Shown: positions 1-64,000 of the stretch, piece after piece
Position numbering within the stretch: position 1 is the stretch's first letter
Layout: every line of letters begins with the position of its first letter
Assembly: GCA_034007015.1 (NCBI GenBank)
Contig: JAVERS010000004.1
Span: 15,336-79,335 of the forward strand
Direction of reading: 5' to 3'
From: Desulfuromonadaceae bacterium
Lineage (GTDB): Bacteria > Desulfobacterota > Desulfuromonadia > Desulfuromonadales > Desulfuromonadaceae
DNA length: 64,000 nucleotides
The notes under the pieces: model-generated
The model's input: the letters and a program-made list of their open reading frames with translations, nothing else
What the model was told of the DNA's origin: nothing
The model's database searches: none
Made by a program: the position numbers and the translations under genes

Positions 1-175
1 AACGGCCAGCGTTAGTAGCTCGCAGATCGGGCGGGCAACGAACATGTACCACGTCTTTTAAGATCAATATGCGAACCCGCTGCCACCTTGCCACCCTAGG
101 CAAGGGTTGAGCTTTGCGGTAACGCCAAGACACCTGCCTCAACTTTACCCTGTATGTTGCCACAAAGAAGGGTTC

Positions 176-1289
176 ATGACTAAAAAAAGGACATGGCTTG
201 CTTCCATTACGCTACCAGTATTTATTCCAGCAGTTGTGATAATTTTCCTGTTAGGTGTCGGAACTATCAGTGATCCAGGACTTGCTGGAGATGCGTTCGC
301 GTCTGCACTGAGCTTTATTACCCACCACTTTGGGTGGTTCTATATGCTGTGCGTAGCTGTTGCTGATGTTTATCGTGCTTATTGCGCTATCAAGCTGAGG
401 AAAAATAAAGCTCGGCCCGGACCACTCCGAACCGCAGTACATCTTCCCCGCTTGGTTTGCCATGTTGTTTTCTGCCGGATACGGAATTGCCCTATTGTTT
501 TTTGGGGTGGCGGAGCCGGTACTCCATTATGCAGAGCCTCCTGCTGGAGCGGCAGAAACTATTGAGCCTGCTAAGCAAGCGATGCAGATCACGTTTTTCC
601 ACTGGGACCTACATATTTGGGGCATCTACGGTCTGGTGGGCCTGGTACTTGCCTATTTTGCTTTTCGCCATGGACTCCCTTTCCATGCGCTTTACCCTGT
701 ATCCGCTTGTAGGGGATAAACTACTCTTGTTATTGAAGGAGATACAGAAGAGAGCCTGCAGAACCACATGCACCGTGAACATCACGCTGCCGAACATCAC
801 AAGGGGGGATGGAAAGCGCGTCTGGCAAAGATAGTGTGTTTCCAAAGTTACGCCAATGTAATGGATTTTATCCGCGGCGATGTTATGTAGAGCATGGCAC
901 GTGTGGGACGAGCTACAAAAACAGGGCTGGGACGCAGAAGTTATGTTTGATGCTGAAAATGGCGTGCCTATCTAGAAGTGGTGCGCACTGATCGGGTGGA
1001 TTTTATCTATGATATCCGTATCTGTGAATATCTGATGCCGGACTTCGCATATCCGCGCTTTGCACGGATAAAAATAAAACTCTCCACTACTAATCGAGCC
1101 GAGGTGTTCCTCCGCCGCGGGGGGCAATCCTATGATATCTTTGGCTGTGAACGCAACCAGATCATTGATGACATTCTGGGCCAGTTTGAAAAATACCTTC
1201 ATTTCCTCCACCTAAGTCCAGGGATACTGCCGTGGAATATGGATGAACACGATGAAATGTTCCAAAACTCGGAGGAAGGTTCCGCCTGA
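176..1289 (+). pseudogene. Decayed BCCT-family (BetT/OpuD-like betaine/choline/carnitine) transporter
   Basis: BCCT signature segments are scattered over three frames: FGWFYMLCV (frame of ATG 176); LLLMFIVLIALSS-TGA(396-398)-GKIKLGPD..WFAMLFSAGYGIALLFFGVAEPV..TFFHW..LAYFAFRHGLP (frame 0); and RFTLYPLVGDK (a third frame). The BetT-like C-terminal tail (YDIFG..QIIDDILGQFEKYLHFLH) lies at 957-1289. The total span is about 1.1 kb against 1.5-2 kb for an intact gene, so there is also a large internal deletion. Confidence 0.8.
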
Positions 1290-1365
1290 TACCCTGACAC
1301 TAGAACAGTGAAACTCGCCCCCCCCACGTTTCCTTCCCGAGAGAGGGTAGCGTGCCTTAACCTTC

Positions 1366-2142
1366 CTATGTAAGTGTATGGTGTAAGGCTGGTGCAGGTG
1401 TGGGGCGCGTAAAAATCATGGCGTCATGGGCGACAAATTCAAGTTCGGCACTCCATTGGTGTGCAAGCCAGCTCATGGTTTGGGTAGAGTAGAAGCACAC
1501 ATGGGTTGGATCATTCTTGTACCTCCACGCAGAAAAATCTGCTTTAGCGGGACGCATGGAGGTCATCAGCGCAAGAAATCCCCCGGGAGCAACCAAACTC
1601 CACAACTGCGCCAGCGTCTGGTGCGGTGCATGAAGATGCTCTAGCACTTCGGTACTGGTAATAAACGGATAGCTACGCTGGAGCACTTTAGTGTCGGGCG
1701 CGTAGTAGGGGTCGTACACTTCCATGGCAAAACCGCGCTCGGCAAACATTACCGATAGCGTGGGGCCGGGCCCACATCCGAAATCTAACCCCACAGCCCC
1801 CGGGGCAAGACGTTCGAGCACAGGATCAAAAATACGTCCAAGAAATCTACGATACCCCTGGTCCGCGGGAGAGTTTTTATGTGCATCGTATATCCGTTTT
1901 TCGGTGGCGGGATCAAGCAGATACCTAGAGGTTACAAACACCAGATCGCAATTAGGGCAACAGCGGTATTCGCGTGGGTTTTTCTGCCGTAGCGAACGGC
2001 GGCGCCCCTTTGTGGGGATGGGGTCGCGGTAGAAGAATTCTGTTTCTGGCACACAACACAGAGGGCAAATAGCCACCTGCGCTGTGGTAAATTCTGTCCC
2101 TTCGGTAGCGCCAAGCTTTTCAGATCCCATTTTTACGCTCAT
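1366..2142 (-). CDS. Class I SAM-dependent methyltransferase with N-terminal CxxC..CxxC zinc-ribbon
   Basis: Motif I is LDFGCGPG. Cysteine pairs are CPLCC and CPNC. Start chosen at MSVKMGSE; the ORF extends to 2202. Confidence 0.7.
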   Translation of the reverse strand: MSVKMGSEKLGATEGTEFTTAQVAICPLCCVPETEFFYRDPIPTKGRRRSLRQKNPREYRCCPNCDLVFVTSRYLLDPATEKRIYDAHKNSPADQGYRRFLGRIFDPVLERLAPGAVGLDFGCGPGPTLSVMFAERGFAMEVYDPYYAPDTKVLQRSYPFITSTEVLEHLHAPHQTLAQLWSLVAPGGFLALMTSMRPAKADFSAWRYKNDPTHVCFYSTQTMSWLAHQWSAELEFVAHDAMIFTRPTPAPALHHTLT

Positions 2143-2225
2143 ATTTTGCAAACACAAAGCCCACCCGGGGCAAATATCAGCTCTGGGTGGGCTTTGATTC
2201 ACAACAAGTTAACGATGCAAATCAA

Positions 2226-4895
2226 TTAACTTTCAAGTTCTTCCAATAACGCCGCGTGGGCAGCAGCAAGGCGCGCAATGGGGACGCGGAACGGTGAGCA
2301 TGACACATAGTCGAGCCCAATCTTGTGGCAGAAAATCACACTAGAGGGCTCGCCCCCGTGCTCACCACAAATTCCCAATTTAATATCTGGGCGGGTCTGA
2401 CGTCCTTTGGCACAGCCAATCTCCACCAACTGCCCTACCCCAACCTGATCCAGAGCTACAAATGGGTCTTCGGGGAAGATCTCACGCTCTACGTAGTAGG
2501 GTAAAAACTTGCCTGAGTCATCGCGCGACAAACCGTAGGTGGTTTGTGTCAGATCATTGGTACCGAAGGAGAAGAACTGCGCTTGGCGGGCAATTTGGTC
2601 AGCGGTAAGGGCAGCGCGCGGAAGTTCAATCATAGTGCCGATGAGGTATTCTACCTTGGCTCCGTACTCCTCAATCACTGCGTCTGCAACGCGCTGGGCA
2701 TCGAGACGCAGGATTTCGAGCTCTTTCTCCTCAACAATCAGAGGGATCATGATCTCTGGCACGATGGAATAGCCCTCATTTACTACCAACTCACACGCGG
2801 CTTCCATAATCGCACGTACCTGCATCTCATACACCTCAGGGAAGGTAATCCCCAGACGACACCCGCGATGCCCAAGCATGGGGTTGAACTCGTGCAGAGA
2901 GTCCGCCTTCGCCTTCAGCTGTTCCACACTTACATTGGTAGCTTTCGCGATAGCTTCGAGTTCTCTGTCTTCATGCGGGATGAATTCATGCAAAGGTGGA
3001 TCCAGAAGGCGGATGGTAACCGGTAACCCCTTCATCTCACGGAACAGGCCAAGGAAATCATCTTTTTGCATGGGCATGATCTTCGCTAGAGCTTTTTTAC
3101 GCCCTTCCACATCTTCTGCGAGGATCATCTCGCGCACGGCCATGATGCGATCCGCCTCGAAGAACATGTGCTCGGTACGACACAGTCCAATCCCCTCAGC
3201 TCCGAACTCTCGTGCAGTTGCAGCATCGGCGGGAGCATCGGCATTTGCACGCACCTTCATGCGACGAAACTTGTCCACCCACCCCATGATGGAGGCAAAA
3301 TCACCAGTCATCTCTGGCTGCACCATGGGAACGTTACCCTCCATCACTTCACCGCTGCTACCATCGAGCGTGATAATGTCCCCTTTTTTAAACACCTTGC
3401 CACTGGGGGTGGTGAACTGCTGCGCGGCATAGTTCACTTTGATCTCCCCGCAGCCAGACACACAGCACTTGCCCATTCCACGTGCCACTACAGCTGCGTG
3501 GGAGGTCATTCCGCCACGTGCAGTGAGAATTCCCTGCGCCGCATGCATGCCATGAATATCCTCAGGGCTGGTTTCGATACGCACTAAAATTACGTTGCGC
3601 CCCAGCTTTTTCTCTGCCTCAGCTTCATCTGCAGAGAAGATAATCTCACCGCTGGCTGCTCCAGGGGAGGCAGGCAACCCTTTGGCAATTACAGTTTTCT
3701 TTGCCTTCGGATCGAGTGAGGGGTGCAGGAGTTGATCGAGCTGCTCAGGCGCGATACGCAACACTGCTTCCTTCTCGTTGATCAAGCCCTCCTTCACCAT
3801 ATCCGCGGCAATTTTCACCGCAGCAGCAGCTGTGCGCTTGCCGTTACGGGTCTGGAGCATGAATAGACGCCCTTTTTCGATAGTAAACTCGATATCCTGC
3901 ATATCGCGGTAGTGTTTTTCTAATTTATGTTGAATCTCTACCAGTTGCGCATAGCTTTCCGGCATCACCTCTTCCATCGAGGGGAGTTTACCGTCACTGC
4001 CCGCCTTGTTGATAGATTGGGGGGTGCGAATCCCCGCAACAACATCCTCCCCTTGGGCGTTAATCAAGAACTCACCGAAGAAAAGCTTCTCCCCAGTAGC
4101 CGGGTTGCGGGTAAAAGCCACGCCGGTGGCACAGTCATCGCCCATATTGCCATATACCATAGACTGTACGTTGACAGCAGTTCCCCACTCGGCAGGGATG
4201 TTGTTTAGGCGACGATAGGTTCTGGCGCGTGGATTCATCCACGAACCAAACACTGCTCCGATGGCGCCCCACAACTGCTCCATAGGATCATCGGGAAATG
4301 TTTCGCCCAGCTCTTCGGTATATTTGTTTTTGAATTTATCCACCAGATCGCGAAGATCTTCAGCACTCAAATCGGTATCGAGTTCTACCCCACGCTCCTC
4401 TTTCTGTTGTTCTAGCAGATCTTCGAGAAACTCTCCATCGAGCCCCTTAACCACGTTTGAGTACATCTGTACAAAACGGCGGTAGGAGTCATACGCAAAG
4501 CGTTCATCGCCACTCTGGCGAATAATCCCTTGCACTGTTTCATCGTTGAGGCCCAGATTGAGGACAGTATCCATCATGCCCGGCATAGAGGCGCGCGCGC
4601 CGGAACGCACAGAAACAAGGAGAGGATTGGCAGCGTCGCCAAACTTCTTACCCATAAGTTTCTCTACCCGCTGCAGGTTTTGCTCCACCTCTGCGCGCAG
4701 ACCGGCGGGGTATTCGCGCTCATTTTTATAGAACTCGGTGCACACCTCCGTGGTAAGGGTAAAACCGGCGGGGACAGGCAGGCCGATCGAAGTCATTTCA
4801 GCCAGGTTCGCCCCTTTTCCTCCCAGCAAATTCTTCATCTCTGTTGTGCCTTCAGCTTCACCATCGCCAAAGAAATACACATATTTGACAGCCAT
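2226..4895 (-). CDS. ppdK: Pyruvate, phosphate dikinase
   Basis: 889 aa. N-terminal MAVKYVYFFGDG..GGKGANLAEM, catalytic-His region GGMTSHAAVVARGMG, and PEP-utilising C-terminal domain GICGEHGG. AGGAGG RBS upstream. Confidence 0.97.
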   Translation of the reverse strand: MAVKYVYFFGDGEAEGTTEMKNLLGGKGANLAEMTSIGLPVPAGFTLTTEVCTEFYKNEREYPAGLRAEVEQNLQRVEKLMGKKFGDAANPLLVSVRSGARASMPGMMDTVLNLGLNDETVQGIIRQSGDERFAYDSYRRFVQMYSNVVKGLDGEFLEDLLEQQKEERGVELDTDLSAEDLRDLVDKFKNKYTEELGETFPDDPMEQLWGAIGAVFGSWMNPRARTYRRLNNIPAEWGTAVNVQSMVYGNMGDDCATGVAFTRNPATGEKLFFGEFLINAQGEDVVAGIRTPQSINKAGSDGKLPSMEEVMPESYAQLVEIQHKLEKHYRDMQDIEFTIEKGRLFMLQTRNGKRTAAAAVKIAADMVKEGLINEKEAVLRIAPEQLDQLLHPSLDPKAKKTVIAKGLPASPGAASGEIIFSADEAEAEKKLGRNVILVRIETSPEDIHGMHAAQGILTARGGMTSHAAVVARGMGKCCVSGCGEIKVNYAAQQFTTPSGKVFKKGDIITLDGSSGEVMEGNVPMVQPEMTGDFASIMGWVDKFRRMKVRANADAPADAATAREFGAEGIGLCRTEHMFFEADRIMAVREMILAEDVEGRKKALAKIMPMQKDDFLGLFREMKGLPVTIRLLDPPLHEFIPHEDRELEAIAKATNVSVEQLKAKADSLHEFNPMLGHRGCRLGITFPEVYEMQVRAIMEAACELVVNEGYSIVPEIMIPLIVEEKELEILRLDAQRVADAVIEEYGAKVEYLIGTMIELPRAALTADQIARQAQFFSFGTNDLTQTTYGLSRDDSGKFLPYYVEREIFPEDPFVALDQVGVGQLVEIGCAKGRQTRPDIKLGICGEHGGEPSSVIFCHKIGLDYVSCSPFRVPIARLAAAHAALLEELES

Positions 4896-4954
4896 CGTAC
4901 ATCCTCCTCACTTGTGTGAATAAATCAATTCAGGTTGTTCCCTTAATGTCTGCT

Positions 4955-7021
4955 CTACGCGGCCAGACGGGAAAAATCTGCTAGACCACTGAACAGACCG
5001 GAAACGTCGGTCAGTAAAGCGAGGCGATTGGTTTTCACCTGCTCATCCTTGACCATAACCATAACATCATCAAAAAAAGAATCCACCGCTGGACGCAGGG
5101 TAGCAATGGCATGTAGTGCATCGAGATATTTACCCTTCTGCATTGCATCATCTACCTGGGTACGCACTGCGCCTAGGGCTGCAAACAGATTGCTCTCACT
5201 TGGCGCTTCAAACAATTCAGGGTTAACCTGTGCCTCTACTCCGCCGCTGATAATATTGCCTACCCGCTTAAAAGTAGCTGCGAGGGGCTCAAAATCATCC
5301 TGTTTTTTCAGGGTCTTCAGCGCATCAATGCGCTGGCGTACATCCATTATCTGGTCAAAACCGGCACTGAGTACCGCATCCACAACATCGGCAGCCGCAC
5401 CTTGGGCAGTAAGCAAATTCACAAAGCGCAGGCGGACAAATTCTATCACATCCGCCTCAACTTCAGCAGCGGAACGGGTTAGTTTTTTTTCAAGCTGGGT
5501 TACCGCCATACGTACCAGTTGTGGAATTGATATTTTAAAACCGCGCTCTTGGATGATATTCAATATCCCTATGGCGCTGCGTCGCAGGGCATAAGGGTCA
5601 GCCGTCCCAGTGGGGATTAGACCCACGCCGAAACAGCCACAGATGGTATCTATTTTGTCCGCGATGGAAACAAATGCACCGATATTATCGCTTGGAAGCG
5701 CTCCGCCAGCATGGATGGGAAGATGGTGCTCGTAAATGGCGCGCGCCACGCGCTCATCCTCTCCTTCCAACAACGCATATTCACGCCCCATCACCCCTTG
5801 AAGTTCAGGGAACTCGGATACCATTCCGGTCTCCAGATCACACTTGGCCAGGGTTGCGACACGGCGAGTGAGCGCTTCATTTTCGGGGTCAAGACTCTGA
5901 GCCAGATGGGAGGCCAGCGCCGTAAAGCGCTGTACTTTCTCGTAACTGCTGCCAAGTTGTTGCTGATAAACTACATTCTTTAGTGTCTCAAGTCGGGACT
6001 CAAGCTTCTGCTTCTGGTCTTCATGCCAGAAGAACATTCCATCCGCCAGGCGGGCGCGCAATACACGCTCGTTGCCATTTATTACCACTTGCGGATCGGT
6101 CGCTTCAATGTTGGAGATGGTGATAAACCGAGGCAGGAGTTTCCCCTGCTTATCGGTGAGGGTAAAATAGCGCTGGTGCTCCTTCATGCTGGTAATGAGG
6201 AGTTCGCTAGGCAACTGAAGGAACTCCTCGTCGAAATGGCCGCACAACGGAACCGGATATTCAACAAGGTTAACCACTTCATCCAGCAGCTCTGCATCCA
6301 AGTTGAGAGTACCCCCAACTTCGGTAGCTATAGCCTTAATCCCAGAGGAGATAATCTCTTTTCGCTCCTGCGGGTCGACAATGACATAGTGTGCGCGACA
6401 CTGGGTAAGATACTCTGTACAGGAGCTAACGACGAAACGTCCAGGAGCCATGAAGCGGTGTCCGCGTGACTCATTACTACTCTCGAGATTGCCAAAACTA
6501 AAAGGCACTACTTTGCCGCCATAGAGGGCAACTATCCAGTGCACCGGCCGCGCAAAACGGATATCTAAATCTTTCCAGCGCATCGATTTTTTGAAGTTCA
6601 GGCTGCTTACAACCCGCTGCATAAGTTCAGGCAGAAGCCCCGCTACATCCTGCCCTTCCACTGTTTTAGAGATAAACAGATAGGTACCTTTTTCGGTCTG
6701 TTTCTCACTTAGTTCCGCTACCTCTACTCCTTGGGAGCGTGCAAAACCGAGGGCAGCTTTGGTGGGGTTCCCCTCTGCATCAAAGGCCACTTTCAGCGCT
6801 GGGCCAGTAGCTTCAATGAGCTGCTGTTCCTGTTGCTCTGCCACCTTAGTCACACACACCGCAAGGCGACGCGGAGTCGCAAATGTTGTTATCTCCCCAA
6901 AAGGGATCCGCGCCTGGTCAAACTCAGTGCGAAACTTGCGCTCCAGATCACGCAATGCCACGGGGATAAATCCAGCGGGAATCTCTTCTGTCCCTATTTC
7001 TAAAAAAAGCTCTTTAGCCAT
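4955..7021 (-). CDS. glyS: Glycine--tRNA ligase beta subunit
   Basis: 688 aa. MAKELFLEIGTEEIP start typical of GlyS. Lies directly downstream of glyQ. Confidence 0.95.
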   Translation of the reverse strand: MAKELFLEIGTEEIPAGFIPVALRDLERKFRTEFDQARIPFGEITTFATPRRLAVCVTKVAEQQEQQLIEATGPALKVAFDAEGNPTKAALGFARSQGVEVAELSEKQTEKGTYLFISKTVEGQDVAGLLPELMQRVVSSLNFKKSMRWKDLDIRFARPVHWIVALYGGKVVPFSFGNLESSNESRGHRFMAPGRFVVSSCTEYLTQCRAHYVIVDPQERKEIISSGIKAIATEVGGTLNLDAELLDEVVNLVEYPVPLCGHFDEEFLQLPSELLITSMKEHQRYFTLTDKQGKLLPRFITISNIEATDPQVVINGNERVLRARLADGMFFWHEDQKQKLESRLETLKNVVYQQQLGSSYEKVQRFTALASHLAQSLDPENEALTRRVATLAKCDLETGMVSEFPELQGVMGREYALLEGEDERVARAIYEHHLPIHAGGALPSDNIGAFVSIADKIDTICGCFGVGLIPTGTADPYALRRSAIGILNIIQERGFKISIPQLVRMAVTQLEKKLTRSAAEVEADVIEFVRLRFVNLLTAQGAAADVVDAVLSAGFDQIMDVRQRIDALKTLKKQDDFEPLAATFKRVGNIISGGVEAQVNPELFEAPSESNLFAALGAVRTQVDDAMQKGKYLDALHAIATLRPAVDSFFDDVMVMVKDEQVKTNRLALLTDVSGLFSGLADFSRLAA

Positions 7022-7096
7022 ATCAGTGCTCCATATACTTCACCACATCGCTGCGCCTGTGGCATCAGGCGGTGCGGATATTTTTGTGTCTGCGCC

Positions 7097-7969
7097 CTAC
7101 TTCTGTTTAAGCAGAGGGAAACCGAGTTTTTCGCGCTGTGCCACGTAGCCCTGAGCACAGCGTCGCGACAGGTTACGCACGCGCCCGATGTAGTGAGCTC
7201 GCTCTGTTACTGAGATCGCCCCGCGTGCATCCAACAAGTTGAAAGCATGAGAGGCTTTCATAACAAAGTCGTACGCGGGAAACACCAACTCCTTCTCCGC
7301 CAGCTTGATGCTTTCCTGCTCATACATATCAAAGAGCTTGAAGAGCATGTCGATGTCCGCTTTCTCAAAGTTATACTTGGAGAATTCCACCTCGGTCTGG
7401 TGGTGAATATCACCGTACTTGATCCCATCAACCCACTCCAGATCGTAGACATTGTCCACCCCCTGCAGATACATGGCGATACGCTCACACCCGTAGGTTA
7501 TTTCACCCGGAATTGGTTTCAGGTCAATCCCCCCCACCTGCTGAAAATAGGTGAACTGGGTGATCTCCATCCCATCAAGCCAAACTTCCCAACCCAACCC
7601 CCAGGCGCCCAAAGTGGGAGATTCCCAGTCATCTTCAACAAAGCGAATATCGTGTGCTGCGGGGTCTACGCCAAAGCTCTTAAGGGAATCGAGATATAGG
7701 TCTTGAATATCGAGGGGGGCAGGCTTAAGAATAACCTGAAACTGATAGTAGTGTTGCAGGCGGTTCGGATTTTCACCGTAGCGCCCATCAGTTGGGCGGC
7801 GGGATGGTTCAACGTAAGCGACATTCCAGGGTTCAGGCCCCAGAGAGCGGAGAAAAGTTGCGGGGTTGAAGGTTCCAGCACCCTTTTCCATGTCATAGGG
7901 CTGTTGAATCACACACCCTTTTTGTGCCCAGTAGTTCTGTAAGGACAGAATCAAATCCTGAAACGTCAC
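7097..7969 (-). CDS. glyQ: Glycine--tRNA ligase alpha subunit
   Basis: 290 aa. [31 protein letters not shown] is highly conserved GlyQ sequence. Confidence 0.97.
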
Positions 7970-8069
7970 TGCTAAACCTCCGTATCGGTGGGGGAAGAAA
8001 TATCCTGTTAATCCAGTGCAGAGAACTCCGCAACCGCAAGCAAATCCAGTTTTAGCTTAAAAGCTTAAA

Positions 8070-8098
8070 TTACTAGACCTTTTACCTGTGAGTGTCAA
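8070..8098 (-). promoter_or_regulatory. Candidate sigma70 promoter for glyQS
   Basis: On the minus strand: TTGACA (8098-8093), 17-nt spacer, TAGTAA (8075-8070), about 100 nt upstream of the glyQ ATG. Sequence match only. Confidence 0.3.
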
Positions 8099-8211
8099 GA
8101 CAAAAGCCAGATTATGCGGCATCTTAGACGTATAGTTGTGCGGCATAAAAGATAAAAAAAATACGCCCACAAAACATCCTTTATTTCACAGGCATGACGG
8201 GGCTGATTAAT

Positions 8212-8976
8212 TCAGGAAAGAGGGTGGAACAGGTCGATGAAAGGGGCGCTACGTAGAGGACGTTGGAGGGTATTATTCAATGCCGCATCAAGGATGGTAC
8301 GACCCTGTTCTAACGTAAGTGGACTCAGACGTACGCCGTGGATCTTGCCCATCTCTAAACGGGAAAGACGCGCCAAGCTACCCAGGGTCAGGGGAGACAC
8401 AGGCAGAGAGCCTGTGTTCCCATTGCACGAGGAGCACAAAGCTCCTCCCTGCTCAGGGTCGAAAAACATCTGCATCTCATTCAGGTGGCACCAGCACCGA
8501 GCACAGTGACTCAAGTGGGGAAGAAGACCAGCGACGTTAAGGAGGTGCAACTCATACAAAATGCGGATCTGTCGCAACCCCTCCCCTTGTGCGAGGGCAT
8601 CAAAGCAGGAACGGAGCAGAAAATAAACCTCAGGGATTGCCTGCTCTTCAGGGAACAGCGCTACCACCAACTCACTAGCGTAAGCAGCTAAGGCCCAGGC
8701 TTCAAGATTCGGCATCACCCGCTCTGCAGGTTCTAAAAGCTCTGCCTCTTTGAACAGGCGTAAAGAGCCGTAGCGCCCCTCCTGCCACATGATATTTATG
8801 CGACTAAAGAGCTGAAGAGCAGGACCGAAGCGACGTTTGCTGTTGCGCGCACCATGGGCAAAGCCGCTACACAGACCATGCTTGGGGGTGAGGATAGCTA
8901 CAATTCGATCCGATTCGCCGTAGTTGACATAGCGAACCACCAAGGCTTCAGATATGGTTAAACCCTGCAGTGCCAT
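8212..8976 (-). CDS. recO: DNA repair protein RecO
   Basis: 254 aa. OB-fold N-terminus (EALVVRYVNYGESDRIV) and a Cys-rich zinc motif (C..C..C..C). Confidence 0.9.
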   Translation of the reverse strand: MALQGLTISEALVVRYVNYGESDRIVAILTPKHGLCSGFAHGARNSKRRFGPALQLFSRINIMWQEGRYGSLRLFKEAELLEPAERVMPNLEAWALAAYASELVVALFPEEQAIPEVYFLLRSCFDALAQGEGLRQIRILYELHLLNVAGLLPHLSHCARCWCHLNEMQMFFDPEQGGALCSSCNGNTGSLPVSPLTLGSLARLSRLEMGKIHGVRLSPLTLEQGRTILDAALNNTLQRPLRSAPFIDLFHPLS

Positions 8977-9001
8977 TTACTCAAACCAGATGTCTGCCAG
9001 C

Positions 9002-10369
9002 CTAGCCACTGATGGGGCTCAGGTGCTGGATAAATAATGTTGCGGTGCTAAAATAGATGAGAATGCCGGTGATATCGTTAGCTGTCTGTACAAAGGGGGT
9101 AGAAGCAATAGCTGGGTCAATACCGATCCGCTTGAAGAACGCCGGTGCCATCACCCCCATGGTAGCAGCGACAGTCATGGATATCATCATCGCTAAGCAC
9201 ACTACCAGCCCCAGATAGATATTGCCGTGCCAGATCCAGCCTATGCAACCAACTACAACACCACACACCACTCCCATAATGATCCCCACGCGCAACTCTT
9301 TAAAAAAAACCTGCGCCAGGGTGGAAAAATCGATACGTCCGGTGGCAAAGCCGCGCACCACAATAGTAGCTGACTGTCCGCCAATATTCCCTCCCATCCC
9401 GGTGATAACCGGCACAAAGGAGATCAAGGCAATCACCTCCTGCAACGTAACCTGAAACCACCACAGCAGGTAGCCAGTAACGACCCCCCCCAGAAGGTTG
9501 ACCAGCAACCACGGCAGGCGCAATCCAGCAATCCGGAACGCCTTAAAGCCATACAGCAGCTCATCTCCACTGGCACCCACCATTTTATAGATATCTTCGG
9601 TGGCCTCTTCGCGCAACACGTCGATCACATCGTCTACCGTGACAATACCAAGGAGCTTATTCTGTTCGTCAACGACCGGGATCGCGAGGATATCGTACTT
9701 TGCAACCCAGCGCGCCACGTCTTCTTGATCCGCGTCCGCGTGCACGCTGATCACATCGCCGCCGACAATCTCACGCAGCAACTTGTTGGGAGATACGGTC
9801 AAAAGCTGGCGCAGCGACAGCACCCCTACCAGATGGCGATATTCATCTACCACATACACATAAAACACCATCTCCGCATCTTTGGCTTCCTGAACCGCCT
9901 CGATAGCTTGCTTTACGCTGAGTTCTTCATTGAGGCTGAAGTAGTTTGTGGACATGATTCCACCGGCACTATCTTCATGATATTGCATGAGATTCTCGAT
10001 CTCTTCCGAGCGCTCAACATGCATAAGGCCGAGAACCTCATCCGCCATTTCATCGGGCATATTACGGATAATATCCACCGAATCGTCGTGCGACATTGCC
10101 TGAAGCAATTCAACCGCCCACTGGGAATCGAGAGAATCGATAATCTGCGCACTGATACTATGCTCAATCTCAGCCAGAACCTCCGCGGCGTCATTGACAT
10201 CCTTAATCAAATTAAAGAGTTTTTGCTGCTCGGCGATATCCAGATAACGGAACAGGTGCGCAATATCCGCTGGATGGGTTTTTTGAAGTAAGTTAGATAA
10301 ATTGGGCGCAGCATTGCGGCGTAGAAGTTTTTTAACTGTATCCAGCAATACCTGTATTTTACGATCCAT
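9002..10369 (-). CDS. mgtE: Magnesium transporter MgtE
   Basis: 455 aa. MgtE N-domain, tandem CBS domains and a 5-TM C-terminal domain with GMGGNIGGQS. Confidence 0.95.
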   Translation of the reverse strand: MDRKIQVLLDTVKKLLRRNAAPNLSNLLQKTHPADIAHLFRYLDIAEQQKLFNLIKDVNDAAEVLAEIEHSISAQIIDSLDSQWAVELLQAMSHDDSVDIIRNMPDEMADEVLGLMHVERSEEIENLMQYHEDSAGGIMSTNYFSLNEELSVKQAIEAVQEAKDAEMVFYVYVVDEYRHLVGVLSLRQLLTVSPNKLLREIVGGDVISVHADADQEDVARWVAKYDILAIPVVDEQNKLLGIVTVDDVIDVLREEATEDIYKMVGASGDELLYGFKAFRIAGLRLPWLLVNLLGGVVTGYLLWWFQVTLQEVIALISFVPVITGMGGNIGGQSATIVVRGFATGRIDFSTLAQVFFKELRVGIIMGVVCGVVVGCIGWIWHGNIYLGLVVCLAMMISMTVAATMGVMAPAFFKRIGIDPAIASTPFVQTANDITGILIYFSTATLFIQHLSPISG

Positions 10370-10433
10370 GCACCCGTCCTCCAGAAAAAGTATCCGCCAT
10401 AGGTTTCTTCTAATCAGCCTGCCAGTACATATG

Positions 10434-10465
10434 CCCTATCTAAGCTAAACCCTATCCAAGCTAAA
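10434..10465. repeat. Tandem 16-nt direct repeat (2 copies, 1 mismatch) in the mgtE upstream region
   Basis: ccctatcTaagctaaa (10434-10449) is followed immediately by ccctatcCaagctaaa (10450-10465). Confidence 0.8.
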
Positions 10466-10794
10466 TATATATGGGTTGTGCCCGCATTTCTGCCCATATT
10501 CAGCCCAGGTGGCATGGCTACACGCAGAATAACGAACCGCACATGATAGCAGAATTCACTCTTATGGCGCAAACCTATTACAGAAAAATCTGGCGCAAAA
10601 GCAGATTGAGCGGAATGCAACGCAAGAAAAAACCTGAAAAACCGCCACGTTCCCGCCACGTTTCCCTTAAATTTGATTAGACCAGCACTACCAAGGCATA
10701 GTCACAAACGTATACAATTGGACTTGACCTCAATTTTGTTTTCGTTTAGGTTACGCGAGTATTGTCGGTAAATTTATTACTCTAGGAGGAAAAC

Positions 10795-11079
10795 ATGAAA
10801 AAAGTAGTTGTAGCTCTCGTACTGGTAGCTTTTGTAGCTGGCCCTGCGCTTGCAGCTAAAGTGTACACTTACTCTGAAGACAGCAAGATTGGCACAGTAA
10901 GCTTTGATCACTCTGCACATGCTAAGTACGCAGGCGGTTGTGACAACGCTGCGTGCCACGGCGATGCTGGCCCTGGACCTCTCGAAGTGACTAAAGATCT
11001 TGCGCACGGTGCCATGTGTAAAAACTGTCACCAGAGCGACGGTGGCCCCACTGGTTGTAAAGACTGCCACGTAAAGTAA
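10795..11079 (+). CDS. Periplasmic triheme cytochrome c7 (PpcA family)
   Basis: Signal peptide ..GPALA|AKV. The mature part aligns by eye to Desulfuromonas c7 and Geobacter PpcA (VSFDHSAHA..C..CH..AHG..CKNCH..GPTGCKDCHVK). There are three heme sites; the first is CDNAACH. Confidence 0.9.
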   Translation: MKKVVVALVLVAFVAGPALAAKVYTYSEDSKIGTVSFDHSAHAKYAGGCDNAACHGDAGPGPLEVTKDLAHGAMCKNCHQSDGGPTGCKDCHVK

Positions 11080-11111
11080 GCAGTATCTGAACAATTCAGC
11101 ACAAAACAATA

Positions 11112-11150
11112 AAACAGGCAGTTCTACACCACGTGGGGCTGCCTGTTTTG
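11112..11150 (+). terminator. Rho-independent terminator after the c7 gene
   Basis: 10-bp stem aaacaggcag / ctgcctgttt. The 3' arm runs into a U-tract (tttt g). Confidence 0.7.
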
Positions 11151-11374
11151 CGTTACGCCCAAGCTCCAACCTCACAGAGCGCTTTTTCTCAGCCCCCACC
11201 CAAACCCTTTCCGGACATCACCTCTTACGCCAACCAATCCTCAGCAAAGAGCAAAGCAATCGTACAATTCTTGACTTTACAAGTACGCTTCTCTAATCTG
11301 TGCCCACATGCAAGATTAACGGACGCGCAGAAGTAGACGAATAGAAGTATTAATAAAAAACACAGAGGTGCTTT

Positions 11375-11713
11375 ATGATCAGTGCAGTCAACAGTGCCGT
11401 ATCAGCCCTGCAGGTACAAGGTACCCGGCAGGAGGTAACTGCTAACAATGTCGCCAACAGCAGCACGGGCGGCTTTGAACCCAGCCGCGTAATTTCCCAA
11501 GAGGGGACTCAGGGGGGTGTATATGCAAGAGTCGACACACCTGCGGCGCAAGTGGTGGTAGATGAGTCTAAAGGTGTTACCCAACCGTCACGCACAGATA
11601 TCGCCACCCAGATGCTTGAAAGCCAGCAGACCACGCACATGTACAAAGCTAATCTCGAAACAGTTGGCACAGTCAACACCATGCAGGGAAATCTGCTCGA
11701 CACCATTGCGTAA
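11375..11713 (+). CDS. Small flagellar-rod (FlgC-like) family protein, orphan
   Basis: 112 aa. The N-terminus SALQVQGTRQEVTANNVANSSTGGF matches the Flg_bb_rod motif (..NNxAN..T.G[FY]). The C-terminus MYKANLETVGTVNTMQGNLLD resembles the FlgC C-terminus (SYQANIEVLNTVKSMMLKTL). GGAG-type RBS. Confidence 0.6.
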   Translation: MISAVNSAVSALQVQGTRQEVTANNVANSSTGGFEPSRVISQEGTQGGVYARVDTPAAQVVVDESKGVTQPSRTDIATQMLESQQTTHMYKANLETVGTVNTMQGNLLDTIA

Positions 11714-11780
11714 TCTGCACTTAACTTCTTAGCTGTCATTTCCTGCATATAGTTTTCTGCATATAGCATATTAACCTAAT

Positions 11781-11824
11781 AAAAAAGCGCCCCGACTGGA
11801 AGGATCTTCTGCCGGGGCGCTTTT
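11781..11824. terminator. Bidirectional rho-independent terminator
   Basis: aaaaaa-gcgccccg-(18 nt loop)-cggggcgc-tttt, lying between convergent genes that end at 11713 (+) and 11886 (-). Confidence 0.75.
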
Positions 11825-11885
11825 GCATCAACCGTCTGTCGACGATCTTCTCATATGTCCTTAATCAAACGCTCATCTTTGAGCT

Positions 11886-12644
11886 TTAGTCCTCTGCATT
11901 TTCAGACACAGGGGTAACTTCGAGCAGCTCTACATCAAAAATTAACGCAGATTCAGGGGGGATAACGCCACCACGTCCCTGAGAACCGTAGGCCAGATCT
12001 GCTGGGATCGCCAGTTGCCACTTATCCCCTTCCTGCATCAGTTGCAGCGCCTCTGTCCAACCGGGGATCACGTGATCAACCTGGAACTCGACTGGCTCAC
12101 CGCGCTGATAGGAGCTGTCAAACTCATTGCCATCCACCGTCGTGCCGCGGTAGTGCACTTTTACAATATCCCCACTTGCGGGGGTAGCCCCATCACCCTC
12201 CTGCTCCACCACATACATCAGGCCACTGTCAAGCGCAACAACACCAGTTTTCTGTGCGAAATCGGCCAGAAACGCTTCTGAAGCGGCCTTGTACTTCATA
12301 CGTTGCGCCTCCATCTCCTCCTGTTGTTTTTGCTGCACCTGCTGCTGGAAAGCCATGATTGTTGCGCTAATATCTTCACCACTCAGACGTGGCTCAATAC
12401 CTTCTTGCCCATCCTGAACTCCAAGCACCAAGGCATCGAGATCCAAAGTCACACCATTGCCTGCAAAACTGGTACCTATATCAAGCCCTACCGCATAGCT
12501 AACTTTTTGCTCTTGGGTGCCCAGACTCACATCCTGCGCCGCAACTCTCGCATCCTCAACCGAGCCACTTCCACGCGGTGATTCCTTGCATCCGGCAAGC
12601 AAGAGGAATAGTATTGCACCTATTACACTAAATTGTTTCAACAT
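11886..12644 (-). CDS. FKBP-type peptidyl-prolyl isomerase lipoprotein (FkpA/Mip-like)
   Basis: Lipobox LLAGC. The C-terminal FKBP domain has VHYRGTTVDGNEFDSSY..G..IPGWTEAL..M..G.KW.L.IP..LAYG. Confidence 0.9.
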   Translation of the reverse strand: MLKQFSVIGAILFLLLAGCKESPRGSGSVEDARVAAQDVSLGTQEQKVSYAVGLDIGTSFAGNGVTLDLDALVLGVQDGQEGIEPRLSGEDISATIMAFQQQVQQKQQEEMEAQRMKYKAASEAFLADFAQKTGVVALDSGLMYVVEQEGDGATPASGDIVKVHYRGTTVDGNEFDSSYQRGEPVEFQVDHVIPGWTEALQLMQEGDKWQLAIPADLAYGSQGRGGVIPPESALIFDVELLEVTPVSENAED

Positions 12645-12693
12645 GACCGATTAATCCTTTCCTTAAAGTGAAATAAATTTGAATATTCTGCCC

Positions 12694-13680
12694 ATGAACC
12701 TACATTCAATTTTACAGCTTGCCAACCAAAAACCTGTCGTACTCCAGATTGCCTCCAAAGCAGAAAACCTATCCAAGTTCCGAGCAGCTGCTTGGAGAAG
12801 AAGGTTTTTGCTCCTGAGTCTGATAGTTTTTACCCTCTACACCCTGGCTCCTACTAATGCTATTGGAGCAACTCGCAGCAAGGGACTGAGCCTGATTGCT
12901 AGTGTGCCCCCGCAGGAATACCTGCTCAACAAACTCAAGACTCCCCAAAGCGTGGTCAACGTTGTGATAAAGCCGGGGCAGAACCCCACCACCTGGGATC
13001 CATCCCCACGTCAGATGCAAAAGATCGTAAGCGCAGATATCATGTTTCCCATTGGAGTACCCTTTGAAGCAATCTGGTTGCCGCGCCTGCGTGAACGCGC
13101 CCCCAGTTTAGTTATTGCAGATACCCTTGTGGGGGTAGAGCACATGGAAATCGAGCACCATTACCACCATGGGCACGAAGCTAGGCACGGAAGCATCGAT
13201 CCCCATATCTGGCTTGATCCGCTACGCTGCATCCGCATGGCAGAAAACATGGCGGCAACGCTGCAGCAAATAGATCCAGCGCAGTTTGATTTCTACGCCG
13301 AGCGCTTAGAACATTTACGTACCGAGTTGCAACAGCTGCACCACGATATCGAAAAAATCCTTACCCCCCTGCAGCAGCGCACCTTCATGGTGTTTCATCC
13401 CTCATGGGGATACTTTGCTGCGCGTTACAATCTGCAGCAAATAGCGCTGGAAAAAGATGGCAAAGAGCCAAGTGGTGCACATCTGGCCCGCCTCATAGAA
13501 CAGGCGCAGCAGGAACAGATAAAAGTAATTTTTGTCCAACAGCAGTTCAGCACCAAGGCCGCGCGCGCCATTGCGGCGCAAACTGGGGCGCGCATAGAAA
13601 CCTTAGATCCCCTTGCCTCTGATCTGGCAGATTCATTACGGCGTACAGCACGAACCCTAGCCCGGAGCCTAGCGCTATGA
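12694..13680 (+). CDS. znuA: Zinc ABC transporter substrate-binding protein (cluster-9, ZnuA-like)
   Basis: His-rich loop EHHYHHGHEARHGSIDPHIW typical of ZnuA, followed by ATPase and permease genes. Start at ATG 12694 (a TTG at 12679 is possible). The hydrophobic signal segment is preceded by WRRRFLL. Confidence 0.8.
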   Translation: MNLHSILQLANQKPVVLQIASKAENLSKFRAAAWRRRFLLLSLIVFTLYTLAPTNAIGATRSKGLSLIASVPPQEYLLNKLKTPQSVVNVVIKPGQNPTTWDPSPRQMQKIVSADIMFPIGVPFEAIWLPRLRERAPSLVIADTLVGVEHMEIEHHYHHGHEARHGSIDPHIWLDPLRCIRMAENMAATLQQIDPAQFDFYAERLEHLRTELQQLHHDIEKILTPLQQRTFMVFHPSWGYFAARYNLQQIALEKDGKEPSGAHLARLIEQAQQEQIKVIFVQQQFSTKAARAIAAQTGARIETLDPLASDLADSLRRTARTLARSLAL

Positions 13681-14429
13681 GTAGCCCCAGCATCGAGATT
13701 AGCAATGTCAGCTTCTCCTATCCGCAGCTTCAGGTGCTCAAGGATATAAACCTCACCTTACACGAGGATGAATTTCTCGGCATTGTTGGGCCTAACGGCG
13801 GGGGAAAAAGCACCCTCCTGAAATTGATTTTAGGGTTGCTCACACCCGCCACCGGAGAGATCCGCGTGTTAGGACGCACCCCAGAGCAAGCCCGCCCCTT
13901 GCTGGGCTACGTGCCCCAGTTTGCCACCTTCGACAGCAAATTCCCCATCAAGGTTCGTGATACCGTAATGCAGGGACGCTTTGGCACCCGCGCACATCAG
14001 TTTTTCTATACCCGTACCGACCGCCTTAAAACCGCAGAGGCGATGGAGCGCACCGATATTCTGGACCTGCAGGATCATCCCATGACCGCCCTATCTGGAG
14101 GACAGCGCCAGCGCGTCCTCATTGCGCGAGCGTTGGCGTGCGACCCCCAACTACTGCTGCTGGATGAACCCACTGCCAACATTGATCCCTACCATGGCGA
14201 AAACATCTTTGGTCTGCTCCACCGTCTTCATGACGAGGTGAGTATCGTCCTCATTTCCCATGACATAGGCTTTATTACCCGCTGCGTTACCCGCGTTGCG
14301 TGTCTCAACCGCACCCTGGTGTGCCACTCCACCTCGCCGGTAGAAAGCGATCTGCTCCAAGAGATCTACGGCATGCCCCTCTCACGTGTGGAACACACCA
14401 CCAATCTTGGCACTGGAGTGAGCGTATGA
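13677..14429 (+). CDS. znuC: Zinc ABC transporter ATP-binding protein
   Basis: Walker A GPNGGGKST, signature LSGGQRQR, Walker B LLLLDEP. Overlaps the znuA stop by 4 nt. Confidence 0.9.
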   Translation: MSSPSIEISNVSFSYPQLQVLKDINLTLHEDEFLGIVGPNGGGKSTLLKLILGLLTPATGEIRVLGRTPEQARPLLGYVPQFATFDSKFPIKVRDTVMQGRFGTRAHQFFYTRTDRLKTAEAMERTDILDLQDHPMTALSGGQRQRVLIARALACDPQLLLLDEPTANIDPYHGENIFGLLHRLHDEVSIVLISHDIGFITRCVTRVACLNRTLVCHSTSPVESDLLQEIYGMPLSRVEHTTNLGTGVSV

Positions 14430-15292
14430 ATTTTTTCGCAGCACTAGGTACCTTCGATTTCCTTACAAACGCTCTTTGGGGAGGCCTCCTTGCCAGTGTT
14501 GCGTGCGGCATAGTGGGAACATTTGTAGTGGTGCGGCGCATTGGCTACATGGCAGGGGGGATCGCTCATGCTGTTCTAGGTGGGATGGGAATTGCGTACT
14601 ACCTGGGACATCCCCCTATGGGGGGAGCCCTTATAAGTGCTCTCATAGCTGCGTTTATTATAAGCGCAGTCAGTCGGCATGCATCTGAGCAGGAAGACAC
14701 TATTATAAGCGCCTTGTGGGCGGTAGGGATGGCTACCGGGGTTCTATTCATCGCAAAAACACCTGGCTACAATGTCGATCTGATGAGCTACCTGTTCGGC
14801 AATGTGCTCATGATCTCGCAGCATGACTTGCTATTTATCGCGGTCCTCGATATTGCTATCTTTGCGATCACATTTATATTCTACCGCCAATTAGTGCTGG
14901 TGTGCTTTGATCCGGAATTCGCCACCATCCGTGGGATTCGAGTGGGGACCATACACACTATGCTGCTGTGCATGGTTGCTTTGACGGTGGTGATCTTGAT
15001 CCAGATTGTAGGGCTGATTCTGGTGATTGCAATGCTGACCCTGCCTGCGGCAAGTGCGCGTCTGTTTTCCACCTCGTTGGCGCTTATGATGCTTATCGCC
15101 ACTCTACTGGGTGGAATGCTCACTAGCGTGGGGCTGGGGCTCTCCTTCACTTGGGACCTGCCTGCGGGAGCGAGCACCGCAGTCTTGAGCGGCATGGCAT
15201 ACCTGGTAGCACTGGGGGGGAAAAAATGGTGGAACTCCCGCACTAAATCCAGATCGCAGCGACGTGGATCCAGCGTCGGATTATCATCTTGA
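14426..15292 (+). CDS. znuB: Zinc ABC transporter permease
   Basis: Polytopic membrane protein. Start set at MNFFAALG, where ATG 14426 overlaps the znuC TGA (ATGA coupling). The ORF-track start at 14300 lies inside znuC. Confidence 0.85.
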   Translation: MNFFAALGTFDFLTNALWGGLLASVACGIVGTFVVVRRIGYMAGGIAHAVLGGMGIAYYLGHPPMGGALISALIAAFIISAVSRHASEQEDTIISALWAVGMATGVLFIAKTPGYNVDLMSYLFGNVLMISQHDLLFIAVLDIAIFAITFIFYRQLVLVCFDPEFATIRGIRVGTIHTMLLCMVALTVVILIQIVGLILVIAMLTLPAASARLFSTSLALMMLIATLLGGMLTSVGLGLSFTWDLPAGASTAVLSGMAYLVALGGKKWWNSRTKSRSQRRGSSVGLSS

Positions 15293-15446
15293 CGCTCACC
15301 ATCCACATCTCTACACTTGCATCCATTACTAACCGCACAAAACAGCGCTTCTGCACTAGCATTCAGCCTCGTTAACGCGTAACGGCAAAGAGACTGAATG
15401 ATTATTTTTCACACACGGGCTTACACCCCTGGGATTTATATATTTC

Positions 15447-15695
15447 ATGTGTCCATTATCAAAATGCAAATGTGGCGAAGTGGTCTACGTTAAGGGCTTT
15501 AGCGGCTGCCCCAATTTACGCAAACGTTTACACGGAATGGGGCTGATACCCGGTGAGGAGATCCGCATTATTTCGTGCGGGCGGGGACCTATGGTTATTT
15601 CGGTTAAAGGAACCAATGTCGCGCTGGGGCGCGGGATGGCCGAGCATATTATGGTTGCGTGTACGCGTAGTTGCCCCCTATCTTCCCGCCCGTAA
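15447..15695 (+). CDS. FeoA-domain protein (no adjacent feoB)
   Basis: 82 aa. G..V.V..F.G....RKRLHGMGLIPGEEIRII....GPMVISVKGTNVALGRGMAEHIMV matches the FeoA SH3-like domain pattern. Confidence 0.7.
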   Translation: MCPLSKCKCGEVVYVKGFSGCPNLRKRLHGMGLIPGEEIRIISCGRGPMVISVKGTNVALGRGMAEHIMVACTRSCPLSSRP

Positions 15696-15817
15696 GACAC
15701 TCAACACATCCTCTAACCAAACTTTTACATTGCGTTAAAATAACCATTATAAAAACACCCACTTTTCTGCTAGAATGCGTATTCTTACAGAATCGCCCCA
15801 CCTTGAATGGAGTTGGA

Positions 15818-16777
15818 ATGTTTGCCTATTTGCACCGCATCCTCCCCTGCTACTATGCCCTACTAAGCATTCTGCTTGGTTTGTCTCTGGCATGGGCATT
15901 CAGCAATGCTACCGCACTGTATCTGGACTCTGGCATTGATATATCCCAAGTGCTAGAGCAACAGAAAGCAGCCCCAAGTAACACCTTACCCCCAGACAAC
16001 AAAGTCATTTTGCAACGCAATATCTTCAATTCAGCCCATGTCTCTTCTGGGGACGCGCCACACAGTACGACTCTTACCACGGGAAATGGCTCCTCTGCTG
16101 CGGAGGAAAGTCGAAGCGGGAATGCGCTCTCCGATACGGAGCTTGCTGGACGCAACATCAAGGAAGCAAAAAATCTGCAGCTGGTTGGAACCATAGCGGG
16201 TGTACAAGAGGCCCTTGCGGTTATAAGTAGCGCCGGGGAGATCGGAGTCTATCGTCTTGGTGACCCCATCGCCACCAGTGCCAAAGTGGTAAAAATTGAA
16301 CGTCTGCGTGTATATGTGGAAAACTCAGACACATCCATATCGATTCTCGAACTTGATGCCGAATTTGGCGTCAGTGCCTCTCCGGTTTCGACTTCTGACA
16401 GTGCCGCACGCGGCTCCATATCGGCCTCTGGCAGCGGGGGTATACAACAAGTCAATGATACCAGCTGGCGAATAAGCAATGAGCGTGCGGAACTAATACG
16501 CAGCAACATCGCCACCGTAGTGCGCGAAGCTCGGGTAGAGCCGGTGGTAAACCAAGGGCAGACCCTAGGCTTCGTGGTAAAGTATATCCAGCCTGGCACC
16601 CTACTTACCGAGATGGGGCTAAGACGGGGGGACATACTCAAACAGGTCAATGGTATCAGCCTCGACAGTCCGGAAAAAGGGTTGCAAGTATTTCAACAAC
16701 TGCGTGAAAGCAAAAGCATGGACCTTGGGATAGAACGCAACAACACTCCGATGACGTTTAAGTACGAAATCAGATAA
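15818..16777 (+). CDS. gspC: Type II secretion system protein C (PDZ-containing)
   Basis: N-terminal TM helix and a C-terminal PDZ domain (GFVVKYIQPGTLLTEMGLRRGDILKQVNGISL). Directly upstream of the secretin gene. Start set at ATG 15818 after a GGAG. Confidence 0.75.
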   Translation: MFAYLHRILPCYYALLSILLGLSLAWAFSNATALYLDSGIDISQVLEQQKAAPSNTLPPDNKVILQRNIFNSAHVSSGDAPHSTTLTTGNGSSAAEESRSGNALSDTELAGRNIKEAKNLQLVGTIAGVQEALAVISSAGEIGVYRLGDPIATSAKVVKIERLRVYVENSDTSISILELDAEFGVSASPVSTSDSAARGSISASGSGGIQQVNDTSWRISNERAELIRSNIATVVREARVEPVVNQGQTLGFVVKYIQPGTLLTEMGLRRGDILKQVNGISLDSPEKGLQVFQQLRESKSMDLGIERNNTPMTFKYEIR

Positions 16778-16794
16778 AACAAAGGAGATTACCG

Positions 16795-18765
16795 GTGTTA
16801 ACTCGACCTATCTGCCGCTCTGTAACGGCCGCCATTCTGGCCCTGGCCCTGCTTCTCCCCGGCGTCTGGAACGCAGGGACCAGTGCGCTAGCTGCGCCTG
16901 AAGAAGCGATCACCCTTGATTTCAAGGATATTGAGCTCTCTGATTTCATCCAGACCATCAGCGAACTCACGGGGAAAAACTTCGTCTATGACCAAAGTGT
17001 CCGCGGCAAAGCGACTATCATCTCCTCTCAACCCATGACGCGCGACGAAGCGTACCGGCTTTTTCTCACGGTTATGAATATCAAGGGTTACACCGTAGTG
17101 CCCTCGGGGAGCACCAATAAGATTATTGAGATCAAGGATGCGCGGGTCAACAGTCTGCCCACCTCCGGATACGCCAACTCCAGCGACCAGTATGTCACCC
17201 GCATGTTAACCCTGAAGCATATCGATGCGGCAGACGTAGCAAGCGCCATCATCAGTCCACTGATGGCACAGACCGGCAATATCGTGGTGTATGAGCCCTC
17301 GAACAAACTTATCATCACCGATAATGCCGCCAACATTCAGCGTTTTGCCACCATCTTACGCGAACTGGATCAACCTGGTGATGTGCAACAGATGCGCGTC
17401 ATCGAGCTTCGCTATGCAGATGCGGTAGAGACCGCCAAAATTTGCAACGACTTGCTTGAAAGCGGGGATACCACCTCGGCCCGCACCCGACGCGACCGCA
17501 AGGTAACCACCAGCTCCACCAGCACAAAAAGCAAAATCATCGCCTATGAACGTGCCAACAAACTAATTGCCGCGGTGACCGATGAAGAGCTGAAACTGCT
17601 CACCAATCTGATCAAGGAACTGGACCGAAAGCCCACACAGGATCAGTCGCGCATCAACCTGTATGCGCTCAAAAATGCCGATGCTGTCAGTTTAAGTGAG
17701 AGTCTTAACACCATGCTCAGCGGTGAAAAACCTGGCGCGGATAAAACCAGCCCCGGCATGGCCAAAACTGCTTTTTCATCCGCCATCACCATTTCGCCGG
17801 ATAAACCCACCAACTCCCTGATTATTAACGCCACCCCAGAGGATTACCGCGCTATTGAGAATATCATCCGCGAACTGGATGTCCAGCGACGCCAGGTGTA
17901 TGTGGAGGCTCTGATTCTTGAACTCTCCATGCAGGCCACGGAAGACTTGGGCATCGGACTGCAAGGTGGCTTCGAAGCCGGGAGTGATGGGGTTATCGGT
18001 GGAAGCATCAATATGGATGGCACTGTCGATGCCAGCCTCCTGAACACCTCGGTGCAGGGGATACTCGCCGGCGGGTTCGGAAAATTGATAAGCTATACCG
18101 ACACAAGCGGTAATACCATCAGCATCCCCGCATTTTCCGCCCTGTTGAGGTTGTCTAAAACCGACAGCGATGTCAACATCCTCTCCGCGCCACGTCTGCT
18201 CACCTCCGATAACGAGGAAGCTGAAATCATAGTGGGGAGCAACGTCCCTATTATCACCTCAACCTTGACCGATACGGGCAGCAGAGATGGTCTGGCCCAA
18301 AGTTCCACGGTAGAGCGGAAAGATGTCGCCCTGATCCTGCGCATTACCCCCCAGATAATCGACGGCGACCAGCTGCGCATGAAGATCTACCAGGAGACCA
18401 CCGCCATCGACAACACCAACACCGTTGGCAATGTCGACGAAGTGGGACCGACGTTCACAACCCGAAAGTTGACAAGTACGGTACTGGCTCGCAATAGTCA
18501 GAATATCGTTCTGGGTGGTCTTATTTCAACCGACAAGCAGCGCATCATAACCAAGGTACCTCTGCTGGGAGATATTCCGCTGCTCGGGTATCTGTTCAGA
18601 TCCTCGTATGTTGAAGACAAGAAGACCAACCTGCTTATTTTTATAACCCCCACCATCATCGAATCGGCGCAGGTGTTGGATGAAATCACCAAAGATGAAC
18701 AACTGGAATTTGATAAATTACGTATCGAATTGGGACAGGCATCTGATGTCACGGAGCGGAAGTAG
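16795..18765 (+). CDS. gspD: Type II secretion system secretin
   Basis: 656 aa. Signal peptide, N0-N3 domains, and a secretin domain with VPLLGDIPLLGYLFRS. GTG start after an AAGGAGA. Confidence 0.95.
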   Translation: MLTRPICRSVTAAILALALLLPGVWNAGTSALAAPEEAITLDFKDIELSDFIQTISELTGKNFVYDQSVRGKATIISSQPMTRDEAYRLFLTVMNIKGYTVVPSGSTNKIIEIKDARVNSLPTSGYANSSDQYVTRMLTLKHIDAADVASAIISPLMAQTGNIVVYEPSNKLIITDNAANIQRFATILRELDQPGDVQQMRVIELRYADAVETAKICNDLLESGDTTSARTRRDRKVTTSSTSTKSKIIAYERANKLIAAVTDEELKLLTNLIKELDRKPTQDQSRINLYALKNADAVSLSESLNTMLSGEKPGADKTSPGMAKTAFSSAITISPDKPTNSLIINATPEDYRAIENIIRELDVQRRQVYVEALILELSMQATEDLGIGLQGGFEAGSDGVIGGSINMDGTVDASLLNTSVQGILAGGFGKLISYTDTSGNTISIPAFSALLRLSKTDSDVNILSAPRLLTSDNEEAEIIVGSNVPIITSTLTDTGSRDGLAQSSTVERKDVALILRITPQIIDGDQLRMKIYQETTAIDNTNTVGNVDEVGPTFTTRKLTSTVLARNSQNIVLGGLISTDKQRIITKVPLLGDIPLLGYLFRSSYVEDKKTNLLIFITPTIIESAQVLDEITKDEQLEFDKLRIELGQASDVTERK

Positions 18766-18767
18766 GG

Positions 18768-20459
18768 ATGGAAAACACACAACTGCTGGGACAAATCCTG
18801 CTGCGTGAAGGCAGTATCAGCCAAGAAGACCTCGACGCGGCTCTGCACAAGCAGGCAGATGAGCACCAGCCACTCGGACAGATCCTCCTGCACCAGCGCT
18901 GCCTGACTGCGGCACAGCTGTGCACCGCACTGGCGCTCCAGTCTGGTATCCCCTGCGTTGCGCAGTTGCCAGAAGCGGTAAACGATACCTCTCTGCTGGA
19001 GCTGCTTCCCCTTAACTATGTCAAAGAACATGGCATTATACCGCTGGAATGGGTAGACGAGTGTCTGCGCGTGGCTATCACTGACCCCTATGCTGCGGCC
19101 CCCATTAACGATCTCGAAGCGCTGGTGGATGCCCCGCTAGAACTCTATCTCGCTCCGGCTAATGCGATCCTGGATTTAATCAACCGCAGCTATGAAATCC
19201 ACGCCGGCGGCGCTTCAGAGATGGTAGCGGATATGGATGGCGATCAGGGCGACAACGCACCGCGGCTGGAGCCGGATGATCTGCTCGACAGCAGTGACGA
19301 AGCACCGGTAATCCGCTTCGTCAACAGTCTTATCACCCAGGCATATAAAGAACGGGCAAGCGATATTCACATTGAGCCGTATGAAAACGAGCTGGTGGTA
19401 CGCTATCGGATCGACGGCATTTTATACGAGGTGCTTCGCCCGCCCCTGAACGCCAGCGCCAGCATCAATTCACGTATCAAAATCATGGCAGGGCTTAATA
19501 TCGCAGAAAAACGCCTGCCTCAGGATGGACGCTTTCGGGTGCGTATCGCAGCCAAAGATATTGATGTCCGGGTGTCTTCCCTCCCTACTGCATTTGGTGA
19601 GCGTCTGGTATTGCGTCTGCTGGATAAGAGCAGCAATGTTCTCGCCCTGGAAGATATTGGGATGAAGGATGAACTATTGCGCCAGATGGAGAAGATGATC
19701 GAATCCACCCATGGGGTGTTTTTAGTCACCGGCCCTACCGGTAGCGGTAAAACTACCACCCTGTATGCAGCCTTGAGCCGTCTGGATCGGAAGCAGAAGA
19801 ATATCATCACCGTAGAAGACCCCATTGAATATCAGCTTAGCGGGGTGGGACAGATTCAAGTCAATCCGAAGATAGATCTGACCTTTGCCAACGGTCTGCG
19901 CTCCATTCTGCGCCAGGATCCAGACGTAATTATGGTGGGGGAGATCCGCGATCAGGAAACCGCAGAGATCGCGATTCAATCTGCCCTTACCGGCCATATG
20001 GTGTTTTCCACCCTGCATACCAACGATGCCGCGGGGGGACTTACCCGTCTGGTAGAGATGGGGATCGAACCGTTTCTCGCCTCCTCGTCGGTGGTGGGGA
20101 TTCTGGCCCAGCGTCTGGTACGCACCATCTGTCCGCACTGTCGCGAAACCTACACCCCAGAGACTACCATGCTGAAACGCCTCAACATCGACCCCGCCCA
20201 AGGAGATTCTTTCTACCGCGGACGTGGGTGCGCCAAATGTATGGATATTGGCTACCGCGGCCGCACCGGAGTATACGAGCTTCTCAGTATTAACGAAAAA
20301 ATCCGCGCTGCGATCCTCGCCAATGCCGATGCGGGCACCATCCGCACCTTGGCGATAGAGGGGGGGATGATCCCTTTACGTAACGCAGGACTGGAGCTGG
20401 CACGCCAGGGGGTAACCACGCTGGAAGAAGTGATCCGGGTTACGCAGGAGGAGAGCTAA
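18768..20459 (+). CDS. gspE: Type II secretion ATPase
   Basis: Walker A GPTGSGKTT, Asp/His boxes, and the tetracysteine CPHC..CAKC zinc motif. The N-terminal T2SSE_N-type domain has two LGQILL..L..AL..Q repeats. Confidence 0.95.
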   Translation: MENTQLLGQILLREGSISQEDLDAALHKQADEHQPLGQILLHQRCLTAAQLCTALALQSGIPCVAQLPEAVNDTSLLELLPLNYVKEHGIIPLEWVDECLRVAITDPYAAAPINDLEALVDAPLELYLAPANAILDLINRSYEIHAGGASEMVADMDGDQGDNAPRLEPDDLLDSSDEAPVIRFVNSLITQAYKERASDIHIEPYENELVVRYRIDGILYEVLRPPLNASASINSRIKIMAGLNIAEKRLPQDGRFRVRIAAKDIDVRVSSLPTAFGERLVLRLLDKSSNVLALEDIGMKDELLRQMEKMIESTHGVFLVTGPTGSGKTTTLYAALSRLDRKQKNIITVEDPIEYQLSGVGQIQVNPKIDLTFANGLRSILRQDPDVIMVGEIRDQETAEIAIQSALTGHMVFSTLHTNDAAGGLTRLVEMGIEPFLASSSVVGILAQRLVRTICPHCRETYTPETTMLKRLNIDPAQGDSFYRGRGCAKCMDIGYRGRTGVYELLSINEKIRAAILANADAGTIRTLAIEGGMIPLRNAGLELARQGVTTLEEVIRVTQEES

Positions 20460-20460
20460 A

Positions 20461-21684
20461 GTGCCACTGTTTGACTACCACGGTTTTGACCAAAAAGGGA
20501 AAACTACCAAAGGCACGGTAGAAGCAGGTGGAAAGCGCGCTGCGCTGGAGAAACTGCGCCATCAGCATATCTACGTCAGCAGTATTTCAGAACAACGGCG
20601 TAAACGGGCAGAATCGCGCATGCGCCAACTGTTCCCCTCCGCGTCTATCCGCCTTAGTACTACCGAACTGGCTACCAGCACCCGCCTCCTTGCCACTTTG
20701 TTGGAAGCGGGAGTCCCTTTGGATGAAGCACTGGCGTATCTGGTAGATCAAAGCGACAAGAGCTCGCACAAACGGCTGTTCGGGCAGATCCGCGACTCTG
20801 TCTTGCAGGGGATGTCACTCCACAAGGCGATGGAAGAGCAAGGGAAGGCGTTTCCGCAGATGTACCGCCACATGGTACAGGTGGGAGAGAGCAGTGGCTC
20901 CTTAGATAAGGTGTTACTGCGTCTTGCCGATTTTATGGAAGAACAGGCGCGCCTGAAATCTAAAACCCGCGCCGCCCTTGCATATCCAGCCCTGATGGCC
21001 ATTGTGGGCACGGGGGTGCTGTTGTTTTTGGTAACCTTTGTCGTACCCAAGGTTACCCGAATGCTCACCGACATGGGACAAACCCTCCCCGGCCCAACCC
21101 GTTTTCTGATCGCAATCAGCGATACCCTTGGATCTTACGGATGGATTATGGCACTCACCCTTGGTGCAGCGCTGGTGGCGCTGGGGCGCTACCACGCTAC
21201 CCCTAAAGGACGCCTCAAGCTTGATCGGACCATTCTGAAATTGCCCTTTTTCGGCAATATCGTGCGCACTATTGCCACGGCCCGCTTCAGCCGCACTTTG
21301 GGAACCCTACTCCAAAGCGGGGTGCCCCTGTTGCAAGCACTGGAGATCAGCAACAGTTTGTTGCAAAACCGCTATCTGCATCAGAGCGTGACCAACAACA
21401 CCAAAGCGGTGCGCGAAGGTGCGAGTTTGGCACAACAGATACGCAGTTCGGCCCTGTTTCCACCTCTGATGGCGCAGATGACCGCCATTGGAGAACGAAG
21501 CGGGAATATGGATACGATGCTCCTTAAGGTTGCTGACAATCAGGATCGCGAAATTGAGATAACCCTAGGGGGGCTGCTTTCCCTCCTGGAGCCGGTGATG
21601 ATTCTGGTGATGGGGTCGGTAATCGGATTTATCGTCCTTGCAGTGCTTCTCCCAATTTTTCAGGCGAGCCAGGGGCTCGGATAA
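20461..21684 (+). CDS. gspF: Type II secretion inner-membrane platform protein
   Basis: 407 aa with two T2SF repeats (..LATLLEAGVPL..AL / ..LGTLLQSGVPLLQAL). GTG start. Confidence 0.93.
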   Translation: MPLFDYHGFDQKGKTTKGTVEAGGKRAALEKLRHQHIYVSSISEQRRKRAESRMRQLFPSASIRLSTTELATSTRLLATLLEAGVPLDEALAYLVDQSDKSSHKRLFGQIRDSVLQGMSLHKAMEEQGKAFPQMYRHMVQVGESSGSLDKVLLRLADFMEEQARLKSKTRAALAYPALMAIVGTGVLLFLVTFVVPKVTRMLTDMGQTLPGPTRFLIAISDTLGSYGWIMALTLGAALVALGRYHATPKGRLKLDRTILKLPFFGNIVRTIATARFSRTLGTLLQSGVPLLQALEISNSLLQNRYLHQSVTNNTKAVREGASLAQQIRSSALFPPLMAQMTAIGERSGNMDTMLLKVADNQDREIEITLGGLLSLLEPVMILVMGSVIGFIVLAVLLPIFQASQGLG

Positions 21685-21750
21685 AATCTGTTTTACCGAT
21701 ATAATTTAGTCATTTATTACTATAAATACATACTCGACAGGAGCTAGAAC

Positions 21751-22197
21751 ATGAAATATTCACCATCTCGACTTTACGCCCAGCGTGGATTTACCCTTAT
21801 TGAAGTTATGGTTGTTGTCGTCATTTTAGGGATTCTCGCAGGGCTGGTGGTTCCCAGATTGCTGGACCGCCCCGAAGAGGCACGGCGCACCAAAGCAGTG
21901 ATGCAGATCAAGAGCATTGAAGAAGCACTAGCGTTGTATAAACTTGATAACGGCATGTTTCCTGAGACCTCCCAAGGGCTCGAGGCTTTGGTAGAGAAAC
22001 CAGAAAAAGGGCGCATCCCCATTAGGTATCGCGAGGGGGGATATCTGGGTAAAATACCAAAAGATCCCTGGGGTAACGACTACGTCTATCTCTCCCCCGG
22101 TCTCAACAGTGATTACGATCTGATCTCTTACGGCGCAGATGGAGAATCTGGTGGCGAGGGCAACAATGCCGATATCAAGAGCTGGGAGATTGAATAA
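21751..22197 (+). CDS. gspG: Major pseudopilin
   Basis: Prepilin leader ..QRG|[17 protein letters not shown], followed by the GspG core (P.DPWGN.Y.Y..PG..GDYDL.SYGADG). Confidence 0.95.
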
Positions 22198-22699
22198 TTC
22201 CCGTGGTTTCACCTTGGTAGAACTGGGGATGGTGGTATTTCTTCTCGGTCTGTTTGCCACCTTGAGTATCCCACTGTTTTACTCCAGCTCCACCTCGGCG
22301 CTGCACGCTGATGCGCGAAAAATCTCCACCGTAGTACAATATCTGTACAATGAAGCTGCCATAACTGGCGCACAACACCGGCTTCGGTGCACGTTGGAGC
22401 GCGGACTTTTTGAGTTCGAGTTTGTCGACGGAGCGGGCGAATGGCGTGGCATCGAAAATAAACGTAGTACCCTTGAATTAGATAATACGGTCCGCATTCG
22501 GGATATCTGGAGTGAAGATATAGGCAAGGTCAGTGATGGCACCGCCACTATCAACATCTACCCGCAGGGGTGGATGCCGGCGTCAACCATCCATCTCCAG
22601 AGCGGCTCAGGGTCCAAGGTTAAGGATTTAAGCATTCACCTCCTCCCGTTGAGTGGAATAACTGAAACTGAAGAGGGGTACCATGATTTTGAGGGCTAA
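22166..22699 (+). CDS. gspH: Minor pseudopilin H
   Basis: Leader ..NNSRG|[10 protein letters not shown]. The start is uncertain: ATG 22139, ATG 22166 or TTG 22190. Position is after gspG. Confidence 0.75.
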
Positions 22700-23081
22700 G
22701 GTTGACCCAGGCTTCCAAAGTCAAAAAGGCTTCACCCTCCTGGAGGTGATGCTCGCTGTGGTTATTGTGGGTACCGCATTTGTCGCGTGCCTGAGCTTGG
22801 TCAATACGTGTATCCACAGTCAAGGCAGAGTTGAACACATCACCACCGCAACGATGCTGGCAAAGCACAAAATGAGCGAACTTGAAGCTCAGGCGCGCAC
22901 TGGCATCGCAACCGTTCCAGAGCTTTCCGGCTCCTATGAAGAGCCCTACTCCATATATGCGTGGGAGGTTGAATACCTCCCTACCCCACTCGATGGAGTA
23001 CAACAGGTGAGCGTAAGCGTGCGCTGGGGCGCTGAAGCGCAAAATGATGAGGTGGTTATTGATTCATTTACCTTCAACTGA
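22683..23081 (+). CDS. gspI: Minor pseudopilin I
   Basis: Leader ..SQKG|FTLLEVMLAVVIVG. 132 aa, canonical position. Confidence 0.8.
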   Translation: MILRAKVDPGFQSQKGFTLLEVMLAVVIVGTAFVACLSLVNTCIHSQGRVEHITTATMLAKHKMSELEAQARTGIATVPELSGSYEEPYSIYAWEVEYLPTPLDGVQQVSVSVRWGAEAQNDEVVIDSFTFN

Positions 23082-23736
23082 AAAAACTCAGATCCTTTTT
23101 CCGCGCTGTGGGTGCGTCACGCGCACCCGTCCACCCTTGCGTTACACTAAAAACGTGTGCGGATTTACCCTTATCGAGATCTTGGTGGCAGTAACTATAT
23201 CCAGCTTGGTTCTCACTGGAGTGTACGGCATTTTCACCCGCGTCAGCAGTGCGGAGCGTGAGGTGCGCGCCCGCGCCATGTGCTACCACCACGCGCGCAG
23301 TATCGTCAATCGCCTGCAGCAAGAGTTAGGCGCATGTGTGCTGCTCAACAACACTCCAGAGGCAGAATTTCGCAGTGGTGAACAGGGATTTCTTACTTTC
23401 ACTTCAACCTCGGTACCGCAGGCAGATGGAGCTGTAAGCCTTCAGCAAGTAAGCTATCGCACCCAAGCACAGGGCGAGAACGAAACGCTGCGGCTACAGC
23501 GCTACAGTCTCCCAGTGTATGCTATGCAGAATGACCCGCAGTGGCGGCGCTTGAGTTCGAAGATTGTTGAATTGCAGTGGCGCTTTCATGATGGTGCTGC
23601 TTGGAACAACACCTGGGATAGCAACGTGCACAACAAGTTGCCACAGACTGTAGAATTACGTCTGCTTCTCGCCTGTGAAGGGCACGAAGTAGAATGCGTA
23701 ACCGCCTTCGATATTCTCATGGCCGGGCAGACATAA
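23044..23736 (+). CDS. gspJ: Minor pseudopilin J
   Basis: Prepilin motif ..NVCG|FTLIEILVAVTISS. The ORF-track ATG 23044 overlaps gspI by 38 nt. A TTG at 23137 would give a more typical short leader, MRYTKNVCG|F. Confidence 0.75.
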   Translation: MMRWLLIHLPSTEKTQILFPRCGCVTRTRPPLRYTKNVCGFTLIEILVAVTISSLVLTGVYGIFTRVSSAEREVRARAMCYHHARSIVNRLQQELGACVLLNNTPEAEFRSGEQGFLTFTSTSVPQADGAVSLQQVSYRTQAQGENETLRLQRYSLPVYAMQNDPQWRRLSSKIVELQWRFHDGAAWNNTWDSNVHNKLPQTVELRLLLACEGHEVECVTAFDILMAGQT

Positions 23737-24653
23737 TGCACAGATTGAAGCAACAGGAAGGGATGGCGCTGCTGCTGGTTTTGGCTCTCACCGCGCTTCT
23801 CACTGCGCTGGTGGGTGAGATGGCGTTTAACTCCTACGTCAACCTGCGCCTGGTGGAAACCTTTCGCGACCAGACCAGGGCAGAATATGTGGCACGCGGG
23901 GGAATAGAAGTGGGACGCCACCTGCTAAGCATCGACACTAACGAATATGATGGTGCCACTGAAGCATGGGCACAGGGGATCCCTAACTACCCAGTGGGAG
24001 ATATCGGCACTATCAATATTGAAATTGAGGCACAGGATGGGAAGATCAACCTCAACGCGTTAGTGGGCGCAAATGGCAACCCAGATGTGGTGGTGGTGGA
24101 TCGGTGCGTGCGTCTGTTTGACATCCTCGGCATCCCCGATCCTGAAGCGCATGTAGATGCACTTATCGACTGGATAGATGCAGACGATGACCCACGCCCA
24201 GCTGGAGCTGAGGCGGGCTATTATGCAGCGCAGTCAAACAATGTTGTGTGTAAAAATGCTCCCCTTGACACCTTGGATGAACTCAAGGTGATCGCTGGCT
24301 TCAGTGCTGAGGAGGTGGAAACATTACGCCCCCACGTGAGCGTGCACGGTTCAGATAAGATCCACCTCAATTCAGCCACACCGGAGGTATTATTCTCTTT
24401 GGCGCAAGAGATGGACATGGATACTGCAGCTCTGATTGCAGAGCAGAGCCGCCAACGTCCCTATCGCTCCCTCGAAGAGCTGCAACTGCTGCCACGCTGG
24501 GAGGATTTTTACTGGGCAATCAACACCCACCTCAAGGTAAGTGCGGATATATATACCATCCATAGCACAGCCTACGTGGGTTCCAGCCCCAAGAGTATTA
24601 GTGCCACGCTGGAAAAATCATCGGGGAGATTGCTGTTTTTACGCATTTTTTAA
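23736..24653 (+). CDS. gspK: Minor pseudopilin K
   Basis: MHRLKQQEGMALLLVLALTALLTALV is typical of GspK. ATG 23736 overlaps the gspJ TAA (TAATG). Confidence 0.8.
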   Translation: MHRLKQQEGMALLLVLALTALLTALVGEMAFNSYVNLRLVETFRDQTRAEYVARGGIEVGRHLLSIDTNEYDGATEAWAQGIPNYPVGDIGTINIEIEAQDGKINLNALVGANGNPDVVVVDRCVRLFDILGIPDPEAHVDALIDWIDADDDPRPAGAEAGYYAAQSNNVVCKNAPLDTLDELKVIAGFSAEEVETLRPHVSVHGSDKIHLNSATPEVLFSLAQEMDMDTAALIAEQSRQRPYRSLEELQLLPRWEDFYWAINTHLKVSADIYTIHSTAYVGSSPKSISATLEKSSGRLLFLRIF

Positions 24654-24757
24654 TGCTTGAACCACTGAAGTTCCTGATATTAAATAGCCACATATTACCT
24701 AAATGGATGTTTTAACTGTTACCTAAATAGAAACTCGAACAGACTGGGTTTACCACT

Positions 24758-26140
24758 ATGATACAGCGCAAAGTCGGGTTTGAAATCACCCCCACCTGCA
24801 TCCGCATGGCAATTCTAGACGGGAAAAAAAATCCGCCTCAGGTTGTTGCGTTGCACCAGCGGGAGATCACCCCCGAAAGTGATATTGGTGCTACCCTGCT
24901 GGAGATGCTGGAACAACCGCCACGCTTCAGCGACCACTTCTGCACCGCATTGGCGTGGCAAAAGTGTTTCGTGCGTACCCTCCGCTTCCCCTTTAAAGAT
25001 AAAAACAAAATTGAGGCTGCAGCACGAATTGAAATGGAATCTCGCATTCCCGCTGACATCAGTGAGCACACCATCGCATCTACCCCTGCTACCCCAGCAG
25101 AGGAGGGTTTTGCCAGCATCAGCGTCGCAGTACCGGATACTTCCATTGCCGCGGCTCTTGCCCCTCTGGATCAGGCCCGCATACCGCTGCAACTCCTGGG
25201 TCTGAGTCCGTTTACCGAGGCTGGCGGAGTTATTACCTGGCACCAAAATGGGTTGCTGGTTAAGGTTCATGCCGATCAATTCGCGCTGTGTTCCATCAAC
25301 GATGAAAACATTAGTGCATATAAAAACTGCCGCAGAACACCTTCAGATCCCCCCCTGTGGCAACGTATTGAGCAAGAAGCTGCCCTGTTGCGGCGCAGCA
25401 ACAATGTCGAAGCACAGCCGCTACTCCTTATGGGGGAACACATCACCCCTGAGGTGGAAGAGCAGCTGCAACAACGCGGATACGAATTGCTGAAGCTCCC
25501 CCTTACCTTGGAAGGGGAGCCTGTGCCGCATGAGTTTCTCCCCGTATGTGCCCTCGCCATGGCACGCGAAGAGCGCAGTTTCAATCTGCGCCAAGGGATG
25601 TTTGTTCTCAAAGGGAGCTGGAATTCCATAAAAAAACACCTCTATGTAGGTGCAACCCTGTTGCTTTTTACTGCTCTTGTGGGGGGAGTCACTGCGCTAA
25701 CCACGTATCGGCACAAAGTCCAACAAGTGGATACGTATAAACAGCAGATGAGCAAGGTTTTTCGCCAGACCCTGCCCGACACCAATGTTATTGTGGATAT
25801 CCCGCGCCAGATTCAGGCAGAGCTCGAACAGCTGAAGCGGCGTGCCGCCCTGCTGGGGGTAGGTAATTCAGCATCTCCTCTGGCAGCGCTGCGCGAAGTA
25901 TCGCGCCTGGCACCAGAGGAGATAACCCTGGATGTGAAGCGTTTCCGCTACGTCGATGACTCCCTCGATATCAGCGGAGATACTACCGACTTCGATAGTG
26001 TCAACCGCCTGGGGGAACGCCTGCGTCAATCACCGCTGTTCAGCTCAGTACGCATTTTCGATGCCAAAACTGGGCTTGAAGGAAATAAAGTTGGCTTCAG
26101 GCTCCAGATAAACATTTCTACCGCCGGAGGTTCACAGTGA
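24758..26140 (+). CDS. gspL: Type II secretion protein L (PilM/GspL-like, bitopic)
   Basis: 460 aa. Actin-like cytoplasmic N-domain, a single TM (LYVGATLLLFTALVGGVTALTTY) and a periplasmic C-domain. Position is between gspK and gspM. Confidence 0.65.
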   Translation: MIQRKVGFEITPTCIRMAILDGKKNPPQVVALHQREITPESDIGATLLEMLEQPPRFSDHFCTALAWQKCFVRTLRFPFKDKNKIEAAARIEMESRIPADISEHTIASTPATPAEEGFASISVAVPDTSIAAALAPLDQARIPLQLLGLSPFTEAGGVITWHQNGLLVKVHADQFALCSINDENISAYKNCRRTPSDPPLWQRIEQEAALLRRSNNVEAQPLLLMGEHITPEVEEQLQQRGYELLKLPLTLEGEPVPHEFLPVCALAMAREERSFNLRQGMFVLKGSWNSIKKHLYVGATLLLFTALVGGVTALTTYRHKVQQVDTYKQQMSKVFRQTLPDTNVIVDIPRQIQAELEQLKRRAALLGVGNSASPLAALREVSRLAPEEITLDVKRFRYVDDSLDISGDTTDFDSVNRLGERLRQSPLFSSVRIFDAKTGLEGNKVGFRLQINISTAGGSQ

Positions 26141-26655
26141 TTAGAAACCTGTCCACGCGTGAAAAAATGATCCTGGGCGCGGGAATCGTGTTCTGTGTTG
26201 CGGTGCTGCTCTATGTAGGCATCATCGCCCCGTATACCTCCAAAATGCAGGGGCTTGAGCGAAAAATAAGCGCCGGACAAACCCAACTGGAGCAAGTAAC
26301 CGTTCTACAGCAGGAGTACCAGAGCCTAGCGCAACAGATAAAACAGATCAGCACTGATCAGCAGGATGTCTCCGGTCTGTTCAGTTTTGTGGAAAACCAA
26401 GTACAGCAGGTTGCGGGGCGCGACAAACTCACTTCCATGCGTCCTGTGGCACCAATACGCCATAATGATATGGTAGAAGAGGGGCTGGAGGTGAGAATCG
26501 AACGGATCTCCCTGCGCCAAGCGGTGGACCTGCTCCAACGTCTGGAACAGTCGCAACGTCCCCTGCGGGTAAAGGGACTGGACCTGAGGGTGCGCTTTGA
26601 GAATAAGTCTCTATTTGACGCCTCCTTGACAATCTCCACCTTCGGGAGAGGATAA
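26137..26655 (+). CDS. gspM: Type II secretion protein M
   Basis: 172 aa. N-terminal REKMILGAGIVFCVAVLLYVGIIAP TM segment. GTG start overlaps the gspL stop. Confidence 0.6.
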   Translation: MIRNLSTREKMILGAGIVFCVAVLLYVGIIAPYTSKMQGLERKISAGQTQLEQVTVLQQEYQSLAQQIKQISTDQQDVSGLFSFVENQVQQVAGRDKLTSMRPVAPIRHNDMVEEGLEVRIERISLRQAVDLLQRLEQSQRPLRVKGLDLRVRFENKSLFDASLTISTFGRG

Positions 26656-26658
26656 TCT

Positions 26659-27516
26659 ATGGCTGAGACTACACCAAATCTCAAACAATCACTGCGCAAG
26701 AGGGCTGCATACATCCTTGCGTTTATCGCTTTAAGTGGAATGACCTTTGTGCTTGGGGTGTGGTTTATGTTCCCCGATGCGAGTCTAGAGCGCCGCATCA
26801 ACGCCGAACTCGCCCGCCAGGCCCCTTTCAGCTTCAAAATTCACCATCTCGAACGCAGTTTCCCCTTTACCTTAAAAGGGAAGCAAGTTTCCGTAGATAT
26901 CCCCCAGTTTCCTCTTACCATTGCCCCCCTACAGGTGAAGCCAGCGTGGAGCAGCCTCATCCGCTTACAACCTGGAATCGTAGCATCTGGTATACTGTTT
27001 GGTGGGTCCTTTGAGGTTTTCTACACCAGTAGCGGCACCACCACTATTGAGGCTGAACGGATGCACCTCAGCGCTACCATCCCCGGATTCAGCTCAATCA
27101 GGATAGAGGGTGAGCTTGAGTACGCGCAGATTGACGCGCATGTCTCTGATGCGGTAACTCCCAGCCATGGGCAGATCATCCTTAAAGGGGTACGTATACA
27201 TGGATTGGACAAGGTGGGGCTAGGACAAAGTGTAACAAACTTGGGAGATCTAGAGCTTACCCTAGAAGAACAGGGGCACCTGTTGCAACTTGAACTCCAG
27301 AATCCTGGCGGGGCATTTCAACTTTCGGGCAGTGGCTCTATAACCCCTCCGCAACTCACTCCTAAAGCTCGCATGAACTTGCAGTTGCGTATAGACAATA
27401 TCCCTGCCGAATACGCGCAACTCGAAGAACTCTTGAGTTTAACCGGAGTGCGAAAAGATGCTGAAGGGTATCTTATCCGCCTCGGTGGGCGCATAGAACA
27501 TCCCATCCTACGCTAA
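26659..27516 (+). CDS. gspN: Type II secretion protein N
   Basis: 285 aa. One N-terminal TM segment followed by a beta-rich periplasmic domain. Last gene of the gsp cluster. The call rests on position and architecture. Confidence 0.55.
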   Translation: MAETTPNLKQSLRKRAAYILAFIALSGMTFVLGVWFMFPDASLERRINAELARQAPFSFKIHHLERSFPFTLKGKQVSVDIPQFPLTIAPLQVKPAWSSLIRLQPGIVASGILFGGSFEVFYTSSGTTTIEAERMHLSATIPGFSSIRIEGELEYAQIDAHVSDAVTPSHGQIILKGVRIHGLDKVGLGQSVTNLGDLELTLEEQGHLLQLELQNPGGAFQLSGSGSITPPQLTPKARMNLQLRIDNIPAEYAQLEELLSLTGVRKDAEGYLIRLGGRIEHPILR

Positions 27517-27641
27517 TATATCCCCACCGCAAACCGCGCGCCGCTGCGTATAAAAGCGCAGCGGCGGTTGACATGCTCCAGAACAGTGATTACTGTCTGA
27601 AAAATCACTTAATATTCACACCGTGAAAGGGATTGCTGTTT

Positions 27642-30068
27642 ATGAGCGAAGATTACGATGATATAGATGACGAATCGATGTTTTCGGATGGTGATGATGA
27701 GTTTGAAGATATCGGTGACATAAGTGAAGCTCTGCTCCTTGCTTCCGATGTCCTTCCAGAGCAAATTCCCATCATCCCGCTACGTCCACGCCCGGCCTTT
27801 CCCAACATCCTCATCCCCATGAGCATCAGTGGGAAAGAGAAAGTAGACATCATTAAAAAAGCGGCGGATAGCCCCAGCCACGCTATCGGCATGGTGCTAG
27901 TGCGCAACACTGAGGGGAAGGATGAACCGGATAATCTCCACAAAGTTGGTGTTGTGGGGAAGATTGTAAAAATTCTGAAAAGCGAAGAAGACAATATTCA
28001 GGTTCTGGTCAATTGCCTCGAACGCTTCACCATTAAGCACCTGCACGAAACCGAGGATGGTCTGGTTGGAAGCGTGGAATACCTTAAAACGCCTGAAGAT
28101 GCTCAACGCGAAGAGCTTAAGGCGTACTCCATGGCGATAATCACCACTCTCAAAGAGCTGGTGCAAATCAACCCGCTGTACTCCGAAGAGATCAAGATGT
28201 TTCTGGGACGCTCCAGCATGGATGATCCCGGCAAGCTTGCAGACTTTGCGGCTAACCTTACCTCTGCAGATGGACAAGAACTTCAACAGGTCCTGGAAAC
28301 CTTCAACGTACACGCACGGATCGATCAGGTATTGGTGCTGCTAAAAAAAGAACTGGAGGTCTCGCGCCTGCAGAGCAAAATTTCCAAGCAGATTGAAAAA
28401 AAGGTGTCTGCCCAGCAGCGTGAGTTTTTCCTGCGTGAACAGCTCAAGGCGATTAAAAAAGAACTTGGGCTGGAGAAAGAGGGAAAAGTCAGCGAAATCG
28501 AAAAATTTACCGAGCGCCTGAAGGATCTTAAACTCAACGATGAAGCGCAAACAGCGGTTGATGAGGAGCTTGAGAAACTCCAACTCATCGAACCAAGCTC
28601 ACCGGAATACAACGTCAGCCGTAACTACCTGGATTGGCTTACCATCCTTCCGTGGGGGAAAAACACCAAGGACTCCTACAATATCGCCAGGGCACGCAAG
28701 GCACTAGATGCGGACCACTACGGCTTGGAGGATGTGAAGGAGCGGATTCTCGAATTTATCGCCGTCGGGAAGATGAAGGGGGATATCTCCGGCTCTATCC
28801 TATGCTTGGTTGGCCCTCCTGGGGTGGGAAAAACCTCCATTGGCAAGAGTGTTGCCCATGCACTGAAGCGCAACTTCTACCGTTTCTCCCTCGGGGGGAT
28901 GCGCGATGAGGCAGAGATCAAGGGGCATCGGCGCACCTACATTGGGGCGATGCCGGGTAAATTTATTCAGGCGATTAAACAAGCCAAGAGTTCAAATCCA
29001 GTGCTGATGCTGGACGAAATCGACAAGATCGGTGCTTCCTTTCATGGAGATCCTGCTTCAGCCCTGCTTGAGGTGTTAGATCCAGAGCAGAACAGCAGCT
29101 TTCGCGATCACTACATGGATGTCCCTTTTGACCTTTCCAATGTCCTGTTTATCGCCACCGCAAACCAGCTCGATACCATCCCTGCGCCTTTACTCGACCG
29201 CATGGAAGTTATCCGCCTTTCGGGCTATATCATGGCGGAAAAGGTTGAAATAGCGAAACGCTACTTGATCCCTAAAGCGCTGCAGAGCCACGGTCTGACG
29301 CGGCAACAGGTAAGTATCCGCAAGGATGCCCTCGAAGCTATTGTAGACGATTACGCACGCGAGGCTGGGGTGCGAGGACTGGAAAACCGAATTAAAAAGA
29401 TTATGCGCAAAGCAGCGATGGCTTTTTGCGATGCGCAAAAAGATAAGCTCATTTTGCGCAAAAACAATCTGGAAAAATACCTTGGGAAGCCGGTGTTCAG
29501 TCAAGATGAGGTGTTTGAAAATGTGCCCGGCGTAGCTACTGGGCTTGCATGGACCAGCTTAGGCGGGGCAACCCTCCAAATCGAAGCAACCGCGGTAAAA
29601 ACCAGCAATAAAGGGTTCAAGCAGACTGGTCAACTAGGCAAGGTTATGGTGGAAAGTTCTGAGATTGCGTACTCCTTTGTTATGGGGAATTTGAAGCACT
29701 TCGGCATGCAGGAGGACTTCTTTGACCACCACTTTGTCCACATGCACGTCCCCGCCGGAGCAACCCCAAAGGATGGACCTTCCGCAGGGATAACTATGGC
29801 AACTGCACTTTTCTCCATGATTTCAAACACACCGGTGCGAAAAAAGCTGGGAATGACCGGAGAATTGACCCTCACAGGTCAGGTGCTTCCCATCGGCGGA
29901 GTAAAAGAGAAAACTATCGCCGCGCGCCGCAGTGGCTTGAAAGTGCTGATCTTCCCAGAGAGTAACCGTAAAGACTTTGAAGACCTCCCCGAACATCTGC
30001 GCGAGGGGCTGGAAGTACACTTTGCCAAAAATTACACCGATGTTTACAATATCGCCTTTCCGAAATAA
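27642..30068 (+). CDS. lon: ATP-dependent Lon protease (LonA)
   Basis: LON N-domain (IPIIPLRPRPAFPNILIPM), AAA+ Walker A GPPGVGKTS, and protease Ser motif PKDGPSAG. ATG 27642 lies 9 nt after GAAAGGGA. The first ~40 residues are extremely acidic. Confidence 0.95.
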   Translation: MSEDYDDIDDESMFSDGDDEFEDIGDISEALLLASDVLPEQIPIIPLRPRPAFPNILIPMSISGKEKVDIIKKAADSPSHAIGMVLVRNTEGKDEPDNLHKVGVVGKIVKILKSEEDNIQVLVNCLERFTIKHLHETEDGLVGSVEYLKTPEDAQREELKAYSMAIITTLKELVQINPLYSEEIKMFLGRSSMDDPGKLADFAANLTSADGQELQQVLETFNVHARIDQVLVLLKKELEVSRLQSKISKQIEKKVSAQQREFFLREQLKAIKKELGLEKEGKVSEIEKFTERLKDLKLNDEAQTAVDEELEKLQLIEPSSPEYNVSRNYLDWLTILPWGKNTKDSYNIARARKALDADHYGLEDVKERILEFIAVGKMKGDISGSILCLVGPPGVGKTSIGKSVAHALKRNFYRFSLGGMRDEAEIKGHRRTYIGAMPGKFIQAIKQAKSSNPVLMLDEIDKIGASFHGDPASALLEVLDPEQNSSFRDHYMDVPFDLSNVLFIATANQLDTIPAPLLDRMEVIRLSGYIMAEKVEIAKRYLIPKALQSHGLTRQQVSIRKDALEAIVDDYAREAGVRGLENRIKKIMRKAAMAFCDAQKDKLILRKNNLEKYLGKPVFSQDEVFENVPGVATGLAWTSLGGATLQIEATAVKTSNKGFKQTGQLGKVMVESSEIAYSFVMGNLKHFGMQEDFFDHHFVHMHVPAGATPKDGPSAGITMATALFSMISNTPVRKKLGMTGELTLTGQVLPIGGVKEKTIAARRSGLKVLIFPESNRKDFEDLPEHLREGLEVHFAKNYTDVYNIAFPK

Positions 30069-30082
30069 TTGGAGAAAAACCT

Positions 30083-30310
30083 ATGAACATTGAAGAGTTG
30101 AAGCAGCAAGTTATGCAGTTAACCACCACTGAAAAACAGGAGTTCATCCTCACGGCCCTGCCGGATCTGGCCGATGAAGCTCTGCAAGACTCAGGCTTTA
30201 TGTTACGCCTGCTTCCGGTAATGCTGGAGATTGTCAAAAAGAGTGGCATCGACCTGCAACAACTTATGCAGTTTGCCGCCCTGCAGCAGGGCAACTCGAA
30301 CAACTCCTAA
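30083..30310 (+). CDS. Small hypothetical protein (75 aa) downstream of lon
   Basis: ATG 14 nt after the lon stop with a GGAGAAAAA RBS. Helical, acidic, with no recognisable motif. Confidence 0.45.
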   Translation: MNIEELKQQVMQLTTTEKQEFILTALPDLADEALQDSGFMLRLLPVMLEIVKKSGIDLQQLMQFAALQQGNSNNS

Positions 30311-30359
30311 TTTTGACGTTTTATCCGAGACAGACCGAAGCGAGATTCACCAAGCAGAT

Positions 30360-31154
30360 CTACACTAGGGGATAGACAGCCGCAGTCAGTTCTCGACTGC
30401 GGCTGTCGCCCCCACTCTCGTGCCATATTTGCGCCAAAGCGGTAAACGCTGTATCCATAAGCTCTTTCTGAAACATATTCATCATCACGCTGCTTGGCTC
30501 TTCAAACATAGTCCAACCAAGTGCCGCGCGGCACGCTTCTGCACTGGTGGAAGTGATAGAGCGGCACAGGAGAGGGCGCACGGGATAGATGGAGCAACTC
30601 CCCTCTTGATCGAGAAAAACACAAGGTTGATTGGTGGCGATACGCTCATCATCATCAAGTCCGCCGATCACCACGAGCATCTGGCGCATCTGCGCACGCA
30701 ACCGTGCTAATTCAGCTGCACTACGGGTATGGCGCAAATATGCCGCGATATTGTAAGCCTCAGGGACTAGGGTGGCCACGTTAACGCGACAACAGGCGCT
30801 ACACCCCGCGTTGCATGCAATCATCTCGCTGTCAGAAGCATGTAGCCCAGCACATAACTCGCCCTCCACCTGCTGGAGAAACTCCTTCAGTGATAGCTGT
30901 ACAGGCGCGGCGGCGTCAATATGGCCCTGAAAGCTCGAGTGTAACTTCTGCCCCCAAGTATTAAAATCAAACTCCGGAGTAGTACTGGTCAAGGTCTGCA
31001 TGGTATTATCCATCCTATACTCGAACGCAATTGAGGTTAAAACAGGGTGAAAATAAAGAAATAAAGCTTCAATGTCAGTAAAACCATGTTCTACATATTC
31101 TTCTATATGCTCTGCCTCAATTGTCAACATTCCTAACAAACTAACACCACTCAC
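30360..31154 (-). CDS. YkgJ-family (CxxCxxCC) zinc/iron-chelating cysteine-cluster protein
   Basis: CNAGCSACCRVNV plus the distal C..C pattern of the UPF0153/YkgJ family. The start is uncertain; an internal Met at 31013 is possible. Confidence 0.6.
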   Translation of the reverse strand: MSGVSLLGMLTIEAEHIEEYVEHGFTDIEALFLYFHPVLTSIAFEYRMDNTMQTLTSTTPEFDFNTWGQKLHSSFQGHIDAAAPVQLSLKEFLQQVEGELCAGLHASDSEMIACNAGCSACCRVNVATLVPEAYNIAAYLRHTRSAAELARLRAQMRQMLVVIGGLDDDERIATNQPCVFLDQEGSCSIYPVRPLLCRSITSTSAEACRAALGWTMFEEPSSVMMNMFQKELMDTAFTALAQIWHESGGDSRSRELTAAVYPLV

Positions 31155-31233
31155 CTTTTATACCACTAATGGCTTTAGCGCCTGAATTGCGCGCGCATCT
31201 CTGACGCGGCAGTGGCGCCGCCGGGAGAAACGT

Positions 31234-31839
31234 ATGCAAAAGTTATTTACTAAGTTGTCTAAATTGCTCGCAGTTGTCTTGACCTTCGGGCTGATGCTGA
31301 GCCTCAGTGCGTGTGGTTACAATGATATCCAACGCAATGATGAAGCAGTGCTGCAGGCGTGGGCAGATGTCGAAGCGACCTATCAACGTCGTTTGGATTT
31401 GATCCCAAATCTGGTTGAAACCGTGAAAGGGTACGCAGCCCACGAACAGGAAACTCTGGAGAACGTTACCCGTACACGTGCCACTGTGGGGCAAACCAAT
31501 ATCAGCGCCGCAGATCTCAACGATCCCGCGGCGCTACAGCGCTTTGCCGCTGCGCAGCAGCAGATGTCCGGCGCTCTGTCGCGCCTGCTTCTGGTGGCGG
31601 AGCGTTATCCAGACCTGAAAGCGAGTCAAAACTTTCGCGATCTGCAGCACCAACTGGAGGGGACGGAGAATCGCATCAATGTAGCGCGCCAGCGCTTTAA
31701 TGCCGCAGTGCAGAAGTTTAACTCCTCAATCAGGACCTTTCCAAATAATCTGACCAACAAGTTTTTGTTAAAACTTGAACGTAAAGAGCCGTTCAGTGCC
31801 ACAACCGGTGCCGAAACCGCCCCCGAGGTGAAATTTTGA
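31234..31839 (+). CDS. lemA: LemA family lipoprotein
   Basis: Lipobox LSACG. LemA core AWADVEATYQRRLDLIPNLVETVKGYA.HE..TL..V...R. Confidence 0.9.
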   Translation: MQKLFTKLSKLLAVVLTFGLMLSLSACGYNDIQRNDEAVLQAWADVEATYQRRLDLIPNLVETVKGYAAHEQETLENVTRTRATVGQTNISAADLNDPAALQRFAAAQQQMSGALSRLLLVAERYPDLKASQNFRDLQHQLEGTENRINVARQRFNAAVQKFNSSIRTFPNNLTNKFLLKLERKEPFSATTGAETAPEVKF

Positions 31840-32579
31840 TTTCAACTGTGACGCTGCATAGGTCTACGCTGTGTGCGGTACTCGTGACGCTATGTGTGTG
31901 CATGTTCGGAGTGTTGACCGCTTCCACAACGACAGCGGCGCCACAACTTCCAACTACTATTAGCGCCTACGTCACAGATCAGGCCGACATGCTCAGCGCC
32001 GCTACTGAGCAAAAACTCACCACGTTTCTACGCCAGTTTGAACAGAGCGACTCCACCCAGATTGCGGTTGTCACTATCCCTTCTCTACAGGGGCGTGCGC
32101 TAAGCGAATACAGCATTGAGCTCGCTTCCAACACCGCGCTAGGTCAACATAAGCACGACAACGGAGCATTACTTCTCGTTGCGCGGGATGAGCGCAAAAT
32201 AAGGATAGAGGTGGGCAAAGGGTTGGAAGGACGCCTTACCGATCTGCTCGCTGGGCGTATCATTGACCTAGAGATCGCACCGCGGTTTAAGCAAGGGATG
32301 TTTGAAGAAGGTATTGTAGCCGGTGCTGCCGCCATGGCTGCTAGTGTGCGCGGAGAATACACGGGCACAGGGTCATCTGCGGGGAAGGAAAAGCGCAACC
32401 CCTTCGGCTGGCTGATCATGCTGCTGTTTCTTGCACCGGGGCTACTCCCCTTTGGTTCCAGGCGGCGACGTTCAAGGTCCATCTTCTTCCCCGGTGGCTT
32501 TGGCGGAGGACGCGGCGGCGGTGGTTTCAGCGGCGGCGGTGGCGGTTTTGGTGGCGGCGGCGCTTCTGGTGGGTGGTAA
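31836..32579 (+). CDS. TPM-domain protein (YgcG-like) with Gly-rich tail
   Basis: TPM fold motifs (YVTDQADMLS...QIAVVTIPSL; LLLVARDERKIRIEVGKGLEG), a TM segment, and a GGFGGGRGGGGFSGGGGGFGGGG C-terminus. TTG start overlaps the lemA stop. Confidence 0.8.
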   Translation: MISTVTLHRSTLCAVLVTLCVCMFGVLTASTTTAAPQLPTTISAYVTDQADMLSAATEQKLTTFLRQFEQSDSTQIAVVTIPSLQGRALSEYSIELASNTALGQHKHDNGALLLVARDERKIRIEVGKGLEGRLTDLLAGRIIDLEIAPRFKQGMFEEGIVAGAAAMAASVRGEYTGTGSSAGKEKRNPFGWLIMLLFLAPGLLPFGSRRRRSRSIFFPGGFGGGRGGGGFSGGGGGFGGGGASGGW

Positions 32580-32614
32580 AAAACGTCCTCTCACATTTAT
32601 TCACAGGAGATAGT

Positions 32615-33286
32615 ATGATACCACGAGCAGCGCATAGTTTTTTTACCCCCGCAGAACAGGAGAAGATTCGTACTGCGGTAGCGCGGGTAGAAGAGCAGAG
32701 CCACGGCGAAATTGTCCCCGTAATTATAGATCAGGCTTCAAGTTACAGCCGTACCACAGCGTGCAGTGCATTCTTGCTCACCATGGCTCTCACCTCCATC
32801 ACTCTGTGGATCATGCCGGCAACCGAGCAAATGCATCTGTTCTGGCAACTTCCCGTCGGGTGCACTCTGTGTTTTGCCATTTTCTACTTTATGCTCGAAC
32901 AACTTCCGGGAATAAAAAGGATGCTGCTGAGCCCAAGTGAAGTGGAACGCGCCATGACGGCGAAAGCGTTCGAGCAATTTACCCGGCATGGCATTTACAA
33001 AACCCGTGAACAGAGTGGAATCCTGATTCTTATTTCTCTGTTTGAACACCGCGTAGAGGTTTTGGCAGACGAAGGGATCAACGCTAGAGTTGATCCGGAG
33101 GAATGGCACCAAGTGGTGGATGAAATTGTTGCCGGCTTGAAACACGGAGACGCCTGCACAGGGGTGTGCAACGCCATCGCCCGCTGCGAAGCTCTCTTGG
33201 TAGAACACTTCCCCCATACACAGGCAAGTGCTGCCGCGGATACCAATGAACTCCCCAACCTGATAGTATCCCGTCCTTCTTTCTAA
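32615..33286 (+). CDS. TPM-domain membrane protein
   Basis: FFTPAEQEKIRTAVARVEEQSHGEIVPVII..GILILISLFEHRVEVLADEGI. ATG 32615 follows an AGGAGA RBS. Confidence 0.8.
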   Translation: MIPRAAHSFFTPAEQEKIRTAVARVEEQSHGEIVPVIIDQASSYSRTTACSAFLLTMALTSITLWIMPATEQMHLFWQLPVGCTLCFAIFYFMLEQLPGIKRMLLSPSEVERAMTAKAFEQFTRHGIYKTREQSGILILISLFEHRVEVLADEGINARVDPEEWHQVVDEIVAGLKHGDACTGVCNAIARCEALLVEHFPHTQASAAADTNELPNLIVSRPSF

Positions 33287-34587
33287 CCTAGATCAGCCGA
33301 ACGGAGCGGATCACGCATGTAGTCCAGATGGCGGGAACCTCCCTTCCAGCCGGGCAGCAGAAGGGAATACATGCGTGCACTGCGGTTGTGGAGTTCAAGC
33401 AATTGGTGCGCCTGTCTCAACATTGCAGGTGCAGAGTGGTAATGACGCTTGAGCAGCGCATTGACACGTGAAAAATTCCCCACTAGCGGAAGCTTCATCG
33501 AGGCGCGACACTGACGCAAGAACGCCTCTCCCCTGGCACTTGCCCCCAACAGCGGAATAAACGGCACTCCCGCTTTTAGGTGCAATTCCATCTGTGCAGG
33601 GGTAACCCCCAGCGCAGCATAACATAATAGGCGCTGCACCCGAGTGCGGGTGAGGTGACGAGCCTTTGCCCCATCTACAAGCTCGGCATAGGTTGTTGCG
33701 TGCAGCGCTGCCTGTAGAAAGCGAGCGCGCAACCCGGGTTGAAACTGATATATCTGCGTATCCGCATCCTCCCCCCCCACGACATTCGACCGCAAACATC
33801 CAGCCGCAACCAGCATGAACCAGCGCTCCATGTCACTTATATTGCCGTGGCACTGTGCCAGGTGCAGGATACGCGCACTTACTGCGGGAACATACGGAGT
33901 AATATCTTCTTGTTGCGCCAGCATGTGCCGAACAGCCGTGGCGCTTGCAATGTCGGTGCTCTGCGGTTTGCACGCATGAAAACTACCCCCAATGCGGGCG
34001 ATGGTGAAAGGCTGCAAATCAATATGGGGCGCAGCGGCAAGAGCACGCAGATATGCAAGTCCGAGGATATTGTTGGGAGCTTGCAGATCGAAAGTCGCTG
34101 CCGTAGCTACCGTAGTGCTTCTCTGCCCAACGTTGCTCTGCCGCAGACGTTCCTGCCGTGCCGCGGGGTAATTCGTCCCACGTCGGAAATGGAGGGCCTC
34201 ACCCTCCTCTGCAGCAGTGGAGCTTATCGCCGCAGCCATGCGCTGCAATTCTTCCAGCGTGCCACTTTCACTCCCGAAGCAGAAACAATCCAGATGGGGA
34301 GAAAATGCGTGCAGCACCTCCAGTGCGCCGGCGGCAAAATGGGGGGCACTGTTGCATCCCCATGGGAACGGTAGTTCCACCACCACGTCCACGCCACAAC
34401 TTAGTGCCATGCGCGTGCGTTCCCATTTATCTATCAGGGCTGGCTCTCCACGCTGAAGGAAATGTCCCCCCATGGCGGCCACTACAACATCAGCGCCACT
34501 GGCTACACGTGCCTGCTCTACATGGTACACATGCCCATTGTGGAAGGGATTATATTCAGTGATCAGACCTACGCCGCGCAAACTCAT
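33283..34587 (-). CDS. tmcAL: Nucleotidyltransferase family protein, tRNA(Met) cytidine acetate ligase-like (TmcAL/YlbM, UPF0348)
   Basis: The N-terminus GLITEYNPFHNGHVYHVEQAR is the HxGH nucleotidyltransferase signature of the YlbM/TmcAL family. 434 aa. Confidence 0.7.
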   Translation of the reverse strand: MSLRGVGLITEYNPFHNGHVYHVEQARVASGADVVVAAMGGHFLQRGEPALIDKWERTRMALSCGVDVVVELPFPWGCNSAPHFAAGALEVLHAFSPHLDCFCFGSESGTLEELQRMAAAISSTAAEEGEALHFRRGTNYPAARQERLRQSNVGQRSTTVATAATFDLQAPNNILGLAYLRALAAAPHIDLQPFTIARIGGSFHACKPQSTDIASATAVRHMLAQQEDITPYVPAVSARILHLAQCHGNISDMERWFMLVAAGCLRSNVVGGEDADTQIYQFQPGLRARFLQAALHATTYAELVDGAKARHLTRTRVQRLLCYAALGVTPAQMELHLKAGVPFIPLLGASARGEAFLRQCRASMKLPLVGNFSRVNALLKRHYHSAPAMLRQAHQLLELHNRSARMYSLLLPGWKGGSRHLDYMRDPLRSADLG

Positions 34588-35303
34588 TACACAATAAGCG
34601 GCAAGCGCCGCACAATTCGGGTTTGGGTGGGGGTGGTTTCGGTCTGATATGCTAGCGGCTCAACTCCGTGACGCAACACCTCACGCAAAATATGGGCGTA
34701 ATCAGGGTCGATATCAGCGGCTGGAGCAAATACCTGCGCCTCTGCACGCTGAACCAGAAACAGGATAACTCCGCGCTCTCCCCGCGCACACGCCGCACGC
34801 AATGCCTGTAGATGGCGTTGGCCGCGCTGCGTCACTGCATCAGGGAAACATGCACATGCAGAGGTCCCCATATAGGTTACATTTTTCACTTCCACCCATA
34901 CGCTACATCGATTTTTATTCTTTAGGTGCTCTTTATCCTCTGGGTCGAGACGAAAATCGATGCGACTTTCCCCCAGACGCTGCTCCGGTGTGATGCGATA
35001 GCCCTCCAGCCCTGCAAGGATACCGCACGTCAGAGCTTCCTCCACCACCCGGTTACTGCGCTGGGTATTGATATCTACCCAACTCCCCTCCACCTGAATC
35101 AGCTCCAGGGTATGGGGATATTTGCGCTGCAGATTGTCGCTATGAGAAAACATCACGCGTAAACCCGGCTCGGCGCACTGCTTCATGCTCCCAGTATTCG
35201 GGGTATGGGCGGTGATGGAGGTTCCATCGGGCAGGCGAATATCTGCAAGAAAGCGCTTATAGCGCCGCTCTAGAATGCCCTCTTTCATCAGTGGCAGCTT
35301 CAT
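34587..35303 (-). CDS. sfsA: Sugar fermentation stimulation protein homolog (SfsA nuclease-like)
   Basis: 238 aa. GILERRYKRFLADIRLPDG..ITAHTPNTGSM..EVKNVT is conserved SfsA sequence. Its stop overlaps the tmcAL ATG (TAATG). Confidence 0.9.
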   Translation of the reverse strand: MKLPLMKEGILERRYKRFLADIRLPDGTSITAHTPNTGSMKQCAEPGLRVMFSHSDNLQRKYPHTLELIQVEGSWVDINTQRSNRVVEEALTCGILAGLEGYRITPEQRLGESRIDFRLDPEDKEHLKNKNRCSVWVEVKNVTYMGTSACACFPDAVTQRGQRHLQALRAACARGERGVILFLVQRAEAQVFAPAADIDPDYAHILREVLRHGVEPLAYQTETTPTQTRIVRRLPLIV

Positions 35304-35617
35304 TCAACATCTCCTCGGAGAGCAGCGTCCTCGTGTAAGAGCAACTCTTCAAGTTTCGCGCGTTTGCGTTCCACGGCGCGTTCTACTTCTGCGGCTCCAA
35401 ACATCCAGCGCAGCTGTCCGAGCATGAGGATAACATCCGCCATTTCATCAACAACTCTACTCGCATCAGCCTTATCTCGGCGGTAGTGGAGCAAAGCGGT
35501 AGTGAGTTCAGCACACTCTTCAATAACCTGATCGTATTGCGCCTGTTCGCCCCATTTTTTAAGGGTGCGGCGATACAATTCTATGTTGTCCTCTTGCTGC
35601 ATAAACGGACTCCACAA
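35300..35617 (-). CDS. MazG-like nucleotide pyrophosphohydrolase domain protein
   Basis: 105 aa. The EECAELTTAL..VDEMADVILML pattern (EExxE..D metal site) fits small MazG-type proteins. ATGA overlap with sfsA. Confidence 0.65.
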   Translation of the reverse strand: MWSPFMQQEDNIELYRRTLKKWGEQAQYDQVIEECAELTTALLHYRRDKADASRVVDEMADVILMLGQLRWMFGAAEVERAVERKRAKLEELLLHEDAALRGDVE

Positions 35618-35666
35618 ATGTCACTAACCTCGGGAGGCATAGCTGGGTTGGGTAATAAGATATAGT

Positions 35667-35703
35667 GCAAAAACAGAAAAACAGGTCCAACATGCAACCT
35701 GTT
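35667..35703 (-). terminator. Rho-independent terminator after the GAF-GGDEF gene
   Basis: Minus strand: aacaggt-(10 nt)-acctgtt followed by tttctgttttt. Confidence 0.6.
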
Positions 35704-35744
35704 ATATCTAAGCACTTATTTAACCTGAATGTTACCTAAAAAAC

Positions 35745-36797
35745 TTACGCCATCATGATCCCGTTGCGTGTAGTCGCCTTGACCTTGTACATCATGTTGT
35801 CAGCAAGGCGGATAAGATCAAGTTTGTTGTCCACATCTTCGGGCATGGAAGCGATGCCAAAGCTGGCAGTAACCTGTATCGGGGTGCCATCCTCCGCAAT
35901 CAAAACATGATCACAAATGCGCCGGCGCAGATTAGCTACCAGTTCGTATGCTCCCATTTTATCGGTCTGCGGCAGAATAATGACAAACTCATCCCCACCA
36001 TAGCGTGCACCACAATCTACTGCACGCAGGCGTTTCTTGATAAGCTGCCCGATCTCTGTGAGCACCTGACTCCCTATCAAGTGTCCGTGGCGGTCATTGA
36101 CCCGTTTAAAGTGGTCGAGGTCGAGAAACACCAGCGAAACAGGGGTATTAAAACGTTGCGAGCGCCTGATCTCTATGTCAAGTATTTCATCGAAGTAGCG
36201 CGCATTGTGCAGCCCAGTTAAATCATCTGTAATCACCAACTCGCGTACTTTACTAAAATTACGTGCATTGGATATCCCAATGGCAATATAATCGGAGATA
36301 GTGGAAAGGAGAATAAGGTCGTTTTCATCGAACACCGGTTCATTGAGACCATTTACCAGCTGCATAACTCCTAGCAGCGTCCCCTGAATCTCCACCGGCA
36401 CACACACAACCGAACCCGCCTCAAACCCTGTCTGTGTCTCTAAACAGTCGTTGTAACGCGGGTCAACAATAGCGTTCTCGATAAGAGCTGGGCAACGGTG
36501 CTGTGCCACCCACCCGACGATCCCCTGCCCCAGAGGCAGACGTTGCCCCTTCAGTTGCGCGGCAACCTCGGAAACCACAACATCGAAAACAAGATCGTTG
36601 CTCTTTTCATCGTACAGGAGCAGAGACCAAGCACGGGACTTAAACAGCAAGTTAGCTTTTTCAATGATAATGTTGGTGAGTTCTTCGATATCAAGAGTAG
36701 ATGTAAGGGTTTTGCCGATCTGAACCAATGTTTCAAGTTCCTCGTTGCGCCGATGGAGCATTTCCAGCAACCGCTTGTCATCCTTATCGTATAACAT
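35745..36797 (-). CDS. GAF-domain diguanylate cyclase (GGDEF)
   Basis: GAF domain followed by a GGDEF domain with an intact active site (ARYGGDEFVIIL). An RAVD I-site lies 5 residues upstream. Confidence 0.9.
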   Translation of the reverse strand: MLYDKDDKRLLEMLHRRNEELETLVQIGKTLTSTLDIEELTNIIIEKANLLFKSRAWSLLLYDEKSNDLVFDVVVSEVAAQLKGQRLPLGQGIVGWVAQHRCPALIENAIVDPRYNDCLETQTGFEAGSVVCVPVEIQGTLLGVMQLVNGLNEPVFDENDLILLSTISDYIAIGISNARNFSKVRELVITDDLTGLHNARYFDEILDIEIRRSQRFNTPVSLVFLDLDHFKRVNDRHGHLIGSQVLTEIGQLIKKRLRAVDCGARYGGDEFVIILPQTDKMGAYELVANLRRRICDHVLIAEDGTPIQVTASFGIASMPEDVDNKLDLIRLADNMMYKVKATTRNGIMMA

Positions 36798-36944
36798 CCA
36801 TTCCTCCGAGGAGTCTGTCGGCGCTAGAGCTCAATTACCCAACAGGGGGGGGAAATATACATCTAAATCTGCATAATAACTTAATATTGACCAAGTTGCA
36901 GTTTTTTTCGCTTCCCCCGCGCTGGGTACAATGCGCAGGTGGCG

Positions 36945-39089
36945 TTACTTTGTCCCGATGCCGCTACAAGAGAGACAGCTAGGGATCTCGTGGGCGTAAA
37001 CAGGGCGACTTAGCAGATATCCCTGAGCTTCTTCACAACCGACGCGGCGGAGAAAATCGAGCTGCGCATAGGTTTCCACCCCCTCGGCAATCACGCCAAG
37101 TTTGAGATTTTTAGCTAAATCCACTATGGAGTGAGCTATCTGGGCAGAGCCGTCCTCTTCCTCAATTGTGTCCACAAAGGAGCGATCAATTTTAAGTTTG
37201 CTGATATCAAAGTTGCGTAGATAGCTCAGGGATGAATAACCGGTACCAAAATCGTCCACTGCAAGCTTTATTCCCATATTTCGTAAAGCGCACATGGTTT
37301 CGATGGCATTTGGAACGTCATTCATGATGGTGCCTTCAGTTATCTCAAGTTCAAGCAGACTCGGATCCATGCCGGTGCGAGTCAGCACCTCCTGAACCTG
37401 GACTAGCATATCTGTGTGGCGAAATTGGCGCGGAGACACATTGACCGCGACCGTAAACGTACCAATCCCGCTGGACTGCCACGCCATGTTCTGTCTACAC
37501 GCCTCTTCTAGAACCCAAGCGCCAATTTCAAGAATAATATCGCTCTGCTCCGCTATGGGGATAAACTCTCCCGGGGGGAGAAAACCCCGTTCCGGGTGAT
37601 ACCAGCGTAGCAGAGCTTCTACTCCTACTATCTCTCCAGAATGTATGTTGTACTGGGGCTGATACTGTAGCGCAAATTGACGTTGCGCCAATGCTACCTG
37701 CAGATCAGACTCAAGCACCAAGTACTCATGAATGTTGCGATCCAACTCTGCGGTGAAGAAATGCACACTATTGCCGCCGCTGCGTTTGCTTTTATGCATG
37801 GCAACATCGGCACAGCGCATGAGTCCACGCGCATCGGTCGCATCTGCTGGATACAGACTGATCCCGGCGCTGCCACTCAGATACAATTCATACCCATCTA
37901 CGGTGAAACATTTACGCAACACCCACAGTATGTTTTGCGCTATCACCTGCGCGTGCTCAGCATCAAGCAAATTACTCAACAAAATAAAGAAGGCATCACC
38001 GCTAAGGCGCGCAACAGTATCGCGCACTCCAACACAACTTCTCAGGCGTTCTGCAACCTCGGACAGAATCAAGTCTCCAACATCGTGTCCGAGGGAATCG
38101 TTCACCTTTTTAAAATTATCCAGATCAAGGCAGATAACCGCGAGCTCATGTGTGGAATCGGCTGCAGCGGCTCTGGCAGCGTCGAGGCGTTGAGAGAAAA
38201 GCACGCGACTGGGGAGATTGGTCAGGCTGTCATAGTGAATGAGCTGGTGCACCCGTTCTTCCTGCTCATTGAGGCGATTCTTCATCAGGGTTTTTTTGGT
38301 TATATCGCGGGCGCGCTCGATAACTCCTTCAACCTTCCCCTCCTTAGTTAACAAAGGGGTGTACACAAATTCATACACTTCACAACGATGGTTGACGGTG
38401 GCTATTTCACGCGTAAAACATATGCTCTTCCCAGTATTCAACACGGTATCCAGGTAATCGGGGAGTTGCGCAGAGAAACCGCTACGCTCGAGAAACGGCA
38501 ACAACACTCCAGCACTGGTGACCTCGCAATGTGAACGTAGCAGGCGCTGTGCCGCGTCGTTTAGAAGCAATACACGTTTTTTGCCATCGGTAACGAGCAG
38601 GGGTTCCTCGATGCTATCAACCAGAGTGCGCAGTTGAGATAAATCGAGACCGTGATCAGCCTTTTCTGTAAGCGGGCAATGCAAAAAACAAAAGGCACTT
38701 AAGCTTCCATCGCCAGCGTAAAGGGGGCGCACCGTCCAATGATTATCCTGCGGCGCAATCCGGCTGAAAATGGCGATACAGTCCCATTCTAGAGCACCTC
38801 CAGCGTCAGGTGCATTTGTCGTTGCGATTGGACTGAATTTTTTCACACATGCCGCAAGTTCCATACCCAGGAGTGCATCTGCACTGTGATAGCCATACTG
38901 CTGCAGGAGGATCTGAATGTTTCTGTCCATCTGCAGAATGGCTCCGCACACATTCACCACCATTATTCCCGGCGGGGTTTCAAGTTGTGGTGTACGGGCA
39001 TCAAACGTATGCGAACGCCTGGAAAGTCCATGCACCATGGAAGAACGTTCGCCCATACTAATCGCTATCATCCACGTCGAGTTGCACAA
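36945..39089 (-). CDS. PAS / degenerate-GGDEF / EAL c-di-GMP phosphodiesterase
   Basis: EAL motifs are intact (EALLRW, DDFGTGYSSL, KIDRSFV, EGVET). The GGDEF site is degenerate (SGDAF). PAS-like N-terminal region. The start codon is uncertain. Confidence 0.88.
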   Translation of the reverse strand: MCNSTWMIAISMGERSSMVHGLSRRSHTFDARTPQLETPPGIMVVNVCGAILQMDRNIQILLQQYGYHSADALLGMELAACVKKFSPIATTNAPDAGGALEWDCIAIFSRIAPQDNHWTVRPLYAGDGSLSAFCFLHCPLTEKADHGLDLSQLRTLVDSIEEPLLVTDGKKRVLLLNDAAQRLLRSHCEVTSAGVLLPFLERSGFSAQLPDYLDTVLNTGKSICFTREIATVNHRCEVYEFVYTPLLTKEGKVEGVIERARDITKKTLMKNRLNEQEERVHQLIHYDSLTNLPSRVLFSQRLDAARAAAADSTHELAVICLDLDNFKKVNDSLGHDVGDLILSEVAERLRSCVGVRDTVARLSGDAFFILLSNLLDAEHAQVIAQNILWVLRKCFTVDGYELYLSGSAGISLYPADATDARGLMRCADVAMHKSKRSGGNSVHFFTAELDRNIHEYLVLESDLQVALAQRQFALQYQPQYNIHSGEIVGVEALLRWYHPERGFLPPGEFIPIAEQSDIILEIGAWVLEEACRQNMAWQSSGIGTFTVAVNVSPRQFRHTDMLVQVQEVLTRTGMDPSLLELEITEGTIMNDVPNAIETMCALRNMGIKLAVDDFGTGYSSLSYLRNFDISKLKIDRSFVDTIEEEDGSAQIAHSIVDLAKNLKLGVIAEGVETYAQLDFLRRVGCEEAQGYLLSRPVYAHEIPSCLSCSGIGTK

Positions 39090-39295
39090 GCTCTAATGTT
39101 CCACTGGTTACTATATAAACACAAACCAATGTCGGCTCCAATGCTGTGCTGAGTCAAAAAACAAACAAATGTTCTGCTAGCAATTCATTATAGAGATTTA
39201 GTCTCGTTGTTACAACATATCTGTTGACATATTTTTGCCCCACTGGTAAACCCTCGTCAACTTAAAATGACAACCAGTTGACTATGGGAGGGAAG

Positions 39296-41167
39296 ATGCT
39301 AAAAACAGGCAATAATTGTCGCGCAAATACGTGGGTTGCCACGTCAATTTCATGCGTATGTATATGGTTTTATTCAACATTGGGATTTTGTTCTCCCTTG
39401 GATGCGGATACTACAACCTTTGAAACCGAGGCAGATCTAGGCACATACATGGTCACCGCAACTCGCACTGTAGCTCCTATCGAGTCAATCGGACGCTCCA
39501 CCGAAGTTATAACCCGGGCGCAAATTGAAAATTCACCTGCTACCGATCTGTATGAAGTGCTGGAGTATGTCAGTGGGGTGGATATACAGCGGCGTAATGG
39601 TGGGACCCAAGCCGATGTAAGTATTCGGGGTGGGAGTTTCGAGCAGACCCTGATCTTGCTCAATGGTATCAGCATGAGCAACCCTCAGACCGGACACCAC
39701 AATATGGATCTCCCCCTGCAACTTCACGACATTGAACGGATCGAAATTGTCAAGGGACCAGGCGCGCACATCTATGGTGCCAACGCCATGGCCGGTGTGA
39801 TTAACATCATAACCCGCGCTCCTGAGTTACCCGGCATCCAATTGCACCTAGAGGGGGGCGATTATGCCTACTATCATGCTGGGGGTAGTGGAACCTTTGC
39901 CACCTACGCCTGGAAGCACCGCCTCAGCGCAGCACAGCGCTATTCCTCTGGGTTTGACTCCGACGAACCAACCGGATTCAACATCAAAAGTGTAAACACC
40001 CACAGCAAGAGGGATATTGGTGCTGCAACGCTTGAAATAGGGAGCGGATATATTGACAAAGACTTTGGCGCAAGTAGATTTTATTTCGATGCACCGGAGC
40101 AGAAAGAACGTACCCAAACCTTTACGGGTTACACCCTCATGGACACCTATGCAGGAAATTGGCATTTACGCCCCCATATCAGCTATCAGCGCCATGAGGA
40201 TACCTACTCCTATGCCGCCGCCAATCTCTGGTATGAAAATGAATCCACCACTGACAAACTAATTGCCCAATTCAGCGCCGATACCCACACCACTTGCGGC
40301 ATTAGCACCATGGGAATAAACGCGGAATGGGAAGAGATAAAAAGCAACAGCCTTGGCGACCATGCGCGCAGACAGCACAGCCTGTTTTTCAATCAACGTA
40401 TCCCGTTAGGGGAGCGCTTAGTCGTGGGAGCAGGACTTTCTGCCGTATACTATTCCGCCTGGGGCTGGGAGTACTGGCCTGGGATGGATGTTAGTGTGGC
40501 GCTAAATGACAGCTGGACCTGGTTTGCCTCGTTTGGCGAATCGTTTCGTATCCCCACCTATACGGAGATGTACTACAACACTCCGATGGATATAGGAAAT
40601 CCTGCGTTAAAGCCTGAGGAAGCGCAGACCTGGGAGAGTGGTGTGCGAGGGGGGTGGAGCAATATCACCACTAGCATCGCCCTCTTCTGGCGCGAGAGTG
40701 ACAACCTGATTGAGTGGGTGCGCGCGGAATCGCAACAGCCCTGGCATGTAGCTAACATCGCCAACGCCACTACTACAGGGGTGGAAACCGAGGTGGAAAT
40801 TCTACATCCGTGCGGAGATGCAAGTATGCTGAAACGGATAAAAGCAACCTACACCTATCTGGACACCGATATGCGCAGCAAAGACCTAAAAACAAAATAC
40901 ACTCTGAACCACCTGCGTCATCAACTACATCTACGCACCGACCTCAACTGGACTTCAACTTTGCAGCAACAGATAGTTTATCGCTATGAAAAACGTCTGA
41001 ACAACGACTCAAGCGCTGTGGTGGATACCCGCCTGAACTGGGAGTTAAGCCCTACCCTGACCCTAGGTGTTGCAATTACAAATGTGTTTGACAAAGAATA
41101 TATTGACGGGGGGTTCACCCCAGCACCGGGACGCTGGGTCAAGGGGGGGGTTACGTGGCGAATTTAA
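39296..41167 (+). CDS. TonB-dependent outer-membrane receptor
   Basis: Plug domain (VTATR..E..I..IEIVKGPGAHIYGANAMAGVINIIT) and a beta-barrel with the C-terminal TonB_dep_Rec pattern. ATG 39296 follows GGGAGGGA. Confidence 0.9.
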   Translation: MLKTGNNCRANTWVATSISCVCIWFYSTLGFCSPLDADTTTFETEADLGTYMVTATRTVAPIESIGRSTEVITRAQIENSPATDLYEVLEYVSGVDIQRRNGGTQADVSIRGGSFEQTLILLNGISMSNPQTGHHNMDLPLQLHDIERIEIVKGPGAHIYGANAMAGVINIITRAPELPGIQLHLEGGDYAYYHAGGSGTFATYAWKHRLSAAQRYSSGFDSDEPTGFNIKSVNTHSKRDIGAATLEIGSGYIDKDFGASRFYFDAPEQKERTQTFTGYTLMDTYAGNWHLRPHISYQRHEDTYSYAAANLWYENESTTDKLIAQFSADTHTTCGISTMGINAEWEEIKSNSLGDHARRQHSLFFNQRIPLGERLVVGAGLSAVYYSAWGWEYWPGMDVSVALNDSWTWFASFGESFRIPTYTEMYYNTPMDIGNPALKPEEAQTWESGVRGGWSNITTSIALFWRESDNLIEWVRAESQQPWHVANIANATTTGVETEVEILHPCGDASMLKRIKATYTYLDTDMRSKDLKTKYTLNHLRHQLHLRTDLNWTSTLQQQIVYRYEKRLNNDSSAVVDTRLNWELSPTLTLGVAITNVFDKEYIDGGFTPAPGRWVKGGVTWRI

Positions 41168-41189
41168 GCTGCACTGGGGGATAAAACAC

Positions 41190-41237
41190 AAGGGGCGTAC
41201 TTCGTTTTTATATCGAAATACGCCCCTTGATGTTTTT
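41190..41237. terminator. Bidirectional rho-independent terminator
   Basis: 10-bp stem aaggggcgta / tacgcccctt (41190-41199 / 41219-41228). Flanked by an A-run and gatgttttt, between convergent genes. Confidence 0.75.
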
Positions 41238-41282
41238 CTTGTATGCACGCTAAGCCCACTTAGCGCCTACTGCAATCTCAAT

Positions 41283-42152
41283 CTATTTTTTCTGCAATAC
41301 TTTAAAAACCGCGGAAAAATCCTCTTCACCAAGTCCCTGATCCATCGCCTCTTTATACACGTCGATCACTGCCTCCATACCCGGCAAACGGGTACGGGTT
41401 ATGCCCGCAGCATCTTGGGCTTCCCGCAGCCCTTCATATACATATTTCAACGCTAGGTTGCGGCGGTAGTTTCCACGTGCAATGGAGCGTCCTTTTTTAT
41501 GCAGCAAGGGTGAAGCTACTCCGCCAGCATCAAATACTTCCATGATCTGATCGTTGCTGAAGCCGAGGCGTTCCCCTAAAACCAAGCTTTCTGCGAGAGC
41601 CTCCATCAGATGCGACTGCATCAGGGTTACCACGAACATCATCCGGGTTGCGTCGCCAATCTCTCCCACATGGAGGATATTGAGGCCGACGTGGGAGAGC
41701 ACTTCACGACACTGACTTACCACTGCGTTGTCGCCCCCAACCAGAATGGTCAACAACCCATGGGCGGCATGTTCACGCGTACCCCACACTGGAGCATCAA
41801 GAAAGCGGATTCCACGTCTTTTAGCTACCTTCGCCACATCCTGGGTCATCTCTAGGCAATGAGTGCCCATATCGCATAAAATAGTGCCGGGATCGATCCC
41901 GCTCAAAAATCCACCCCTGCTGGAAAGAGCCTGCTTCAGCGCATCCTCATGCGGAAGCACGGTAATAACGATATCCTTACCCTGTGCTGCTTCCAGTGGA
42001 GTTTGAGCACCCCGTGCCCCTTGGGCAACTAGTTCATCAACGGCCTCTTTTTTATTGTCGTGCACGGTCAAGTCATAGTCACCCTTCAGCAGGTTTTTTG
42101 CCATAGACTTTCCCACAGTTCCGAGACCAATAAACCCGATTTTCTTAACCAT
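41283..42152 (-). CDS. NAD(P)-dependent 3-hydroxyisobutyrate / 2-hydroxy-3-oxopropionate reductase family oxidoreductase
   Basis: Rossmann N-terminus KIGFIGLGTVGKSMA and the 6PGDH-like HIBADH family pattern. Start set at MVKK (42152) after AGGAGGA. Confidence 0.85.
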   Translation of the reverse strand: MVKKIGFIGLGTVGKSMAKNLLKGDYDLTVHDNKKEAVDELVAQGARGAQTPLEAAQGKDIVITVLPHEDALKQALSSRGGFLSGIDPGTILCDMGTHCLEMTQDVAKVAKRRGIRFLDAPVWGTREHAAHGLLTILVGGDNAVVSQCREVLSHVGLNILHVGEIGDATRMMFVVTLMQSHLMEALAESLVLGERLGFSNDQIMEVFDAGGVASPLLHKKGRSIARGNYRRNLALKYVYEGLREAQDAAGITRTRLPGMEAVIDVYKEAMDQGLGEEDFSAVFKVLQKK

Positions 42153-42334
42153 AGCATTCCTCCTCATCTATGCCTGTGCCGTGCTGCAGGCGCCCAGCGT
42201 CTTTAACCCTGTTGAATCCAGACCGCGAACCATATATGTAAATTCCTGCAACCCTTAGAATTGGGTGATTTTGCAGAGGATTTTCCCTTTTGTGAAAGTA
42301 GATTATTAAACTACAGCGCCCGTTATGGCAACAG

Positions 42335-45016
42335 TCAATGTGCTTGAGCCCAATTTTTTCCCCATCCGAGGCTTACATCCAGAGGCACTTTCAACTCCAT
42401 GACGTTCTCCATGGCATGGCGCACGAGATGTTCCACCTGCTCCTGTTCTGCCTTGGGCACATCAAACACGAGCTCGTCATGCACCTGCATGAGCATTCGG
42501 GTCTTAAGTTTTTGCTGTTTAAGTTCGGACCATATCCGTACCATTGCAACCTTGATAATATCTGCAGCCGAGCCCTGTACCGCGTAATTAACCGCATTGC
42601 GCTCTGCATAGCTGCGCACCTGGTGGTTGCGACTATTGATATCAGGAATTGCACAGCGGCGCCCCAGCAGAGTCGTCACATGCAGATTTTTACGTGCGCT
42701 TTCTTTCTGGTGCTCAAAAAACTCCAGCACCTGCGGATAGCGCGCGAAATAACTCTCAATATATTTTTTGGCGGCGGCAGTGGATATCCCCAGTTCGCGG
42801 CTTAAGCTATATGCCCCCATTCCGTACAATAGACCGAAATTAATGGTCTTTGCATAGCGGCGCATCTCCTCAGTGACCATCTCGCCAAAGACATTAAAAA
42901 TCTGTTGCGCAGTACGACGGTGGATATCTTCATGGGCATTGAACGCCTGAATCATCTCCGCGTCATCAGCTAAGTGCGCCATGAGACGCAGCTCTATCTG
43001 GGAATAATCCGCGGCCAGGAATACATTGCCCTCATCTGGCACAAAGGCTTCGCGGATTCGCGGGCCGTAGCTCCCACGGATGGGGATATTCTGCAAATTG
43101 GGGTTGCTGGATGAAAGCCGCCCGGTTGCTGTGACGGTCTGGTTAAACGAAGTGTGAATTTTGCCTGTCTCAGGATGGATGAGACGCGGGAGCGCATCGG
43201 TATAGGTCCCCTTAAGCTTCGAAAGAGAGCGATACTCAAGGATCTGCGCCACAATTTCGTGTTCCTGCGCCAGTGGAGTTAATACGTCCACTGCAGTGGA
43301 CCAGCCAGTTTTGGTTTTTTTCCCGCGCGGCAGACCCAGTTTATCAAAAAGCACCTCTCCAAGCTGTTTGGGAGAGTTGAGATTGAACTCCGTATCTGCT
43401 GCGGCATGGATGGATCCTTCCAGCTCCTCCATACGTGTGCCGAAATCAGCACTAAGAGCGTTAAGGCGTTCAGGGTCGAGGCGCACCCCTTCCCACTCCA
43501 TGTCGATCAGCACCCCTAACAGAGGTAACTCCACCTGTTGTAGCAGTTTACCCACCTCGGAGTCAAATTTAGGGGTGAAGTGCTCATACAGACGCAGAGT
43601 GTAATCGGAATCTTCCACCGCATAGCTAGTAGCCTCCGCCAGTGGGACCTCGGCAAACGTTTTCTCTTTTTTACCACTACCTACCATCTCGGAATACGCG
43701 AGCATGCTGTGTTGCAGATGTTCCTGCGCCATAGAGTCCAGCCCGTGGGAGCGCGACGCTGGGAACAACAGATAGGACTGCAGCATGGTATCTGCCATAA
43801 CCCCACGCAGCTCAATCCCGGCGCGGCGCAACACCAGCGCATCATATTTGATATTCTGCCCCACCTTGGCGAGATTTTCATCCTCAAGGAGCGGGCGCAG
43901 TGCATCGAGCACCGTGCTGCGATCCAACTGATCTGCCGCACCCTCGGTGTCATGGTGCCCAACTGGAACATACCAGCCATGCGCCGCTTCAATACTAAAC
44001 GATAGCCCTACCAGATCGGCACGCATCGCCTCACGTGAGGTGGTTTCAGTATCGACGCTGAAGTATTTTGCTCCCTTCAACGCCTCAGTCAGAGATTGAA
44101 GGTCTGCAGCGGTGGTTACACAGAGATACTCGCACTCCTGCTCCTCTTCGATCTCTTTTTCAGCAAATTCTTCATACAGCTGTTTAAATTCCAACTCCTG
44201 AAAAATACGCGCCAGTTCTGCACGATTTGGTTCCGGTATGCCGAATTCCATCTGCGTTAGGTTCAGGTCCAGGTCTTTTTTGAGACACACCAGTTCGCGT
44301 GAAAGCCGTGCCTGCTCCGCAAATTCTTTGAGATTCTCACGCCGTTTTGTTCCTGACACCTCGTCTATATGGGCAAGAAGGTTTTCCAGGGTACCAAACC
44401 GCACAATAAGATCACGCGCGGTCTTCTCTCCAATTCCAGGGACACCTGGAACATTGTCCGAGCTGTCGCCAGCAAGAGCCTGCACCTCAACTACCGTCTC
44501 AGGGCCACCCCCGAAACGCTCTGCTACCGCATCCAGATCGAACACCTTGTCTTTCATGGTGTCGAGCATGGTGACTTTCTCCCCTATCAGCTGCATCAGA
44601 TCTTTATCGCCGCTGACAATGGTTATGGGGATATCTTTGTCGCGATAGTGACTTACCACCGTGGCAATTATATCGTCCGCCTCATAACCATCTACCTCCA
44701 AGGTAGCGAATCTGAAACCCTGTACCACTTGCTTAATAAGGGGGATCTGCTCCACCAGATCATCCGGCATTTTAGCGCGGTTCGCCTTGTATTCCGCATA
44801 AAGTTCGTGGCGAAATGTCGTCCCTTTAGCATCAAACACCACAACAAATTGGTCGGGGTTATAATCACGCACCACCTTCAGCAACATTTTGGTGAAGCCA
44901 AATACCGCATTGCACGCCTGCCCGCGTGAATTAGACAGGTGGCGGATGGCATAGTAGGCACGGTAGATATAGGATGAGGCATCGACAATGTAGAGCTGGG
45001 GGGGACTTTGTGGCAC
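42335..45016 (-). CDS. polA: DNA polymerase I
   Basis: 893 aa. 5'-3' exonuclease, 3'-5' exonuclease and Pol A domains (motif A DYSQIELR, motif B RR.AK..NFG..YG, motif C QVHDELV). Confidence 0.97.
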   Translation of the reverse strand: MPQSPPQLYIVDASSYIYRAYYAIRHLSNSRGQACNAVFGFTKMLLKVVRDYNPDQFVVVFDAKGTTFRHELYAEYKANRAKMPDDLVEQIPLIKQVVQGFRFATLEVDGYEADDIIATVVSHYRDKDIPITIVSGDKDLMQLIGEKVTMLDTMKDKVFDLDAVAERFGGGPETVVEVQALAGDSSDNVPGVPGIGEKTARDLIVRFGTLENLLAHIDEVSGTKRRENLKEFAEQARLSRELVCLKKDLDLNLTQMEFGIPEPNRAELARIFQELEFKQLYEEFAEKEIEEEQECEYLCVTTAADLQSLTEALKGAKYFSVDTETTSREAMRADLVGLSFSIEAAHGWYVPVGHHDTEGAADQLDRSTVLDALRPLLEDENLAKVGQNIKYDALVLRRAGIELRGVMADTMLQSYLLFPASRSHGLDSMAQEHLQHSMLAYSEMVGSGKKEKTFAEVPLAEATSYAVEDSDYTLRLYEHFTPKFDSEVGKLLQQVELPLLGVLIDMEWEGVRLDPERLNALSADFGTRMEELEGSIHAAADTEFNLNSPKQLGEVLFDKLGLPRGKKTKTGWSTAVDVLTPLAQEHEIVAQILEYRSLSKLKGTYTDALPRLIHPETGKIHTSFNQTVTATGRLSSSNPNLQNIPIRGSYGPRIREAFVPDEGNVFLAADYSQIELRLMAHLADDAEMIQAFNAHEDIHRRTAQQIFNVFGEMVTEEMRRYAKTINFGLLYGMGAYSLSRELGISTAAAKKYIESYFARYPQVLEFFEHQKESARKNLHVTTLLGRRCAIPDINSRNHQVRSYAERNAVNYAVQGSAADIIKVAMVRIWSELKQQKLKTRMLMQVHDELVFDVPKAEQEQVEHLVRHAMENVMELKVPLDVSLGWGKNWAQAH

Positions 45017-45051
45017 GGATGAATCCTTTCAAACGCTCGAATAAGAAGGTT

Positions 45052-46425
45052 TTACAACAGGCCGAATTTCTTCATGCGGTAACGAAACGCATCAATTCCA
45101 AGACTCAATTTGCGCGCCGCCCGGGACTGATTGTTACCGCACAACTGCAACGCTTGCTCAATAAGTTGTTTCTCCACCATTTCAATATCTACTCCGTCTG
45201 GGGGTAAAACAAAGTCATATCTACCTGCACCTTCGTAGAGAAGACCCTCCCCTGCAGTGCGTGGGAGGGAGGCTAAGCCTAGATACTCTACGTCTTCGAG
45301 GATCACCTCGCGCTCAATAATGTTACGCAGTTCCCTGATATTGCCAGGCCAATCATACACTTGCAGATAGCGTTCCGCCTGCGGCGTAAAACCTTTCACT
45401 TGCTTGCCGAACTCCTGATTGAAGCGTTCTACAAAAAATCGCGCGAGGGGGAGAATATCTTCGCGCCGTTCGCGCAGCGGGGGGAGGTAAACAGGGATAA
45501 CCTGAATGCGATAGTACAGATCTTTACGGAACGAACCATCCTCGATCTCTTGGAGCAACTCCTTGTTAGTGGCGGCAACGATGCGCACATCCACCCTTAC
45601 ATCTTTACTTCCCCCCACCCGCCGGAAGGAGCGCTCCTCCAGCACACGCAACAATTTGGCCTGCATCCCCATCTGCATATCGCCAATTTCATCAAGAAAT
45701 ACTGTGCCGCCATGCGCCATTTCAAACAACCCCTTTTTTTGGGTTTTGGCATCGGTAAAGGCACCTTTTTCATGTCCCATCAGCTCACTTTCGAGCAGGG
45801 TTTCCGGTACCGCAGCGCAGTTTATTGCCATGAACGGTCCGTCTGCGCGAGTACTTCCCTCGTGCAGAGCGCGGGCAATCAGCTCCTTCCCTGTTCCGCT
45901 TTCTCCTTGGATCAAAACAGTGCCAGCATCGCTGCGTGCCACCTTGTTTACCACCTTCATGACAGCACGCATTTGTTGGCTTTCGGCAACGATCTGCCCC
46001 ATGCCAAAGCTACGTTTATTCTCGCGGCGCAGGCGTTCAACTTCCTGCTTCAGAGCACGGTTTTCCAATGCCTTTTGAATAACAACAAACAGTTCATCCA
46101 TATTAAATGGCTTATGGATGTAGTCAAAGGCGCCCAGCTGCATCGCCTTAACTGCTGTTTCCAACACTCCAAGGGCAGTTATCATCACCACCGCCACCAA
46201 CGGATCACTCTTTTTGATCTCTTCGAGGGTGCGTAAGCCGTCAATCCCGGGCATACTTATATCCAGCAGAACTAGATCGGGAGCATCTTTGCCAATTATC
46301 TCCAAAGCCTGCTCGCCCGACGCGGCAGTCTGAACCAGAAATCCATGCTTCACTAGATTTTTTTCCAGCGACCAGCGAATTAGTTGTTCATCGTCAACTA
46401 CGAGTATTTGTTGATTCTGTTTCAT
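45052..46425 (-). CDS. Sigma-54-dependent response regulator (NtrC family)
   Basis: REC domain (ILVVDDE), AAA+ domain (GESGTGKE; GAFTDA variant of GAFTGA; ESELFGH-like) and a C-terminal HTH. Confidence 0.93.
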   Translation of the reverse strand: MKQNQQILVVDDEQLIRWSLEKNLVKHGFLVQTAASGEQALEIIGKDAPDLVLLDISMPGIDGLRTLEEIKKSDPLVAVVMITALGVLETAVKAMQLGAFDYIHKPFNMDELFVVIQKALENRALKQEVERLRRENKRSFGMGQIVAESQQMRAVMKVVNKVARSDAGTVLIQGESGTGKELIARALHEGSTRADGPFMAINCAAVPETLLESELMGHEKGAFTDAKTQKKGLFEMAHGGTVFLDEIGDMQMGMQAKLLRVLEERSFRRVGGSKDVRVDVRIVAATNKELLQEIEDGSFRKDLYYRIQVIPVYLPPLRERREDILPLARFFVERFNQEFGKQVKGFTPQAERYLQVYDWPGNIRELRNIIEREVILEDVEYLGLASLPRTAGEGLLYEGAGRYDFVLPPDGVDIEMVEKQLIEQALQLCGNNQSRAARKLSLGIDAFRYRMKKFGLL

Positions 46426-47927
46426 TCTTGCCCTTCGGTGTTCTTGTCTATATCGGTTAATTCAAACGCCTCAACTACAGGAAACTGCAAGGTAAACACG
46501 GTGCCCGTAGGGGAGCTATGCATATAAATACGTCCGTTGTTCTGCTTTACTAGCTGCTTGCATATCGGCAACCCCAGGCCAGTGCCGCGGTTTTTGGTAG
46601 TGAAAAATGGGGTAAAAATCTTTTCCTGCAAATCTGCGGGGATTCCAGGGCCGTTATCTGCAATAGTTACCTGCACATGTTCTCGCCCCCCTACAGTTGC
46701 CTGCGCGGTGGCAAGAGAGACACTGCCTCCTACAGGGGTCGCCTGTAACGCATTGATCACTATATTCAGCAACACCTGCTGCAACTGTTTGCAATCCGCC
46801 CAAATCAGAGGAAGATCTTGCCCTAGGTCACGGTGTTGCTCAATATTTCTGGCTTCGGGATGCTGGGCCACAAAAAACAGAGTTTCATTGAGTAGATCAT
46901 TAATATTCAGATAGTCAAACTGAGGCGTGCCTGGGCGCCCAAACTTGAGCAAGTCGGTGGCGGTTTTGTTCAAACGCTCAATCTGGGCCATGATATCTTC
47001 AACCACTTGGCGCCGCTCATCTTCGGGGGGGAAGTCCTCCGCAACAAGGGGCAAAGCTCCTTTGATTCCGGCTAGCGGGTTTTTGATTTCGTGTGCCACC
47101 CCTGTAGCCATCTCTCCAATAGCTGCCAACCTGTCCGCCTGCTCCATCTGGTGAAAATGGTACTGCTCCAACTCCTCCTGAGCCTTTTCAAGCTTATCCA
47201 ACATCGAATTGAAACTGTGCATCAGGTAAGAAACCTCATCATTATAGCGTGGTTCCATGCGCACATTTTTCTCCCCTGCCTCCACTTGCGCCATGCGGCT
47301 GATAAGAATCTGGATCGGCTTACGCACGTAGCGCACCACAATGCCTGTAACTCCTGCGGATAATAACAGGGTGATAAAGAGCATCGAAAAGGTGAAACAG
47401 CGCGATGACCTGCTGAGCAACTCGTTGGTTCCAGCAATAGAATAGTTGAGATTCAACACCCCTAGCACTTTGTGCTCAGAGCTATGACATTCATAACAGA
47501 CGGGCCTGTTTTCGATAGATTTCAGGATGCTCAACACCTCTTCCCCACTGTGTTCAAGCATTAGAGAATCATCCCCGCGCCGATACGCTTCGAGCTCCCG
47601 GGTCAACATGGGTTGATCCAGCTCTGCCGCAAAAGAGGAGTTTACGATGTTGCCGGTATCGGGGTTGAAAATGCGCACTACCCGCAGGCTTGGACCACTC
47701 GCAATCAACTCCAGGGTGCGCTGCAGGGTGTGAGCATCGCCCTTGCATTTAGAGTTAAAGATGGAGTTTTCTACCGTTACCATGAGGATATCTGCCCCAT
47801 CCCTGGTTAATTTCAGCATATTGTTGCGATCACGCTGATAGTGGAACAGGGTAAACACCCCGATTCCAATGGTGAGCAGAGTTATGTTCATCACAATGAT
47901 ACGAACTATGAGGCTGTTTTTGCGCAT
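46422..47927 (-). CDS. Sensor histidine kinase with periplasmic CxxCH-containing domain, HAMP, HisKA, HATPase
   Basis: Two TM segments flank a ~140-aa periplasmic domain that contains CYECH. H-box GVAHEIKNPL; N, G1 and G2 boxes are present. 4-nt overlap with the downstream regulator gene. Confidence 0.9.
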   Translation of the reverse strand: MRKNSLIVRIIVMNITLLTIGIGVFTLFHYQRDRNNMLKLTRDGADILMVTVENSIFNSKCKGDAHTLQRTLELIASGPSLRVVRIFNPDTGNIVNSSFAAELDQPMLTRELEAYRRGDDSLMLEHSGEEVLSILKSIENRPVCYECHSSEHKVLGVLNLNYSIAGTNELLSRSSRCFTFSMLFITLLLSAGVTGIVVRYVRKPIQILISRMAQVEAGEKNVRMEPRYNDEVSYLMHSFNSMLDKLEKAQEELEQYHFHQMEQADRLAAIGEMATGVAHEIKNPLAGIKGALPLVAEDFPPEDERRQVVEDIMAQIERLNKTATDLLKFGRPGTPQFDYLNINDLLNETLFFVAQHPEARNIEQHRDLGQDLPLIWADCKQLQQVLLNIVINALQATPVGGSVSLATAQATVGGREHVQVTIADNGPGIPADLQEKIFTPFFTTKNRGTGLGLPICKQLVKQNNGRIYMHSSPTGTVFTLQFPVVEAFELTDIDKNTEGQE

Positions 47928-47970
47928 ACGGAACCTGTGCCTTTAAGAGATATTGCGTCAGGAGCAAACC

Positions 47971-48414
47971 TCAACGTCCTGCATCAAGATACTTTTTTAC
48001 CTTATCCTCTAGAGGTCCGGCTCTCCATTCAGACACAGAGACAGCCTCTGAAGGGGTGGGTCCGGCCGATAAAGTTTCTGAGGTCGCAGTTTTGTGCGCC
48101 TCAACTCCCCGTGGACTCCCCAGCTCTGCACCAACGTTAGCTGGCGAAGACAGCTGCGCTATTTTGCCATCGAACGCTCCATCTTTAAGATTTTTGAGCA
48201 TGGAGCGATGCTGCTCCCTCATCATGTGTTCCACCTTAGAGGGCAGATCTGTTGCGGTGCTAATGTTGGTATAGTCTGTGGTTTCGCGCGCGAGGATAGA
48301 GCCCGCTCGGTACAGAAGTGTGGTTATACGCGCCCGCGGCAAGCCGCTATCTTCCGTCTGCACATGGTATGTATGCCCTTTGTAGCTGAAGTTGTGGTTG
48401 AATCCACTAACCAT
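47971..48414 (-). CDS. Conserved hypothetical protein
   Basis: 147 aa with N-terminal HNFSYKGHTYHVQTEDSG. Lies between metH and the sensor kinase on the same strand. No function recognised. Confidence 0.55.
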   Translation of the reverse strand: MVSGFNHNFSYKGHTYHVQTEDSGLPRARITTLLYRAGSILARETTDYTNISTATDLPSKVEHMMREQHRSMLKNLKDGAFDGKIAQLSSPANVGAELGSPRGVEAHKTATSETLSAGPTPSEAVSVSEWRAGPLEDKVKKYLDAGR

Positions 48415-48427
48415 GGCACTATCTCCT

Positions 48428-50851
48428 CTAGTTATCGGGTGCGGTGTTCGCCATCAATTTCTTCACTTTTGCCACTGCTTCCATCGCATCATCGGCGTAA
48501 ATGTCCGCTCCGATCTGATCGGCATAGTCTTGAGTTACTACCGCCCCGCCAACCATAGTAAACACCTTGATTCCGGCGTCGCGCAGGGCGTCAAGGGTAA
48601 CCTGCATCTGGCGCAGAGTGGTGGTCATCAAGGCCGAAAGCCCTACGGCATCAACGTTCTGCGCCAGAGCCTGCTCTACAATGCGCGCGGATGAGACATT
48701 TTTCCCCAGGTCGAGAACTTCAAAGCCGTAGTTCTCCAGCAGGGTGCAAACGATATTTTTGCCAATATCGTGGATATCCCCTTCCACTGTTGCCATAAGG
48801 ATTTTGCCGTGGTACTGCATGTCTGAAGCACCCAGTTCCTGCTTCAGACGTGTGAACGCGGTCTGCATGGTTTCGGCACTCAAAAGCACCTGCGGGAGGA
48901 ATATTTTATTCGCCCCAAAACGCTGCCCTACTACTTCGAGACCGGGGAGCAAACCATCGTTACTGATGGACATAAGTTCATGCCCCTCGGCGAGAGCCTG
49001 CTCCACTAAAGCAACTATTTCGTCTTTTTCCCCCTGAATAATCCCCCGACTTAAGCGCTGCAAGATCCCCTCCTCTGCTGCATTTGCATCGGTAGAGGGG
49101 GTGGAATTCTGCTCCTGTGAACCTGCATACGCCTCCACATAGGACTCGGCACGTTTGTCGTGTCCTAGCAGCACCATGGCACTGCGGTAGGCATCTTGCA
49201 TCCGTTCATCCGCCGGATTGATAATTGCGGCACTTAAGCCCGCTTCCAGCGCCATGGCAAAAAAAGTGGCTGAAATCAAGGGGCGGCGTGGCAATCCGAA
49301 AGAGATGTTGCTCACCCCAAGCACTGTTGCGACTTGATCTGTATGGGTAAGAGTACGGATCGCGGCGAGGGTTTCTGCCGCCTGATCCTGTTCTGCGGAG
49401 ACAGTCAACGCGAGGCAATCCACCACTACGTCGCAGGGCTCAATTCCGTACTCTTGCGCGCGCGCAATGATGCGGCGCGCAATCGCGATGCGACCCTCTG
49501 CACTCTTGGGGATGCCGTTTTCATCTAAACACAGGGCTATTACTGCGGCACCATATTTGCGTGCCAGGGGGAGGATGGCTGCCATGCTTTTCTCTTCGCC
49601 GTTAACCGAATTGATAAGCACCTTACCATCTACAGCTTTAAGCGCCTGCTCTAGCGCAACAGGATCGGAAGAGTCTAGCACCAGGGGCAGATGGGATACA
49701 GAACTGATAGCAAAGACTGCACGCTCCAGCGCCGCCGCCTCATCCACACCAGGGGCTCCACAGTTAACATCAAGCAAATGCGCCCCTGCTGCAGTCTGCG
49801 TTTGAGCTTCACGGCGGATATACGCAGTTTTACCCTCGCGTAGCTCGGCACTATAGCCTTTTTTCCCTGTGGGATTGATACGTTCGCCAATGATAGCACA
49901 GCGGGAGGCTGGGGCAAAGGTACACACACTGGTACGGCTGGAGACATAGCCGTGGGTACGTCGCGGCGGGGACCAGTTGTGCTCCAGCGTATCCAGCGCC
50001 GCACGCATCACCCGAATATGCTCCGGCGTGGTGCCGCAACACCCGCCGATAATCCGAACTCCAAGCTCAATCAAGCGCTGATGGTATAAGGTCATCTCCT
50101 CGGGGGAAGCGGGAAACACCGTCTCACCCTCTTGGAGGATGGGTAAGCCGGCGTTGGCTTGCACAATCAGGGGGCGGTTGGTGCAGGTGCGCATCTGACG
50201 CAGCACCGCGTACATCCCTTCGATCCCAAGGCCGCAGTTGCTCCCAATCACATCTACCTGCAAAGCATCCAGCGTAACTGCTGCAGCCTCCGGTGAGGTC
50301 CCCAGCACGGTGCGTCCTTCGTCGTCAAAGGTCATCATCGCGATGACGGGAAGAGTGGAACACTCCCGACACGCCATCACCGCTGCTTTGAGTTCCCGAA
50401 TATCCAGAAAGGTTTCACAGCTGATGGCATCTGCACCGGCAGCGACAAACGCACGCACCTGTTCGGAAAACACCTCCACCATTTCGTCAAAACCAGCATC
50501 CCCCACCGGTTCGAGAAAGCGTCCGCTCGGGCCGATGCTGCCAACCACGAACACCTCCTCGCCCCCGCCGGAGCGCGCAAGCTCGACAGCGCGAGTATTG
50601 ATGGCGTAGACCTTATCTTCCAGGCCGTAGTGAGCCAGCTTGGTGCGATTACCACCGAAGGTGTTGGTTACAAGCACCTGCGCCCCTGCTGCGGTATACT
50701 CGCGGTGCACCCTTTCTACAACCTCGGGGGCATCTAAAATCATCTGCTCTGGGCAATCGCCTGCCTTAAGGCCGCGCGCTTGGAGCATGGTACCCATGGC
50801 TCCATCTAACATAAGCACGTGCTCACGCACCGCACACATAAATCTACTCAT
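48428..50851 (-). CDS. metH: Cobalamin-dependent methionine synthase, short form lacking the AdoMet reactivation domain
   Basis: Hcy S-methyltransferase domain (GGCCGTTPEHI), pterin-binding domain, B12-binding cap, and a Rossmann domain with the DxHxxG motif (GDIHDIGKN). 807 aa against about 1230 aa for full-length MetH. Confidence 0.9.
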   Translation of the reverse strand: MSRFMCAVREHVLMLDGAMGTMLQARGLKAGDCPEQMILDAPEVVERVHREYTAAGAQVLVTNTFGGNRTKLAHYGLEDKVYAINTRAVELARSGGGEEVFVVGSIGPSGRFLEPVGDAGFDEMVEVFSEQVRAFVAAGADAISCETFLDIRELKAAVMACRECSTLPVIAMMTFDDEGRTVLGTSPEAAAVTLDALQVDVIGSNCGLGIEGMYAVLRQMRTCTNRPLIVQANAGLPILQEGETVFPASPEEMTLYHQRLIELGVRIIGGCCGTTPEHIRVMRAALDTLEHNWSPPRRTHGYVSSRTSVCTFAPASRCAIIGERINPTGKKGYSAELREGKTAYIRREAQTQTAAGAHLLDVNCGAPGVDEAAALERAVFAISSVSHLPLVLDSSDPVALEQALKAVDGKVLINSVNGEEKSMAAILPLARKYGAAVIALCLDENGIPKSAEGRIAIARRIIARAQEYGIEPCDVVVDCLALTVSAEQDQAAETLAAIRTLTHTDQVATVLGVSNISFGLPRRPLISATFFAMALEAGLSAAIINPADERMQDAYRSAMVLLGHDKRAESYVEAYAGSQEQNSTPSTDANAAEEGILQRLSRGIIQGEKDEIVALVEQALAEGHELMSISNDGLLPGLEVVGQRFGANKIFLPQVLLSAETMQTAFTRLKQELGASDMQYHGKILMATVEGDIHDIGKNIVCTLLENYGFEVLDLGKNVSSARIVEQALAQNVDAVGLSALMTTTLRQMQVTLDALRDAGIKVFTMVGGAVVTQDYADQIGADIYADDAMEAVAKVKKLMANTAPDN

Positions 50852-50915
50852 GTGTCTATCTCTCCAATCGTATGTATTTCTTCGTCAAATTAACATCTGG
50901 GAGGATGGATAAGTA

Positions 50916-51524
50916 TCATTGGGGCAAAGGCATACCTCCGCTACCTGCATCAGTTCTAATCCAGTTGCGATTGAGCAACAATGCCCGTCTCAGATCCACA
51001 TGTCCTTTGAGACTTTCAACTGCCGCTCCCTCAATTTTGAATACAAAGCGTTCAAAACCAGGCACATACGCGGCGATGGAGTTGGTCAAGGCATGAACAC
51101 TCAACAACTCAGAGCTACTCCCTCCGGGGTGGTAATCCACCAGTTCGCGGTTGAAATCCAGTTCCAGGGTTTCAGCGTCGATCCTACGCACCCCGAGCAG
51201 ACGAGTCTGCGCGGGGATAACTGCAACCAGACCTTTTGATTCGGGGCCGCGGGCCAGTTGTAACACAATATGACTTAAGGCAGTAAAATCGTCACCAGGT
51301 TGCGGCATACTACGTTTTTCTTCCATCAAACCACTGGCATCCGGAAGACTGAAGTACAGGGTGACCTCCTCCAGCACCACCGCAGTGCGGAACACCTCCT
51401 GCTTTTGAGTAACCGGGCGTACATCTACAATCATCCGGCCGACGATGATTCCAACAGCGACCAAACCAAGCAAAAACACACCTGCCTGCACTAGGCGTTT
51501 GCGTGCACGGGGTGACAGACTCAT
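50916..51524 (-). CDS. GerMN-domain protein
   Basis: N-terminal TM segment, then a GerMN pattern (LYFSLPD...L..GP....L..VIP..T.LL.V....ETLELDFN.E). Confidence 0.7.
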   Translation of the reverse strand: MSLSPRARKRLVQAGVFLLGLVAVGIIVGRMIVDVRPVTQKQEVFRTAVVLEEVTLYFSLPDASGLMEEKRSMPQPGDDFTALSHIVLQLARGPESKGLVAVIPAQTRLLGVRRIDAETLELDFNRELVDYHPGGSSSELLSVHALTNSIAAYVPGFERFVFKIEGAAVESLKGHVDLRRALLLNRNWIRTDAGSGGMPLPQ

Positions 51525-52363
51525 ATGGATCTCCTCATCTCATGTTCAATGGCAGGTAAAGTTATCCGCTCCACGTGCTCAAGTGTTTCGCCCAAAAAGG
51601 CACTCCCTACGCGAATAAAGCGAGTGGGGACATCGGTCACGTAGAACCGGCACCTCCCTTTACGCCTTCGAGAACACAGGGTGCTGTTCTGGCGCAACAG
51701 ATACTGCACCGTCAATGCCGTCTGGGTCGCTGAATCCACCATCGACACAGTAGCTGGCAACACTTGACGCAGGGTCTCTTTCAACAGTGGGTAATGGGTG
51801 CAACCAAGTACCAAGGTGTCAATATGGCTCTCCAACAAGGGCTGTAGATATTCTTGCGCCGCAAGACGTGCAATCTCATGTTCTGCCCAACCCTCCTCTG
51901 CAAGAGGCACAAACAGCGGGCACACGGCACTGAACACTTCTACGCCGCTGCGCAGGGTGCTGATCTCATGTTGATACGCTCCACTGTTGACTGTACCTTC
52001 AGTGCCTATCACTCCGATCCTGCCAGATTGCGATAGCCTCACTGCTTCTTGCGCCCCCGGTACAATCACCCCGACAACTGGAACGTTAAAGCGGTGGGCC
52101 AGAATCTGCAACGCCACAGATGAAGCGGTATTGCACGCCACTACCACCATTTTTACCTGGTGGGTACACAGAAACTTCGCCGCCTGAAGTGCATAGTGAA
52201 GCACAGTCTCGGGACTTTTGGTCCCGTACGGAACCCTTGCAGTATCTCCCAGATATATCAGGTCTTCTTCAGGCAGGCATTGGCGGATCGCCTTGAGGAC
52301 TGTCAATCCACCAACGCCCGAATCAAACACACCTACTGCTCGCTGTGGCACTAAGAACCTCAC
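51521..52363 (-). CDS. murI: Glutamate racemase
   Basis: GVFDSGVGGLTV, VVACNTAS and LGCTHYP catalytic Cys motifs. Confidence 0.95.
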   Translation of the reverse strand: MRFLVPQRAVGVFDSGVGGLTVLKAIRQCLPEEDLIYLGDTARVPYGTKSPETVLHYALQAAKFLCTHQVKMVVVACNTASSVALQILAHRFNVPVVGVIVPGAQEAVRLSQSGRIGVIGTEGTVNSGAYQHEISTLRSGVEVFSAVCPLFVPLAEEGWAEHEIARLAAQEYLQPLLESHIDTLVLGCTHYPLLKETLRQVLPATVSMVDSATQTALTVQYLLRQNSTLCSRRRKGRCRFYVTDVPTRFIRVGSAFLGETLEHVERITLPAIEHEMRRSI

Positions 52364-52589
52364 AATTAAAAAGGGGAAGGATAAAGAGCGTTTTTATGCA
52401 CTTGCAGGTTTTAGTTCAGGCACATAAAATCGGGCACGAGTGCTAAGAAAAAACCCTATTCAGGTCAAGCATTTCAATAGCTTTCGCCTTTGAGTTTTAA
52501 CACCTACATGTTACTCTGTTTTAATCTTAAACTAAAGGGGATCTCCACGTTTCCCCTCAGCAGGGTGTTGCCGCCCCTGCCTCTACAAA

Positions 52590-52916
52590 ATGGAGCCTCA
52601 CATGGAAGCGATCATAGAATGGCTGAAACCGCTTAATACATCAATGATTATCCGCTATATCACTGATCTAGATCCGTTGCACAATCCCTGGATTATTGGC
52701 GCTGCGGTTGTATTTGTATTGGTAAGCTTATGGCTCAAGTGGTATCTACTGCTCTCCTGTACACTTACTTTGGTCGGATTTGTTGCGTTAGTGTGGCTTG
52801 TGCAAAATATCGGAACCGATCTGGAGCACTCTTCAGACAGCCTATTTGTCTTTGTCGGCGGTGGCGCAGCTCTGGTGTTTCTGTTTATATACGTGGTATT
52901 CATGCGCAGCGATTAA
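52590..52916 (+). CDS. Hypothetical small membrane protein (3 TM)
   Basis: Hydrophobic segments. A GGAG RBS favours ATG 52602 over 52590. No recognisable family. Confidence 0.45.
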   Translation: MEPHMEAIIEWLKPLNTSMIIRYITDLDPLHNPWIIGAAVVFVLVSLWLKWYLLLSCTLTLVGFVALVWLVQNIGTDLEHSSDSLFVFVGGGAALVFLFIYVVFMRSD

Positions 52917-52971
52917 ATACCCAGACCTTTTAACCCACATACACACTTCAGTATTTACGAAAGGGTAAAAC

Positions 52972-53226
52972 TTGACTAAACGAGATATCATAACTATAGC
53001 CATAGGTGTTGCCGTAGTAACTTTTTTGCTGTTTGCCCCTGAAGGGACCACGCCGCACATGCCCGTGGACGCCACCCACGCCAAATATCAGCAGATATTC
53101 AAACAAGATGGGAAAAAAGCCGCAGAACAATTTTGCAAAGATTGCCACGGCAAGCCCGGGCTTGAGTTTCCTCCTGAGCACCCCGACCCAAACCGATGCT
53201 TATTCTGCCACAAGGGGGATATTTAA
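52972..53226 (+). CDS. Membrane-anchored diheme c-type cytochrome (84 aa)
   Basis: N-terminal TM anchor IITIAIGVAVVTFLLF and two CxxCH sites (CKDCH, CLFCH). TTG start. Confidence 0.6.
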   Translation: MTKRDIITIAIGVAVVTFLLFAPEGTTPHMPVDATHAKYQQIFKQDGKKAAEQFCKDCHGKPGLEFPPEHPDPNRCLFCHKGDI

Positions 53227-53302
53227 CTATTTAATCCGCTGCAGAATATCTGCTACAACAGCGGAATCCTGCAGCGCAAACCTGCCTGCAGATGAAATGG
53301 AC

Positions 53303-53331
53303 TTGACATCTTGAATAAGGCGGAGTAAATA
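53303..53331 (+). promoter_or_regulatory. Candidate sigma70 promoter for the DUF4492-cydAB operon
   Basis: TTGACA (53303-53308), 17-nt spacer, TAAATA (53326-53331), about 70 nt upstream of ATG 53400. Confidence 0.35.
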
Positions 53332-53399
53332 CAACCAAAAAGGTAATAATTATATCAGCAATAGCTTCATTTCTTTTTCATCCTATACGGGGGTAGCAT

Positions 53400-53633
53400 A
53401 TGTTTATACGCAATGTGTACACATTTTACCGCGATGGATTTCGTTCCATGGTGGTGGGCAAAACCCTGTGGAAAATCATCTTCATCAAGCTTTTCATCAT
53501 GTTTGCAGTACTAAAGGTGTTCTTCTTCCCGAACTTCCTTGCCACTAACTTCTCTTCCGATGCTGAACGCGCCGAGCACGTCCTTGGCAATCTAACTGAG
53601 AGTAGATCTCCGCCGCCATCTGAACTGCAATGA
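53400..53633 (+). CDS. DUF4492-family small membrane protein (cyd-associated)
   Basis: FYRDGFRSM..GKTLWKIIFIKLFIMFAVLKVFFFPNFL matches my memory of the DUF4492 family, which lies upstream of cydA in several phyla. Confidence 0.7.
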   Translation: MFIRNVYTFYRDGFRSMVVGKTLWKIIFIKLFIMFAVLKVFFFPNFLATNFSSDAERAEHVLGNLTESRSPPPSELQ

Positions 53634-53683
53634 CCTTACTTTGTTAAGTTTATATAACCTCTCAAGCAACCTGGAGGCAACAC

Positions 53684-55219
53684 GTGATTGAAAACATAGA
53701 CCTCAGCATGGTGAACTGGGCGCGCGCCACCTTTGCCCTTACCGCCATGTACCATTGGATTTTCGTTCCCCTCACCTTGGGGTTGGCGTTTTTATGTGCT
53801 TTTTTTGAAACAATTTACGTAAAAACCCGCAACCCAGAGTGGAAGCACCTCACTAAGTTCTGGATGACCCTGTTTGGGATCAACTTTGCCATCGGGGTTG
53901 CCACCGGTATTATTCTAGAGTTTGAGTTTGGCACCAACTGGTCTAACTATTCATGGATGGTTGGGGATATTTTTGGTGCTCCGCTTGCCATTGAGGGAAT
54001 TTTTGCTTTTTTCCTCGAAGCAACTTTCTTTGCGGTGATGTTCTTCGGCTGGGACCGAGTTTCCACCCGTATGCACTTATTTTCCACCTGGATGGTAGCG
54101 GTAGGTTCCAACCTCTCTGCCCTGTGGATTCTGGTAGCTAACGGCTGGATGCAAAATCCAGTGGGGATGGTCTTCAATCCCGATAGTGCGCGCTTTGAGA
54201 TGGAAAACCTGTGGGCGGTGATCTCCTCTCCGGTCGCAATCGGTCACTTTGTCCATGCAACCAGCTCCGGCTTTTTACTTGCATCCCTGTTCGTAGTAGG
54301 GATCTCCAGCTGGTATCTACTGCGCGGCAAGCACAAGAAGTTTGCCCTACGTTCTATCACTGTGGCGTGTGTATTTGGGCTTTTGAGCTCTGTCTTTGTC
54401 GCTTTCAGTGGAGATGAACACGCGTTTATCACTGCAAAAACTCAACCCATGAAACTTGCCGCGATGGAAGGGATGTACAAAGGTTCTTCTGGTGCTGGAC
54501 TGGTGGCGCTGGGGATGGCCAACCCCCTCAAACAACCCGGTGATGATCAGGATCCATTTATATTTAAGATAGAAATTCCGAAAATACTAAGCCTCCTCGC
54601 AACCCGTGATTTCAACGGATTTGTTCCCGGGATTGACGATCTGCTCTATGGCAATGCCGCGCAGGGGATCATGGGGGTAGATGCAAAGATAGAGCGTGGA
54701 GACCAGGCAGTTGCCGCGCTGACGGCGTACAAAGAAGCGCGCAAAGCTAACAACGAAGCACAAGCCTCTGCGGCACTTGAGACGTTTAATCAGCACCGCG
54801 ATTACCTCGGATACGGACACCTGCTCTCTGTTGAACATGCTGTACCGCCAGTGGGTCTCACTTTCTATGCCTTCAGAGTGATGGTTGGCCTTGGCACTTT
54901 TTTTATTTTGCTGTTTGCCCTGTACCTTTTTCTTCTGCATCGTGGAACCTTGGAGCGCAACTATCCGCTCCTGATCCTTGGAGTCCTGGGGCTGTTTCTA
55001 GGCTACGTTGCACAACAGGCCGGCTGGATCGTAACTGAAGTTGGGCGACAGCCGTGGGCGATTCAAGATATGCTGCCGGTAACAGTCGCGCGTTCCAATC
55101 TAGATACGGGCACAGTTATGACAACATTCTTCCTGTTCCTGGCGTTGTTTACCGTCTTACTTATCGCTGAGCTTAAAATCATGGCGCGCCAGATAGGCAT
55201 TGGCCCGGGAGGAGAGTAA
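53684..55219 (+). CDS. cydA: Cytochrome bd oxidase subunit I
   Basis: 511 aa. ARATFALTAMYHWIFVPLTLG, a Q-loop region and GWIVTEVGRQPW. GTG start. Confidence 0.95.
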   Translation: MIENIDLSMVNWARATFALTAMYHWIFVPLTLGLAFLCAFFETIYVKTRNPEWKHLTKFWMTLFGINFAIGVATGIILEFEFGTNWSNYSWMVGDIFGAPLAIEGIFAFFLEATFFAVMFFGWDRVSTRMHLFSTWMVAVGSNLSALWILVANGWMQNPVGMVFNPDSARFEMENLWAVISSPVAIGHFVHATSSGFLLASLFVVGISSWYLLRGKHKKFALRSITVACVFGLLSSVFVAFSGDEHAFITAKTQPMKLAAMEGMYKGSSGAGLVALGMANPLKQPGDDQDPFIFKIEIPKILSLLATRDFNGFVPGIDDLLYGNAAQGIMGVDAKIERGDQAVAALTAYKEARKANNEAQASAALETFNQHRDYLGYGHLLSVEHAVPPVGLTFYAFRVMVGLGTFFILLFALYLFLLHRGTLERNYPLLILGVLGLFLGYVAQQAGWIVTEVGRQPWAIQDMLPVTVARSNLDTGTVMTTFFLFLALFTVLLIAELKIMARQIGIGPGGE

Positions 55220-55221
55220 TT

Positions 55222-56352
55222 ATGTTTGGAAGTCTTGAATTGTCAACACTACAGCAACTTTGGTGGCTTATAGTCTCCGTAGTTGCTGCCCTCTTCATTT
55301 TTCTCACCTTCGTCCAGGGGGGGCAGACCCTTCTACTTACCCTCCCCGAAAGTGAAGACGAGAAAAGTCTGATAGTAAACTCTCTGGGACGCAAGTGGGA
55401 ACTTACCTTCACTACCCTGGTTCTGTTCGGAGGTGCATTTTTCGCTTCGTTCCCGCTGTTTTATGCCACTAGTTTTGGCGGTGCATACTGGGTGTGGATC
55501 GCAATCTTGTTTACTTTTATCATTCAAGCGGTCAGCTACGAATTCCGCACTAAACCGGGAAACTTTCTGGGGCAGAAAACCTTTGAGCGCTTTTTATTCA
55601 TCAATGGCTCAGTCGGCATCCTCCTTATCGGAACAGCAGTGGGGACATTTTTCACCGGCTCTGCCTTCACCCTCAACGACTACAATCTAGTCCAGTGGGG
55701 GCACCCTCTGCGTGGTCTAGAAGCAGCTTTCAGCCTCTTTAATCTGAGCCTTGGAATGTTTCTGGTATTCCTCGCCCGCACCCTTGGCGCTCTGTATCTG
55801 AGCAATAATCTTGATGAGCCCGGACTTGTACAGCGCCTTAAAAACGCAAGTGGAAACAACTTTGTGTGCGCGTTGCCATTTTTGCTGTACGTGCTGGTTC
55901 GCCTAGTCACCATGGATGGATACGCCATCAACCCCACTGACGGAAGTATCTTTATTGAAACCAACAAGTACCTGCACAACCTAATCGAGATGCCTCTGAC
56001 TCTGATTTTGCTTTTAACAGGGCTGGTGCTGGTAATCACAGGGGTGATGTTGAACTACTTCTCCGAATCGGTGCGTGGAATCTGGCCCGCAGGGCTTGGC
56101 ACCGTGCTGACTGTTCTAGCCATATTTTTTCTCGCCGGATACAACAACACTGCGTTCTATCCTTCGCATCTTGACCTGAACAGTAGTATCACCATCTACA
56201 ATGGTTCCAGTAGCCACTATACCCTCACCATGATGAGCTACGTAGCTCTCATGATCCCGTTTGTGCTGGCGTATATCGTGTGGGTGTGGCGCCAGATGGA
56301 TAGTAAGAAACTGTCACTTATCGAAGTGGTATCAGACAAGAAAAGCTATTAG
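55222..56352 (+). CDS. cydB: Cytochrome bd oxidase subunit II
   Basis: 376 aa polytopic protein, 2 nt after the cydA stop, with a typical CydB N-terminus (L..LWW.I......F..L.G). Confidence 0.92.
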   Translation: MFGSLELSTLQQLWWLIVSVVAALFIFLTFVQGGQTLLLTLPESEDEKSLIVNSLGRKWELTFTTLVLFGGAFFASFPLFYATSFGGAYWVWIAILFTFIIQAVSYEFRTKPGNFLGQKTFERFLFINGSVGILLIGTAVGTFFTGSAFTLNDYNLVQWGHPLRGLEAAFSLFNLSLGMFLVFLARTLGALYLSNNLDEPGLVQRLKNASGNNFVCALPFLLYVLVRLVTMDGYAINPTDGSIFIETNKYLHNLIEMPLTLILLLTGLVLVITGVMLNYFSESVRGIWPAGLGTVLTVLAIFFLAGYNNTAFYPSHLDLNSSITIYNGSSSHYTLTMMSYVALMIPFVLAYIVWVWRQMDSKKLSLIEVVSDKKSY

Positions 56353-56361
56353 GAGATTACT

Positions 56362-56448
56362 ATGTTATTACTCATTCTCTGGGTCGGCATAATTGTAGCA
56401 TCATATTTTGGTGCAATTAAATTGTTGGAACGCTTCAACCTGATATAA
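56362..56448 (+). CDS. 28-aa single-TM peptide, candidate bd-oxidase small subunit (CydX/CydS-like)
   Basis: Not in the ORF track because it is under 60 aa. AGGAGA RBS (56351-56356), then ATG 56362 9 nt after the cydB stop. It encodes MLLLILWVGIIVASYFGAIKLLERFNLI and is followed by a 13-bp terminator stem. Confidence 0.55.
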   Translation: MLLLILWVGIIVASYFGAIKLLERFNLI

Positions 56449-56485
56449 CCACACACCGAACAGCATATAGTTCGCAGACCTCATA

Positions 56486-56518
56486 CAGCCCCCTGAACAC
56501 AACAGGTTCAGGGGGCTG
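56486..56518 (+). terminator. Terminator hairpin closing the cyd operon
   Basis: Perfect 13-bp stem cagccccctgaac / gttcagggggctg with a 7-nt loop. The U-tract is weak. Confidence 0.6.
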
Positions 56519-56784
56519 TAATTACCCTTGACAAACCCCCGGCAAACAATTACCTTTCCTATCTAAGAATAATTATCGCATTAATGGCGCTGCATTAGCA
56601 AAACACAAACCATGGTTACACCTTGAAATTTATTCAAACAACGCTATCCTGTAAGATGTACATAATAAATAACCCCCAACTTTTTATATTGTTTCCTGAT
56701 ACCAATTATGGTCACACGGAGAAACCAGACTGAGTCTGTTTCTCTTTTGTATGTTATTTTTATTTTATTCAAAGGAGTAGAAAC

Positions 56785-57849
56785 ATGAAACGTATCATTG
56801 CAGTAGCTGTCGCCTCGATGCTGACAGTTTCCACCTTGGCATTTGCCTCAGACGCAGAACTGCGTGCCATGAGCAGGAGCATGTTCAAGCCCATCCCTGC
56901 AAGCGCACCTGAGCTGGCAGGCAACAAAGCCAACCCGGAAAAACTTAAGCTCGGCCACATGCTGTACTTCGAGCCACGCCTCTCCTCCTCCCAGCTTATC
57001 AGCTGCCAGACCTGCCACAATGTTGGCCTTGCTGGTGCTGATCTGCAGGAGACATCAACTGGACACGGATGGCAAAAAGGACCGCGTAACTCCCCCACCA
57101 CCTACAATGCAGTATTCAACACGGCTCAGTTCTGGGATGGACGCGCCAAAGACCTAGCAGAGCAGTCAAAAGGGCCGGTGCAGGCGTCTGTAGAGATGAA
57201 CAACACCCCAGAAAAAGTGATCGAGACGTTGAATTCAATCCCCGAATACGTGGAACTGTTTAAGAAAGCGTTCCCCGGTGAGAAAGTTGCGGTCACCTTC
57301 GACAACATGGCCAAAGCTATTGAGATTTTCGAAGCGACTCTACTTACCCCCAATGATCCCTTTGACCGTTTCATGGCCGGCGACAACGCTGCCCTGAGCG
57401 CAACGCAGAAACAAGGGCTCGAACTCTTTATCAACCGTGGTTGTGTAGGTTGCCATGGCGGCGTGAATCTGGGTGGTACAGGCTACTTCCCCTTCGGAGT
57501 AGTTGAAAAACCCAACGCAGAGTTACTTCCGGAAGGGGACAAGGGGCGCTTCCAGGTAACCAACACTGCAGCAGATGAGTATGTGTTCCGCTCCCCGGCG
57601 TTGCGTAACGTTGCCCTCACCTACCCGTACTTCCACACGGGTAAAGTATGGGATCTCAACACTGCAGTAGAAATTATGAGCAGCTCCCAGTTGGGTATGG
57701 ATCTTAACAAGGAAGAGGCTGCAAAGATTACGAGTTTCCTCAGAGCTCTCACTGGTGAGCAGCCGATAATTGAGCATCCACTCCTACCACCGAGCACCAG
57801 CAAAACACCGCAGCCGAACCTGATGGTAGAAAGCGCAGTCACCAACTAA
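56785..57849 (+). CDS. ccpA: Diheme cytochrome c peroxidase (CcpA/MacA type)
   Basis: Signal peptide, CQTCHN and CVGCHGG heme sites, and conserved NSPT..N..FN..QFWDGRA and PYFHTG. Confidence 0.93.
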   Translation: MKRIIAVAVASMLTVSTLAFASDAELRAMSRSMFKPIPASAPELAGNKANPEKLKLGHMLYFEPRLSSSQLISCQTCHNVGLAGADLQETSTGHGWQKGPRNSPTTYNAVFNTAQFWDGRAKDLAEQSKGPVQASVEMNNTPEKVIETLNSIPEYVELFKKAFPGEKVAVTFDNMAKAIEIFEATLLTPNDPFDRFMAGDNAALSATQKQGLELFINRGCVGCHGGVNLGGTGYFPFGVVEKPNAELLPEGDKGRFQVTNTAADEYVFRSPALRNVALTYPYFHTGKVWDLNTAVEIMSSSQLGMDLNKEEAAKITSFLRALTGEQPIIEHPLLPPSTSKTPQPNLMVESAVTN

Positions 57850-57885
57850 GCAGCGGTGCGGATAGCCACTCAACCATGTTCTGGA

Positions 57886-57911
57886 GGTGTGATGCGTTAA
57901 CGCATCACACC
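57886..57911 (+). terminator. Terminator hairpin after ccpA
   Basis: 11-bp stem ggtgtgatgcg / cgcatcacacc with a ttaa loop, followed by ttcgg. The U-tract is weak. Confidence 0.5.
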
Positions 57912-58073
57912 TTCGGCTTAGCATCTATGGATGCATTACCCATTGATATGGCTGGATTGAGTGTTAGCCTCAACATGACTGTTTATTCGCGCAGCATTTA
58001 AATTCTCATACAGTTAAGTTTGAGGCAGGGATAAAAATAAACTTGAATCACAACCCTACAGTGGAGAAGTGCC

Positions 58074-58595
58074 ATGGCAGAAAAACGTACAGGTGTAATT
58101 ACATTCAAAAAAAAACCCATGACCCTGCTCGGCCCCGATATTGACGTTGGTAGCCAAGCCCCCGATTTTGAGGTGGTGGACAGCGATCTGAAGTCGGTAA
58201 CCCGTGACAGTGCCAAGGGTAAGATACAACTGATAACCGTAGTTCCTTCCATCGATACTGAAATATGTGACATTATGACGCGCCAGTTCAACAAAGACGT
58301 TTCAGTCCTACCGAAGGATAGAGTTGTGGTATACACCATCAGCGTGGATCTCCCCTTCGCCCAAAAACGCTGGTGTGTCAACGCCGACGTGCAACGGACG
58401 CAACTCCTCTCTGACTACAAGGAGCGCAGCTTCGGGCTGAACTATGGTCTCCTCATCGATGAACTTAAGTTTCTAGCCCGTGCCGTCTACGTCATTGATG
58501 CCACGGGCAAGGTAGCCTATCGCGAAATCGTCCCCGAAATAACTGATGAACCGAACTATTCCGCTGCCTTGAATGCTGTTAAAGCATTGCTGTAA
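58074..58595 (+). CDS. tpx: Thiol peroxidase (atypical 2-Cys peroxiredoxin)
   Basis: PSIDTEICD (peroxidatic Cys) and FAQKRWC (resolving Cys). 173 aa. Confidence 0.93.
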   Translation: MAEKRTGVITFKKKPMTLLGPDIDVGSQAPDFEVVDSDLKSVTRDSAKGKIQLITVVPSIDTEICDIMTRQFNKDVSVLPKDRVVVYTISVDLPFAQKRWCVNADVQRTQLLSDYKERSFGLNYGLLIDELKFLARAVYVIDATGKVAYREIVPEITDEPNYSAALNAVKALL

Positions 58596-58623
58596 TAGCG
58601 CATAAGAAAACATCCTCTTTCAT

Positions 58624-58652
58624 AAAAAAGGCCCTCTATGAGGGCCTTTTTT
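58624..58652 (+). terminator. Rho-independent terminator after tpx
   Basis: aaaaaa-aggccctc-tat-gagggcct-tttttt. Confidence 0.85.
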
Positions 58653-58736
58653 GCTCAGTCGTTTTATAGCGGATAACGAATAAAACTACAAAATCTGAGA
58701 ACTCCGAAGACACCATCCTACAAAGTCTATAGCTCA

Positions 58737-59213
58737 ATGAAACCACAGAAAGGCTCTATTTTGTTACATATATTCATCGATGCGGATGCCTGCCCGGTCA
58801 AACAGGAGGTATACCGCGTAGCCAGGCGCTATAAACTCCAGGTTACCTTGGTAGCAAACTCCTGGATGCGCATTCCGCACGAGCAGGGGATATCTCTTGA
58901 AGTTGTGGGGGCTGGGGCAGATGCAGCCGACGACTGGATAGTTGGCCAGGTTCAGCCAGATGACATAGTAATAACTGCAGATATTCCCCTTGCGAGTAGA
59001 TGCCTGAAGAAAAACGCAGCTGTCATTGGAACCACAGGAAAGCCGTTTACCGAAAGCAACATAGGTGATTGTGTCGCAACTCGGGATCTACTATCCGAAC
59101 TACGCGATGCGGGAGAAACAACAGGTGGACCGCCGCCATTGAAAAAAAGTGACCGCTCCCGCTTTCTCCAGCGCCTAGATGAGGCTATACAGGCGATTCG
59201 ACGCAAACATTGA
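58737..59213 (+). CDS. yaiI: YaiI/YqxD family protein (UPF0178/DUF188)
   Basis: IFIDADACPVK..V..VA.R......VAN matches the UPF0178 N-terminal signature. Confidence 0.8.
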   Translation: MKPQKGSILLHIFIDADACPVKQEVYRVARRYKLQVTLVANSWMRIPHEQGISLEVVGAGADAADDWIVGQVQPDDIVITADIPLASRCLKKNAAVIGTTGKPFTESNIGDCVATRDLLSELRDAGETTGGPPPLKKSDRSRFLQRLDEAIQAIRRKH

Positions 59214-59413
59214 CCCGCTCACCTTCATGCTACTAAGCAGAAACGGATTTGTGAATTTTACCCTGGCACAGAAGGTTCTTTTCTGCATATTTCCTAATAA
59301 ACTACGCGCAAAGGGTTTTTTATCGTGTACAATATTAAGAGTAGCAAAAAGGTAGCTTGCCATGTGCCCAGAACAAAAAAACAGGCACTAATTTTAACAA
59401 GGAGGAATTGAAA

Positions 59414-59857
59414 ATGAGAAGTTTGACTATGGGCTTAACGTTAAGTTTTATGCTTTTATTTGCCGCAGCAAATGTTTACAGCCACTGTGAAATCCCATGC
59501 GGTATATATGATGATCCGCTGCGGATAAGTCTGCTCAAAGAACACATCACCACCATAGAAAAATCGATGAAAACCATCCATACCCTTGAAAAATCTGCAG
59601 ATCATCATACGCATCAACTCATGCGCTGGGTGAATAACAAAGAAGACCATGCGAACAAATTTCAGGAGATTGTTGCGCAATATTTTATGACCCAACGCAT
59701 CGGCGCGGATGATGCAAATTACGCAAAAAAGATCCAGGCGCTGCATCAGATGCTTGTGTATGCCATGAAATGCAAACAGACAACTGATTTGGACCACATT
59801 GAAACACTTAAAACCCTGGTGGCTGAGTTCGAGAAGCTTTACTTCGCTAAAAAATAG
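59414..59857 (+). CDS. sodN: Nickel superoxide dismutase precursor
   Basis: Ni-hook HCEIPCGIYDD (compare Streptomyces HCDLPCGVYDP) directly after a 23-aa leader, MRSLTMGLTLSFMLLFAAANVYS. ATG 59414 follows an AAGGAGGA RBS; the ORF-track start at 59357 has no RBS. Confidence 0.9.
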   Translation: MRSLTMGLTLSFMLLFAAANVYSHCEIPCGIYDDPLRISLLKEHITTIEKSMKTIHTLEKSADHHTHQLMRWVNNKEDHANKFQEIVAQYFMTQRIGADDANYAKKIQALHQMLVYAMKCKQTTDLDHIETLKTLVAEFEKLYFAKK

Positions 59858-60005
59858 CTTATCCGGCAAAACATCCACATCGAATGACAGAAAACTAGCA
59901 CCAGGTTATTTTATCCATGCAGAAACGAACGGGCCGCTGTTGACACATTAGCGTCACAGGCGGCCCGTGTTGAAGGGTCTATCAGACCTTAGCTAGGGGG
60001 ACAAA

Positions 60006-60785
60006 TTATTTTGCCATTGCCCCTATGGCTTTTGTGGGATTTGCTTCTACTCTTTTCAGGATTGCGGCAGATTTTTCTTCAGGCAACCAATTGATATTAC
60101 CATTAGATACATCATAAACCGCCCCAACAACTTTGACTTTTCCCGCATTCACTAAATTACGCGAAACAGGACTGTGCATAAATAGATCCTCAATCCCCTG
60201 CCAGATATTTTCTTCAACAGCATACGGGATCACCTCAGCACCGTGGAGATCAGGATTCTTTGCCATCGCCTTTTCCACCGCGGGGATAATGTTATCAACC
60301 AAAGGTGGTATATTCCTCTCAAGTGGATGTCCATGCCCCTGGACAGTGTTTGTCACCGCTGTTACGGCCCCACACTGAGTATGTCCCAGCACGACAAAGA
60401 CAGGGGTATTTACATGTACCAGACCATATTCAACAGATCCTATCTCATCAACATCCAACACATTTCCGGCAACACGAATAACAAAAAGATCCATTACACC
60501 AGCATCAAACAAGATCTCCACCGGAACTCTGGAATCAGAGCAGGCTATTATAGTTGCATAAGCGTGATCGGCCTGGCTTTCCTTGCCAGCAAGGGCAAGG
60601 CGTGACGCGTCGGCATGCGGTTGCGTAGCGCTTCCCGTAGCAAAACGTGTATTCCCAGCTTTCAACATCGCTATTACCTCATCCGGACTTGGCTTGACTA
60701 CCATACTTTCTCTGGCCAAAGCCGAACCACAGGTAAGAGCTATTAAACAGATGACCATCCCTGCTCTGTAAATATTTTTTAGCAT
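60006..60785 (-). CDS. Beta-class carbonic anhydrase with N-terminal signal peptide
   Basis: Zinc ligands CSDSRV and HTQCGAV. Leader MLKNIYRAGMVICLIALTCGSALA|RES. Start at 60785 after GGGAGA. Confidence 0.85.
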   Translation of the reverse strand: MLKNIYRAGMVICLIALTCGSALARESMVVKPSPDEVIAMLKAGNTRFATGSATQPHADASRLALAGKESQADHAYATIIACSDSRVPVEILFDAGVMDLFVIRVAGNVLDVDEIGSVEYGLVHVNTPVFVVLGHTQCGAVTAVTNTVQGHGHPLERNIPPLVDNIIPAVEKAMAKNPDLHGAEVIPYAVEENIWQGIEDLFMHSPVSRNLVNAGKVKVVGAVYDVSNGNINWLPEEKSAAILKRVEANPTKAIGAMAK

Positions 60786-60987
60786 GTACTGTTTCTCCCT
60801 TAAACTTCCATTAAAATCGATAAACAATAAAAACATGTGTTAAGCCATGCCACATTGGGGAGATAGAACCCTTGTTCGAACAATACAGCTTTCAGCAAAA
60901 AGATGGAACAATTTATACTCTAAGCTACTCTATCAAATTCAGCGCCAGCAGATAATTAAGCCACTGGCGTTGAACTAGACACCTGCA

Positions 60988-62412
60988 CTACAACTGGCGC
61001 ATAAATGCTGTCAATGCAGCCTTCTCCTCTTTGGTCAGGTTCAGTTCAGTAACTACGTTGAAAAACTCTACCGTGTCCTCAAGGGTCAACAAACGGCCGT
61101 CATGCATATAGGGTGGTGAGTCTTTTATCCCACGTAGGGTAAAGCTTTTGATGGGACCTACTGGGGTGATCCATTTTCCATTGCTCATTCTCGACTCGTA
61201 AAAACGCCCTACCTTAAGGTCATGCATCCTATCATCGGTATAAAACGGCGCGGGATGGCAGACACTACACTGCCCTTTGCCGAAGAAAATCTCCTGCCCC
61301 AACATTTCCTGTTTCGTGGCCGTCGCTGGGTCTAGCTTGCCGAACACGTTGAGCTTTGGTGCTGGGGGAAAATCAAACAGATTCTGCATCTGTGCCATCA
61401 TTGCCGCCTGACTGGCGCGATCCGGCACATTTATCCCTTTTTTTGTGGCAATCACGTGGTCCCCGTCGAAATAGGCTGTACGCTGTTCAAATTCGGTAAA
61501 GTCCTCAATCGACCTCAGGGAACGCTTTGAGCCATGAATCTGCTGATTGTACATGCCACGCAGACTCACTGAGTCTAGACGAAAACGGGCGACTTGGGGA
61601 CGGGTATCCGGATTCAGGTGGTATGTCGCATTGGTGTGACCATTGGTATGACAATCCAGGCAGGCTACGCCCATACTGGGTTTTTCTACTTTCCTATCCT
61701 CAGTCTGATTGAATTGCTGCTGTGTGAAGGGGGTAAGGAGCAACCTTAACCCTTCCATCTGAACCGGGGTAAGAATTCCACTCATCAATTCATAATAGTT
61801 GTCTATGCTGAGCATTTTTCCTTGAGATACATCCCCCAGTTCTGGATGGGTGGTCAAATACATTGGCGGGGGAAATTCTGGGATAAAATGTAGCGGCAGA
61901 TCAAAGTCAACATCGAAGCGTTTAAGTGAGCGTTGCTCCAACCTTTGTATCTCATCGATTTGCTCCTTAGGAAACACCTGCCCCCCAGTTGCATGTTTGG
62001 TATGCGGGAGAGGCAAAAAACCCTCGGGAAAAAGGTCTTTCTCTTTAATTTCCGCTGCGGTCATAGCATTTAACTTTTCCCACGTCATCGATTTTGGAAG
62101 TTTTACCCGCACCCCTTCCTGGATTGGCTTTCTCTTTCCCGACATCATCACCTCGGCGGGTCGATCACTTAAATCATAGCGGCGTTCCAAAAGCGCCTGT
62201 TGCCGCTCCATCACTTTCGGCTTCTCTTTCACCTCTTTCTTCATGGTGGTATTAAAGTCTTCCTCAATCACAACCGGCATGTACGTCTGTGGGTTAGGAT
62301 CAACCTCTGCGGGGATCTGTGCATCAATCGCATAAGCGATGCCCACAGTGATCAGAACCAAGCATAGAACCCCAATGCATCCCCACCATCTTTTATTAAA
62401 ATTGCTCCTCAT
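60988..62412 (-). CDS. Long (474 aa) CCP/MauG-superfamily diheme protein
   Basis: N-terminal TM or signal segment. Heme sites CLDCH and CSVCH. C-terminal SPPYMHDGRLLTLEDTVEFFN is typical of the diheme peroxidase fold. A ~230-aa N-terminal extension has no recognisable motif. Confidence 0.75.
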   Translation of the reverse strand: MRSNFNKRWWGCIGVLCLVLITVGIAYAIDAQIPAEVDPNPQTYMPVVIEEDFNTTMKKEVKEKPKVMERQQALLERRYDLSDRPAEVMMSGKRKPIQEGVRVKLPKSMTWEKLNAMTAAEIKEKDLFPEGFLPLPHTKHATGGQVFPKEQIDEIQRLEQRSLKRFDVDFDLPLHFIPEFPPPMYLTTHPELGDVSQGKMLSIDNYYELMSGILTPVQMEGLRLLLTPFTQQQFNQTEDRKVEKPSMGVACLDCHTNGHTNATYHLNPDTRPQVARFRLDSVSLRGMYNQQIHGSKRSLRSIEDFTEFEQRTAYFDGDHVIATKKGINVPDRASQAAMMAQMQNLFDFPPAPKLNVFGKLDPATATKQEMLGQEIFFGKGQCSVCHPAPFYTDDRMHDLKVGRFYESRMSNGKWITPVGPIKSFTLRGIKDSPPYMHDGRLLTLEDTVEFFNVVTELNLTKEEKAALTAFMRQL

Positions 62413-62625
62413 ACCGCTTCTCCTTTTTATAATTAAATAGCCAACACTTAAGCCATTACTACCTAGAGAACACTAACTCAGTGTGGGAAAGAAGCAAGGA
62501 GGGAGGGGAAGAAAGATAAAGTTAAACGTATCACCTTCGTTCTTCAGCTTTAGACACTCGCTTTACACCTATCAGGCTGATTTTACTCTAAGGCTGATAA
62601 ATTCTCAAATCCGTAGGGTTAATAT

Positions 62626-62670
62626 AAAAAAAGCACAAGGCTCAACCAAATGGCTGAACCTTGCGCTTTT
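62626..62670 (-). terminator. Rho-independent terminator after the thioredoxin-like gene
   Basis: Minus strand: gcgcaaggttcag-(8 nt)-ttgagccttgtgc (13 positions: 10 Watson-Crick pairs, 2 G·U wobbles and one terminal A·G mismatch), followed by ttttttt. Confidence 0.75.
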
Positions 62671-62720
62671 ATCGTAGCAACAGTGTATTCACTGTTGCCG
62701 CGCGCAACGCTATGCTTGTG

Positions 62721-63293
62721 TTACAGCAGGCTGTAAGGAGTTGCGCGTGCCACCCAAGTGCTATGCGGATAATCTTTTTTCAAACTCTGGTAGAGGTTTT
62801 TGAGGTGATTTACATCTTTAGTTTCAATATAATTGGCCACCCCTTTCAGGTAGACCGCCTCAGGGGCCGAACTACTATTGGGATAATCCTGCAAAACCAA
62901 GTCAAACTGTTTAATCGCGCCAGGACGTTCACCTTTATCAAATTGAGCCTTACCCATCCCTAGCAGCAGACTTGGGACAAACTCCTCTGGCGGGAAAAAC
63001 CCCATAGTGCGGGAAAGCTCAGCGCCAGAAGCATCCAGCAGGAGCAACAGCGGAGTCCACTTCACCTTAAACTGAGGCGCGAGTTCCTTATGATCAGAGG
63101 CGATACGCAGGGGTACGAGATTACTGGAAATAAAATCGATTACGCTTGAGTGTGGATACGAAACTGCATCCATCTGTTTGCAACCAATTCAGCCGGGGTT
63201 GAAGAAATCAAGGAAGATCAGTTTTCCGTCTTTTCCAGCAACACTCTTCGCTTCGTCGAGGGACTCTAGCCACTGGATGTTTTTCTTTGCCAT
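62721..63293 (-). CDS. Thioredoxin-fold (Thioredoxin_7-like) protein with TPR-like C-terminus; probable selenoprotein with in-frame UGA (UxxC)
   Basis: Reading upstream from the tracked ORF (start 63173) in frame crosses a single TGA (complement 63189-63191). It reaches an ATG (complement 63291-63293) that has AAGGAGA 7 nt upstream. The joined N-terminus is MAKKNIQWLESLDEAKSVAGKDGKLIFLDFFNPG-U-IGCKQMDAVSYP, which matches the ..DF.a.WC..Ck.m.. redox-motif context. Confidence 0.7.
63153..63172 (-). promoter_or_regulatory. Candidate bacterial SECIS hairpin
   Basis: mRNA UGGAUGC-AGUUUC-GUAUCCA: 7 bp including one G·U, with a 6-nt loop containing GU. The stem starts 16 nt after the UGA, so the loop begins about 23 nt downstream. 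Confidence 0.45.
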
Positions 63294-63606
63294 CGTAGAT
63301 TCTCCTTTTAATAGTATTGGGCACGTGTTTTCTCTATAATCCTAGATCAAAAATCAAATCATGCAATGTGGATTCACACATTTTATGGATACTTTTCCTT
63401 CCTATCATGCATATCCCCTCCTTTTGCCTTGCCGCGCAAATAAAACTGAGCACATATCGGTAAGATCACACAAAACCCAGCACAAACGACAATGGAAACC
63501 GATGGGGGCCAATGGGGCATAACTTGAGTTCCAGCAAAACCCCTCTACAATGAACCATGTCGCAACCATTTTTAGTAACGTTTAAATGATGCCAATGGAG
63601 GGACCC

Positions 63607-63993
63607 ATGAAGCAGCGAAATAAAAAGATCGCCGTATTAGCGTTTATTGCTATTTTATTCGGGATAGCGACCATTTTTGCTGGTGGGCGGGTGCTTCTGG
63701 GTGCCGACCCTGGGTATGTGGTATTTCGCCCTCTGCTTATCTTCAACACCGTGATGGGAGTGGCATATCTGGGGGTTGGAGCCATTCTTTGGTGCAACCC
63801 AGTTCAAGGCAAATATGGTGCAGGAGCTATTTTCCTCCTCAACCTTCTAGTGTTGATAACAATTGTGCTGCTGTATCGCAGTGGCGCACCTATCGCGGTG
63901 GATAGTCTGCGGGCGATGTCAGTGCGTACAGGGGTGTGGCTGGGGGTGTTTCTGGCCGCTGCGTGGCTGAGTCGCGCACGAAACCTCACGTAA
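63607..63993 (+). CDS. Hypothetical 4-TM membrane protein
   Basis: Hydrophobic ORF. Start at MKQRNKK (63607) or at 63586. No recognisable family. Confidence 0.5.
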   Translation: MKQRNKKIAVLAFIAILFGIATIFAGGRVLLGADPGYVVFRPLLIFNTVMGVAYLGVGAILWCNPVQGKYGAGAIFLLNLLVLITIVLLYRSGAPIAVDSLRAMSVRTGVWLGVFLAAAWLSRARNLT

Positions 63994-64000
63994 GAAAAGG

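Follow-up and report, generated by a model that had tools for sequence, protein, structure and literature searches.

The 64,000-nt stretch of DNA analyzed here, referred to throughout as the window, contains, between a yaiI gene and a gene for a beta-class carbonic anhydrase, a reading frame whose product is very probably the precursor of a nickel superoxide dismutase (Ni-SOD, gene sodN; Table 1) destined for export. The first-pass annotation of the window had placed this gene at 59357-59857. A forward-strand frame of that extent does exist and is the longest one in the list of open reading frames, but position 59357 is a TTG that marks only its maximal extent, and the true start is likely the ATG at 59414, which is favored by the AGGAGG box just upstream. 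When homologues are compared, their first Met aligns with the Met encoded at 59414, and this agreement together with the AGGAGG box indicates that the real product is a protein of 147 residues. Translation from ATG 59414 reproduces the 147-residue precursor with a 23-residue leader that had been annotated, MRSLTMGLTLSFMLLFAAANVYS/HCEIPCGIYDDP..., where the slash, as in the junctions below, marks the predicted or potential cut.

Table 1. Coordinates of sodN, its parts and nearby genes in the window.
Feature	Coordinates	Strand	Evidence or remark
Putative cydA and cydB (cytochrome bd oxidase)	53684..56352	+	ORFs of 511 and 376 aa; named by sequence appearance
Di-heme cytochrome c peroxidase	56785..57849	+	Pfam CCP_MauG, 189.8 bits; own signal peptide MKRIIAVAVASMLTVSTLAFA/SD
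YaiI/YqxD family (DUF188), upstream neighbor	58737..59213	+	NF001095, 183 bits; PF02639, 161 bits; not a peptidase
Ribosome-binding site AGGAGG	59401..59406	+	7 nt before ATG 59414; read from sequence
Predicted Sec-type signal peptide, 23 codons	59414..59482	+	MRS - LTMGLTLSFMLLFAAA - NVYS; translation
Ni-hook HCEIPCGIY	59483..59509	+	His1, Cys2, Pro5, Cys6, Gly7 and Tyr9 of the predicted mature protein
Predicted mature Ni-SOD, 124 aa plus stop; four-helix bundle	59483..59857	+	Pfam Sod_Ni, AlphaFold2, Foldseek
Beta-class carbonic anhydrase, downstream neighbor	60006..60836	-	Pfam Pro_CA, 126 bits; not a peptidase

The predicted protein matches the Pfam family Sod_Ni (PF09055) with 110.3 bits against a cut-off of 25, and the match spans model positions 2-127 of 127. 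Its score with TIGR02753, the NCBIfam equivalog model of the classical enzyme SodN (that of the protease SodX being TIGR02754), is 48.4 bits and falls below the cut-off of 90. The identification as a Ni-SOD with a hook of the HCxxPCGxY type holds, since the family match is accompanied by HCEIPCGIY directly after the leader, and an alignment of 81 diverse relatives shows no substitution at the H, C, P, C and G positions of the hook. Searching the sequences of the PDB, where the classical enzyme is represented by entries 1T6U and 1Q0D, with the single sequence gave no match, and a profile search reached a NiSOD entry only at E = 0.006 and only in the hook region. With sequence searches of the PDB this weak, confirmation of the fold had to come from a structural comparison. 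An AlphaFold2 model built on an 81-sequence alignment (pLDDT 92.8) has helices at residues 2-22 (the leader), 34-60, 66-95, 103-122 and 126-144, with the hook less confidently placed, and the top 16 Foldseek matches to this model in the PDB are all chains of Streptomyces NiSOD (target-normalized TM 0.80-0.85, rmsd 1.9-3.1 Å, 14-17% identity). As modeled, a signal helix precedes a four-helix bundle, and the match is to NiSOD of Streptomyces. Judged by these identities and scores, the subfamily with a signal peptide is remote from the solved NiSOD structures, and no characterized member of it was found in searches of the literature and of databases.

The gene is the last in a row of genes on the same strand (approximately 52.6-59.9 kb) that encode a small di-heme cytochrome c, a small membrane protein, the putative CydA and CydB, the cytochrome c peroxidase, a thiol peroxidase, YaiI and the Ni-SOD. 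Upstream of the putative cydA, on the strand of the oxygen-defense genes, are three small ORFs (52590-53633), the first for a 108-residue membrane protein, the second (52972-53226) for an 84-residue membrane-anchored protein with two CxxCH heme motifs and the third (53400-53633) for a hydrophobic protein of 77 residues. The cytochrome c peroxidase is a possible periplasmic sink for the H2O2 made by an SOD, and the putative CydAB a possible sink for O2. Linkage of sodN to peroxidase or oxidase genes is not conserved across the family in 81 loci examined over 6 kb. On the other side of sodN, the beta-carbonic anhydrase begins, in translation, with a signal-peptide-like N-terminus. Beyond it, on the reverse strand (60988-62412), lies a gene for a 474-residue protein with a signal-peptide-like start and a C-terminal stretch that resembles MauG and di-heme peroxidases. 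It has an NCBIfam match of the MauG type at E ~1e-9, far below cut-offs, and no Pfam match, and by its sequence it may be a divergent heme peroxidase-like protein. The whole block is collinear in a sister species at 90-94% nucleotide identity. The sole break in an otherwise collinear alignment of 14.5 kb is the sodN-carbonic anhydrase spacer, which measures 107 bp here (window 59894-60000) versus 474 bp in the sister (L003 10484-10957). In the other seven genomes of the genus sodN is absent, and tpx, yaiI and the gene for the carbonic anhydrase lie on separate contigs.

Desulfoferrodoxin-type superoxide reductases are cytoplasmic enzymes, and the genome to which the window belongs has one of them. 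A search of the same genome (assembly 96% complete) found neither an Fe/Mn-SOD nor a Cu/Zn-SOD. The first-pass annotation had presumed an anaerobe, which fits with the superoxide reductase, with a cytochrome bd oxidase recognized by appearance and with the closest relatives, which are labeled Desulfuromonas. That the protein is exported and cut, yet is not primarily an SOD, and serves for example in periplasmic nickel binding or delivery or as another redox enzyme on the NiSOD scaffold, we regard as improbable. Its distance from characterized NiSODs (48 versus 90 bits with TIGR02753, the 14-17% identity and a profile match at E = 0.006 confined to the hook), the Phe that takes the place of Tyr9 in some diverse relatives and the precedent of other exported proteins with a His1 that bind metals without catalysis (PMC12537917) speak for such a role, whereas the hook is complete, the whole four-helix bundle is conserved, the gene lies among oxygen-defense genes and the genome has no other SOD.

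The leader of the proposed exported Ni-SOD has a single basic residue, Arg2, which is followed by 16 uncharged, mostly hydrophobic residues, and it ends in N-V-Y-S, placing Val at -3, Ser at -1 and His at +1, with no Pro at +1. Its peak hydropathy is 2.35-2.41 on the Kyte-Doolittle scale (best stretch of 9-10 residues). On inspection the sequence shows neither a twin-arginine motif, there being a single Arg in the n-region, nor a lipobox, the first Cys being at +2, after the His. The assignment as a signal peptide is based on this rule-based anatomy and on conservation across homologues. Both the n-h-c layout of a Sec signal peptide, with its positive n-region, uncharged core and Val and Ser at -3 and -1, and the small or aliphatic residues at these two positions before HCEIPCG are as first annotated, and the residue counts at -1 and -3 across the family agree with the latter pattern. 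A second site with small residues, FAAA/N, lies four residues upstream of the junction with His1; it fits the -3/-1 rule and could in principle be a competing cleavage site.

Comparing leader lengths across SodN homologues, as had been suggested, gave a consistent picture. The 120 best database relatives are mostly labeled Desulfobacterota; their leader is 23-24 residues long in 109, and HCE(I/V)PCG starts directly at its end. All 119 close homologues whose leader could be read share the junction of leader and His1. Position -1 is occupied by A, S or G in 117 of them and position -3 by A, V, I or L in 119, and 118 satisfy a simple signal-peptide rule. Scanning one genome for each prokaryotic species gave at least 552 confirmed relatives. 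Among the best 80 of these a signal-peptide-like leader abuts the hook at every locus (80/80), and these loci, which come from Desulfobacterota and from organisms labeled Planctomycetaceae, Nitrospirae, Victivallales, Acidobacteriota, Calditrichaeota and Bacteroidales, span at least seven diderm groups. The search of a library clustered at 50% identity gave 877 clusters with E <= 0.001. The junction could be read in 142 of the best 150, and the simple signal-peptide rule is satisfied by 126 of these 142. Most of the 16 that fail it still begin with a hydrophobic leader, and they have either a spacer of 15-25 residues ahead of His1 or a Pro or Val as the last residue. Since it is kept in 119/119 close homologues and at 80/80 genomic loci, the junction between leader and His1 is by this measure not a matter of chance. 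The arrangement is no peculiarity of this organism but the rule for a very large, uncharacterized branch of Ni-SODs; by these counts the design is widespread, occurring in hundreds of species, and the gene in the window is an ordinary member.

Several variants were seen among the more diverse representatives. In P0143, P0174, P0193, P0201, P0234, P0248, P0250 and P0251 a hydrophobic leader is followed by a polar or Pro/Ala-rich spacer of 15-25 residues and only then by His1, several of these spacers ending in ...PAPV/H. For such proteins signal peptidase alone would be insufficient to expose the hook, and a second processing step would be needed. Other signal-peptide representatives, P0153 (708 residues), P0148 (370), P0129 (303) and P0165 (291), are far longer than 150 residues and combine an N-terminal Sod_Ni domain with an uncharacterized C-terminal extension. 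In a minority of the diverse signal-peptide NiSODs (P0165, P0179, P0184, P0189, P0213-P0217, P0237 and others) Tyr9 is replaced by Phe, giving HCQVPCGIFDD.

The conservation of the junction also bears on a reading in which the leader is not cut at His1, and is either retained as an uncleaved membrane anchor or cut at FAAA/N, leaving a hook that cannot bind nickel and a protein that is inactive or otherwise used. The run of three Ala residues four positions upstream, which fits the -3/-1 rule as well, gives this reading some basis. It is nonetheless very unlikely, as the small residues at -1 and -3 are held in exact register with His1 across hundreds of divergent leaders whereas the residues upstream vary freely, and the invariant H, C, P, C and G make sense solely if the hook is used.

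Cleavage at His1 raises the matter of the protease. That no SodX gene neighbors sodN, and that neither flanking gene encodes a peptidase, had been observed at the outset, and the matches of the two neighbors to NF001095/PF02639 and to Pro_CA agree with this. A search of the whole genome for SodX, which had been proposed as a check, gave with TIGR02754 a best match of 12.6 bits, in an assembly that is incomplete (135 contigs, 96% complete). This match is noise: as a candidate peptidase gene (G000:C130) it was rejected, having a stop inside and lying antisense within an ORF of 476 codons. The result proves little, as no S26 peptidase of any kind was found in this assembly with TIGR02227, PF10502 or motif regular expressions, and the assembly is also without the essential lepB. 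The sister genome encodes a SodN with 95% identity, and there lepA, lepB and mutS stand in a row and encode among them a LepB of 234 residues with intact boxes SGSMEDTL, KRIVGVPGD and GDNRDRSYDSR; none of the three genes has a counterpart in the window's assembly. This points to a missing region that holds lepA-lepB-mutS, despite the estimated completeness of 96%. A loss of signal peptidase I as an oddity of the organism was considered and set aside, lepA and mutS being absent too, in favor of a gap in the assembly. With this gap, the lack of SodX in the window's own genome is weak evidence when taken alone, and the argument is carried by comparative data from other genomes.

Among 41 genomes that carry the signal-peptide type, some of them holding the gene on megabase-size contigs or in records titled as chromosomes, none has a SodX match over the cut-off (best 36 bits versus a cut-off of 63). 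The one weak match that was inspected is LepB, and the others lie in frames of 180-300 residues. Nor is any partner gene for a protease, nickel chaperone or transporter conserved within 6 kb, where no gene of any kind recurs at more than 7 of 81 loci, and on this survey there is no hidden dedicated partner near the signal-peptide sodN.

The order to which the window belongs provides a control. A Sod_Ni gene is present in 27 of its 233 genomes and in 2 of the 9 of the genus, and from this patchy distribution sodN is judged to be an accessory gene. The Sod_Ni proteins of the order fall into two sharply separate types. Type A, the classical one, occurs in 12 genomes, scores 162-169 bits with the Pfam model and has a mature length of 132 residues, the hook HCDGPCGVYDPASA and a polar leader of approximately 20 residues (for example MKLLTRTIQQFFPAAKTVSA) with a peak hydropathy of 0.4-1.2. 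Type B, the signal-peptide one, is found by sequence in 13 genomes, scores 107-136 bits and has a mature length of 123-128 residues, the hook HC(E/Q)(I/V)PCGIY, mostly continued by DD, and a leader of 20-25 residues with a hydrophobic core and a peak hydropathy of 2.4-3.6. A SodX match of 50-68 bits lies approximately 115-140 bp downstream of the classical sodN in 12/12 genomes of type A, a positive control which demonstrates that the search finds SodX where it is present, and at E <= 1e-8 none is found in the 12 genomes of the order that have only the signal-peptide type. Within the order, by these matches, the absence of SodX tracks the type of leader. In one complete genome SodX is an S26-like protein of 114 residues that has the boxes GASMQPLL and KIIKRV and apparently lacks a membrane anchor.

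Both types can occur together. Genome G180 carries by sequence a classical sodN-sodX pair and a signal-peptide sodN (L090/L117), and G060 probably has both as well (C265 and C6), judged by score alone, the second copy scoring 112 bits. Such co-occurrence suggests a division between cytoplasm and envelope rather than redundancy. One Sod_Ni copy of the order, L108 (G213, C6:1276-1635), reads ...SLQQIPCGIYDD... where HCQIPCG is expected; it is without His1 and Cys2, has no recognizable start or leader, and is probably a decayed gene.

There is, given these comparisons, very little prospect that the protein is a cytoplasmic enzyme like the classical NiSOD whose leader is removed by a SodX-like or other protease encoded elsewhere, perhaps in the missing 4% of an assembly that is without even lepA-lepB-mutS, because none of the 41 other genomes of the same type has SodX over the cut-off, because SodX is found in 0/12 genomes of the order with type B only yet beside every classical sodN, and because a hydrophobic core of 16 residues would serve nothing in a cytoplasmic propeptide, the leaders of classical enzymes being polar.

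The best reading, and one in which we place high confidence, is that of Sec export followed by cleavage by the housekeeping signal peptidase, with nickel loading and SOD activity in the periplasm. The 23-residue leader would act as a Sec signal peptide that takes the unfolded precursor across the inner membrane, where signal peptidase I (LepB) would cut it after Val-Tyr-Ser, that is after Ser23. The same cut would both free the protein into the periplasm and create the free amino group of His1, without which nickel could not be bound by His1, the amide of Cys2 and the thiolates of Cys2 and Cys6. The protein would then pick up nickel in the periplasm and, as a four-helix bundle, dismutate superoxide there. 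LepB would in this way replace SodX and no dedicated protease would be needed. Cys2 and Cys6 of the hook would have to stay reduced in the periplasm. In this organism the enzyme may do in the envelope what the superoxide reductase does in the cytoplasm, and the CydAB-like oxidase, the cytochrome c peroxidase and the thiol peroxidase could remove the O2 and H2O2 that it makes. Export to the periplasm with signal peptidase I producing the active N-terminus had already been suggested in the first-pass annotation, and the conservation of the leader, the 0/41 genomes with SodX and the control within the order all support it. What the data establish is the family, the fold, the anatomy of the leader, its conserved junction with His1 and the link between type of leader and SodX, and we infer the export, the exact cleavage site, the loading of nickel outside the cytoplasm and the SOD activity.

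A further, tentative and on balance doubtful proposal concerns the origin of the two types. The combination of signal peptide and signal peptidase I might be the main route of NiSOD maturation, possibly the original one, and the cytoplasmic SodN/SodX pair a derived, internalized copy. In the course of such an internalization the leader would have lost its hydrophobic core and kept the small residues of the cleavage site at -1 and -3, and SodX would be a relative of LepB that lost its membrane anchor. Compatible with this are the predominance of the signal-peptide type among the nearest representatives (126/142, from the best 150 of 877 clusters), the classical leaders, which end in ...V-S-A/H with small residues at -1 and -3, and the 114-residue, S26-like SodX without an apparent anchor.

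Textbooks present NiSOD as cytoplasmic and dependent on a protease of its own. If the proteins with a signal peptide do leave the cytoplasm and owe their maturation to the general signal peptidase, a large part of the diversity of NiSOD is at work in the envelope of diderm cells, many of the carriers are anaerobes of sediments, and nickel is loaded outside the cytoplasm. One proteolytic cut would then both localize the enzyme and build its metal site. Counts of sodN in metagenomes would also have to be read differently, and the absence of sodX would be no sign of a dead enzyme. In a 2021 study, cyanobacterial sodN genes without sodX were regarded as possibly non-functional (PMC8346466).

Compared with the classical SodN of Streptomyces and marine cyanobacteria, the enzyme encoded in the window is a variant of a known family that differs in its predicted maturation and in its likely location. 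The two share the Pfam family, the hook layout H-C-x-x-P-C-G-x-Y, the four-helix bundle and the small residues at -1 and -3 (...TVSA/H in the classical copies of the same order). The leader is polar in the classical protein and of the Sec type with a hydrophobic core in the other, the hook reads HCD(L/G)PCGVYDPA in the former and HCEIPCGIYDD in the latter, and the mature protein has 132 residues in the classical copies of the same order versus 124 here. While classical SodN is accompanied by SodX and is cytoplasmic, the type found in the window is without SodX and is predicted to be periplasmic.

A description of a periplasmic NiSOD was not found in a search of the full-text literature. The architecture of a signal peptide joined to Sod_Ni has already been seen in print, though not studied. 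In the "signal-strapping" study (Nat Commun 2025, PMC12537917) the leader of a Sod_Ni protein of Roseiconus lacunae, MTRLLTATLALMFTASIASA/H, served as the bait of a search, which "retrieved many Ni-superoxide dismutases." That protein (WP_230780104.1) has the same architecture as the one in the window, which comes from a Desulfuromonas-like bacterium, with a Sec leader whose small residues stand directly before His1 of PF09055. In that study the leader was used as search bait alone, and localization, maturation and the absence of SodX were outside its scope (PMC12537917).

The closest functional parallels come from enzymes unrelated to NiSOD in fold and metal. Like the role proposed here, that of SodC and of the exported Fe-SOD of Desulfovibrio vulgaris would be to clear superoxide that is unable to cross the inner membrane. 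Cu/Zn SodC is a periplasmic SOD of Gram-negative bacteria, and the Fe-SOD of D. vulgaris is reportedly exported and found beside a cytoplasmic superoxide reductase, the same division of labor in an anaerobe as is envisaged for the present organism. In neither SodC nor the exported Fe-SOD, however, does cleavage of the signal peptide make a metal ligand, whereas in the Ni-SOD described here the active site would come into being through the cut itself.

Follow-up and report, generated by a model that had tools for sequence, protein, structure and literature searches.

This study identifies the gene at positions 62721..63293 on the minus strand of the window (that is, the entire 64 kb stretch of DNA that was analysed), here termed the UxxC gene, as a thioredoxin-fold gene which, in our judgement and with high confidence, is decoded with selenocysteine (Sec) in a UxxC active-site motif. 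The correct product is very probably a protein of 190 residues carrying Sec at position 35, as opposed to the 150-residue 'hypothetical protein' returned by ORF finders. Sequence comparison places the gene as an ortholog within the 'Thiol:disulfide interchange protein' selenoprotein family known from Geobacter and Syntrophus, and the claim that it encodes a selenoprotein is not new, this family having already been published. Since the family was described approximately 20 years ago, the result amounts to the correction of a gene model and not to a discovery.

The family is found in supplementary file 4 of Zhang et al. 2006 (PMC1794560) under '#Thiol:disulfide interchange protein', with the motif ...LLDFFNPGUIGCKQMDAV... 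and three Sec-containing members, from Geobacter metallireducens, G. uraniumreducens and Syntrophus aciditrophicus; the same survey does not list it for Desulfuromonas acetoxidans. Two reviews (PMC9312934, PMC13188914) describe it as a PF13098 family with a UxxC motif, represented by WP_011366075.1 and 'predicted with high confidence', and credit it to the prokaryotic selenoproteome paper of Kryukov & Gladyshev 2004. The window protein and the G. metallireducens member align without gaps over 186 residues, with 56% identity and 75% positives (E 1e-83).

Translation of the minus strand demonstrated that the frame of the UxxC gene, from an ATG at 63293-63291 (read directly from the sequence) to a TAA at 62723-62721, is interrupted once only, by a TGA at codon 35 (63189..63191). 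On the basis of translation and alignment, this codon is read as the Sec that forms the first residue of the U-I-G-C motif, while a TGC codon at 63180..63182 supplies Cys38, the resolving cysteine. The start codon is preceded by the Shine-Dalgarno sequence AAGGAGA (63301..63307, minus strand), separated from it by a 7-nt spacer (ATCTACG). The mechanical ORF list gives only 62721..63173 for this gene, starting at an internal ATG (Met41, 63173) that lies 40 codons downstream of the true start, and the sequence ahead of Met41 (...GGTTGCAAACAG) contains no purine-rich ribosome-binding site. The first-pass annotation had proposed both that the ORF track was truncated at an internal Met lacking a ribosome-binding site and that the frame continued upstream through a single TGA to a well-positioned start; the ORF list and the minus-strand reading bear out the former, and each element of the latter was confirmed. 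An intrinsic terminator consisting of a 19-pair stem followed by a T-run (62629..62670, minus strand) is located approximately 50 nt past the stop codon, and with so strong a terminator the gene looks monocistronic.

An open frame that runs on past a TGA is common by chance, as the 64 kb window contains 44 TGA sites with no fewer than 25 open codons to either side and a combined 150 or more. The TGA of the UxxC gene stands above this background because of homology, in that Pfam domains span the TGA and 79 of 80 species keep both the TGA and the upstream peptide; none of the other TGA sites flanked by open frame in the window is accompanied by a redox motif.

A protein search with the UxxC protein yielded 161 relatives, the best 120 of which were compared. 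Among these best 120, 111 are annotated as proteins of 149-157 aa that begin at the equivalent of Met41, and nine are called at full length. Eight of the nine read FFNxxCIGCKQMDAV with Cys exactly at position 35, in agreement with the earlier proposal that the TGA occupies the position of the N-terminal Cys of a CxxC motif. The ninth (P0022, locus L085) shows 'W' at position 35, where the DNA reads TGA; this entry also extends beyond the usual C-terminus of the family.

A species survey, in which one genome per species was scanned, provided 80 loci. The aligned codon is TGA in 79 of them and TGC in one (L048, a Desulforhopalus MAG). These 79 TGA loci preserve 30-35 in-frame residues ahead of the TGA, with the third-position variation expected of coding sequence, and Cys38 is encoded by TGC or TGT throughout the 80 Sec-form sequences formed by the window and these loci. 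A check suggested by the first-pass annotation, namely that homologs should share the N-terminal 34 residues and carry Cys or TGA at position 35, was thus run with a favourable outcome. Most hosts belong to Desulfuromonas, Geobacteraceae, Syntrophorhabdus/Syntrophales and other Thermodesulfobacteriota, but eight genomes of Candidatus Brocadia, one of Jettenia, Acidobacteria and one Dehalococcoidia MAG are also among them; the nearest locus belongs to an uncultured Desulfuromonas with 96% identity. The copies in the anammox planctomycetes (Brocadia/Jettenia loci L036, L044, L047, L050, L051, L053, L057, L064 and L078) keep the TGA, are 48-51% identical to the window protein and possess the same hairpin (see below), often in the form GGAUAC/GUAUCC.

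This survey bears directly on the possibility that a TGC/TGT Cys codon came to be TGA here, whether through faulty sequencing or assembly or through a recent inactivating mutation, in which case the gene would encode an ordinary CxxC protein or be a pseudogene. The TGC of the L048 relative speaks for such an origin, as it places the TGA and Cys states one substitution apart. Against this, 79 independent assemblies at the species level, and a further metagenome contig, all have TGA at this codon, the hairpin described below co-occurs with it, and elsewhere the gene is intact and conserved. The retention of the TGA from species to species excludes sequencing error, which the first-pass annotation had named as a possible undoing of its own proposal, and we regard the error or mutation reading as a whole as exceedingly improbable.

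Downstream of the TGA, the transcript can form a SECIS-like hairpin (63153..63172, minus strand; UGGAUGC / AGUUUC / GUAUCCA) with 7 bp and a 6-nt loop that bears G-U at loop positions 2-3. The 20-nt hairpin alone folds at -8.0 kcal/mol, and its 66-nt context at -17.2 kcal/mol (z = -2.35 versus shuffles). The distance from the UGA to the start of the loop is 23 nt in the window and the register is identical in all 79 TGA loci; the loop is 6 nt, or 4 nt in relatives that have a G-C closing pair, and the stem is 6-7 bp. According to published constraints on bacterial SECIS elements (PMC13188914), the apical loop measures 3-9 nt and the upper stem 4-16 bp, a G is found in the first two loop positions and is usually followed by G or U, the UGA lies 16-37 nt from the apical loop, and the minimum free energy is at or below -7.5 kcal/mol. 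The loop, stem, A-G-U sequence, spacing and folding energy of the present hairpin all fall within these limits.

In an alignment of the window with the 79 TGA loci, no pair of the 6-bp core is preserved in fewer than 94% of distinct sequences, and the G-C, G-C and C-G pairs of the core are essentially invariant; the loop (A-G-U-U-U-C) has an invariant G-U at positions 2-3 throughout the 80 Sec-form sequences. Where pairs do change, an A-U pair becomes G-C in 18 distinct sequences, through an Asp-to-Gly replacement in one arm and a synonymous TAT-to-TAC change in the other, a U-A pair becomes A-U in four sequences and a G-U pair becomes A-U in five; compensatory changes are thereby seen at two pairs of the hairpin. 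The Ser/Thr/Ala codon at which the stem closes has G at its four-fold degenerate third position in all 80 Sec-form sequences, whereas other four-fold degenerate sites near the hairpin use all four bases. RNAalifold, applied to a longer alignment, independently predicts just this same hairpin. The first-pass annotation had pointed to a 7-bp hairpin with a GU-containing loop at the distance expected of a SECIS, and that element proves to be conserved, covarying and within the bacterial SECIS model. Part of its conservation is nonetheless owed to the protein, as the hairpin is situated in conserved coding sequence.

Of four independent Cys-form genes that were compared (L048, L081, L083 and L084), one has lost the hairpin, two carry it in degraded form and one keeps it intact. 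Such decay is the pattern that would be expected if the hairpin were selected only together with the TGA. The intact case (L084:3001-3573, a JGI metagenome contig) has the codon TGC yet retains a perfect SECIS-type hairpin (-9.6 kcal/mol), which is compatible with a recent Sec-to-Cys conversion. The compensatory changes, the invariant synonymous G and the decay in three of the four Cys forms lend indirect support, at the level of sequence, to the predicted binding of SelB and to the predicted dependence of UGA decoding on the hairpin.

A candidate lower helix was also noted (63129-63194, minus strand), in which the GA of the UGA together with AUYGGYUGC would pair with GUN-AUC-GAN-UU approximately 50 nt downstream. 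This helix is predicted for the window sequence, and over 80 sequences 77.5% of its cells are paired, compared with 30-48% in slid controls; it is absent from the RNAalifold prediction and is also confounded with conserved V-I-D/E-F codons. No SECIS family was recovered from Rfam, either across the whole window at gathering thresholds or in 62900-63350 at permissive E-values. The sole Rfam match, a snoRNA, was rejected as a chance hit on the wrong strand.

At the protein level, the UxxC gene product is predicted to comprise two domains, namely a thioredoxin-fold domain at residues ~7-106 (62976..63275, minus strand), which includes a WTP cis-proline loop at residues 79-81, and a helical TPR-like domain at residues ~107-190 (62724..62975, minus strand). 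Both assignments draw on Pfam, PDB profiles and a structural model, and the second also on NCBIfam. With U read as C, Pfam returned Thioredoxin_2 (PF13098) at residues 19-106 (3.8e-9; 37.3 bits against a cutoff of 27) and Thioredoxin_7 at residues 7-88 (8e-7), and both matches span the TGA. The C-terminal half matched TPR_6 at residues 110-140, with TPR_6/YfiO-type repeats within residues 100-180, as well as YbgF/BamD-type models and, in the PDB profile search, the structures of CpoB and YbgF. No NCBIfam model reaches its cutoff for this protein, a circumstance that fits the persistence of the truncated annotation.

An AlphaFold2 model of the Cys homolog P0025 (52% identical; pLDDT 97.2, pTM 0.91) displays a thioredoxin fold followed by six helices and is all-helical from residue 97. 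A helix starts at residue 32, directly after the first active-site Cys31 and hence in the classical position. The upstream segment had been assigned to the beta1-alpha1 unit of a thioredoxin fold, an assignment with which this model agrees in placing CxxC at the start of alpha1 and in having DsbD-gamma as its best match. The UxxC protein has neither a signal peptide nor a membrane segment, its N-terminus (MAKKNIQWLESLDEAK...) being devoid of a hydrophobic leader, and it is for this reason probably cytoplasmic.

The domain data are also pertinent to the view that translation truly ends at the TGA, with function residing in the 150-residue protein initiated at Met41 and with the 34 codons ahead of the stop making up a separate short ORF or a leader that is not translated. 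Most database gene calls do begin at Met41, and this residue is invariant in the family; its invariance is, however, also explained by the ATG being part of the SECIS stem context, and Met41 has no ribosome-binding site of its own. A product of 150 residues would, moreover, miss the active-site motif together with strand beta1 and the first part of helix alpha1. In 80 species the peptide encoded ahead of the TGA is conserved in frame while third codon positions vary synonymously, and the Cys forms are continuous full-length proteins. In light of these findings we consider termination at the TGA highly unlikely and retain the 190-residue Sec-containing product.

A further alternative is that the UGA is read through without Sec, either because the codon is globally reassigned to Trp or Gly (as in codes 4 and 25) or through near-cognate or Cys insertion. 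Cys can be misinserted at Sec-UGA codons when selenium is limiting, and one database entry (P0022) translates the site as W. That W, however, simply corresponds to TGA in the DNA, and the site aligns with a catalytic Cys and with neither Trp nor Gly. Furthermore, TGA terminates 5 of 20 Pfam-confirmed ORFs in the window and is therefore not globally reassigned, and the clades to which the hosts belong (Desulfuromonas, Geobacter, Syntrophus) follow the standard code and possess the Sec machinery. Readthrough of this kind accordingly commands very little credence from us, and decoding as Sec continues to be the preferred interpretation. Within the 64 kb window, a tRNA scan detected neither tRNA-Sec nor any other tRNA, and a Pfam scan of the 30 largest ORFs detected no SelA, SelB or SelD domains. 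Desulfuromonas acetoxidans was reported to use Sec in the 2006 survey, with the selenoproteins SelD, GrdA, GrdB and HesB-like (PMC1794560), which renders the Sec trait plausible for this lineage.

Upstream in window coordinates, the UxxC gene is preceded by genes for cytochrome bd oxidase (cydAB, 53684-56352), a di-haem cytochrome c peroxidase (56785-57849), a thiol peroxidase (58074-58595), a YaiI-family protein (58737-59213), a Ni-superoxide dismutase (59357-59857, plus strand; Pfam Sod_Ni 1.8e-31), a beta-carbonic anhydrase (60006-60836, minus strand) and a 474-residue protein with two CxxCH haem motifs that is distantly MauG/CCP-like (60988-62412, minus strand). The last of these has no Pfam match and, in NCBIfam, resembles the di-haem enzymes MauG/MbnH/CCP only weakly and in its C-terminal part (36 bits, where the cutoffs exceed 300); its gene is immediately downstream of the UxxC gene, an arrangement common to L001 and L002 only. 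The ORF of the Ni-superoxide dismutase carries the Ni-hook HCEIPCGIYDD directly after a hydrophobic, signal-peptide-like leader (MRSLTMGLTLSFMLLFAAANVYS, read from an internal ATG near 59414), which suggests export and maturation by signal peptidase and would set it apart from the Streptomyces enzyme with its short propeptide. As judged by the Pfam scan of the 30 largest ORFs, the region is ordinary chromosome, including PolA, GlyS, PPDK, Lon, MetH, a type II secretion system and cydAB.

The first-pass annotation had described the UxxC gene as closing a cluster of peroxide and superoxide defence genes. Such a cluster is real locally, but most of these genes are located on the opposite strand, the UxxC gene possesses its own ribosome-binding site and terminator, and the association does not extend to the family. 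An all-against-all comparison of neighbours across 81 loci identified no conserved neighbour gene; none of the best neighbour clusters extends beyond 17 of the 81 loci (a Geobacteraceae clade), and the oxidative-stress neighbours of the window recur only in its two closest relatives, L001 and L002. Gene context offers at best a weak hint to function.

On the sequence evidence Sec is very probably inserted at codon 35, and we propose that a SelB-type elongation factor with Sec-tRNA(Sec) would be recruited by the short hairpin within the M-D-A-V-S-Y-P codons, so that the UGA would be recoded and helix alpha1 would begin with a U-I-G-C active site. The product would be a cytoplasmic thiol/selenol-disulfide oxidoreductase of 190 residues in which a DsbD-gamma / Thioredoxin_2/7 fold is followed by the TPR-like domain. 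In the catalytic cycle that we infer, the Sec35 selenolate would attack an oxidised substrate thiol (a disulfide or sulfenate), Cys38 would resolve the intermediate to yield a selenenylsulfide, and a thioredoxin-type reductant or system would recycle the latter, while the TPR-like domain may serve in partner binding and the protein as a whole may act in oxidative-stress defence; the biochemical role is here deduced from the fold only. A more speculative reading, which we consider unlikely, is that of a cytoplasmic 'seleno-chaperedoxin', almost obligately Sec-dependent (79 of 80 species), in which the TPR-like domain would hold client proteins and the UxxC motif would reduce their oxidised thiols, as part of the defence of strict anaerobes, including anammox Brocadia, against oxygen or peroxide. 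The neighbouring genes in the source Desulfuromonas hint at the defence component of this reading.

The practical value of this analysis is in annotation, as it supplies a corrected 190-residue gene model for a family in which most database entries (111 of the best 120 homologs of 161) contain the same truncation error. As far as the loci compared here indicate, the great majority of the family contains Sec and its distribution is far broader than originally described, the Sec form now being present in 79 species-level genomes of several phyla as opposed to the three Sec members of the 2006 census (PMC1794560). The very uniform hairpin in the M-D-A-V-S/T-Y-P codons could furnish a compact, family-specific signature for automatic gene rescue. 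The understanding of Sec biology is unchanged by the UxxC gene.

Comparison with known systems places the UxxC protein among several groups of thioredoxin-fold proteins. The selenoprotein families VPGUxxT (NF041382, NF041383), Trx7/PDZ (seleno)protein (NF041199) and TsoB (NF045694) have the same Thioredoxin_7/DsbD-like fold with Sec in an active-site motif. The NCBIfam matches to selenoprotein families are weak, spanning residues ~5-108 with 15-31 bits against cutoffs of 275-805, and membership in these three was rejected since the scores are far under the cutoffs and the motifs and architectures differ; they represent separate families.

E. coli YbbN/CnoX (PDB 3qou, 3qdn) likewise combines a thioredoxin fold at the N-terminus with helical TPR repeats behind it, and the fold search recovered it over both domains (196-200 aligned columns, E 1e-6), while the PDB profile search returned no sequence-level match to CnoX/YbbN. 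The likeness is accompanied by 14-16% identity, an rmsd of 10.8-11.8 Å, a query-normalised TM-score of 0.44-0.45 and a different domain arrangement, and the UxxC protein is shorter by approximately 95 residues. CnoX has an SxxC motif and is devoid of oxidoreductase activity, whereas the UxxC family has a complete UxxC/CxxC. Membership in the CnoX/YbbN chaperedoxin family was rejected on account of the poor superposition over both domains, and the resemblance is one of architecture by analogy only.

The closest solved folds are those of DsbD-gamma (E. coli; PDB 1uc7, 2fwe, 4ip1) and the Bacteroides 'putative disulphide-isomerase' 2kuc, which the PDB profile search retrieved at 1e-8 and 5e-13, respectively, with the CxxC and cis-Pro loop aligned. 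Foldseek with the P0025 model gave a target-normalised TM-score of ~0.71 for DsbD-gamma at ~26% identity. Relative to DsbD-gamma, the UxxC protein has Sec for the first Cys, an extra C-terminal TPR-like domain and a probable cytoplasmic location. Relative to complete DsbD, it is without signal peptide, membrane domain and the other DsbD modules, and DsbD-related models match its thioredoxin domain only. Membership in the membrane-anchored, periplasm-facing, three-domain DsbD was rejected for a protein of 190 residues with no hydrophobic leader.

The published Thiol:disulfide interchange selenoprotein family, finally, has the same length (~186-190 aa), the motif FFNPG-U-IGCKQMDAV, the PF13098 assignment and deltaproteobacterial hosts. 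Nothing essential sets the window protein apart from this family, and it is best described as the Desulfuromonas ortholog.
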